DNA of 61,300 nucleotides, the filler included, from Hausera hauseri (taxonomy: Eukaryota): NCBI GenBank assembly GCA_046269625.1. It is 12 parts of 12 records of this genome, joined end to end, with 100 filler letters (N's around TTAATTAATTAA, not from the genome) between each part and the next. Parts side by side here need not be neighbours in the genome. Positions count along the whole stretch, not along the records: positions 1 to 4,698 come from JBJURY010470911.1; 11 more parts are not named here. The stretch is one strand, 5' to 3'. Position numbers and translations under genes: made by a program. The notes under the pieces were generated by a model. That model was not told where the DNA came from and made no database searches. It saw nothing but the letters and a program-made list of their open reading frames with translations. Below, one piece after another: positions 1 to 61,300 of this stretch (positions within the stretch are counted from its first letter, which is position 1; each line of letters starts with the position of its first letter).

Positions 1-459
1 TCTAGCACTCGAGATGGACTTCCTCTCTCGAGACCACTGAGCCCCATGAGGGAGTATCGACACGATACCTTTTGCTTGGTTCACTCAACCGTCTGAAGAA
101 ACATTGGAGGTTGGCAACCTGACTCCTACAAGGGCCCAAAGAGCAAATATGCCCCCTGGCCTAACAAAGGAGACTCTAGCAAATCCGGGTGCCACTCGGC
201 GCCAGGTTATGGAGTGGCAAAGGCTTATATCAAAGGGCCTGAAGGCTGACTTAGATTTTCGATCGTCTGCGACAGGTGATTTGTGTGTTACATGGGACCT
301 AACTGGGTACAGCTAACCTGGAAGAATGACCCTAATTATTTCGTTCAGCGTCTACTTTCAAAAAGCGAGGGCGTGAATTTCCTTGGGGCACTTGGTATGA
401 TCGATGTGGGGAAGAAACAGTTCCGGATTAAATTGTAGGCGACGCAACGGATACCGATT

Positions 460-940
460 TCATTATCTACTTGACGCGGAAATTTGACACCCGCGGCAGC
501 GGATGGCCACCTGCACGTGCTTGAATTCCTTGCGCCCGAAGAGTGCTTCCTTATAGAGTTCACGCCGCATATCGTTTTTTTCCACCACGGTCCTCTGAAC
601 ACCTTTCGCTTTCTTGGTGTTATTTCCTCCAGCCTCGAGGCGTTCAGCGGGTCAAATTCCGACAAGACCGCCCTCTTTGTTTCTCCACCTTCGAGTTGGC
701 GGGATCGGCCGAGGGGCTTGTGGCCTTAGCTGCTTCGGCAGTCGCTTCTTCACCTTTTTCGGAATGGGCTCATCAAGAATATGCTGTTCGATCCCTCCAC
801 TCTCATGGAAAAGTGAGGCCTGGCGAGATGGCCAGCAGCTGCTCAATGTATTCATCCATAGTCATGGCCGCCATGGTATACCCATCCCATCACAGCAAGC
901 GGTATCTTGAGGTATATCTGATGCGATGGGTAGGTCCATA
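460..940 (-). pseudogene. polB: Internally deleted Polinton protein-primed DNA polymerase B remnant (N-terminal region joined to extreme C-terminus)
   Basis: Minus strand reads ILDEPIPKKVKKRLPKQLRP..EFDPL (resembles Polinton pPolB N-terminal region). After a frame change near 640 it reads LEAGGNNTKKAKGVQRTVV and DMRRELYKEALFGRKEFKHVQVAIR (pPolB C-terminal KKAKGV..YKEALF motif). The catalytic core is absent. Confidence 0.6.
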
Positions 941-1003
941 AGGGTGCGTTTTGAAGCGCGGAAGATTAGGGGGTTGTATCCCAGAGAGTGGGGACCCATC
1001 ACG

Positions 1004-1242
1004 AGTAGTATAGCCGGAATCAAAATTATACATCCCCCCCCCCCTTTTCACCCCTTCTCGATTGATTTGAGCGCCCCAGGGAAAGGGGGCAATGGGGCCT
1101 TACCCAGTGGATATACAGACCTTATTGTGTATAGTCATTGGTAGAGGGCTTTTCGCGGCCGCTCTGGGCCGCTCAAATCAGTCGAGAAGGGGTGAAAAGA
1201 GCGGGGTGAGGGTGGTATCATTTTAACCCCGGCTATGCTACT
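1004..1242. repeat. Inverted repeat pair (~76-79 nt arms) with AGTAG..CTACT ends, Polinton-TIR-like
   Basis: 1004-1079 (agtagtatagccggaatcaaaattatac..ttttcaccccttctcgattgatttgagcgccccag) is the diverged reverse complement of 1164-1242 (ctgggccgctcaaatcagtcgagaaggggtgaaaag..ccccggctatgctact). Confidence 0.8.
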
Positions 1243-1510
1243 ATGAAGGTCTTCAGTTTCTTTGTGATCTTCGATGTAATTTTCCACGTTTCTGCTCCAT
1301 ACAGCAGGACTGCTTTCACGTTGCTGTTGAATATACGTATTTTAGTTTGAACTGTTAATTGTTTGGATTTCCATATGTTCCTCAATAATGCAAATGCCTG
1401 TCTGGCTTTTCCTATTCTCTGATTTTACATCGTCTTCTGTGCCCCCTTGGCTATCAATTATGCTGCCCAGATAAGTAAATGAGTTTACATCTTCCAATTT
1501 TCTGCCTCCC
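1243..1510 (-). mobile_element. RTE-clade LINE reverse-transcriptase C-terminal fragment
   Basis: LEDVNSFTYLGSIIDSQGGTEDDVKS..TKIRIFNSNVKAVLLYGAETWKIT, frameshifted. Confidence 0.85.
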
Positions 1511-1540
1511 AGAATACGGTGTGAGTGACCATATAAAATT

Positions 1541-1895
1541 CTGGCCACAGACTAACCAAACTCCTCGCTGAAGTGGACAGGAAGAGTTACACACAATGAT
1601 TTAAAAAAAACGGCAATGGAGTTGGATTTGACGAACAAACTTTCTTTTAAAAAGTTTAGAATTGGGTGCGCAGGCCCGTCTTATATTCTGCCATGTCCTC
1701 AGGAAGGATATATAGGACATTACCAGGATAATGATGCACTGGATACTAAAGGGAAACACAAAAAGAGGAAGACTGAAGAATAACCTGGTGTAGAACAGTG
1801 AAAACATCAGTGAACAACATGCAACACAGCTGGGGCATTATACGGGGGCTGGCTGAAACTAGAGATAAGTCCAGAACTTTGTTGCTGCCTTGTGA
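1541..1895 (+). mobile_element. RTE-clade LINE 3' fragment
   Basis: Decayed KRQWSWI..DITRIMMHWILKGNTKRGRLK..WGIIRGLAETRDKSRTFVAAL, a typical RTE ORF C-terminus. Confidence 0.7.
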
Positions 1896-1904
1896 GATGC
1901 TACA

Positions 1905-2030
1905 GGGGCTGAGGTACTGTCTGGCGGCGACCCATAGCTGACACTGACGAACCATAGTCGGCCAAGATCTTCTGCCAGACGTCCCATCACTGTCCCAGCC
2001 AACAGTGGGGAAACCGGCTAACTGGTGGAG
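1905..2030 (+). ncRNA. HDV-like self-cleaving ribozyme (decayed copy)
   Basis: P2 tctgccag/ctggtgga; P3-L3 acg-tcccat-cac (decayed from acg-tccccgt-cgt); J4/2 ggctaa; J1/2 hairpin gctgacactg..agtcggc. Confidence 0.55.
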
Positions 2031-2238
2031 GCTCGAGATGGTCCCCGGTTGAGAGGTTGATCACTTTTAGGAGGCCAAGCATTGCACTAAAGCCTGGAGG
2101 ACCACGGTCCACCCTCCTAGACACCACCAGGACAGCAGGAAAGCTCAATGCTACAACATCATAGTCCTCCTTAGGACTACAGACTTTATGAGGGCTCATC
2201 CAGAAGAGCTAACGCTCGGTGATGTGGAGATCATCAAT
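1905..2238 (+). mobile_element. Ribozyme-headed SINE-like element, copy A (most complete)
   Basis: Aligns by eye with 38596-38764, 48033-48300, 57184-57388 and 60782-61057. No ORF; no tRNA A/B box seen. Confidence 0.85.
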
Positions 2239-2289
2239 TAATCAATAGCCCAGTGTACAAGCTATACTGAACAGACTGTGCAACCAGCA

Positions 2290-3156
2290 CAAGGTTGTTA
2301 TGGCAGTGGATTCCATCTCATTGTGGAGTATCGAGAAACCGAAGAGTTGAGCAGACTGGCAAAGGAAGGTGCTGCTGTTTAGTAAATGATGTCCATTTCA
2401 TGGCTAAAGGCGAGTGTATAGGGCGTTTGAGTCCACATTTTTCCTTGACATCGGCACATGATTAGATTATGTTGTCAGCATAACGCCAGCCCACCTTTAC
2501 TTTCCCAGAGCGTTTCTCCAGTACACATTTTTGTTGGGTGGACCCCTGGAAGTGTTTAGGTCGAACAAAAATCCAATGCCCACAGCTGGAATTGAATTCA
2601 TGACCATAAGATCGGCAGACGAACAAACTAAGCACTACAGCACCGCAGCTCAAGGTGAGCAAAATAAACCTGTGACATATCGCATAAGAAAAACAAATCC
2701 ATCAGAATGCTGACAACAAATCAAGCTGGTCACCACTTACTATGTGCATATGTGAACACTCACGTAAGGCTGGAGTAAATATACTGAAGAACTGCCCAGA
2801 CTAGATCCAAATGAGGCAAAAACACCAGCCCAGTGAAACACCACTGAAAAACTGACAGCAGATGTTGACTTCTTGAAGTGAACAACAGAAAAAGAATCAT
2901 GCATGATTCATATTTCTCATCAGCAGTACAGTATGTGAAGCATACCACCATCAATGTGACTGCAGCACTGACAAAAATGACAGCTGACCGCCTAAAGCAG
3001 GATTGCCCATTATATTAGGAACTGAGAAAGCTTCTGTGACCGCCCCCAGTGACCATCCAAGACAAGCTGTATGGAGGAGCTGATGACCTCGAGATGACAG
3101 CTGTTTTCTTTAAAAAAATTCAGGTTGACATTTGAAGGCGTACGAAGAAGATGAAG
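2290..3156 (+). mobile_element. RNase H-bearing LINE (I/Nimb/Ingi group) 3' fragment, interrupted by a tRNA SINE
   Basis: QWIPSHCGV..LAKEGA (RNase H) near 2300-2375; QCDC..TADRLKQDCPLY..KLYGGADDLEMTA near 2950-3100; gaagaagatgaag tail. Confidence 0.7.
2462..2651 (-). mobile_element. tRNA-derived SINE (family 1)
   Basis: Minus strand has A-box-like gctgtagtgcttag and B-box-like gaattcaattcc. Homologous to 3720-3910, 37438-37580 and 47662-47768. Confidence 0.75.
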
Positions 3157-3719
3157 TATCATCATCACTACACTCTGGACACATCCACAGGCACTCCAGT
3201 TTCCATCCCAGCAGAATCACCAGTGTATTTTTGCCAGTCACTCAGGTCCTGTTCTGCATCACCACCCTCCTCATCACCAGCAAAATTCTCCCACATGGCA
3301 ACTCCTCTCCTCATGCTAAGCCTTATTATTGTTGACAGGGGGAGGTATTGTAAACAGCAAGGCTTTCTAACTGCTACAAGACAACCATACATAAAGAAAG
3401 CCAACTGAAAATAATGCAGTAATTTATTTCAAGTTCCTAGATCAGTTGTACACAAATAGAACATGATGAAATGTCATGGTACATTTTTATTTCTTCTGTC
3501 ATGCTAAATGATGTTTAGGAATAAATGCAAAGTAGTCTCTGCCAGAAGTATTCAGATCTCATAGTTTTGTTGTTCTGCATTTTGGTAACAGAAATGCCCA
3601 TTCTTTGATATTACTGATATCATAATTTCAGCCTAGCTCTGGGAAAATTTATATATATATTTATTTAATATAAGGCATATAAGAGACCATGGAGTGTCTT
3701 TGACAACTGACATACAACT

Positions 3720-3910
3720 GGGTTATGTTCTCAGCACAACACCTGGTCGCCTTTATTTTCTCAGAGAAATTCCCTGGTACTCATTGTCTGAGGCTGGGTG
3801 GACCCCTGGAGTCATTTTAGTAAATGAAATTTAACCCGCCACACTTAGGATTGAACCCATGACCATGCAATCAGCGAGCGGGTTTACTAACTGCTACTCT
3901 ATTGCAGTTC
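3720..3910 (-). mobile_element. tRNA-derived SINE (family 1)
   Basis: B box gggttcaatcc on minus strand; shares tttcYcagagaa..ctggtactcatt..gggtggacccctgga with the other copies. Confidence 0.75.
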
Positions 3911-4389
3911 TTAAAAGATCAAACAGTATAAATTATGAAATTACAGCCAGAATATAGATATGAAACAAATTTATATAATATTCTACATTTTCTATAGTTG
4001 AGCTTGTTAACTTGAAATTATAAAGTGTGACGATATATAAAACCATGAACAGGGCACCGACTGACTGAAGGATATTGATAAGAAGAAGAACACACAAGAC
4101 AACAGAAAACAAAACCACAATTAGCCACCCCGGGGACTGAACCAGGAACACACTGAAATTATGCCATAGCCTTGCCATCACAACAAGCCAGTGGTTTACA
4201 AACAACACTAACTACGCACCATAAAAATGCTACTTTATTTTATAAAATGATGACTTGCTGCTGTCTTATCTACTCCCTTCAGCCCTGATCACATACATAA
4301 TAGTAATTCATTTAATTGTTTGGTCTGTGTTTTCTCAGTGTTTTATAATTCTAAGAGAGAGTACAACAAAACAAGACAAATCACAACAG

Positions 4390-4690
4390 CAAGCGCTCCG
4401 AGTAGTCCTCATAATTTCTGGACCCATCATCAATGAGAAAACCTTGGCGCAAGAATAATAAAAAATAACAATCGTTATAAATTACTCTCAATCATACCCG
4501 GACTGAGATGATTGGGACATACTAAAAAAACAGAGGACAATAGACAGACCAAACAAGTCTGTAAACAGAGAGAAATGGGTACAAGACCATGAGGACGAAG
4601 ATGGAGGAGAATGCTGATGAAGACCTTCACGAACTAAAGATCAAGAACTGGAAGAAAAGCCACCAAGTACAGAGATACATAAGAGACATT
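4390..4690 (+). mobile_element. RTE-type LINE 3' fragment, decayed
   Basis: ISGPIINE..LR(*/W)LGH..DEDLHELKIKNWK motifs with stops and frameshifts. Confidence 0.55.
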
Positions 4691-4698
4691 GTATATAC

Positions 4699-4798
4699 NN
4701 NNNNNNNNNNNNNNNNNNNNNNNNNNNNNNNNNNNNNNNNNNTTAATTAATTAANNNNNNNNNNNNNNNNNNNNNNNNNNNNNNNNNNNNNNNNNNNN
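4699..4798. other. Artificial contig linker
   Basis: 44 N + TTAATTAATTAA (stops in all six frames) + 44 N. Confidence 0.98.
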
Positions 4799-4909
4799 CA
4801 AATTGCTTCTATTTCATAATTGGTGAATTTATTAAAAAGACAGAATTAACATTTAATTTCATATTATTCATTAAAAGTCTTTCTAATGATGTACATTATA
4901 AAAAAGTAC

Positions 4910-5046
4910 CAGGTTGATCCAGAAAGGCAACTGACGTATGTGGTGCAGTCTAAAATTCCAGACTCATACAGAGCCTTCATGACCCCTGAGAAGCCAATCA
5001 TTGCCCTGAACCCACCGCCTGATCCTAACACAGCTATGACGGGAAC
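4910..5046 (-). CDS. PLA2G4A: Internal exon of cytosolic phospholipase A2 (group IV) carrying the catalytic serine
   Basis: 137-nt exon bounded by ag/gt encodes VPVIAVLGSGGGFRAMIGFSGVMKALYESGILDCTTYVSCLSGSTW (GSGGGFRA and xLSGS motifs). Confidence 0.92.
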
Positions 5047-5448
5047 CTGCACAGAAACACATTCTCAATGCATCATAATTACATCACATGAACAAACTGT
5101 TCATTAAATTTACCTGCAACATTTTTTTGTAAATAAGCAAACCTCCAAGAGAAAACAATCATAGGACTGTCAATCAAAATGAACATTTCTAATGCAATAA
5201 TTTTTTTACCATCCATCATGCATAATTTTGTGTTATTCATATTGGGTCTTAAATGTACATAAGCTTTGAATTGGCTTTGCATAAGAAGCCATTGTGCTAA
5301 GGTAAAAAGGGGATAAGAGGTCCACTGTATGTAATAGATGAAAAAATACTCCAGAAGTAAAGTTGCAATCCCAATAATTTGGAAGCTTAAACACAAACAA
5401 TGAGAAAATGGTAATAGTAAATTCAATATCAGTTATAATGAAAGTTGA

Positions 5449-6643
5449 TTAGTCATCAGCGTCTATTGTCAATAATCGTTGACTTTTATGATCACTTCTA
5501 CATTTAGCTCGTTTTTCCTTTTGCAACCTTTTTCTGTACTTTTCCAACACTGTATCATCTCTATTTGTTATCGTTGATGCATCGGGGACATCATACTCAT
5601 AGCCAAACAAACCATGTATGCCCTCGTTGAATCGTAAGTGGATCATTACTCCGTCATCAGGAACAGAGCATAAGTAGCAATAATAGCATGCCTTCTTCCA
5701 AGAATTAATTTCTATTGATGTCGATCGTCTGGCATCTATCCATATTTCTGTTACCGGGTAATGCCCTCCGTCAGTCTCTAAGGATTTGAGAACGTGACGG
5801 AATATTTTACGATCAATTTTTTTCTCAATTTTTGTATCGTATTTTGTACTTGACTTAGTAAATCGTACCATTTGCTCAACAACAGAATCTTCGTTTTCGA
5901 ATTCATAATTGTCGTTTAACTTCAAGAAAACTGTTTCGTAAATCAAGGCAACACATCGACCGAAACTTCGTCGGATTTCTCCTTCAGAACACCGGAAGAT
6001 ATCCAACGCAATTTCCATCATGGCAATTGATTCCCAAATTACTTCATCGACCGACAGCAAAGTCAGCAAAATCGACCAATATTCAAAAGCTCTTACCAGT
6101 AAGCTACACTCCGAATATTTCAGTAGAATACTACACTGAATTTTCTTAGCCAATGTCTGGATCAGTTCAAATACTTTCCCAATGCTCTTAGCTATTTTTT
6201 TTATCGTCTGTGGATCCTGAGAAAAGATGGAGCAGTGCTGGGAATTACAGTGCATCCTGTACAAAGTTGTCATCATTGGATGGATCCAAAATCGAGGAAT
6301 GAATTATATTTAGGTACTCTTTACTGAGGTTTTCTGCCAAATCCTCATTTTGTATGACCAGCAAACACAACACCTGCAGACTGAGATTTTTCTCTTCCGG
6401 TCTGCCAGTGTTCAACGCGCTTTGGCAAAATTGCAGCAACCATTTTAGTTGTGTCCATTGTGCATCAAGATTAAATAAATGATTTTGAAGTGAATACTTC
6501 AGTCCCTTGAGTGAGGTTACTCGAATATGTTGTTGGTTATCCGTAAGGTCTATTATATAGTTCGAAATGTCCTCCAGTATTTCCTCGTCCTCTTCGGTTG
6601 CGCATTCTTTTTTGTGAGAATAAGACTTCCTAAGAGTTGTCAT
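5449..6643 (-). pseudogene. IFRD1: Intronless interferon-related developmental regulator (IFRD)-like gene, frameshifted near 6260
   Basis: Two overlapping ORFs resemble IFRD N- and C-terminal domains: IIDLTDNQQHIRVTSLKGLK..GRPEEKNLSLQVLCLLVIQ and RKIFRHVLKSLE..INSWKK..IHLRFNEGIHGLFG..EKRAKCRSDHK. Confidence 0.7.
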
Positions 6644-9025
6644 TTTTCTGAATAAAAATACACAATTTAAACATATTGTTTGAATAAAAAGTATTAATAT
6701 TATTCCTAATTATAAATTTCAGTGCTTCTCAACTAGCGAGTTATAATTCATTTCTTTATTATTGACATACTCCCACTTGAGTCATTATTATTATTATTTA
6801 CCAATAGTAACAATTTGCCAGGTATTGATACTGCAGCTGTGTAATTTGAGTAATTTCGTTTATTATGAAGATGTAGGTATGCCTGTATCTTAAGGCGTAC
6901 ATTTATAATTCAAGAAATAGGTAAAACGAAGACCAGAATTAAACACCATTTCGACAATACTCAGAATATAATGTAAGCATAACGTCTGTGTTGTAACATG
7001 TCAAATGTAAAATTTTTTAACAAACATTTTTCCACGTATAAAAGTAATACAAAATTATTTTTTTATACCAAATACCCAAAAGTAGACATTACACAAGTCT
7101 CATAATTAGAATTCAAACAATATCCAATGCATTAACAAATTTCAAATTACGATCGATGACAATATAAAATACGTATAGATAAAAAATTCATGGTATGTTT
7201 GGTTTTTAAGTCTATAATATGAAACTTTAAATCGCACTGCAATAACATAAATAGAAAATAATTTGAACATTTCTCCTAGTTCAATATCAAATCATGTAAA
7301 GCACTGAGCAAAAATTGGACCAATAGTTTAAATGTATTCTTAGCACAGGAAATTTATATTCAATGAAAACTGTAGATGAAACAGTAGAAACCCCATTGAA
7401 ATTCCGAAATCCATAAAAATTTTCCAGCCATTCAAAATCCAATATTACATATGTAGCACATTATAAATGTTATTAAAAAGTACCTGATATTTCCGTTGAT
7501 AAAATGCGTGGGATATATACTTTCTTCTGACGTCATAAAGCTTCTCAATGAAATTTCTTTTGTAAGAAAACATATAAATTTGAGGTGGAATAACCTTGAT
7601 TAACTGCATCATTGACTAAAATTTTCGTTTATTATTATTATTATTATTATTCGTGCATACCATAATTTAAAGCCATATTTTCAAAATATTATCTCTATAA
7701 TAAAGAAATACCAACTGTTGAATCCAAAAACAATTTTTCCACCAAATCCAAAACCAAATCCTTCATCAAACTTGTTAATAACTCCGTTAAGTATCTATAT
7801 TTATTCGCATGACATTCAAAATTCTCAATCAAGACGATATTGTAGATAACGGATTCATCAAGTATAGGTAAGAAAAACTGTAGACATGAATTGTATTGAA
7901 ATAAGTTTTTAGTGTTACACATCTGATCGGAGCATAAGCAAATTTATGATGGCATGACTGAATATGGTCTCAGCGGTGGCGCATGGGTTTGGTTGTTGCT
8001 AAGACGGTTTCTCGTCCTTCGGTCTCGGGGTGTTTCCATTTGGATACTGCAGCACACATTAAAAGATAAATAAATAAAATTAACTAATAATTCTTACTGT
8101 TAGCATATAAGAAAAGTCGGGATAAAATTGTGTTTATGGATTGGGTATTTATACCCAGATTATTGACAAGCAATTAATTGTACCGACTGATAAAAAAGAA
8201 ATATCAGATTAATGATAACAATTACGGTTAAAAATAAAACAAAAACTTATTATTATTATTGCAGAATTTTATAATAGAAAAACAAAAAATTTTTTTTTTA
8301 TTATTGCAGAATTTTATAATAGAAAAATTCGTTTTATTGTTGAATGGTTTATGCAGGGTGAAGTGGTGGTGCAGAATTATATTGTTGACTGATTTGTGCG
8401 GAGTGCATCTATAATAAAAATTGTCTTATTTTCAAACGATTTATACAGGGGGCAGCTATAATGGAAAGGTTGTATAGTTGGATTATTTATGCCAGATTTT
8501 GTTAAAACTGTTTTTCTGTTTAAAAAAAAACTAATTTCCAATCTCACGGATTCCTTCGGATGCAGTTTGACATTATAAATTTTAACAGCCCTTTTGGTGA
8601 TTGATGGATTGAAAAGTATTTGTAAATATATTTGTATTTATGGAGTATGTTTATAAAATATAGCAATTGTTAATTGCAATGGATTGTTGCTATTTTGTAT
8701 CGTTGTGCGGTTGTCTACACAACGAATTGCTTGTGTGGGATTCAAGGGGTGAGTACACATCGTTTGTTCTGCGTCGGGATGTCTGCTCCGTTCGGAGTCT
8801 CTGGGGGTGTCCGCGGGGATCGAGATGTTGGAGCGTTGAGTAAGGAGCGGGTTCTGCGGCGGTGTTGTCCTCGGGAAGGCGATTGTGCGTGGTTTGTGGC
8901 TGGGTGTTGCTCCGGGAGTGTTTTATTGATACTATATTAATTTTAATTATTTATTATTATTAGTATTACCCCTGACGCCGCCATGTCTATAAATTACCTT
9001 CGAAAATCGATATATTATCATTTTA

Positions 9026-9340
9026 GTGCTGAATAGTGAATTTTATTTAGCGAAACAGCACTACATAGAATGTGATATATGCTTTCAAGAGCTTGGCCTA
9101 AAGTACGCCTTATTGGAAGAATGCACGCACATAATGTGTGTAAATTGTGCTGACCGATGGTTAGCTCAGATGCAGAAGTGCCCCTTTTGCCGCAAACCAA
9201 CTTCCGGATATAACAGAATGGGACAAACGGTGATCGTTATTTCAGACCAAAACGAAGAAGAAGAAGATATCGTGATTACAGGGTACTCCCTGATAATAGA
9301 TGGCCAGACTGTTTTAGAGCTAATGTTCGATGATGATTAA
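9026..9340 (+). CDS. Small C3HC4 RING-finger protein (start uncertain)
   Basis: CDIC..EECTHIMCVNCADRW..CPFCR with an acidic tail. The annotated start is non-ATG; a gccgccATG just upstream (~8982) is out of frame. Confidence 0.75.
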   Translation: MLNSEFYLAKQHYIECDICFQELGLKYALLEECTHIMCVNCADRWLAQMQKCPFCRKPTSGYNRMGQTVIVISDQNEEEEDIVITGYSLIIDGQTVLELMFDDD

Positions 9341-9861
9341 CGCAGTTGTGTCGTAAATACATGACTGATTAAATTGTGTGCACTTGATTGATGGTCCCTT
9401 ATATAGCTAATTGTCTTAATCTATGTGGAGCCGACCTAGTACGGAGCTGCTATGCTGTGGATGGGATGGCGTTGATTACATGGATTGGAGTTGCGGTGAT
9501 TGAGGGTATTGTAATTGATCTCCCTTTTGGCCTGCTTTAGGGATATGCGAAGATTAAACATAGTTGGAAGAAAAGAAATATCCGTCTTGTTTGCCATGTG
9601 GATAGAGAAGAAATCGAAAAATATGATCAATATGGTGACATGATGAAACTAAGTCGAAGCTATAGATGTGAAAAATGGTTGTCGGATTGAAGCCTCAAGT
9701 TATCGAGAAGTTGATTGGGTTGAGTTGACATTGATGAATTGGGATGTTGGTGAAAGTGGGTACCTGACATGTCTTGCCGGTCTATAACTGGGAAATGAGT
9801 ATAACATTGACTTATATAAACATGGATATAATATAATTACTTAATTTCAAATAATATTATA

Positions 9862-9964
9862 GATTGTCCAATTTGCTTGGAGGAAATAGCCTCAGAGGCC
9901 TTACAATTACCATGTGGACACACATTTTGTCGGAAGTGTATCCTATCGTGGCTGGAATCATCAA
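9862..9964 (+). CDS. Second C3HC4 RING finger, truncated by contig end
   Basis: DCPICLEEIASEALQLPCGHTFCRKCILSWLES; not in the ORF track. Confidence 0.75.
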
Positions 9965-10064
9965 NNNNNNNNNNNNNNNNNNNNNNNNNNNNNNNNNNNN
10001 NNNNNNNNTTAATTAATTAANNNNNNNNNNNNNNNNNNNNNNNNNNNNNNNNNNNNNNNNNNNN
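9965..10064. other. Artificial contig linker
   Basis: 44 N + TTAATTAATTAA + 44 N. Confidence 0.98.
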
Positions 10065-10074
10065 AAATATATCA

Positions 10075-10995
10075 TGACACATTTGTTAAGTCGTATTAAG
10101 CTATATACTCGTTGTTGGCCTCACTATACCGGTGAATGGCTTGGCATATTCCTCCTCTAATGCCTCTCTCGATCATAAGGATCATGTCGTAATCCTTGAT
10201 CATTTGCAGCATAATACCAGTATATCTCAGCATAGCTGCCCAACTCATCCCTGGAACCGTAAACATATGAGCCGGATCCTATGCATAGTTCTTCATTGTA
10301 ACATCCCTGAAACTCGCAAAGACATCTGTCAGCAGCAGTACATCGGCTTGGAGATATATTTCACTATATTCCCCTAATGTTCGGCATTGGAATGCATACC
10401 AGACGTTCTATGCATGCTGGTAGTCAGCATCACTGGTATCGAAATCAGAGAGGATATTGTAAAAGTCCTTATTAACCGGCAATGATGTCTCATCCAGTGT
10501 TTCCCATGAAGTTATGTAGTCATAGGGAAACAGGCCTTTCCTCTTGACGAGGTCAAATGTAGTGCGGAAGAATCGCTTTGTCTCCTTGAGTTCTTCTGCA
10601 GGGAGGTTCTTCACTAAACTGTCCAGTAAAAACGACATGAAACGAAAGTTGTCTCTAAATCGAAGTCGGATTTTCCGAACATGCTTAGTGAAAGTGATGT
10701 ATTTCTTCTCAGTTTGGGATCACAATATATTACTATCAATGTTGCCTAATTCTCGAACTATGAAATGGGAATCATAGTCACTGAGATTATGGAACACTAC
10801 AGGCACATATGTGAATGTTTTGCAGCGAATATTGCAGCTGTTGCATGCCGCGCCCCGATATGCACCTGTAAAATGACAGTGATCCTTGACTTTCCACTTT
10901 TCCTTAGTGAAGGATTTGTCGCACAAGTAACATGCTGTTGCCTTGCGCCATTCTTCTTCTTGTTTGCACGACATGCTCATGATGGGTGCTAGACA
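10075..10995 (-). pseudogene. polB: Polinton pPolB fragment (EndoVII-like finger, ExoII-ExoIII to IRGG)
   Basis: CYLC..VKDHCHFTGAYRGAACNSCN..FHNLSDYDSHFI..RKGLFPYDY..DVLLLTDVF..IERGIRGG, with stops and frameshifts. Confidence 0.93.
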
Positions 10996-11069
10996 CGGAT
11001 CTATATAAATCGCATCGATCATCGTCCATTTTACTTGATTCATCCACCACAAACCGTACACCAATGTCA

Positions 11070-23607: not shown

Positions 23608-24025
23608 ACTCTAGGAAGATTCACAAATACAACACTATGCTGAGTAAACAAGCTACCAAGTCTGCCTCTCCATTTTGAAGTGGCTGGTTGAAGTCTCTTA
23701 ATATTAATCATTGCTGTTTTTTTACATTTATAAAATTGACAAACCGGAACTTTGAATGTCTTTGGCAAAACCTTTGACTGTATCTACTGAAAGTTCTCCT
23801 ATATCACGGCCTAAATTATTATTAACTTTTTTTTGTATTTCGGTAAATGTACTGATTGTAATATAATTCGGGATTTTTGTGACCAAATTAATCCATATAC
23901 CTTTATCAAATTTAGCCACCATCAGTCAGCCAATTTAGCAGTTGATCGAATCAATAATATCTCAATGTGGGGTCACCAATTGAAAGTCAATTTGGTAAAT
24001 GGATCTTAAAATTCATCGGTAAAGC

Positions 24026-24647
24026 ATGGGAAATCAGTACCGATTTTTGTCGGCGATATTGGCCATAATGTGAGTGAACGGATGTTACGAGAAGCGTTTT
24101 CACAATTCGATTCCATCATTGACGCGAAGATTATTCGCGACCCTGACGGTCAGTGAAAGGGTTTTGGATTTTTGTCATTTACAAATCGCCAAGATGCTGA
24201 AAATGCACAGCCAATATGCACAAATCCTGGCTGTATAATCGTACGATAAAATGCAACCGGGCAACGCGAAACGATTCCGATGAAGGCCAAATGAGACGGT
24301 ATGCGCCACGTCCGTATGATGTTGTATATAACGACACACCATTTACGAATACCAATGTTTACATTGCAGGATTTACGGATAATCTAACGGATGAATTGAT
24401 TCGGAGTCATTTCGAAGAATTCGAATGGACTGAAAGCGTTAAAATCTTCCCGGAAAAATCGTATGCCTTCATCAATTATACCAATCACGAGGCTGCTGCC
24501 CGAGCAATCAGTCAACGTCATGGATATAGATTAAACAATAATACTATCAAATGTAATTGGGGCAAAGAAAATAACACCAACATGTCGTTTGTGCATAATG
24601 GTGTTGGAAATTTTTCCAAATGCTTTTGTTACATTTATGCTTTGTAG
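24026..24647 (+). pseudogene. TIA1: Intronless TIA-1/TIAR-like RRM2-RRM3 pseudogene
   Basis: VGDIGHNVSERMLREAFSQF..*KGFGFLSF..DAENA; IKCNRATR..YDVVYN..NTNVYIAG..VKIFPEKSYAFINY..HEAAARAI..IKCNWGKE; stop plus frameshifts. Confidence 0.8.
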
Positions 24648-24843
24648 AGATGTTTTGTTATTTTTTGGTTGCTGTAGATAACGATTTTATTGTATATATT
24701 ATAATTGTTGTACGATGTTCATCTGAAATAAAAAAATGATTTATTTGAATATGCAATAAATTTTTTATACCCTTGAATTTGAATTTTTTAATACGCCATT
24801 TTTGCTATATAATTCCGTTGAATTTTGATGCTGATATTTTTCA

Positions 24844-24943
24844 NNNNNNNNNNNNNNNNNNNNNNNNNNNNNNNNNNNNNNNNNNNNTTAATTAATTAAN
24901 NNNNNNNNNNNNNNNNNNNNNNNNNNNNNNNNNNNNNNNNNNN
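24844..24943. other. Artificial contig linker
   Basis: 44 N + TTAATTAATTAA + 44 N. Confidence 0.98.
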
Positions 24944-25316
24944 TACAATTACAGTGAGTTTTTCTAGTTGAAATTCACGCGTCCTAGCCAAATTGAGCCA
25001 ATTAGAATGAAGGCCAGGCGCGATTTGAAGACTGTGTGTGAAATAGTAAGTTCAAACAATTACTGATTAAAACTAGTTACCTGAATCCGTCAATGTTCTA
25101 ATTTATTATCCTTCATACATTTATTAATTTTATATTTTATATCTAGTAAATTCTACTAAATAATTTTTATAAATTTTATCGTTAAAATTAACATACTAAC
25201 CTGCTAATTTACTAACAGGAATATGGTAATGGAATTAATTATTATTTTTAATTAATGGAATTAATTATTTTTTTTAATTTTGACACAAGTATTAAAATCT
25301 ATAAAAGATAATTTAT

Positions 25317-26684
25317 TTAAATATACACAATCTCTATTTTTGATTCTTGTTCCATTTCTAATTTTGCTCTTTTTGCTGGTCTTCCTAATTTCTTCTTTGT
25401 CTCATTCTCAGTTTTATCTTGTATTGTTTGTTCTTTCTTTGGTCGACCACGCTTACGGACTTTTTCTGGAATACTTAGAACAAAATATGGATTATACATT
25501 GATTCAACAATCTCTAATGGTTTGTCAATTAAACGTGGACGGCCAACCGTTCGTTTCTTTCCAATCTTTTCAGATGTTTCACTAATATTTGTATCGGAGT
25601 GTAACATTTTGTGCTTCTCCATTTCGTAATATGAATTAGTATAAAACGAACAATTATCAATTTTACAACTAATATAATGTTTATCATGTGCTACTCGCAA
25701 ATGTTTCTCCAACTGATTAAAAGAATTTGTTGAAAAATCACAGTTCTCAAACTCGCAACAAACGTTTCCATGTTTTTCTAATGACACATGTCTATACTTA
25801 ACGTTTTCATGATAATCTGTAACATGTTCATTCAGTAATTCTTTAGTTTCGAATGGAAACTCACAATATCTGCAAACAAATGAACTTTGACATTTAAGTT
25901 CGTGCATTTCAAGTAAATGTTTAATCAGTTGTTGTTTTGTTTGAAAAGACTTCAAATCGTTGCAAAACCAACAGAGCAGCTTCGCACTAAAGTCTTGTTT
26001 TAAATGTTCTCTTATCTTTACGAGATCTAAATCTAGTTTTTCGTGACAATCCATACATTCCAAATTATTCCCACATTGCAACTTTTGACAGTTTTCATAA
26101 ATTCTTTCAACTATGTTTGATTCAAAATTGCACACAAGACATTTAATTTCTGTCTCAATTCCAAGAACGTTGTTAATTAAAACGCTTAAATTGTGTTCTT
26201 GGCTTCCTTTATGAATAATTAGTAATTCATGTTCTGAAAATGATTGATGACAGTCTTTGCATATAAACTCATCTGACTTTATTAAATGACGCAGACGATG
26301 AGTTTTCATATTAGAGTTCTGCGTAAAAGTTTTCTTGCAAATATCGCATTCATATGGTTTTGTTCCTGTATGGATACGCAAATGATGTTTAAATAATCCA
26401 CCGTTGTTTGTGGTATATTTGCATTTCGGACATTTATGCTTTTTGTTTTCATCGTACTGAATATTTTTATGATCTTGATCCACATGTACTCTTAGTACTC
26501 CGAGATCACTATATAAACTCCCACATACTTTACAACAGTGTATTGTCCATTTATGGATTTTCTTCATATGCATCTTAAAACATTTGTTTGAAGTAAAAGT
26601 TGTAAAGTTACACAATTTACAAACGTAAGAAAATTTTGTTCCCTCCATAGTCACAACACAAACATCTTCAAACGGATTGGTCAT
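25317..26684 (-). CDS. Multi-C2H2 zinc-finger protein with C-terminal AT-hook-like motifs (455 aa)
   Basis: Many C2H2 fingers, including the HTGTKPYEC linker; VGRPR, RKRGRPKK, LGRPAK; open frame. Confidence 0.9.
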   Translation of the reverse strand: MTNPFEDVCVVTMEGTKFSYVCKLCNFTTFTSNKCFKMHMKKIHKWTIHCCKVCGSLYSDLGVLRVHVDQDHKNIQYDENKKHKCPKCKYTTNNGGLFKHHLRIHTGTKPYECDICKKTFTQNSNMKTHRLRHLIKSDEFICKDCHQSFSEHELLIIHKGSQEHNLSVLINNVLGIETEIKCLVCNFESNIVERIYENCQKLQCGNNLECMDCHEKLDLDLVKIREHLKQDFSAKLLCWFCNDLKSFQTKQQLIKHLLEMHELKCQSSFVCRYCEFPFETKELLNEHVTDYHENVKYRHVSLEKHGNVCCEFENCDFSTNSFNQLEKHLRVAHDKHYISCKIDNCSFYTNSYYEMEKHKMLHSDTNISETSEKIGKKRTVGRPRLIDKPLEIVESMYNPYFVLSIPEKVRKRGRPKKEQTIQDKTENETKKKLGRPAKRAKLEMEQESKIEIVYI

Positions 26685-28042
26685 TGAGAAATACTTACTT
26701 CAGATTTTTGATTTCTACATCCAAATGGAAGTTTGTAAGTTAGAAAATGCAATTATTTTTGATAATATTGGATAATATTCAAAGAAATAACCATACTCGT
26801 ATTGATATCAAAAACAATCTGAGACATATTGTTGATAATCATTAAGAAAATAAATAATCTCAAACCATAAAATACAGTAATAAAATTTATCATTAGTTAA
26901 ATTAAAATACAAATGGTAAGTTTGAGAATTGTCGTTAGACTAATTTCGTACGTAACTTAATTTTACTATTAAAATGACAAGAGAGCATTTCTGTCTGTCA
27001 CATGGGCTTTTTATATCAAATTGTCAGAATTATACAAAATATAATGCCAATTATTAATACGTCAAAACGCTTTTCCAACAAAATGAAAGTGACAACTTTT
27101 ACATGTGATTGATTTTTGCATTTGTACAAGTTCCTTCGAATTATATTAATGAATTTCGAAGTTGTATCACTTATTTAAGCAACAAAGTTGTGAGGATATA
27201 ATTGAGAACAGAAATTCTAAATTTAAATTAGAAAGATTTTTAAATTTAAATTAAGTTTGATTTAAATGTGGAAAATTTGTTTCCAAATAAATACTTTTGA
27301 TAATAAAATATTTTCTACAAGTGTTGTTTACTTTCCAATGAGTAATTTCAAACGATCCAATTCTGATTCAGCAGACATACCAGAGGGCGGGTATTTCCCA
27401 ACCCTACCCAAGTTGGACGATAACGTGGACGGTGTGGATGCGCACGCTGCCAACAAAAGTAATTGAAAGTTTCCATTTCTAAATTCTTTAGTAAACAATT
27501 CTTTTACAAACAACATATGTGCATATTTATATTATTTCAATATTTACAAATTAATGCTGTAATAAGATTTTGTAACATTTCCAAAAGAAAAGTCTTTAAA
27601 TGTATTAGGGTCAAGCAAAACAAAATTCATCTTCAAATAGTATTGACGCAAAATAAGGAATATCAATACAAACTTTGCTTTTAAATTTCCAATATTCAAA
27701 CAAACTTTAATTATAATTAATTCATATCAATCACACATTCATCCTTATTTATAATTCATATAGATTATTTATTCACAACATACATTAAGTAATTTCATAC
27801 TCTTCACATACTGATTATTGAAGCATACTAATACGCATTAAGTACCATTCATAAAAGATGATATTGAATAGTAAAGTTGCATTTGTTTAAAGCGTACAAA
27901 AATATAATCACTGAGATATGATTAAAAATTTTTAAAAACAAAATGAAATTAACGGAAGATATATGTTTCAAGGATGACTATTGTGTAATAATTAATTTCA
28001 ATGTTAATATCAAGGAAAAAGTAAATAAATATTGTATTTTAA

Positions 28043-28260
28043 CACGTTGACTGCCGCAATAGTAAAAAAATTGGTACATATTGGCCGGAATTATTTTATA
28101 TCTGAATAATATAGTAAAATGATTAGTGATGGTAAATCAACGTTTATTTTTCTCAAAATACATTAATTTTAATTTGTCTGAGAATCATCCTTTGATGCTC
28201 GCGGCCAATAGTTGTAGTAGCATTGAGCATCAGAGTATGATTCTCATGGCAGTCAACATG
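28043..28260. mobile_element. piggyBac-type MITE (218 nt)
   Basis: TTAA on both sides; TIRs cacgttgactgcc / ggcagtcaacatg (12/13 match); subterminal tattggccg/cggccaata. Confidence 0.85.
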
Positions 28261-29039
28261 TTAATAATGGTGTTCAATCAAAACAATAACATTCCACGAA
28301 TTTTAATATTCTTCAATACGTATAAAAATCCAGTGAAAAATATTCCGATTAATACGATTATTAAATTACAGATTGCTGTTGATCGCGATTCTGTGAAGTA
28401 TAGAAATAAGTTATAAAATAACAACACAATATTTTGTGGAAATCACACACTTATTGTAAAATATATAAGTATTTATGTCATTCTCGATTATTTACAACGT
28501 TGTAGGTTAAAATCAACGGATTAAAATCAATATCAAATTTGATAATGAATTGTCGAAAAGTTGGTTAAAGAAATATTTTCAAGTGGAATCCAGTAGTTCA
28601 ACAAAAGAAGGAACAATTCGATTAATTGACAAATTAAATTTTGAAGTGCGCAACTTTCAGATTTCATTTATATTGGTAACAGAATACCATGAAACAACAG
28701 TTTTGTTAAATCCCGGTGGAATAATTGAATAATCAATTTAAATGATCAAGTGTTTCTAAGACAAATTAATCGAAAACGGAAAATCATTTCAAGAGGTGTT
28801 ATGATCAAAGAAAATGTAACAGCCTGAATGCTTGTAGAGTTCGTTCAAGTTTCAGATAATGAAAGTCCAATAAAAGAAATTGAATGTTTGTTAAAATATG
28901 AAAAATTGAATTTTCAATTGACTGTCGTGGAAATGTTTTATTAGACAATCATTTATGACGAATAGTCTGTGGATTTCCACTTTTTTTAGTAACATTGGAT
29001 TTTGGCAGCAGACGTATAATTGTAATGGGTTTGTGTTCC

Positions 29040-30831
29040 ACTGCTATCACTACTGATTATGATAGGAGGTGGTTCGAATTTTCGACCAATAACTCCTTCA
29101 ATTACATCATCAATTTTCTTGTTTAATTTTTCTTGTCTTTCATGATCCATTAAATATCTTGGTTCCTTCTGAGAGGTAACCAGATCTTTTTCTCGAATCT
29201 TATAGATTTCTTTAACAAGTTTATCTTTGTCATCTTCATTTAGCCTATTTAAACAATTCTTTTCAGTGTAAGTATTTATCAGCTTAGATGATTTTAATTC
29301 TTTGGGAATTTTTCCTTCATTTATTTTCTTTAAATCTTTTTGTATTTTCTCTTTTATTCTAGGCTGCAAATGTTTTATGAGCTCTTTATCGGCAACTTCA
29401 TAAATAGTATCTCTTTCGATAATCTGAACTTCTGGGCTTGGTGGGCATGCTTCTTCTGATTTGGATGTAGATGGAACTGCATCATTTGGCATTTCATGAC
29501 TTCGGTGAACTTGTTCATATTCAACATTCCATTTTGTGATAGGTGATTTAGAAACTTCTTCAGGTTTTCTTTTCGGTATTTTATATCCAGCAAATTTGTC
29601 TTTTTGATCAGGTAGCGTCGGCTTTTCTTTATCAAATTCTTTTTGAGCTCGTGTAACTACAGCAACTTGAGGATCAACCGGAAAACATTCAAGCATAAAT
29701 TCATCTACTTCAGAAAGTTCTTCACCAAGTAAAAGTCTATTCTTATCTTCGGTTCGAGCTTCGATGATAACTGATTCAGTAATACGTTTTGCCTAAGCTG
29801 GCTCCGCTACAGGTTCATTTTTATTTAAATCATCAAAAATCCCTTGGCACTGATGCAAACTATAACTTGTATCAATGTTATGTTTTCTAAGAATTCGATC
29901 AACATCTGCATCCATTTTTCTCAGAACGTTAGCTGTAAGATTTCCTTCATCGGAAGTTAACTCAGAAATTAGTTTTAAAAATTCTTCTGAAGTATTATAA
30001 GTTTTAACTTTGTTCATTGCGGCTCTTCTTTTCTTCTCAGTTGACATGAATTGGCATAATGTACAGTTTTGCTACATCGATAACATATAGGCATTAATCC
30101 AGTTTTATTCAAATCCTGTCTGCCATCTCTTTGGTATTGTGCTTCGGGACTAAATCGTACTCTATGCTCGAATCTGAGAGAATTACTCTTTTCACAATGA
30201 GTAACATTTTCTTGCCTCATTGGTATCTGATTTCGGTTGTCCGTAGAGTTTCTTGGATCCGATGTATTATATCGTCGATTATAGCTATCTCGATCAAATT
30301 CTATTTCGTTATCTCTTCGGTTTCTCTGATCATTTCTACGATTATCATTTCTACGTGAATCAAAATTTCTTTGTTCATTTTCAAAAAATTGATTAGTATT
30401 TTTCTGTCGTTTTGGCGGGGCAAATGATTCTATCATTTAGACCGGTTTTAAGGCATCAACAAAATCAGTAGGATATTTTGCCTGTACTTTGTATTTCAAT
30501 TCTGGACTTAATCCGTTCTTTTTCATCAAATATCTTTTTTCTTTTTATTGTATCTAGTAGGACAGCTTCGACGTATTGGGGGACAATTTGTCATAGAGCA
30601 TAGGCATATTGGGTTGAAGATTCGTCATATTGCTGATATCTGTTTTGTAGCTTAATCAATTGTTGTTGTGGGGATAAGGTAGGATAGAACCTGTCAATAA
30701 AGGCTGTTTGTACTTTATCCCATTTGTCCATTTCTTCATTTGTTAATTCATTGTAGGCATCTGCTGCTATGCCTGTGAGGAACAATGGTAGTCGTCTGAC
30801 CATTTCATTCTCCAATAAACCCATAGCTATT
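29040..30831 (-). mobile_element. gag: Second, diverged copy of the Gypsy Gag plus extension seen at 17096-19080
   Basis: EMVRRLPLFLTGIAADAYNELT, CYRCSKTVHYANSC, KVKTYNT, MLECFPVDPQVAVVTRA and KLINTYTEKNC all match the contig-4 copy. Confidence 0.9.
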
Positions 30832-30931
30832 NNNNNNNNNNNNNNNNNNNNNNNNNNNNNNNNNNNNNNNNNNNNTTAATTAATTAANNNNNNNNNNNNN
30901 NNNNNNNNNNNNNNNNNNNNNNNNNNNNNNN
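30832..30931. other. Artificial contig linker
   Basis: 44 N + TTAATTAATTAA + 44 N. Confidence 0.98.
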
Positions 30932-31299
30932 AAGACAAGTAATTTAGAAGACCCCTACGAAGGAAAGAAACGCTACGGAGTCGTACGAAAAATGTGTTAT
31001 CGACAGCCCATGGATACCCCCAGAATGTTGTATTCCCCTAGAGAACCTCGGAATATAGAAAGTAGATTACCTGTCCGTGAAAAACCAAAATTAAAAACCT
31101 TCCGGAATACAGAACCACACACTAACAATCGAGTACCATTAATTAGTACTCATGAAAAGGAAGAATTGAACATCGAAAACAATAAATTATATCCAAACGG
31201 AGAATTAAGACAATTATCGGAAAATATAATCTCCTCCCTGGAAATCCGAATCAGCGGACATAAAATATCGGCGACTGAACGCCCAAAAGTTGCATCAAA

Positions 31300-34200
31300 C
31301 TGTTTTGGAACAGTAATAGAAGGAACACTCTTTGCCAAAATCTTTATTGAAGACTGGGCAGTTTATGCATTAATCGATACAGTTTTTGAGATGTCTTACA
31401 TTAAAATGATTCAATACCTCAAACGCTAAGACGACAGTAATACCCACCATCTACAAAAAATCCAGGAAGTACAGGAGCCTTTGGCAAAATGTCGAAACCA
31501 ATGTTCAAATGGAATCCAGAAATTCCAATAGTTGGGCAGTTTTTCCGCCATGAATTTGCACTTATGGAGCAATTAACTGACGACGTAGATTTAGGATGTG
31601 ACCTACAGAAAAGACTACCAAATATAGCAATTGACTTGCAAACAGGAAAATTAATAAAAATCAGACCAAATAAAGGCGTAAAAAAGCTAAGGATAGAAAA
31701 TTTGAAGAAATGTGGACACCAGTAGATGAAAATATTCCACCGAGAACAGAGATAATAATTTACGCGAAAATTTAACAAGATGACGATAAACCGGTATATT
31801 TCGAACCAAAGGAGACATTAAATTCAATTATAATACTTAGTAACATACTGACAAGAGTACACTCCGGTCGTGTAACGATCAGAATAACAAATAATGCACC
31901 GACCCCCGTCAAGCTTCATGCTTATACCACTCTAGGAAATACTTATAGAGTGTCGTCTATAACTACTAAAGAAAAACCTTATAAGTATGCCAAATTCCCA
32001 CCTCATGTTGAAACTAAGTTTTCCCAAAAACTTACCGTCGATTCTATAAATTATTATGTCGCTATAAATCGATTATTGCTAAAGACGATGAAGATATCGG
32101 TAGGGCAAAAGCATTAAAAATCTATCTATTCAAATGAAGAAATAGATCTTGAAGATCAAAAGATGCCGAAATGGTATCATCTGCCACATTCACTAAGGCC
32201 CGAGATAACAAAAGAAGTCGAACGGATGCTTAAAGCCAATATAATTAGGCCCAGCTATAGATCTTGGTATTTACCAATCCTCATGGATAAAAGAAAGGTA
32301 CTACAAAGCATCGATTACGTATTGACTACAGAGCATTAAATAATCTTACGATGAAAGATTCTTTCCATTCCCGTCAGTAAAATAGGCTGTAGACATACTC
32401 TAAGGAGAAAAATGGTTTAGCACTCTGGATTTACAATCCGGATATTAGCAAGTAGAAATCGAAAACGAAGATCAATATAAAACCGCATTTAAAACACACG
32501 ATGGCGCTTACAAATTCAACGTCATGCCATTCAGTATTACTACCGGACCAGCCATCTTTACAAGGATGATGAATAAAATGTTGATGGGACAAGACCATGC
32601 TTTCGCATACTTAGAGGACGTAATGATAGTGTCAAAAACAGAAGAGGAGTACTTAAAGGATATTGAACACACGCTGATGCGGCTGGAACAGGCCGGACTG
32701 AAACTAAATTTGAAGAAATTTAAATGGGCTCAAAACGCAGTATCCTACCTTGGCCATATAGGTGGAGAAGGAGGATCAAAACCGGATAAATCATTATTGA
32801 ATAAAATATCAGATTGCATGGAACCACAGAATCAGAAGGAGTTAAGGTATTGGCTAGGTCTCTGTGGATATTATGCCACTTATGTGCCGGAAAACTCGAA
32901 AATAAGTGCACCCTTATATAGTCTACTTAAAAAGGAATTAAATGGAAATGGATAGACGTCGAACAGAAAGCTTTCGACGAAATGAAGAAGATATTAACAA
33001 GTGAAACAGTTTTACGATACCCAGATTTTAAATTACCCTTTATAATCAGGACAGATTCCAGTAAAGAAGGCATTAGATATGAATTAGCACAGAAAAGAGA
33101 AGATGAAGAATTAGAACCCCCAACTGCTTATGGAGGACGTTAATTGAAGAAGACAGAGAAAAACTATTCCGTTACTGAATTAGAAACTCTAGCCGTAAAA
33201 GAAGCGCTTCGATACTTCAACGTTTACTTGTACGGGCAGAAAATTATAATTGTCACTGATCACAAAGCCGTCACGACTTTAAAAGACCGAGCAAATAACC
33301 CAACCTGCAGACGTAACCGATGAATTGAAGAAATCTCTAGATACAATATCAAATTCCAGTATAAACCAGGAAATAAACATGTAAATGCCGATGCACTATC
33401 AAGATTAAAGACCAAAACAAGTGCTATCACCGTAATGAAGAAAAGTCAGCTTGAAGGAATAATAAATCGCCAACGCGCCTTCACGTTGGATAAAGCGATT
33501 AAAATCTCAACCGAACAAAGAAAGAATAGAATTATCCAGCAGATTATAGAATTTGCGGAGAAGGATATAATACCAAAAGGACGACAATTAAAGAAACATC
33601 TACGTAGACACGGACACAAATATTGCATTCTGAATAACAAATGCCTCAAAAACCTTCTATATTATGAGCAAAAAGAAGAAAACTGACAGTTATTCCGAAA
33701 AAGTTACAAATTGAAGTTTAGATGTCGGAACAGGATTCATATTTGGCAGGACACATGTCCTGGAAGAAAACATTAGAGAGAATACTGAATAAGTACTTTT
33801 GGCCCTGTATCTACATTGATGTAAAGAATTGGGTAAATGCTTGTGAAGTATGTGCGACTAAACAAAAGAATTACATGGCGGAATTAAAACCAATCAATGT
33901 ATCCGATAGATCTGTGCAAGCCATGTCAATGGATATCGTAGGACCGATTCCTACGATATCCATATAAACAATAAATATATCTTAACTTGTATTGATCGAA
34001 TAACTTCTTTTGTCGAATTGATAGCGTTAATTAATCAAAAGGCAAAAACCTTTGCCGAAGCTATAGTAAGTAAAATCATTTGTCGATATGGCCATCCAGA
34101 CAAAATATTAACCGATCGAGGAAGAAATTTTACAATTGAATTATTTGAGAAAATTATCAAAATATTTGAAATCGAGCAGTTGCCTACTACCTCGTATCGT

Positions 34201-34796
34201 CCTCAGTGTAATGAAATGGTCGAGCGAATGAATGCAACTGTAATACGCATACTAACAATAGTAGTAGCCAGGGACCAAAAAATTTGTACGAATTTTTAAA
34301 AGGAACTTAATTTGCAATTAATATCACCCCACATCCGGCAACAGGATTTACGCCATTTTTCATGGTGTATGGACGTGAAGCTGTGTTACCCACAGACTTA
34401 TGAATGACTCCATACACGCTTAATCCCGAAGATCTAGAACAAAACTTCGCAGAAGTATTACAGACGCGGCTACAAAAATGTTGGGAAATCGCCAAGGACT
34501 TATCTCAAGAATATCACGAACAGTTTAAAAAGCAATATGATAAGAAAGCAAAACCGCATGATCTAGAAGGAGAAAATTGGGTTTACGTACACTATCCAGT
34601 AGCAAAAAAGAATACGTTATTAAAATTGACTTGTACAGTCAGACGGCCATACGAAATTATCAGAGCTACACAAACTACGGTGTACGTTAACAAAAACGGC
34701 AAAGAAGTCGTATCAGCACAAAGAGTCGTTAAGACGGAGATACGGCCCAGCAAACGTTCAATTTACGTCAACGGGGGATACAAACTTCCTCAATAA
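31300..34796 (+). mobile_element. pol: Gypsy/Ty3 pol pseudogene (PR-RT-RNase H-IN)
   Basis: ALIDT (PR); IDYRALN, LDLQSGY, MPF, YLEDV (RT); TDSS..NYSVTELE..TDHK (RH); GH..YFWP..CEVC, MDIVGP, TDRGRNF, VERMN (IN); many stops. Confidence 0.93.
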
Positions 34797-34799
34797 TTG

Positions 34800-35786
34800 A
34801 TGGACCGATATCATACGTTCAGACAGTTTTAGCACTATCATTAATTGCTTCTTATATCCCAAGAACACAAAGTCAATGATGGGACGACGAAACTACATTA
34901 GGAGACGTATATTGAATTCGGAAAGGCGAATCAAAGCCGAAAATTACTATAACGGAAAATAAACCAACGGCCGAAGAGATCCGAAAACGAGAATACACAA
35001 TTTTGTTACAATCAATGAAGGCTCATTACTTTTCGATCGACGCTGTATGCGTTGGATTTAAAAATTGGAGGCAGCATCACGATTTCTGAAGATTTCAGAT
35101 CGTACTATACGATGTAATAACAAAAGAAGTAAAAAACTGCGATTTTTAACCCGGCGATTATGCACAGTGCTGCGACATAGATTATAAACACATTTGCATC
35201 CTTACTTATCGACTATACTTACCAGACTCATCGAAATTCTATATCAAAGTAAACCCACAACTTTAGTTTGTTATTCCTACTCGGACTAGATGATTCGAAG
35301 TGAAGCTCGACGAAATGCTACAATCCACCGACCCAAATATAAGGCTATTAGATGAAAATATCAAAGGGATCTCAGTAAATCAAGAAAAACAATGCATTCA
35401 AGTAGATGCTTGAACAAGATTAACTCTCGGTCAAGAAATTAGTATTGTTTTCGAAGCAGTGGACGGAGAAACACCGAAAATAAAATACTGTTCTCTTCAT
35501 GCCGGTGTGCAACACCAATGTTGTAAGCTAGCAGTAAACCAAGAATTCAAAGTAAAATTTGATCTATATGAAGTACGACCCAATAAACACAGCAAACATT
35601 TGCGAACTTATTACCCAAAGAATAGAATATGGAGAATTCCAATAGAAACGACAACCGAAAAGCCGACTACTCGGGTTAGTGCCATTACGAGACCCGTTAA
35701 ATGAAGCAGTGTACCAAAAAGAGAATTGGAAACCATACCTATTAGATATTCGGCACATCGATTTAAAGTTGTGTTCTTTGTAGAAG
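34800..35786 (+). pseudogene. Env-position ORF after integrase with signal-like segment and duplicated Cys domain
   Basis: VQTVLALSLIASYIP, then two repeats CV/CI..W..IV..CxxxxGxxxQCC (~35045-35175 and ~35390-35525) and a Thr-rich stretch. Confidence 0.5.
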
Positions 35787-35886
35787 NNNNNNNNNNNNNN
35801 NNNNNNNNNNNNNNNNNNNNNNNNNNNNNNTTAATTAATTAANNNNNNNNNNNNNNNNNNNNNNNNNNNNNNNNNNNNNNNNNNNN
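35787..35886. other. Artificial contig linker
   Basis: 44 N + TTAATTAATTAA + 44 N. Confidence 0.98.
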
Positions 35887-35960
35887 TAGTAAAAACTTTC
35901 CTTAATGCCTTAATCTATGGGTAAACAGTAGTGAGTAGTGACATTGGACAAATAATATAA
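35887..35960 (+). mobile_element. 3' tail of the SINE family at 59926-60290
   Basis: tagtaaaaactttccttaatgccttaatctatgggtaaacagtag..agtgacatt matches ~60216-60280. Confidence 0.7.
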
Positions 35961-35989
35961 TGTGCTAACACTTTGAACAACTCGACGCT

Positions 35990-36234
35990 CCACCACTGAG
36001 AATCTGTCTTGTGCACGTGTGAACAGTCACCCCAGACTGTGGAACATATCCTCCAATACTGCACCCAGTATGATGCATTGAGGCACATTCACTGGTCAAG
36101 AGAAACTTCACTAGACACAAAGCTATATGGCTCCATGATAGAACTCCAGAACACTGTGCAGTTCATTAGGGAGACACATCTGCAAATATGGATCAACGGG
36201 AACGACAGAAAAAGAAGAGGAAGAAGAAGAAGAA
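35990..36234 (+). mobile_element. LINE (I/Nimb/Ingi group) 3' end with CCHC motif and (GAA)n tail
   Basis: CTCEQSPQTVEHILQYC..KLYGS..QFIRETHLQI, then gaagaagaagaa. Confidence 0.75.
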
Positions 36235-37185
36235 TTCTTTTCTCATTAGCGTCTTCCAAAACAGACTCATTTGACTTTTATCCTGTCAATATTTCCATTA
36301 TTCTTCTCGGGAACCAACATTTTGAAATATTTTTCCATACTGTACTCATTCAAGTCTTATTAAGCTGTATCGTGACCTGTGCTGTTTTTTCTCATACTTG
36401 TATTTCTGTGAATGATACTAAGACCTGCAGAAAGCAAAGGTCTTGTGTTTTTAAATTAAATTAAATTATGAGTCAGAACAGTACTAATGATAGACATTCA
36501 GATTTTGTGCGGATGATCAACAGAGGAAGGATTATTTGCCCTGACGTTAACGTACTCATATGTACGTGGTGGTTTTAAATAGTGTTACCATAAATATGTT
36601 CATTGTGATTCTGTCAGTGTGTCTGATCATGTGCAACAACAAATAATCAGAGAAAGAAAGAACAGACTTTAAAAAAATGCTCTCCTCTTTATGTCTGATT
36701 AACTCTGAGAATGCATCGTTGGAGATTATTTTTTCGGGTGGCGGAGTGTCTGGTTCTTTGGATGGATTTGTATACCATTTCCGTTTGATTGTGTTGGGAT
36801 CCAGTCAAAGACGCACTCAATCTTTCTACCGACTTTGCCATTTATGGCTTTTCAGTATCAACATTACTCAGTCGGTTAAAGAGAATAGTCACCTGTTAGG
36901 ATTGGACACGACACCTCCCCTTGCTAGGGTGAAGGTTGAGCCAGCTCAGCTTTGTATGTTCTTAGTAGGAAGCATCGAGTCCTCAGAAGTACATGTTTTG
37001 TTCTAATAGTTGTTGTTTGTGACTTTTATATTTAAAAAAAAAAAAAAAAAACAATGAAATATTGATGAATGATTTTCCTTTTGTTTTTGTAAGCGTTTTC
37101 AACATTTCATGTTGCCAAGTTGGTTAGAAGAATATTTGCTTCACACAATTAATGCGAGGAATGCGTCACAGTGTTGGCACAATAA

Positions 37186-37278
37186 AGTAACTCTTTTGGT
37201 GCTGAGAAACAAAAATGTAGAGTAACTCTTTTGGTGCTGAGAAACAAAAATGTAGAGTAACTCTTTTGGTGCTGAGAA
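37186..37278. repeat. 35-nt tandem repeat, ~2.7 copies
   Basis: agtaactcttttggtgctgagaaacaaaaatgtag repeated head to tail with no spacers. Confidence 0.95.
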
Positions 37279-37437
37279 GGAGAAAATAATCTCACTTTCC
37301 TTTTTCTTTAAAAAAAAATATTTTATTGCGTTCGCTGTTGCTATATATTAAGCAAAGAGACCCCATTAGAGTATTATAGACGTATGAGGGAATGTGGAGT
37401 TAGCGTCCACATTTTTCATTGACCAATGACATGTTAC

Positions 37438-37580
37438 TGGGTATGTGGTCGTCATAACGCCAGGCTGCATTTACTTTCCCAGAGAATTTCTCTGGTACTA
37501 ATTATTAGCCCGAAACAAATGGGTTTGAACCCCTGGCCATGCGATCGAAAGCAAGCTCACTAACTACTATTATCCACTGT
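37438..37580 (-). mobile_element. tRNA-derived SINE (family 1), internally deleted
   Basis: cataacgccag..tttactttcccagagaatttctctggtact; B box ggggttcaaaccc on minus strand. Confidence 0.65.
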
Positions 37581-37739
37581 TGTGGCACAGTACACATTAG
37601 CCTCAAATGGGTACCAGGCTAAAAACCTGGGAAATAAATGCGGCGAGAAAGGTCGTGGCGTCCATACTCACAAGGGAAAAAATGAAGGCACTAACACTTC
37701 GTTCCCCTACGGCATTCATAATGCTACGGGACAAGTCTC

Positions 37740-38510
37740 GACCAAACATAAAAGCATATAGAATGGTAATAATTGCTGAAAAAAAAACTAAACTACTGAC
37801 CAACAACAAGTCTTGACGCAGTTACGAATTTCAAGTACTTGAGATCAATTATCGCAGACGAAGGCTCAAAAGCATAGAATCGTGCAGGCAACAGCAGCAA
37901 TTGCCAAGTTGAAAATCACATGGAAAGATGCGAAAATTTCACCCAGAAGAAAAATGGGACTGATGCACCCACTAGTAATATCCATACTTCCGTATGCACG
38001 CGAAACATGGACACTAACAGCAGAGATACAACATACAATCCAGACAGTAGAGAAGAGATTCTATCGACTAATCCTCGTAATACCATACAAAGATCACATG
38101 ACAAATGACGAAAAAAGAAAATAAAAAAAGCTACTGGTCCACATAAAGATCTTGCAATGGTGAAAGAACGGAAGTTGAAACGTGACTCCAAGGTAACAAT
38201 ATCAAACGGTCTTCCGAAAACTGTGTAACGGCATTTTATTGTTGCCTCAGGTTAGAAATGTCAAAAAGGCAACTGCTGCCTGTTTCTTTACCCTGAAAAA
38301 ATAAAGTTTCGTTCGTTCGTTAGTATCAGGTGTGAGAAAACAGGGTCGACAGAAGAAAAGATGGGAGGATAATATCAAAGAATGGACTGGTCTGACGTTC
38401 ACCTCAGCACAGAACATAGCAAAGAACCGAGTCGAATGGAGAAGGGTCATTCGGGGGTCACTGAATGTATCCCAACGACCACTATTGGTTATCGGACTGA
38501 TGATGATGAG
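37740..38510 (+). mobile_element. RTE-clade LINE 3' fragment with (TGA)n tail
   Basis: FKYL..QATAAIAKLKITW..YARETWTL..GRQKKRWEDNIKEWTG; tgatgatgag tail. Confidence 0.88.
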
Positions 38511-38595
38511 CTAATGGAACAGTTCATGTCGATTAGATGTATGACTGTATTGTTGCTAGCATTAGCCTGGCTAACATAGTTTACAAATACCCGCT

Positions 38596-38727
38596 GGGAA
38601 CGCAGTTAGTGTGTGGGCGGCGATAGATAGCCGGCACGGGTATACAGTGTCAGCCAAGATCCTCTTGACACGTCCAAGTCGTGTCTCCGGGCAACGGTAG
38701 GGAAACCTGCCGGCTATCGGTGAAAGG
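38596..38727 (+). ncRNA. HDV-like ribozyme (best-preserved core), copy B
   Basis: P3-L3-P3' acg-tccaagt-cgt; P1' gtctcc; GG; gcaa; P4 cggtagg-GAAA-cctgccg; gcta. P1 and P2 are imperfect. Confidence 0.6.
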
Positions 38728-38769
38728 CTCGAAATGGTCGCAATTGAGTTGTGGATCACTTCTATCACT

Positions 38770-40187
38770 TCTACATGTGCGAGTTCAATCTGGAAATTTT
38801 AGGCATTAGTGAATGTAGATGGACAGGGGCGGGAAAACAGTTTCTCACAGGTGAACGCAAACATATTCTCTTCTCGCGTTTGGAAAACACTCATATAAAA
38901 GGCGTCGCTATTATCATGTCATCCAAAGCGGAACGTGCACTCATCAGATGGGTACCAGTAAATGAAAGAATCCTATATGCCCGTTTCAAGACGAATTTCC
39001 ATAAGTTATCAATTATTCAATGCTACGCCCCTACAAACGATGACTCAGACAAAAAACAAGGACGAGTTATACGAAAAACTAACACAGACCATAAACACAA
39101 TCCCAAACCACGACATTATAGTGGTGATGGGAGATTTCAACGCAAACGTAGGCGACAACAACAACGGGATTGAAAAGTTCATGGGCAAACATGGTCTAGG
39201 AAGTATGAACCAAAATGGCGAAAGACTATTAGAAATATGCCAAGTGTCAAACCTTATAATAGCCAGTACAATATTCCCCCACAAAGACATCCACAAAATT
39301 ACATGGAATTTGCCCGACCACATCACCAGAAACCAAATCGACCATTTCTGCATTGGTATAAAATTTCGATCGGCTGTACAAGACATCATGGCATACAGAG
39401 GGGCAGACATCAGTAGCGACCACAACTTATGTATTGCTAAACTAAAGCTGAAACTAAAAAAACTATATAGTCGAACCATAAGAAAGAAAATCGACGTGCG
39501 AGCACTATCAACACCGCCCCAACAAGTTATCTTCAACACTGAGATTCAGAAAAACTATACAAATGTACAGGAAAACCAGATACACCAAAAAACATTAGAA
39601 GAACAAAGAACACAGAAGAAAAATGGGCTTTCTTCAAACATTCAATTAAAACCGCTGCAGCTACTACGGTAGGTTTTACACAACGACAAAAGAAAAGCTG
39701 GCTGAGCGAACACACCTGACTCAAAATCCAAGAAGGAAAACAAGCAAAACTAGTTCTACTATCAACTGAAACCACCACTCAGTATACTGCAAACAAACAA
39801 AGATACGCATCATTGGACACGGCTGTAAAAGCAAGCGCACGTAGGGACAAGCGAACCTGTATCCATGACCTTGCCACTGAGGCCGAAGTTGCGGCAATAA
39901 AGGCATCAGTAAGACCCTCTTCCACACCATGAAAAAACTATGTAACCACACACCGACAGTTTCCTTCACAGATGCACCCTCTGTAATAACCGCACAGAAG
40001 AGTCAACAAAAAATAGAGCTGAGGGACCTAAGAGAAACATCATTATCTATGCCAACAATTCAAAAGGGTGGTTGTTTATTATGTAGGTTTTAAACACCTT
40101 CCCATAAGAACATAAGAAATAAACAAGGTGTGTTACTGACATCCGAAGACGACCAAAAAGAGCGCTGGGCGGAGCATTTCCACGAAT
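38770..40187 (+). mobile_element. RTE-clade LINE: APE endonuclease and linker, disrupted
   Basis: LEILGISECRWTG, IIQCYAPT, MGDFNA, NQIDH, GADISSDH. Confidence 0.93.
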
Positions 40188-40287
40188 NNNNNNNNNNNNN
40201 NNNNNNNNNNNNNNNNNNNNNNNNNNNNNNNTTAATTAATTAANNNNNNNNNNNNNNNNNNNNNNNNNNNNNNNNNNNNNNNNNNNN
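40188..40287. other. Artificial contig linker
   Basis: 44 N + TTAATTAATTAA + 44 N. Confidence 0.98.
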
Positions 40288-40349
40288 AATTTTTTGGGGG
40301 ACCCCCCCCCCCCCGGCCCAAAAGGAGGTCGAGCAATGGACTTCGGACC

Positions 40350-41360
40350 GAGTGATATCGATAGCGCGTGACGAGCTGAGCAAAAGTTAATAGAGGTGCG
40401 GCTTACAGAAATGTAAGGGAGACGCGCTAGAAGAGGTAGAAGTAAAACAGGAAATGCTCTACGCGTAACGCGAAACATGTTGCTAGCACTCAGAAAATGT
40501 GTACAAGGGGTAAATCGACATTGGTGATTGCAATGGACAGTGTTGCAACTCGGTCAGACCATGGGAACATGGGGAAAATTCGACGGGAAATGTTCAAAGG
40601 GGTAAAATTGCCCCATGTACAAGTCCGCCGGTGATAGAAATTGGTCTAATACATTGCCCATAAGTTGGGAAAAATTTCATATTATAGCCACCTCACGATC
40701 AGACCAATGGATTCGGGTGGAAAATGCAACCGAACGAACGAACAAACGAAAAAACGCAATGTTAAAGTCAAAATCATCAAGTAGGTGAAAGTGTCCTCTC
40801 CACCCCAAATCCCAAAAATGCTCAAATTGACGTGGCACCAAGTTTTCCCCCACCCATGTCGCAATTCTGAGCATTTTATGTTTTGTGCTCGGAGATTTCC
40901 CCAGCTGGAAGCACATGTAATATATCGCACATGTCACCGACGGAAATCGGTAGAGCTCGATAAGGCGAGAAAATTTTTATAGCGTGGCGAGAGTCAAAAA
41001 TTGTACTGGACGGCGCTAGAAGCAGAAGAAGCAAAACAGGAAATGTTTTATGAGAAACAAGGCACGAGTTACGAATTGCGCAATGTTTGGTACAAATGTC
41101 AAATCAATGTCGTGGAATCTAATGTGACAATTTCAACGTTGTCTAACTATGAGAAATGGGGAAAATTGATGTGGAAATTTCAAACTCTAAGAATTTCCCA
41201 TTGTTCAAGTTTGCTGGTTGTGGAAATGGGTTGAGCACGTAGCCTATCAGTAGTTGAGCATTTCATATTATAGCCGCATCACGATCAGACCAATGGATCG
41301 GAGTGAAAAATGCAACTGAACGAACGAACGAGAAAACGCATTGTTAAAAAGTCAAAATGT
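40350..41360. repeat. Diverged tandem duplication, period ~585-590 nt
   Basis: gctagaag..aaaacaggaaatg at ~40426 and ~41015; ttcatattatagcc..tcacgatcagaccaatgga..gaacgaacgaac at ~40676 and ~41262. Confidence 0.8.
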
Positions 41361-41599
41361 CGTTGTAAATGCGTTCGTTTTGTAAAAAGTTGTGTGAATT
41401 TCATTTTGTACGACGACGACGACGAATTCATAATTGAGTACTACTCACAAGGAGAATGATTGTGATAAAAAGTCACATCATATTATTTCTTATGATTTGT
41501 TCGCTCTTTAGTCCACAGTTCAATCCCGAAATATTGGACATTCACAAAAAAAGAAAAAATAAATAAAAAGCAACATCAATAAAATAATACGTATATATT

Positions 41600-41973
41600 T
41601 CACAAAAGTGATTGTAATGTAAGCCACAATAAGCAGTAATGTCCACAAAGTATAGTAATTGGATGCTGATAATGAAATCGGTTATATTCAACATGAAGTG
41701 ATGATTGCCGTTCAATTTAAGAAACTAACGATGACGGATAGTAAAATACGCGCGGATCGAATACTCTGACAACGGTTGGATGGATGTGCCCAGCAATCCA
41801 TTGTTCGCCCGGCAACGATGAAGTGTGTGTATTGACAATAAAGCCGCCAGTTTGTCGTAAATCACGCGGCACACAGTCTACTGGAAACATACCAGGAAAT
41901 TTCGCGTCCAAGAGCAGTTTTCCATAATGACTGAGCTCAGTGGAGCTAAATGTGAAAAACGTGATTTAAGCAT
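41600..41973 (-). pseudogene. Polinton adenain-like cysteine protease
   Basis: FPGMFPVD..FIVNTHTSSLPGEQW (His replaced by Gln)..FDP..YNRFHYQHPITILCGHYCL; frameshifted. Confidence 0.85.
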
Positions 41974-42035
41974 AATAGTAATCAAAATAAATTACTTCAT
42001 AGTACGACGAAAAGGTGAGACACAGCGGATTTCAT

Positions 42036-43248
42036 TTATACAATGACGGTCCCGTTTTTCGTTATTTCAACCTCGGCATCAAATACACCGTAAATGTATA
42101 TCACGGTAGATTGCTTCTACCATTTAACAAAGTGAACCTCCAATCTCAGGTTTCTCTGCTGAGGTAGTTGAGTCTGTTCAACGTCAGAATCCGGAGCCAG
42201 GACAAAGGTAAAGAATGGATAAGTGGACTTGAACAAATCCATCGATATTCATTGTTGACATTTTTGTTCAGCAAACCCATGTTGCGCACAATAGATTGCA
42301 TATATGTGCAAACATAATCACCGGTCTCGAAATCCTGCTTGTATGTCGCAACGAAATCCGCATTCTTACCCAAACTAATGTAATTCATATTGCTATCGTA
42401 AACGTTCCCGTTTGTTGAACAGTCGTTTGAAATGTAACGAGCACAAATTTCGACAATCGCATGTCGTCAAACAGTGCGTTCTTGTAAAACGTTGTCGAAC
42501 CTTTGGGTATGGTGTAAAAGACGAGTTCTGTGCGTTGTAATGGGTAACAGGCATTTTGTGTTTCAAGGCCCAATCGATGTCCCATGAGCACAGATGGTTC
42601 TACCTTTACACGACGTACGTATAATCATGCCTCGGTAATTTTCAGTATGAGTTTGAGATTTGCAATTGCAGTATTCAAACAAAAGACATTGTCGCTGAGT
42701 TTGAGCCGAATCATTGCTTTAATACCGGGCAGTAAGTATTTCGGCTGATCTAAAAAGTCAAAGTACAGCGGTCTACACATTGTAAGTGCTTTTGATTCTG
42801 CCACCCATGCCTGACGGTTTGCTGCAGTGGAGTCATATCCAATAGTTATCGTCAAGTGAGTCGTTTTCGTATATGCATTGTAATTCAGAACCGTTTCAAT
42901 GAGTGCTTTGATACTGTATAGACTGGTGTTGCCTTCAATTTTGATGCTGTTTAGAGTTAGCGAAGCCTCCTGGAACAGTGTGAGGAAAAAGTAATTGGCC
43001 GGTGTGACACTCTCTGTTGCAGCAAGAGCCGTTGACGAATCATTTTTAACAATGCCTTTTACATACAGTAGCGTATCGTTCAAATCCAGATATTCATTGT
43101 CCGATGCCATAATGTTAAATAGAATATCAAGGTTATTATTCGTTGAAACAGAATCAACGGAGTAGATTTCTTCAAATACCGCATTGTCAGTAACAACTTG
43201 TGGTACGGCTTTGTCAAATATACAAAATTCAGATTTTTTAGCTGCCAT
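42036..43248 (-). pseudogene. Polinton major capsid protein (double jelly-roll)
   Basis: KSEFCIF..NEYLDLNDTLLYVK..QPKYLLPG..LYVRRVKV..YPLQRTE..PFFTFVLAPD..YGVFDAEVEI; stops and frameshifts. Confidence 0.88.
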
Positions 43249-43263
43249 TTTTCTATCAATCAA

Positions 43264-43623
43264 TCAATCGAAAATCGTACGACGACGATGTTTGTGTATA
43301 GGTGATGAGTTCGATGGTGCTCTGTGGCGTTTTGTCAAGCCACTGCCAGCGAATTGTTTTTTGACTAATTCAACGACTCCCGGTGCAGCACTTTTTAATT
43401 CTGACACGGCGTATTCCTTCAATAATGGTAAAATCGATTTGTTTTTATATAGTACATCTTGTGTCGTTTTTTCTGCCACGGCTCCAATACGCGTCAACAC
43501 CGGAAATGTTAAACGTGCCAATGTACGCAACCATCAAGAGCCATACTGTTTACCAGCGAAATACGGCAGTTCACCGCCCTGCTGAGGTTTACTGTAAATG
43601 GAAATGATTTCGGAATCAATCAT
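43264..43623 (-). pseudogene. Polinton small Gly-motif core-type protein between penton and MCP
   Basis: QQGGELPYFAGKQYGS..LRTLARLTFPVL..QFAGSG..RRRTIFD; one frameshift. Confidence 0.65.
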
Positions 43624-43624
43624 C

Positions 43625-44691
43625 TTAGATTCGAAGGAAGTGAAGTGTTTGACTGGTTGTGGTACCGTACGGAAATTCAATAAGATAGCGCGTGTCATAT
43701 GTGATATGGACTTCAACATTGTTTATAGATGTTGTTGTAACAGGTAGGTACATTGGATTATCGAGCTTGATAGTGACATTGTCGTGGACAGTATACTTGC
43801 TGCTTTCCCGATAAATTGCACGGAGTAGCGCTACACGTACTTCACCAAGCAAAATCGGTTTGGTGAAGTTGAAGAAAATGTACATTTGACTTAGTCCAGT
43901 TTTCAGTTTGGGTTTAAGTGTTGCAACGTGTACCGCCGCCGTCTTCGTATTCGTCGATGCCTCAAACCGATGTTTTTCAAAACCCAATACCATGGTCAAA
44001 GCTTTGTCCAATGAAATTTCGACAGTATCCTTAACCAGTTCAAATTTAATGTACTCATGTGCATCTGACACAAAAACTTTAAATATTTCCTTGTATTTTT
44101 GATTTGAAAAGTGTTGACAGAGATGTGCTACAAATTCGCAATAGACATTGTCTTCAGTCGATACGTATGATGTTGACATCCTTTGTGCTGTATAGGTAAA
44201 TTTCACAGCTGTTCGGTAATGTACGGGATTTAATCTGGGAGCAACTACATATTCATTGTTTATATCTTTACTTTTGTACTCTATGTTTTTGAATCCAAAT
44301 TACTACACCATCTAAAGGACTCAAAGGTGACAGTAAATTCAAATTTTGTCACAAAATGTAAGTTTTTCCCTAAAATAAAAACACCGATTTTGCCATATAA
44401 ATCGTAATTTGTACTTGTCGTGCAAATGGGCGATTCTGGAACTGTTATTTTATTGCCAGTAAGTGTCAGAAAACAAGAATGCGTTTTACTTTCAGTAACA
44501 ATATTGTTGTACGTTATTTTTTACTACCTTTCAATGTCACTGATGTATTGGGAAAGATAAATTCCGTCAGTGCTACCTCTAATCTTCCAAATAAATCCAA
44601 AGGACTGTTCAATCTACAACGTATTTACTGGCTGAATTGTTCGAAGAGTCGTCGCACAACTGTTGCTTGGCAATACCATGTAAATACTCAT
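43625..44691 (-). pseudogene. Polinton minor capsid protein (penton), paralog B
   Basis: MSIYMVLPSNS..NSASKY..LEVALTEFIFP; C-terminal MYIF..PILLGEVRVALLR..PMYLPV..TLHFLR. Confidence 0.82.
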
Positions 44692-44745
44692 GATCTTGGT
44701 GATGATGATGATGATAATGATGATAATGATGACGCAGTTTGTTTA

Positions 44746-45800
44746 TTATCGGCGACGAAAATGTAGCATCAAATGTGTCTTGGCTCCAAACAGAAATTGA
44801 ATGGGTTTCCAAAATTCGCCTACTATATACATGGAAATACTGTACACAAAATTGTGAGACAATGATTAATACATGGGCTGGATTATATTTACGTGAGCAG
44901 TTTCGTCCGGTGTTTTCTACGTGTCCGAATTTAGTCCAATAGAAGCCAATAGTTGTTTACGGTCTCCTCCAACATATACGGGTTCAGTTAGATCGGACAA
45001 AATATTGATTTGATAAAAATTCTTCATTGAGATGTAATTTGTGTTTAGCAACAATGGACCGTCCGCCGCCGGTTTGACCGAATTCTCGTTTCTTAAAACC
45101 CAGATCCCGTGCCACTAGTTCATCAAAGGCAAATATGTAACATTATTATGTAGTGTAAACGAAATACGACCATCATAATTTAATTCAAATATCATGAGAG
45201 CCAATTTAACTACTGTCTTGATGGTTGCGCACAATTCTGTTTCCGCAACCGCAAGGAAACTAGTTTCTATTGTATGAGAGTAAAAGGTTGATTCAGTCTT
45301 TTGCCAGTTCACTGTAATATCGTGGTTTTCATGGAAAATTTCAATTTTTCACTAATTAAACTATGTCTACCGAGTTGTAGACCTTTCGAGCGCACAGTGA
45401 CTAATTGAAAACTCCATCCCTGAGCGTCAGCTAGTGATTTAAATTGTAATTCAATCGGATGTTTGTATTTTAGCACCAATCGATTGTGCAAATGAAGAAT
45501 ATAAACCGGCAAATATTTCCTCTTGTAATTGCAAACGTGAAATGTTCTATTACAGTTTCGGACTAACTGCAAACGACTAGATGCAGGGGATTGTCTTACT
45601 AGAGTACAGTATATCCCACTGTTGTCACGTATTCTTATTGGTAAAAATGTAAATGTGAATTCAGCCAAAGCCACTTCCCATGCTCCCGGGCGTAAGTGGA
45701 GCGGCTTGTCCAACGCCATGGTAAATTGTTCAGCGGTATTGTTGTTGTTGTTGTAATATTCTGATAATCTGTTACTATCAAGTATCAAATAAATGCTCAT
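44746..45800 (-). pseudogene. Polinton minor capsid protein (penton), paralog A
   Basis: MSIYLILDSN..NTAEQFTMALDKPLHLRPGAWEVALAEF; C-terminal ILSDLTEPVYVGGDRKQLL..QPMY..LMLHFRRR. Confidence 0.8.
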
Positions 45801-45802
45801 TA

Positions 45803-46790
45803 CTAAATCTGCGATGCAAATATCCAGCTGAATTTCGTGTATCTATGCCACTTTACGGGATATTGTTTATTAGAACCTTTGTCGCGTGAACGTAGAATTT
45901 CTTGAATACGATACACGTCAGGTCTTCCGGTAGTACCTGCAGTTCCTGCTCGTAAAATTTGCCACCGTTTTCATCGTCTAAAACGTACATGACATGTGTT
46001 TGTTCTGTGTTGATTTCTGAAATTCAGAAAACCTCATCGCTCCAGTCTTGTTTGAAATTCTTAATAAATAGTGTCGTACACAGCTTTGAAATACGTACAT
46101 AATCATCGATTTTATACATGGGACGTTTAGTTGGTCATCGTCGTTGTTTTCGGTTTTGATAAACCACATGTCCAAATCATCTATTACATCCACCGGCCCT
46201 AATCCATTGATTCCACAATGAGTCGAATGACTGTATGCATGGATAATAATTCTGCAGCCTTTATGCCCTGCTTGGTAAAGAATTTGTTCAGTCGGCCACG
46301 TGGGGTTCGATTTAATCGTTCAACGAATGCAGCCCTCTATTGTGAAAAAACTGACTAGTGGTTTACACCGAACCGCCTCAAAACCAATGCGAAATGGGAC
46401 CTGTAAAATTCTTTACCCAAATCCGTTTGTACATGTTTTGACGGCTGTTATTCATTTAATCTGTGAACTGCGTTGGCAACCTCTTCACCGGATTTAGATT
46501 GACATGCAAAACGACTAAATACATCAACATATGTCAGCACATACCGATACCCATCGTTGATGCTGGCGTACGGAATTATTTCCATCAGATCCATTTTCCA
46601 TACATTATTCACACCGCCATCACAATAGGCACGAGTTGGAAACCGCCTTCTTATTGGTTTGTTTAGGCTGTATGTTAACTGTTTCCCGAGCCAACATTTG
46701 GTCTGCTGCCGAGTCTGTTTACAGTCTTATTCAGTTTGTCGATGCCGTATACCCGACGGGATGGTGCGGATCGAACCACACGTCACCCAT
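45803..46790 (-). pseudogene. Polinton rve integrase with C-terminal chromodomain
   Basis: WFDPHHPVGY..YSLNKPIRRRFP..WKMDL..GYRYVLTYVDVFSRFA..QTDLGKEF..VERLNRT..YRIQEILR..VKWHRY..SWI. Confidence 0.9.
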
Positions 46791-46964
46791 CGTTGTCGTC
46801 GGTGTTGTCGATAATGTTGTTTTTGTTAGCATTTCATCAGTTAAAAAGAAACTTAAATGAAAAATACGATAAACTGTGACAAAATAATAAAAACCATGCA
46901 CCCATGTCGCTAAATCATTATATACTTACCATGATTGTTTATACTAAACTGTTCAACCAACGAG

Positions 46965-47290
46965 TCAACCCAGTAATGACATGACAAACGATATAAATGC
47001 ACCAAGGAATCCGCCGTCTTGCTGGTACATGACCTCCCATTTCAGTCGTTTACTGTGAGCATAGGCAAAGCCAATGAGTCGTTTTCGATACTTTGGTAAA
47101 TTCCGCTTTCCACTACCAATGTCAACGTTACCCACAACAATATTGTACAAAATTTCCATCAAATCCTATTACAAATTGTGGGAATGATCGCAGCATGTTT
47201 CACTTGTGTCTCGTAGGTGCCTTAAGGAACACAATAAAGTACGTCTGACTACGTTTGAATCGCAATTTACGACGTATTGATGCTCAGACG
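46965..47290 (-). pseudogene. Polinton small basic protein ending in a QxGGFL amphipathic segment
   Basis: EILYNIVVGNV..KYRKRL..QQDGGFLGAFISFVMSLLG. Confidence 0.65.
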
Positions 47291-47561
47291 TAGTTGTTTA
47301 TAATTGTTGCCACTGTGACGATAATTTGAGTCTAATTGCTGCTGCTGTTGTTTAAAGCATAGAATTGATTAATCTCTTTATTGCTGCGGCGGTTCCTTTT
47401 GATACACGTTTCTTGCCGGATACTTGCTTGCTAGATTTACGTTTAACAATTGTTTTTCGGAAATTCTTCATGTTATCACAATGGTGTCGTCGATTTTCGA
47501 ATTTGCCTATAGATATGTACGCCTTTCTGATTGAAAATATCTGTTCGTACACGCATGTAAT

Positions 47562-47661
47562 NNNNNNNNNNNNNNNNNNNNNNNNNNNNNNNNNNNNNNN
47601 NNNNNTTAATTAATTAANNNNNNNNNNNNNNNNNNNNNNNNNNNNNNNNNNNNNNNNNNNN
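47562..47661. other. Artificial contig linker
   Basis: 44 N + TTAATTAATTAA + 44 N. Confidence 0.98.
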
Positions 47662-47768
47662 CCCTAGACCCATTTTGGGAGAAAAATTCAATCCAGTGCT
47701 GTTTTGGTCAAAGCGACGACCTTGTGATTGACAAGTGAACGCACCAGCCATTGTGCTACTGTGGCTCC
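47662..47768 (-). mobile_element. tRNA-derived SINE head (family 1), decayed
   Basis: Minus strand ggagccacagtagcacaatggctggtgcgttcacttgtcaatcacaaggtcg resembles the heads at 2651 and 3910. Confidence 0.5.
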
Positions 47769-48032
47769 AGATGCTCCAGTCCTGACCTCAAAATATCCAT
47801 CAGCATAAAGCATTTAATTATTGGCAATTTTGTGTCACACATTTATGCCTCTCATTTTTACCTGGCACCCCTCCAGGCCATGTCATTTTTCAGTGTGCTT
47901 ACACATTCTAGTCTTCTGAATTTCTCTGTCTTCCAGGTAAACTCCCTGAGGACATGACCTTCTGTTAAGGTGGCCAGACTGGTCAGTCAGTATCTCATTT
48001 CCAACTATGAACATAAAGGTGACTAACAGTTG

Positions 48033-48300
48033 TTGACCTCTGTAGTGACCCCGCCCGTCTGGGACAGGTTCTGAATCGTTCTCAGTTAGTCACTTGCTAT
48101 GTAGACTGGTCCCCAGTTGAGAGATGGATCATTAGGTGGCTAAGCATTGCACTAAAGCATAGAGGACCCTACTAGGCTCCACTGGGACAGAAGGGATGCT
48201 CTACACAACTACTCCTGAGTCCTTCTTAAGACTACAGCCCTTATTAGGGCTCATCCAGAAGAGCTGACACTCGGAGATGAGGAGATCGAACAACAAAAAC
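48033..48300 (+). mobile_element. Ribozyme-headed SINE-like element, copy C (clear from 48107)
   Basis: tggtccccagttgagagatggatca..gcactaaagc..agcccttattagggctcatccagaagagctgacactcggagatgaggagatc, then a caacaa tail. Confidence 0.8.
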
Positions 48301-48875
48301 AAGTGAGCTAGCTAACGGAAATGATTTTGGAGAAGTGATATACAATTTCTTATGGAGAATATGTACAGGAGATTCTGACCGTCAGAGTGGATAGATCAAT
48401 TTTGAGTTAGTCTAGATTTTTCAAGGAAAATTAGCATATGACACATAACCAGGAGCTACAGTCTGGTTTGAGAAGAGGCCCAATGGAGGAGAATGACGCT
48501 ATGTGCTACCACATGGTGACACCTGCCTTTAGTGACGACACTTGTTAAAAAAAATCTCTTGCAGTGTTTTGGCAAATGTCACGGTCTTTCAAAAAAGAGT
48601 AAATGGTTTCATGATTTCCAGTATTTCATACTGGTTACAGATTTGTGTCCTGGCTCTCAGCTTGTGCACTTTGTTTTGTCTTGTCTTTGATCCGCACTCA
48701 ATGAGTGTCAGCTCTTGTTGACGCTAACGTCATTATATGGCACTGCAATTTTAATAAGTAGCTTTGGGCTGCCACAAAGGACACTGTCTATGTTTGAGTT
48801 GTCTGTCTCAGCTCCTGTATCCTTTACGCACCGCATTCTGCTATAGTCATTGTTATTGTCTTCTATTACTTAACA

Positions 48876-49190
48876 TCATCATTGCTTGTTCTGTTAGTGA
48901 TCTTCGCTTGTCTCCCAAATCATCATCATCATCGGGTGTCTTTTGTCGGAAAACTTAACGGAAGTTCGCTGGTTAGGGAAATGTTGGTTGTTTTGCGGCT
49001 TGTTTCTTGTTTTGTTGTTCTATCAGTCAGAATCATCATTGCTTGTACTGTTAGTAATCTTTGCTTGCCTCCCAAATCATCATCATCATCACGTGTCTTT
49101 GGTCGGACACTTAACAACGTTCGATGGGTTTGGGGGAAATGTTGGTTGTTTTGTTCTTGTTTTGTTTTTCTGTCAGTCAACACTATCAAG
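48876..49190. repeat. ~159-nt tandem duplication
   Basis: atcatcattgcttgtWctgttagtRatctt..cccaaatcatcatcatcatc..ggaaatgttggttgttttg occurs twice. Confidence 0.85.
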
Positions 49191-49644
49191 TGCTGTGGTT
49201 GAGGATGTGTTTCTTCTTCTTCGACCATCAATCAACACTATCATGTTCCTTGATAGGGTTGGACTTGTAGTGACATTTGTATAGGGAAAATGTCGCTTGT
49301 TAGCGATCATCATCGCGTGTTGTTGGTTAGAAACTTAACAACGTCTTGTTTGTGGTGACCCGACTTTTGGGCCGTCAACTTTCCTGTCGGCGAGCACGTC
49401 TGCGGACGACACCTAGAAACGATCAGCGATTAGCGGTTTGCCTCAAGCTGATATCTGGCACACCTTAAACTGTGTCTTTAGGTTTCGACCCTCGTTAATG
49501 GACAGCAATCCCAGGAAACGAACGTGCTGTGAACACGTCTTTGGACAGCAACACCAAACTTGGGTAATGTGTCGGGTTAATGGACTTTTACAAGGAACGG
49601 CTTTCAGTGCAGTAAACAAAGGGACGTTGTACAAGGCAAACTGT

Positions 49645-49830
49645 ATCCCTTTAACAACGGGCTGTTGTCCGTATAATGCGAACGGCTTGCCCTTATACTG
49701 CATTTTTGTACCCGTAAACAACGGGCGTGTTGGCCTTATAGTGGAAACTTTATTCCTTTAACAACGGACGTGTTGTCCGTATAGTGCGAAAGGCTTGCCC
49801 TTATAGTGCGGCCTTGTTGACCCGTAAATA
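49645..49830. repeat. ~108-nt tandem duplication
   Basis: cctttaacaacgg..tgttgtccgtataRtgcgaaMggcttgcccttata occurs twice. Confidence 0.8.
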
Positions 49831-51882
49831 AGATTCGTGTAATTTTGGATGCCGTTAACGATTGGTCTTTGTCAAAAATCACGACTTTTCCTCGTGGTTG
49901 TTAAGGATATAGTCCGGACTCGCTGTGTTTATGGAAAGCCCTCTTGTTAAAGACATCTTGTAGGAATGTGTGATATTTCATTAGTGTGTTGCTTATCGGG
50001 TGAATCTACTGGGCCAGTTTAGACACAACACAATGCTTGGATGGTGTTTTTTATCGACATCTGTCTAAGGGTCGAGCGAAAAAACGCGTATTAAACAGTT
50101 AATGGTTACCTCGCAAAAATCAGAAAATATTTGGTGTTGCTGATTCGTGAGGCGACATGTATCAAACGAGTTACGGCCTGCGAATAACACGGGTACAAAC
50201 CTTTTGAGGTCTGTTGGTTAGACAAATGAATTTATTCACTCGGCCGTGTAGATGTGTTAAAAGGCGTGTTTTGCTTGAGCGATTCGTTGGACAGCAAAAC
50301 AACGGAAGGCTTTATCCCTTTGTACGCGGACTGTGTAAACACTGGAATGTTCCACTGTTGCGGGATAAGTTTGGTAAAAATAATATTTCTGTGTTTTGTT
50401 TGTCTTTCTAATAATAAATTATTTCGTATGGTGAAAATATTGATCGCTTTTAGCCGTGTTGGTCGATTTCAAAGTTTTACCGATAAAAATGGGAAAATGA
50501 GACATCTAAAAATGTGTGCGGATTGACTGGAAGACCAGCCAGAATCAACCGCATAGAATCAACTGCCTAGATGTTTGAAGATGGCCGACTTGACAAAATT
50601 GTAAGTAACAAAATTTCTCAGATATTAAGTAACAAAAATGTAAATTTCCAGGACACTACACATATTGTATAGTTTGTACTTTCTCGAATGAATAAAACAT
50701 GTACTAGTTTCCTTATGTGTATAAAAATGTACTATTTTCCTTGTGAAATGTTTGTATTTTCCTTATGTGAATAAACCTGTACAATTTGCATTATGTGTAT
50801 TTGCTTGAATTTAAAATAATTTCCTTTAATGACACATATTTGTTCTATAGCAACTTATGATGGAATGTCCTTCCTTCACTTTCCAATCCACAGGGGCCAA
50901 TTTGCGTCCCGGCTCAGGATGATGATGGCGATGCTATAACTTACTCAATTCTAAGGGGTAAGTTATTACTGAAAACAACGTCATTTTAAGAGATTAGATA
51001 AAGATCGCGATGGAAATACTCAGCAGATGTGAATGAGTGAAAACTGTAACTTGACTAACTATTGCTGTAACATTCCTAAACTACTGCAGCAACAGTGTTA
51101 CCAGCATGCGTTTCTTTGTATCTACAGGTTCCCCAAAATTTTACACCTCATTCGTAAGGATGAATACTAAAACCGGATATATAACTTGGGTAGACTATGA
51201 AAGATTAACAGATACCACGGTATTTTTTCTCGTCGTCCGGGTACGTAACGTAATTTTGTTAAGTCTTAAAAAGTGAAAATGTTGCTGTCTGAAGTAATAC
51301 GTAACAATTTGTATGCGATAGTCACGATTTTCATGTGACAATGTCATTGCCTGTATCAGCTAACGAGGAATTGTGTGTTACAATGACGTCTGACCTAATG
51401 GAGTAAAACGGTTTAAAGGGCTGATCACCTGTATGTAGAAAATGAACTACCTAAGAAACAGCTGAGAGATATTACGCAAACAAACGATATCGAAGAATCT
51501 CGCCAAAGAATTGGCAGTATGAAGGGTGGTCTGACGAGAGTAAGGCAACTTTCCGACAGTGGAAGACACCAAAGCAAACTATAACTAATATTATAACACG
51601 CAAAACAATTTTTTTTTTTTTTTTTTAAATAAGAGTAGCACAAAATCAGACAGGGAAATTAAACGTATCAGAAGAAGAAATAAATAAATACAAACTGGAG
51701 TTTCATAGGAATACAAGAAGCATAATGGGCTGAATAAGAAACAAAAAAGTATTATTTTGAAACAGCATATACATGATAAATTGCATATACGTTAACAAAC
51801 AAAATCTCTGAGATGAATGAAAAGGCCAAGGCAGTACAAGTGAGCATTTGCTAAAGGAAGCAGTAATGGAGACATTATCGAG

Positions 51883-51982
51883 NNNNNNNNNNNNNNNNNN
51901 NNNNNNNNNNNNNNNNNNNNNNNNNNTTAATTAATTAANNNNNNNNNNNNNNNNNNNNNNNNNNNNNNNNNNNNNNNNNNNN
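51883..51982. other. Artificial contig linker
   Basis: 44 N + TTAATTAATTAA + 44 N. Confidence 0.98.
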
Positions 51983-52959
51983 CACATTTATTACGAATGA
52001 CTTCTTCAATAACGGAACGAAACAGTGTCATGGGCTTCAATGACGTGGAGGTAATTTTAACTAGTATGTATCATTGTGATTAGACAATATGTATAATTGT
52101 GATATGAGGCAATACTCACAAAGTAAATGTCTATTGTTTACAATAAAAACAAACCGGTATGAACAAATTTGATATACATAGAGATTCAATTTAATTTCAC
52201 GTTTGTCCGCTTTAAACCATGTCTTTGGAAAACATTTCTGTATGTCACAGTCTCTTAAAAAGTCACGGTACAGCGAATATTCGCTCATAAATTTCCGATT
52301 GTATAATTAATACAACTTACATTATTTGCGCAACGCTATTCAATTGCCACTGATGCAAACGGCCAAAATCAAACAGGTGAAATATTGTCTATTGGTAAAA
52401 AGATCAGCGACGATGATTTGGATACGATGGAAGACACAATTAGAAAACTTCAGTGATTTGGCGTTGAGTAACGATATCCGAAATACATCATCGATTTTTC
52501 TCAGAGGAAATATGGCGAAAATTGTCAGTTCACATAGCGGAGGAACTAAAGGCTACCTGACACTGAAGCTCAAAGATACAAGGAAAGGAGCAGCGTCAAA
52601 TCCCCAATATGTAAAATTGGGAAGTTTACTATGATTTAACTGACTTACTTTTCGTGTTTTTGTGATTTAGTTTTTCTCCGATCAATAAATTAATGTATTC
52701 ATGTTACATATTTTGTTTTCTCGTGAAATGTTATTGTTTTACTTTTACTTCTATCTTAGTAATAATAGGTTAAGTAACCGAAAACAAAACACAAGACACT
52801 GAACAAAATACGTTATTGAAATATATAAAACAATATATATATTGGATAATTGTCAATGATTGTCACAGTAACTAAACTGAACTGAACCGGCAGAGCACCG
52901 ATTGATTGGACGTGCGTTTATTTCAGCCGTCAATGTTCAAATGTCCACCTCTTATTTTG

Positions 52960-55927
52960 CCCCACATACCTTCGCTTATCATCGTTACATTACAAAGCGA
53001 CTTTCGCACTAGTTATTGTGCACAGCTGGTGCTCAATTGACCGGATGATAGTTTGAGACAAAGCAGCCACTGATTGTCCTCCTTCTGATGCTGCTGCTAC
53101 ATATATACGGCGACAATCACCGTGGCCGGTTTCCTTCTGTTTCAGCTGGACTTCTTTTGTCCGCATTTTCGGTCCACAGTCCGTCAGAAGACTGTAGCAC
53201 TTTGGGCGTAGGAATATCCATTCCCGATACTGAACCCGACCTTCACTTTCATACTTGAAGTAGCCGATTTTGTTGGTGATCGCCCTGCTGTACAACGGAT
53301 AATCCGGTAGGTAGTTGGACGTGTCCAGTAGTCCATCTGACATCATTTGCCGGAGCAGTTGATCGCGATTGACATTTTTCAGCTCATGGAAAAAGCTGTC
53401 TGTGTTACCGGCAACGATATTGATCGCACAGCCGTCGAACATTTGCCGGTAACGTGGCAAGTCGCGATACTGGAGCTCGTACATTCGCAACTTTCTCAGG
53501 TCCAATACAACTTGTCCGATGTAACTTGGCCGGTCCAGAACGACTTCTTACAGGTTTAACAGCACCACAACCAATCCATCGGTAATGTGCATTGATCGCC
53601 TGAACTGAGCCTTGCTGGTGTACGTAATCAGCCGCTTTTTGTTGTTACGTAGGTGCACATTGAGTCGCTTTTTGAGGTTCTCTACTGTTTTGCCGTAGAA
53701 AAATTATTTTTCAACTTGTAGTAGTTCTTTTCGAACTTTGTACAAGGTGAGGCTCCTTTCTCCGAATTTCCGTCAATGTATGCCTTGAATATCGACGCCT
53801 GATTGAAGCGGATTGCGCGATGCAGCTGTGTGACGCGTACACCGAGCTGCATGGAAAACTGCAGTAGACGCTAATGAACCACGTAATTCGATTGGGGTTT
53901 ATTCGTCATGATCAGTTTCTTTACTTTTGAGCCCGTCGGATATTGGCTGATTGGTGCCACGGGAAATTCGTCCAGAGCGTCATGCAGCTCATCTAGTACC
54001 AAAAAATCGACTTCCATTAGTTAGCCGACTGAGCTGTTTTCTGCCGTGTTTGCTGCTGCTGGCAGACTGCCCAACAATGTATCCAGTTCTTGTTTGTCCA
54101 TTATCCATTCAAATGAACCGTACGGCAATGGTTGCGAAAGCGTCCAGCCGTACAGGTTATTAATATCGATATACAACATTGAAGTTGTATCATCGTCATC
54201 ACTGGTTACGTGATGCTTGTTGACAAATGTCATGCCGCCACGAATACCAACATGAAATAGTCCGTACATTTCCGAGTCTTGCAACAGCTCAATTTCTCTG
54301 TCCAGAGACATTAGTGCCGATGCCAAATTCATCCCCGGTATGGAGTAAAAGTTTAGCGACTCCAGCCTATCTGCCACCAACGCCTTATCACGAAATGTCT
54401 GAAACACATCGGCTAACAAATACACGTCCAGTTTCAGGACCTGGAGCATGTACTCCAATATGTTTCACAGCCAAGCTCTGTCCACGCTTCCTGTGCTCTG
54501 TGGTACTCGTGGCAATTCATCTGTTGTCTGAAGCCGCTGGTATGACACAGCAAAGTCGTATGGGAATATACCTTTGCTGCGTGCAATGTGTGGGGAACTG
54601 AGTCAATGTTATTGGAACATCCGGCAAGGCACTTACGAGCTTTCCTACCGACTCATTGAGGAACTGCAATGAGTCAAGAAACCGTACCTGGAACCGGTTT
54701 ATGCGTGCCGATAGGGACAGTTACTTCTCCATCATTTTTGGAATTATGGATAGTTCCCAGTGTGGAAATCCGTTTATGGCCCATTTTAAAATATGGTGAC
54801 AATCATAACCTCGGAAATTATGAAAAATCGCAGACAGCAATGGCCGCACACGCCTTGCCAAATTGCAGGAATTGAATGCTGCTCCAAAATGTCGACCGGT
54901 GAAATGATCATGGTCTGGTACAAGCCGTTCCGATGGATCAAAAGGCAATATTTTGTGGCACAGGTAACATTCATCGGTCGCAGCGAACATCAACGGTTCA
55001 TATTCATCTGTCCAAATCAACGGTTTAGTGAAATTATTGCGATACCACGGCTCGATTTCCGTTTCCACTATCGTTTCCAAACGCTGCAGGAAATCACGTA
55101 CACAGCGCCAGCCATAAAAGGCGTAATAATGCGGCTGACCGACCGCTTTTATTGGGACAATCAACATACCAACGGCGATTGGAACGTGCTTTTGATCATA
55201 CACGTTATGCCGTGATAGAATTGCCTCAATATCGGCATATACCACATATGCCAGACTGTCCGTTTTCGACTAGTCACTTAATCGGAGCTCCTTTTTGAGT
55301 GACGTACATGGTTGTTCCCGTTGAATTCTGCTTGCACAGCGCTACATGATTCTCCCATGTTGTTTTTAACTTGAAACCATGTAGAGATACAGGACACCAT
55401 TTACATTGTATACGTTTTTGGACAAACTGATAGTGATTTATATTCAACAGTCTGTCCAAATTGGTTACTGCCACGTACTGAAATTTATCTGCCTGCACCA
55501 ACAGCAACAAATTTACCGAGCGTCCATTCGGGTTCCGATTGCGATAAATTATATCCACGTGTGGGTTTTTGTATATCTCTTCGTCTGATGGCATTTCTAC
55601 GATTGTGTTGTACCGGAAAACATTGATTGCCAGAGTAGGATTACGCCGTTCAAAGGTCGGGATGGATTTCAGTTCCATTGGCATCCAGCTTTCTTCGAAT
55701 TCCAATTCGGAAAAATACTGCCAATACTGCTTTGGACGATGTGCCTGATTTCTAACCACTTCGTCATATTTTAATATAGCTAGAATACTGTAAATAAAAC
55801 AGTATTTGTCGTGGGTATTTTTTACATTCACTACCGACAGAGACTGCTTTAGAGCTGCAGGTGTCGGTATGGATGGTCGCCCAGCCAAATATATCATATT
55901 ACTCGACTTTGTTATGCTAAAGCCGAT
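52960..55927 (-). pseudogene. polB: Near full-length Polinton pPolB, disrupted
   Basis: VNVKNTHDKYCF, YADIE, DHDHFTG..CNL, FHNFRGYD, DVYLLADVF, IRGG, DINNLYGW, KLKNN..YGKTVEN, AGNTDS (Asp of DTDS replaced by Asn), FLRPKCYS. Confidence 0.95.
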
Positions 55928-56027
55928 NNNNNNNNNNNNNNNNNNNNNNNNNNNNNNNNNNNNNNNNNNNNTTAATTAATTAANNNNNNNNNNNNNNNNN
56001 NNNNNNNNNNNNNNNNNNNNNNNNNNN
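55928..56027. other. Artificial contig linker
   Basis: 44 N + TTAATTAATTAA + 44 N. Confidence 0.98.
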
Positions 56028-57183
56028 AATTGGCGAAGGGGAGGGCGCCACGGGTCGCTTCTGACGGTGGGAGCGGCTTTTTAGCTGCACTGGTCAGCTA
56101 CCGCTCGCCTCAAGCTGGGCAGCCCCTAGTCAGTAAGAAAAATTCCATGCTCCGCCACTGCTTACGATGTGCCTGTTGCAGTTTTTTTTTTTTTTTTTTT
56201 TTTGTAGCTTTTAACAAATATTTTTCTATATTATAAAATATGAAAAACGACAGTCACAAAATATGTTCTATTCAGCATCAGGGATAATTGAAACCGAATA
56301 AACTCTGAGCACTCTCAGGTGACGCCCCCCCCCCCAAAAAAAACACTTTTCTAACGAGAGGTGTGAGGATTCTTAATGTCAAAGTAACTGAACCAACGAT
56401 GACTGACAGGTAAAATCGCGCAATACCTTTCAAACGTTTAAAAAGACAACAACGACACGTAATGCTCTCCTGAACATCAGCGTGTTGTAATCATTAAAAA
56501 TGAAATAAATAAAGTTTCGTTGATTCAGCTAGTCGTTTCATACCCACTGTCCCTTTCTTGTATTCTTTGAATGGGGTGGAAATTAAACAACAACAGTATC
56601 TTTGTTTTTACTTTCCACCGGTTCAAATAAAACTAGAAGGGGACAAGGCCGTGGCGTAACCATTTGTTGTTATTAAGGGGCCCCTTAAAAGAGGCTAACT
56701 AGAAAAAGTGGAGCCAACTAATCATTTGATAAAACAAATGTAGAGACTCCGAGGAACGATAAAATAGAAATTACAGTTAACTTTTAATACAATACAAATA
56801 AATGTGTATTTCTTAATAAAATTCAAAACTTAATTTAATTTATTCAAAATAAGATAAGTTACTTATAAGACAAGTTTAATTTCTATTCTATTGCAGAAAC
56901 AATTATTTGAGTTATATAAAATTACAGTAACTTAATAGGAAAATATTTAGATTTTACAAAATAAATACCTGCTAGTTAGTAAAATCATTTTTCTCCATTT
57001 ACTTCCCTTGACAAATTGATTACGTACAAATAACAGGGGGTTAATTCAAAAATAAATATACAGAAATTATAAAAATATACGTAACAATGGAACCAACATA
57101 ATGGCCAAGACCTTTCAACACTTCCACACAGTGCGCCCTGGAAACAGAAGCAATTTTCTCCAACGTTGTAACGATCGCCCACT

Positions 57184-57388
57184 GTCCACAGTTGAGAGGT
57201 GGATCACTTCTAGGAAGCCAAGCATAGCACTAAAGCCTGGAGGACACCGTTCCACCCTACTAGACTCCACTGGGACACAAGGAATGCTCAACACAACTAC
57301 TCCTGAGTCCTTCTTAGGACTACATCCCTTATCAGGGCTCACCCAGAAGCGCTGACGCTCGGTGATAAGGAGATCAAACAACAACAAA
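57184..57388 (+). mobile_element. Ribozyme-headed SINE-like element, copy D (5'-truncated, no ribozyme)
   Basis: gtccacagttgagaggtggatcacttctaggaagccaagc..gctgacgctcggtgataaggagatc, then a caacaacaa tail. Confidence 0.85.
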
Positions 57389-58034
57389 AAATACACCATT
57401 CTACACACGTACACGAGTTTACAAGTGTCCGATATTGAAGATACTACACCGTATTATACCGTGGAGTCAGAAACGATAATTTTTGGTACCTTTTGAGATT
57501 ACAGATAAAGGTAGGTACAGTCTCGAAATGGATGACCATTAGTTGATACTGCCGACCGTCATTCACTTCTGAGATAGAATATACCACGAGACGTTCGGCC
57601 TATCTAGCGTAATCTGATGACAGCTGTAGACAATGAATTATGAGGAATATAGCGGAAAACAAGTCCTGTATAAATTTTATTTTCTGGTCAGGTACGTCTT
57701 GGTATTCTTTGTTCAAACATTACCAAATGTGGAGCCTAAGTTAAAGGAAAGTGGGAAAGATAAGTTAGTTAGTATTTCTTCTTGGGCCAAGTTGGCACAC
57801 AGGGAAGAGATCGGGGTCTTCCAATTCTGTCGGTCATGTCTCGAGTGTTCACCATGTACGGACGTGGTAAGGGCTGCAGTTTTCTTGCCAAATCTTCACT
57901 GACTGTGTCTGCCGAGGAGGCATTGGAGGACGGCTGCATCCATAAGCCGGGCAGCCTTCGGAAATCCCTGTCGGGCCCACAGTCCACGCAAATATCGTAT
58001 CCTGCCTTGATGGGCTTTTGTTGCTCATAAATAA

Positions 58035-58874
58035 CTAACACTGTTCGTTGCAACGGGACCCGTCGGCATAGGCATCAACGGAATAGCGACTCCATACCAG
58101 TTCGAAAACTTATACAAGTGGTACGCCACCCTTACGCAAGCCGCACATGAGCGCTTACACGAAAAGAACATGGATCCGGCGAGCCTGAAACTAAGCATTT
58201 TCATCGAACACTACGAAAAAGAACGCACTAAAGGTATGCTACACTGGCTCCCACCGGGCCTAAAGGCGGACACTGCCAAACGCATCGCCGTTATGATCTC
58301 CGGCGATGCAGAGGCCGAAGTCGCTCCCGTCAGCGTGACCAGAGATAAATGGCACTTCGCCTGTCGCCCTCAGCATCCAATACCTCACTACTTCTACCTG
58401 CACATACAAGATACCCAAGGCTGTGATTTCAACGTGTTGATCACCTTACCTGGTAGGAGGACCCCTTGCAACATATGTGGAGAGGACGATCACTGGACAG
58501 GCCAATGCCCATACAAGCAACGTCGGCAGCCTGCCACTCAAGCAGCACCGCCACCAGTGGCCCAGCAATCATCCACCAAGGAGGATTGCGGCGACAGGCA
58601 AAGCCTCCCCCGATCTCAGGATAGTCCACAACCTGGAACCAGTTCAGACTGTACGAGTGTAGATTCATGTCCAGCAACGCAAACACTGCCAACAAACAGT
58701 GACAACGAGGAAGAAGACTCGCCAGAAACCCGACCAAGAGAAGTTCATCGAATGTCTTTCAACGAAAGCGTAACGGGCTTGAAAACGAACATCTCAATGA
58801 CAAGCCCCTGCCATCAAATGCAAGGCGGTCTCGCACAGACCTTCGTCGGCGAGCCCTGCACGAAACCAGTGTGA
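58035..58874 (+). mobile_element. Non-LTR ORF1-like protein (Tx1/L1-like) with CCHC knuckle
   Basis: IPHYF..VLITLPGRRTPCNICGEDDHWTGQC, followed by a Pro/Ser/Thr low-complexity tail. The frame is open from 58035, upstream of the ATG at 58170. Confidence 0.6.
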
Positions 58875-59289
58875 CAACGCCAGACCAAAGTCGCGAAGCC
58901 GCCAACCCACGAACCCGCTAGCAACCGCAAACCCAGCCCTGCCGGCAGACATCGACATGCAAGCGGACATAAATTTAGAACCAGACACACTTTGCCCTCC
59001 ATGCCCACCATGGGCCGATTTGGCAAAGCAACGGAAGGGAGGGGCCTACCAGCTACAGCCATCGCATTCGATTCCACCCAAGTTCCTTGCAAATGTAGAC
59101 AGTTACATAGAGTTCAGTATTGGCCTTTTCGTCTTGTCAGACGGTCTTGAAAGCAGAAAATGCTGGCTGCTGTCCTACTGAACAGCTTCTCTCATGGCTA
59201 AATTTACCAATGTTTGAATTACAGATCCTGCCACAATATGAACAGGCTACACCTGTATTATTTTCTCCTGATTTTTTCGTCTACATCTT

Positions 59290-59910
59290 TTGTCTTCCAA
59301 CAGATGACTTCCATGTCAGATGACTTCCATGTTAAGAGTTTGCTGCAAGCCTTTCCCAGTTAACTAAAATCAATGCGAAAGTCCTCCATTGATGTTCTTT
59401 ATATCTCAACTTTTGTTTCCCTCTTTGGTCTTGTCCCCTCTGACAATTCACCTAGTAAAATTTGTCTGGGAGTGCGGCTGTCACTCATTCTACTAATATG
59501 TCGCAGCCATCTAAGTCTTCTTTACAAAGTAGTGCCATGAGAGACGGTAGCTTAGCACGTTACAGTACTTCAGTGTTTGTCACTATCTCTTGCCATCCGA
59601 TATTAATTATTCTGCGAAGGCAACGCAAATAGAATCTGTTGAATCTCTTCTCTTGGCCTGTATAGGTTGTCCAAGTTTCAGACCCATATTAAAGTGTACT
59701 AAGTTCGCAGGCATGGTAAACGAGCATTTTAGTCTTGAGTGCTAACTTTGTATTATTCCATGCTCTTTTTGACATCTTCCCATAAGTTGTGGCTCCTTTT
59801 TTAATATATATGTTGATTTCCTCATCTAAAGATATTGTCACAGTTACAGTAGACCCTAGATAGTTAAATCTGTCCAAAATTTCGAGTTTAAATCCTGGTG
59901 AAAGCATTGT
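59290..59910 (-). mobile_element. RTE/BovB-like LINE 3' fragment
   Basis: FNYLGSTV..TKMLVY..YGSETWT..LRCLRRII..RRLRWLRH..PRQILLGEL. Confidence 0.88.
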
Positions 59911-59925
59911 AAATTTGTTCTTCCG

Positions 59926-60290
59926 TTCACCTCGAGTATTAGAGGTTCGAATCCCAGTGGAAGCACTTGGGATTTTTTTCTCCTGAATCTTCTAGTAATA
60001 AATTCCCCTGATCTCTGGGTAGTGAGATCGGATGTCCGTGAAAATTGTCGTGAACGTTAAAGATCCCTTGGCAGTTGGACATCGAAAAAGAGTAGGCCTA
60101 ACCGCCGCTGTCCGGGAAAAATTCTACGAAAAATCTACCCCCCTGGGTAAAAATGTAAAAATACAATACTGCCTATTTATCAAGCCTGGTTAAAAAATAA
60201 AGACTTTATCTTATCTAGTATAAACTTTCCTTAATGCCTTAATCCACGGGTAAAACAGTAGTTATTAGTGACATTAGTACAATCATTAAA
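59926..60290 (+). mobile_element. tRNA-derived SINE with Deu/Nin-like central domain (family 2)
   Basis: Perfect B box ggttcgaatccc at 59944-59955; gttaaagatcccttggca..cgaaaaagagtagg..tgtccggg resembles the Deu/Nin domain; tail recurs at 35887. Confidence 0.65.
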
Positions 60291-60781
60291 ACAAAAGTAT
60301 AATCATTGCTGAAAGACAGTTTGTATAATCATTGCTAAAAGAGTTTGTATAATCATCCGTATTATAACATAAATCAATATACTTTGAACTTAAAAGTACA
60401 TTTGTATTAACTAAGAAATTACGTACATATTATTTGTTAATTGCAAGTTAAGTCAACAATTAGCAGCCATCTTCATCTTGGTATCTAGACATGTGGGACT
60501 TTGGGACAGTGAGAGGGCAGTGAGACTGGCCTCCTTGTTAGGACTTTGCTGCTATTGTTGGCACTTTCAGGGATTGGCAAATCTGAGGCTGCATCTTTGT
60601 CTAAACTGCATGAAACTTGGAGTCGCAAAGGAGCAGCATACCAGGCATACAAGAGGACAAGTTAACAACACAGAATCAGCATGAATAGTTGTTCTGCACT
60701 GATGAATATTTTGAGAAGAGGATCCAAGCAAGTATGGACATATCAGGAGCACGATGAGGATAGTCCATATAACACAACATC

Positions 60782-61057
60782 AGATCCTCTGGCAGACGTC
60801 CCCGTCGTCGTCAAATGCAACGGTAGGGAAACCTGGCTGAGGCTCGAGATGGTCCCCAGTTGAGAAGTGGATCACTTCTAGGAGGCCAAGCTTTGCACTA
60901 AATCCCGGAGGACCCCGGTCCACCCTAATAGACTCCACCGGGACAACAGGAGTTCTCAACGCAACCACTCCATATTCCTTATTAGAACTACAGCCCTTAT
61001 CAGGGCTCATCCAGAATAGCTGACGCTCGGTGATGAGAAGGTCATCAAACAATCAAC
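60782..61057 (+). mobile_element. Ribozyme-headed SINE-like element, copy E (starts within the ribozyme)
   Basis: cctctggcag-acg-tccccgt-cgt..gcaacggtagggaaacct, then the full body and a caaacaatcaac tail. Confidence 0.85.
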
Positions 61058-61300
61058 ACACACGTTAGGTTTGTGTGAGTTGAAAACAAACTTGTTCCAT
61101 GTCCTCCTTGACTGAGAGAAGATGTTACATTTGTTGTTGTTCATTAATGCCGGAAAGAACCAGCTGTGCGCAATACAAAGATAAAAAGTGGAAATAACTA
61201 TAAAACACGTTCATAAATTCAAGTATCTCAGAGCCCTCAAAACATCGTATGGCAGATCTTCATCATGTGGCCTGTCCTTTGCAGTATGTCGCCCTCTTCA

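What the first reader, a model, noticed from the sequence alone, without database searches (positions are those of the whole stretch)
1905..2238. Dispersed ~330-nt non-coding retroelement whose 5' end reconstructs to an HDV-like self-cleaving ribozyme
Seen: five related copies on four contigs (1905-2238, 38596-38764, 48033-48300, 57184-57388, 60782-61057), with no ORF, no tRNA promoter boxes, CAA-type tails and variable 5' truncation. Combining copies A, B and E gives GGG..[J1/2 hairpin gctgacactg/cagtgtcagc]..cctctgccag ACG TCCCCGT CGT cgtcYcc GG gcaa CGGTAGG-GAAA-CCTGCCG GCTAA ctggtggagg. This has the P2-P3-L3-P3'-P1'-GG-P4-C(N)AA-P2' order of HDV ribozymes. Similarity between A and B starts at the GGG predicted as the cleavage site. 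Known: HDV-like ribozymes process 5' ends of R2, L1Tc and RTE elements, and ribozyme-retaining short internally deleted elements (SIDEs) are described for R2. Inference: this is a promoterless, ribozyme-released, non-autonomous retroposon mobilised by an RTE; I do not recognise it as a described family. Each copy here is decayed, partly at CpGs, so activity is predicted only for the consensus.
Basis: partly seen in the sequence, partly recalled or inferred. Interest (0 to 1): 0.82.

Follow-up and report, generated by a model that had tools for sequence, protein, structure and literature searches.

The report
Ribozyme-headed short retroposon family, decayed copy
The window holds a dead copy of a very abundant ~360-base non-coding retroposon. 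Its first ~150 bases fold like a hepatitis-delta-type self-cleaving ribozyme that would cut exactly at the element's first base, a known trick of jumping genes that here has spread to thousands of copies.

Summary
Window 1905-2246 is a decayed copy (about 84% identical to the family majority, with two deletions) of a 356-nt non-coding retroposon. The retroposon ends in an (AATC)n or (CAA)n tail, has 11-14 bp target duplications and is often 5' truncated. I estimate about 5,000 head-bearing copies in this 869-Mb assembly.

P1 starts at base 1, which is also where full-length copies and their target duplications begin.

New support comes from a second family of about 2,400 copies. It carries the same 3' ~200 nt behind a different, compact 127-nt head.
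- That head reaches 25-30 bits on Rfam drz-agam-1 (cut-off 37).
- A covariance model built from family 1 finds it.
- It differs from family 1 by changes on both sides at 7 base pairs in P2, P3 and P4, and no pair is broken by a one-sided change.

Weak points:
- Self-cleavage is untested.
- Family 1 has G-C, not G·U, at the cleavage-site pair.
- Family 1 gets no Rfam hit.
- There is no covariation within a family.
- No RNA data were available.
- No partner LINE was found, and the RTE piece next to the window copy belongs to an unrelated family.

The kind is already known from R2 SIDEs, NARTc and ribozyme-terminated LINEs, so this is a new, unusually abundant member. I could not check it against Repbase or Dfam.

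The parts
1905..2246 (+). Whole decayed copy of the family-1 retroposon (342 nt; the family majority is 356 nt plus a tail)
   Evidence: BLAST and MAFFT against 30-57 genomic copies. It is 84% identical to the majority, with 25 gapped columns.
1905..2031 (+). Relic of the HDV-like ribozyme head (family positions 1-152). It lacks about 25 nt of J1/2, 1 nt of L3 and 4 nt of the P4 3' strand.
   Evidence: Alignments. Only 18 of 28 family pairs survive in this copy.
1905..1910 (+). P1 5' strand. It reads GGGGCT here and GGGACG in the family. Base 1905 is the predicted cleavage-site G1 and the first base of the element.
   Evidence: Full-length copies begin here. Target duplications abut this base in other copies.
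1911..1968 (+). J1/2 insert (78 nt in the family). The family sequence can form a 10-bp helix between positions 9-18 and 46-55.
   Evidence: Alignment. This helix appears in the MFE fold of natural copy L090.
1969..2031 (+). Ribozyme core: P2 1969-1978, P3 1979-1981, L3 1982-1987, P3' 1988-1990, P1' 1991-1996, P1.1 partner 1997-1998 (AG here, GG in the family), P4/GAAA 2003-2015, J4/2 GGCTAA 2016-2021 with the putative catalytic C at 2018, P2' 2022-2031.
   Evidence: The covariance model R1, built from 39 other copies, matches 1969-2031 over its full length at 48.2 bits, E=4e-10.
2032..2235 (+). 3' module shared by family 1 and family 2. It is rich in hairpins and is presumed to be the part recognised by the mobilising reverse transcriptase.
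   Evidence: The same ~200 nt follows the unrelated family-2 head. Its 15-mer AAGCATTGCACTAAA occurs 4,141 times in the assembly, against 2 for the reversed control.
2236..2246 (+). Tail AATTAATCAAT, a decayed (AATC)n repeat
   Evidence: Tails of other copies.

Best explanation
Window 1905-2246 is a dead, roughly 10-15% diverged insertion of a non-autonomous non-LTR retroposon of the SIDE type, not a Pol III SINE. Its master copies carried a hepatitis-delta-virus-like self-cleaving ribozyme as their first 152 nt.

Proposed life cycle:
1. The element is transcribed as part of a longer host or neighbouring-element transcript.
2. The ribozyme folds: P1 1-6/108-113, P2 85-94/143-152, P3 95-97/105-107, L3 98-104, P1.1 99-100/114-115, P4 120-126/131-137 with a GAAA loop, and J4/2 GCUAA.
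3. It cuts immediately 5' of G1, giving the RNA a defined 5' end.
4. The ~200-nt 3' module plus the microsatellite-like tail is bound by the reverse transcriptase of an unidentified LINE.
5. That enzyme copies the RNA into a new site by target-primed reverse transcription, leaving 11-14 bp target duplications and frequent 5' truncations.

Shown here: the repeat family and its abundance, the shared ends, the target duplications, the fold at sequence level, and its conservation through compensatory changes in a sister family with the same 3' module.

Inferred: catalysis, co-transcription, and the identity and clade of the partner.
For: - Family and ends. The search gave 7,551 and 4,523 first-look candidates for the element and its head. 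Exact 15-mer counts were 1,662 for the family-1 P4 motif, 1,265 for the family-2 P4 motif and 4,141 for the module, against 0-2 for reversed controls. These scale to about 5,200, 2,400 and 12,000 copies.
- 5' end at G1. Of the 40 matches to the head, 30 start at query base 1-2. In an unbiased sample of 35 module-bearing copies, 22 of the 33 with a head reach within 5 nt of base 1. Target duplications of 11-14 bp end exactly before G1 in L018, L019, L052 and L053, against 0 in shuffled controls, and by eye in L025.
- Fold. All 28 pairs of the HDV-like double pseudoknot form in the family majority. 89% of cells are paired in register, against 24-53% when slid. Natural copy L090:19-145(-) has every helix intact.
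- Conserved core letters. L3 is UCCCCGU in family 1 and UCCUCGC in family 2. GG follows P1'. J4/2 is GCUAA and GCCAA.
- Sister family. A 127-nt head begins with the same GGGACG and has a 7-bp P1 with a G1·U wobble. L124 and L130 have all 26 pairs intact.
- Cross-detection. The family-1 model R1 finds 13 family-2 cores over its full length, at E from 4e-6 to 0.07.
- Compensation between the two families. 7 pairs changed on both sides, 10 are identical, 2 are co-deleted, and none is broken by a one-sided change.
- Curated model. Rfam drz-agam-1 scores 25-30 bits on 7 of 12 family-2 copies, E 0.002-0.05.
- Precedent in the same genome. A LINE with an uninterrupted APE+RT ORF is preceded by an above-cut-off HDV-like ribozyme at 47.2 bits.
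- Literature. P1 of 6-7 bp and J1/2 of 23 to more than 700 nt are normal for retrotransposon HDV-like ribozymes, and cleavage at the element's 5' end is known for R4, Dong, baggins and L1Tc (PMC3774820). Structured J1/2 domains activate large HDV-like ribozymes (PMC4908430). Ribozyme-plus-3'-end non-autonomous elements, including hybrids, are known (PMC3414825).
Against: - No cleavage assay was possible and no RNA data exist. The only public run found is one set of contigs of unknown kind.
- Family 1 gets no Rfam HDV-family hit even at E<=10. Family-2 hits stay below the gathering score.
- Family 1 has a G1-C pair where HDV, CPEB3 and family 2 have G1·U. To my knowledge this wobble matters for catalysis, so family 1 may be slow.
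- There is no covariation within a family: 89.4% paired against 89.0% in shuffles. This is expected for neutral decay but gives no support.
- MFE stability of natural copies is not exceptional, with z of -0.5 and -1.9.
- The two families are homologous, so the compensatory changes represent few independent events.
- Nearly all copies are decayed. Only 2 family-1 and 6 family-2 copies are within one mismatch of the majority core.
- An internal promoter that starts transcription at base 1, as in L1Tc Pr77, is not excluded.
- No partner LINE was found.
Confidence: 0.75

Rival explanations
1. The head is a structured but non-catalytic module, for example an internal Pol II promoter or a protein-binding element. 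The sharp 5' end then reflects transcription initiation at base 1, and the HDV-like resemblance is an inherited relic with no cleavage role in these short elements.
For: Activity is untested. Family 1 has G-C instead of G·U at the cleavage-site pair and no Rfam hit. In L1Tc/NARTc the same 77 nt act as both promoter and ribozyme (PMC3383444), so a promoter function at such a head has precedent.
Against: The compensatory changes between families sit in P2, P3 and P4. The L3, P1.1 and J4/2 letters are retained in both families. P1 uses the very first bases in both families. Together this is the signature of selection on the ribozyme fold, not only on a promoter.
Confidence: 0.13
2. The copies are not an independent family. 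They are recurrent internal-deletion or 3'-UTR fragments of a full-length LINE that carries both the ribozyme and the module.
For: R2 SIDEs arose in this way (PMC3414825). LINEs with HDV-like 5' ribozymes exist in this genome.
Against: Every sampled copy has the same head-module junction. 0 of 35 unbiased and 0 of 29 3'-end-selected copies carry LINE sequence. tblastn with the ORF of the ribozyme-headed LINE found no significant similarity in the element (best E 1.6). A single origin followed by amplification fits better.
Confidence: 0.06
3. The HDV-like reading is a chance pattern in a GC-rich repeat.
For: Thermodynamic z-scores are unremarkable. The structure was first derived from the same sequences it was then tested on.
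Against: A curated third-party model (RF01787) hits 7 of 12 family-2 copies in the right register. R1 cross-detects family 2. There are seven double-sided changes and no one-sided breaks. The 5' end coincides with P1 in two families.
Confidence: 0.04

Closest known systems
R2 SIDEs and R2/R1 hybrid SIDEs of Drosophila (Eickbush & Eickbush 2012, PMC3414825)
   Same: Both are short non-coding elements made of a 5' HDV-like ribozyme joined to a LINE-type 3' end. Neither is a Pol III SINE, and both depend on co-transcription. Heads and tails are modular: the hybrid SIDEs put an R2 ribozyme on an R1 3' end, and here two different heads sit on one 3' module. The ribozymes diverge 25-40% while keeping the fold through compensatory changes.
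   Different: SIDEs sit at one rDNA site in tens of copies or fewer, and their partners (R2, R1) are known. Here the copies are dispersed genome-wide with ordinary target duplications, number in the thousands to about 10^4, and have no identified partner.
L1Tc/NARTc and the Pr77 hallmark of trypanosomatid retroposons (PMC3185411, PMC3383444, PMC4035085)
   Same: A dispersed non-autonomous partner (NARTc, SIDERs) shares an HDV-like ribozyme at its very 5' end with an autonomous LINE. The ribozyme frees the RNA from longer transcripts.
   Different: Pr77 is a minimal 77-nt ribozyme that is also a promoter, in protists with polycistronic transcription, and it has poly(A)-type tails. Here the head is 127-152 nt with a long structured J1/2, the tails are microsatellite-like, and the genome appears to be an animal one (many RTE-type LINE relics, CpG decay).
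Ribozyme-terminated LINEs (R2, R4, R6, SART, Baggins, RTE; Ruminski et al. 2011, as cited in PMC6765202) and Rfam drz-agam-1 (RF01787)
   Same: The fold and the position at the element's 5' terminus are the same. The family-2 core aligns to drz-agam-1 in register. A LINE in this genome matches drz-agam-1 above the cut-off.
   Different: Those are autonomous, coding elements. As I recall Ruminski's abstract, which is not held in the library, HDV-like ribozymes went with long elements and hammerheads with short ones in some organisms. Here the short elements carry the HDV-like type.
Schistosome Sm-alpha SINE-like elements with hammerhead ribozymes, and twister variants of S. mansoni non-LTR elements (PMC6765202, PMC8501958)
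   Same: These are short or long retroposons that use a self-cleaving ribozyme to define the RNA's 5' end.
   Different: They use a different ribozyme class. Sm-alpha also has a Pol III promoter.

Membership tests
HDV-like self-cleaving ribozyme | Nested double pseudoknot in the order P1-(J1/2)-P2-P3-L3-P3'-P1'-P1.1-P4-J4/2-P2' | tested here: met
   All 28 (family 1) and 26 (family 2) pairs form in the majority sequences. 89% of cells are paired in 50 family-1 copies, and 83-95% per helix in 15 family-2 copies. Natural copies L090, L124 and L130 are fully paired.
HDV-like self-cleaving ribozyme | Cleavage site at the first nucleotide of P1. In retrotransposons this is the element's 5' end. | tested here: met
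   Only the sequence-level correlate was tested. Full-length copies of both families begin at G1 of P1, and target duplications abut it. Cleavage itself was not tested.
HDV-like self-cleaving ribozyme | Core letters: L3 with U...C-G (the reverse-wobble partners) and two C's that pair with the GG after P1' (P1.1), plus a catalytic C in J4/2 followed by N-A-A | tested here: met
   L3 is UCCCCGU and UCCUCGC. GG is present. J4/2 is GCUAA and GCCAA in the majority of copies.
HDV-like self-cleaving ribozyme | G·U wobble as the first pair of P1 (as I recall for HDV and CPEB3; not checked in a paper here) | tested here: inconclusive
   Family 2 has G1·U in 11 of 14 copies. Family 1 has G1-C in 34 of 50 copies and G·U in only 3.
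HDV-like self-cleaving ribozyme | Recognition by curated covariance models (Rfam) | tested here: inconclusive
   Family 1 gets no hit at E<=10. Family 2 scores 25-30 bits on RF01787 against a gathering score of 37 in 7 of 12 copies, and 17.7 bits on RF02682.
HDV-like self-cleaving ribozyme | Covariation that supports the helices | tested here: met
   Between families, 7 pairs changed on both sides, 2 are co-deleted, and there are no one-sided breaks. Within a family there is none. The number of independent events is small.
HDV-like self-cleaving ribozyme | Mg2+-dependent self-scission giving 5'-OH and 2',3'-cyclic phosphate | not testable with these tools
   This needs an in vitro transcription and cleavage assay.
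SIDE (short internally deleted element of a LINE) | The 5' ribozyme and the 3' end are each homologous to those of an autonomous partner in the same genome | tested here: inconclusive
   No LINE carrying the 3' module turned up among 64 sampled copies. The one ribozyme-headed LINE examined shares no 3' sequence with the element.
SINE in the strict sense (Pol III, tRNA/5S/7SL head) | A head derived from a small RNA, with internal A/B boxes | tested here: not met
   ARAGORN finds nothing. Rfam gives no tRNA, 5S or 7SL match on the window or on 20 copies.
   The adjacent RTE-like family ends differently, with a (GATG/ATG)n tail. No other RTE 3' ends could be screened systematically.

The most novel reading that the evidence does not exclude
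These two families are an undescribed superfamily of short interspersed elements, about 10^4 copies in all, that owe their 5' ends to interchangeable HDV-like ribozyme heads mounted on one LINE-recognition tail. That would be a third route to SINE-scale amplification in an animal genome, beside Pol III heads and hammerhead heads. It would also show that the HDV-like type is not reserved for long elements.
Probability: 0.4. Interest if true: 0.65.

Novelty: new member of a known kind. Interest (0 to 1): 0.55.

Why it matters
If the heads cleave, this genome gives a natural experiment with thousands of dated insertions. It would show how a promoterless short retroposon can reach SINE-like copy numbers using only a ribozyme and a borrowed 3' end.

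The two heads offer a ready comparison for the roles of those features in HDV-like catalysis. One is 127 nt with a G·U cleavage-site pair. The other is 152 nt with G-C and a longer J1/2.

There is also a practical point for annotation. Rfam's HDV-family models miss family 1 completely, so such elements are likely to be filed as 'unknown repeat' in other genomes too.

Tried and rejected
- Rfam scans of the window, of 20 copies and of the best natural copy gave no HDV-family hit for family 1.
- Within-family covariation is no better than shuffles.
- MFE z-scores are uninformative.
- Partner hunt, adjacent RTE: the RTE-like fragment at 1690-1904 belongs to a family with another 3' end.
- Partner hunt, diverging copies: copies that diverge after the head are interrupted by other repeats.
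- Partner hunt, 3'-end sample: a 76-nt 3'-end query gave only family 1, family 2 and truncated copies.
- Partner hunt, unbiased sample: 35 module-bearing copies gave 21 family-1 heads, 12 family-2 heads, 2 truncated copies and no LINE.
- Partner hunt, ribozyme-headed LINE: the LINE on C497463 shares no 3' sequence, and its ORF shows no significant protein-level similarity to the element.
- RNA evidence: one coded run held as contigs, of unknown kind and with no RNA. Laying it showed only that a 320-nt contig bridges the RTE/element junction, and that many copies carry (CAA)n-type tails.
- Literature: Ruminski 2011 and Webb 2009 are not held. Core sequence strings occur in no held paper.
- The organism was not identified.
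- L071, at first taken for a divergent relative, is simply a more decayed family-1 copy.

Full report
**What is at the coordinates.** Window 1905-2246 (+) is one copy of a highly repeated element. A search of the source assembly (868.6 Mb in 909,086 contigs) with window 1880-2260 gave 7,551 first-look candidates. The 40 that were scored were 80-86% identical. Alignments of 30 and then 57 copies show three things:
- a common 5' end, GGGACGGAGGTGCTGTGT..., preceded by unrelated flanks;
- a 356-nt body;
- a common 3' end, ...GGTGATGTGGAGATCATC, followed by a short-repeat tail.

The tail is (AATC)n in most copies. It is (CAA)n or (CAAGAA)n in a minority. The window copy is a poor one. It is 84% identical to the majority, with a ~25-nt deletion in the 5' domain, a 1-nt deletion in L3 and a 4-nt deletion in P4. 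Sampled copies are a median of 90% identical to the majority, and many differences are at CpG sites, so the family is old. The only ORF within the copy is a 70-aa one on the minus strand. There is no tRNA and no Rfam small-RNA match.

**It behaves as a LINE-mobilised retroposon.**
- Target duplications of 11-14 bp flank L018, L019, L052 and L053. Shuffled controls gave none. L025 shows one by eye.
- 5' truncation at scattered positions is common.
- Exact counts of CpG-free 15-mers give 1,662 for the family-1 P4 motif and 4,141 for a motif in the 3' part, against 0 and 2 for reversed controls.
- Scaling by the share of sampled copies that still hold each motif gives roughly 5,200 head-bearing copies and 12,000 copies of the 3' part. 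These are rough figures.

| Feature | Sequence | Positions |
|---|---|---|
| P1 | GGGACG / CGTCCC | 1-6 / 108-113 |
| J1/2 | 78 nt | 7-84 |
| P2 | CCTCTGCCAG / CTGGCGGAGG | 85-94 / 143-152 |
| P3 | ACG / CGT | 95-97 / 105-107 |
| L3 | TCCCCGT | 98-104 |
| P1.1 | two C's of L3 with the GG after P1' | 99-100 / 114-115 |
| joiner | GCAA | 116-119 |
| P4 | CGGTAGG-GAAA-CCTGCCG | 120-137 |
| J4/2 | GCTAA | 138-142 |

In 50 copies, 89% of pair cells are standard pairs in this register, against 24-53% when the partners are slid. That control is weak, because the structure came from these same sequences. Only two copies in the assembly lie within one mismatch of the 68-nt majority core. Both of their changes keep pairing. 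One of the two, L090:19-145(-), also has an intact P1.

The independent point is the 5' end. P1 uses the very first six bases of the element.
- 30 of the 40 head matches start at query base 1-2.
- In an unbiased sample, 22 of 33 head-bearing copies reach within 5 nt of base 1.
- The clean target duplications end exactly before G1.

This is what cleavage 5' of G1, followed by complete reverse transcription, would leave.

**A second family gives the comparative evidence.** While looking for the partner LINE I found copies that share the last ~200 nt, from about family-1 position 159, but have a different upstream sequence. This second family gave 2,337 first-look candidates. Its P4 15-mer occurs 1,265 times against 0 in the control, which scales to about 2,400 copies. 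Fifteen copies show a sharp 5' end, again GGGACG, and a 127-nt head:
- P1 is GGGACGC / GCGTCCT, 7 bp, with a G1·U wobble.
- J1/2 is 57 nt with two hairpins.
- P2 is CCTCTCAAC / GTTGGGAGG.
- P3 is ACT / AGT.
- L3 is TCCTCGC.
- GG follows P1'.
- P4 is CAGAA-GAAA-TTCTG.
- J4/2 is GCCAA.

L124 and L130 keep all 26 pairs.

Three results tie this head to HDV-like ribozymes and to family 1.
- Rfam drz-agam-1 (RF01787), a curated HDV-like family, aligns in register to 7 of 12 family-2 copies at 25-30 bits, E 0.002-0.05. This is below its gathering score of 37. RF02682 gives 17.7 bits on L104.
- A covariance model built only from family-1 cores (R1: P2, P3 and P4) finds 13 family-2 cores over its full length, at E from 4e-6 to 0.07 in 23 kb.
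- In that alignment the two family majorities differ on both sides at 7 pairs: four in P2, one in P3 and two in P4. Ten pairs are identical, and two P4 pairs are deleted on both strands. Only the terminal P2 pair is lost, and no pair is broken by a one-sided change.

The unpaired core letters stay the same or nearly so. The alignment was fitted to the model and the families are homologous. The number of independent events is therefore small, but the pattern is what selection on this fold predicts.

**What speaks against, or is missing.**
- Family 1 itself gets no Rfam HDV-family hit even at E<=10. The 78-nt J1/2 and the pseudoknot probably cost sensitivity, but this remains a negative result.
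- Family 1 has G1-C (34 of 50 copies) where family 2 has G·U. As far as I know, HDV and CPEB3 also have G·U there. Family 1 may therefore cleave poorly.
- Within-family covariation is nil.
- MFE z-scores are ordinary.
- There is no RNA evidence. The only run found is held as contigs of unknown kind. Laid on the window, it shows only that a 320-nt contig bridges 1654-1973 without a difference, so the junction at 1904/1905 is real.
- An internal promoter that starts at base 1 is not excluded.

**The partner.** Window 1690-1904 is the 3' part of an RTE-like ORF. Its family runs ~60 nt further, to its own end with a (GATG/ATG)n tail, and shares nothing with the element. Here it is 3'-truncated and fused directly to G1. 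That suggests a template jump at the RNA's 5' end, as described for R2 (PMC3414825), or a later deletion.
- Among 29 copies selected by their 3' end and 35 selected by a module 15-mer in contig order, all were family 1 (21 of the 35), family 2 (12 of 35) or truncated copies. None continued into LINE sequence.
- A genome-wide scan with RF01787 did find a LINE on contig C497463. Its ribozyme scores 47.2 bits, above the cut-off. An uninterrupted 941-codon ORF with endonuclease and reverse-transcriptase domains starts ~195 nt downstream.
- This shows that ribozyme-headed LINEs live in this genome. Its 3' end is different, however, and its ORF shows no significant protein-level similarity to the element.

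The partner therefore stays unknown.

**Comparison with what is known.** HDV-like ribozymes at the 5' ends of R2, R4, R6, SART, Baggins, RTE and L1Tc are established (PMC6765202, PMC3774820, PMC3185411). For them, P1 of 6-7 bp, a variable P4 and J1/2 of 23 to more than 700 nt are normal (PMC3774820). Structured J1/2 domains can activate large ribozymes (PMC4908430). Non-autonomous derivatives are known in two forms:
- R2 SIDEs and R2/R1 hybrid SIDEs, which join a ribozyme to the 3' end of the same or of another LINE (PMC3414825);
- NARTc and the SIDERs of trypanosomatids (PMC3383444, PMC4035085).

The present families work like SIDEs, including the modular head-tail combination. They differ in being dispersed, in their copy number and in lacking a known partner. 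They fail the definition of a Pol III SINE. I therefore file them as a new member of a known kind. One caveat applies: without Repbase or Dfam, and with the organism hidden, I cannot say whether the repeat is already catalogued. Webb et al. 2009, as summarised in PMC6765202, already noted genomes with hundreds of intergenic HDV-like ribozymes that have conserved downstream and variable upstream sequence.

**Verdict.** The ribozyme interpretation is well supported in silico, at about 0.75 for master copies having been self-cleaving. The RTE partner and the novelty claim remain open. The window copy itself is an inactive relic.

Noticed in passing
G000:C497463 (L132:871-934 and L132:1130 to L133:955): An HDV-like ribozyme above the Rfam cut-off (drz-agam-1, 47.2 bits) lies ~195 nt upstream of an uninterrupted 941-codon LINE ORF (Exo_endo_phos + RVT_1). 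The LINE has a short 3' UTR and an A-rich/(TA)n tail. It is not the partner of the short elements. Recorded as an observation only.
   Followed up: partly
window 1690-1904 (+), junction at 1904/1905: The 3' part of an RTE-like ORF is cut ~60 nt short of its family's own 3' end and fused in the same orientation directly to G1 of the element. It looks like a template-jump chimera or a later deletion. A 320-nt contig of the one public run bridges the junction.
   Followed up: partly
L099:309-435, L104, L115, L120-L131 (family 2): A second family of about 2,400 copies has a 127-nt HDV-like head with a G1·U pair, an L3 of UCCUCGC and two J1/2 hairpins, on the same 3' module. It is used above as comparative evidence, but it deserves its own entry.
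   Followed up: yes
window 1233-1548 (-): A relic of a LINE reverse-transcriptase C-terminal region. Pfam DUF6451 matches 1233-1385 at E=5e-17. It is in the opposite orientation to the RTE piece at 1690-1904.
   Followed up: partly
window 2295-2390 (+): By eye, the translation resembles the C-terminal motif of a retroelement RNase H domain (...IPSHCGV..N...V.....KEG...). It was not tested with a profile.
   Followed up: no
window ~2400-2650 (-) and ~3720-3900 (-): Two related relics of what looks like a tRNA-derived SINE with a conserved central domain. The same repeat interrupts several fetched copies (for example L046 and L141). ARAGORN calls no tRNA in the window.
   Followed up: no
window 1037-1079 / 1164-1206: A 43-nt inverted repeat, 91% complementary, with arms 84 nt apart and a C-run next to it. 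It may be a small foldback or MITE-like element.
   Followed up: no
window 4560-4698 (+): By eye, the reading frame resembles the ...RGRP..RW.. C-terminal motif of a LINE ORF. It is cut off by the end of the piece.
   Followed up: no
family copies L012, L041, L057, L071; loose ends at window 2232-2233 in run X1: A subset of copies ends in (CAA)n or (CAAGAA)n instead of (AATC)n. This hints at subfamilies, or at more than one mobilising LINE.
   Followed up: no
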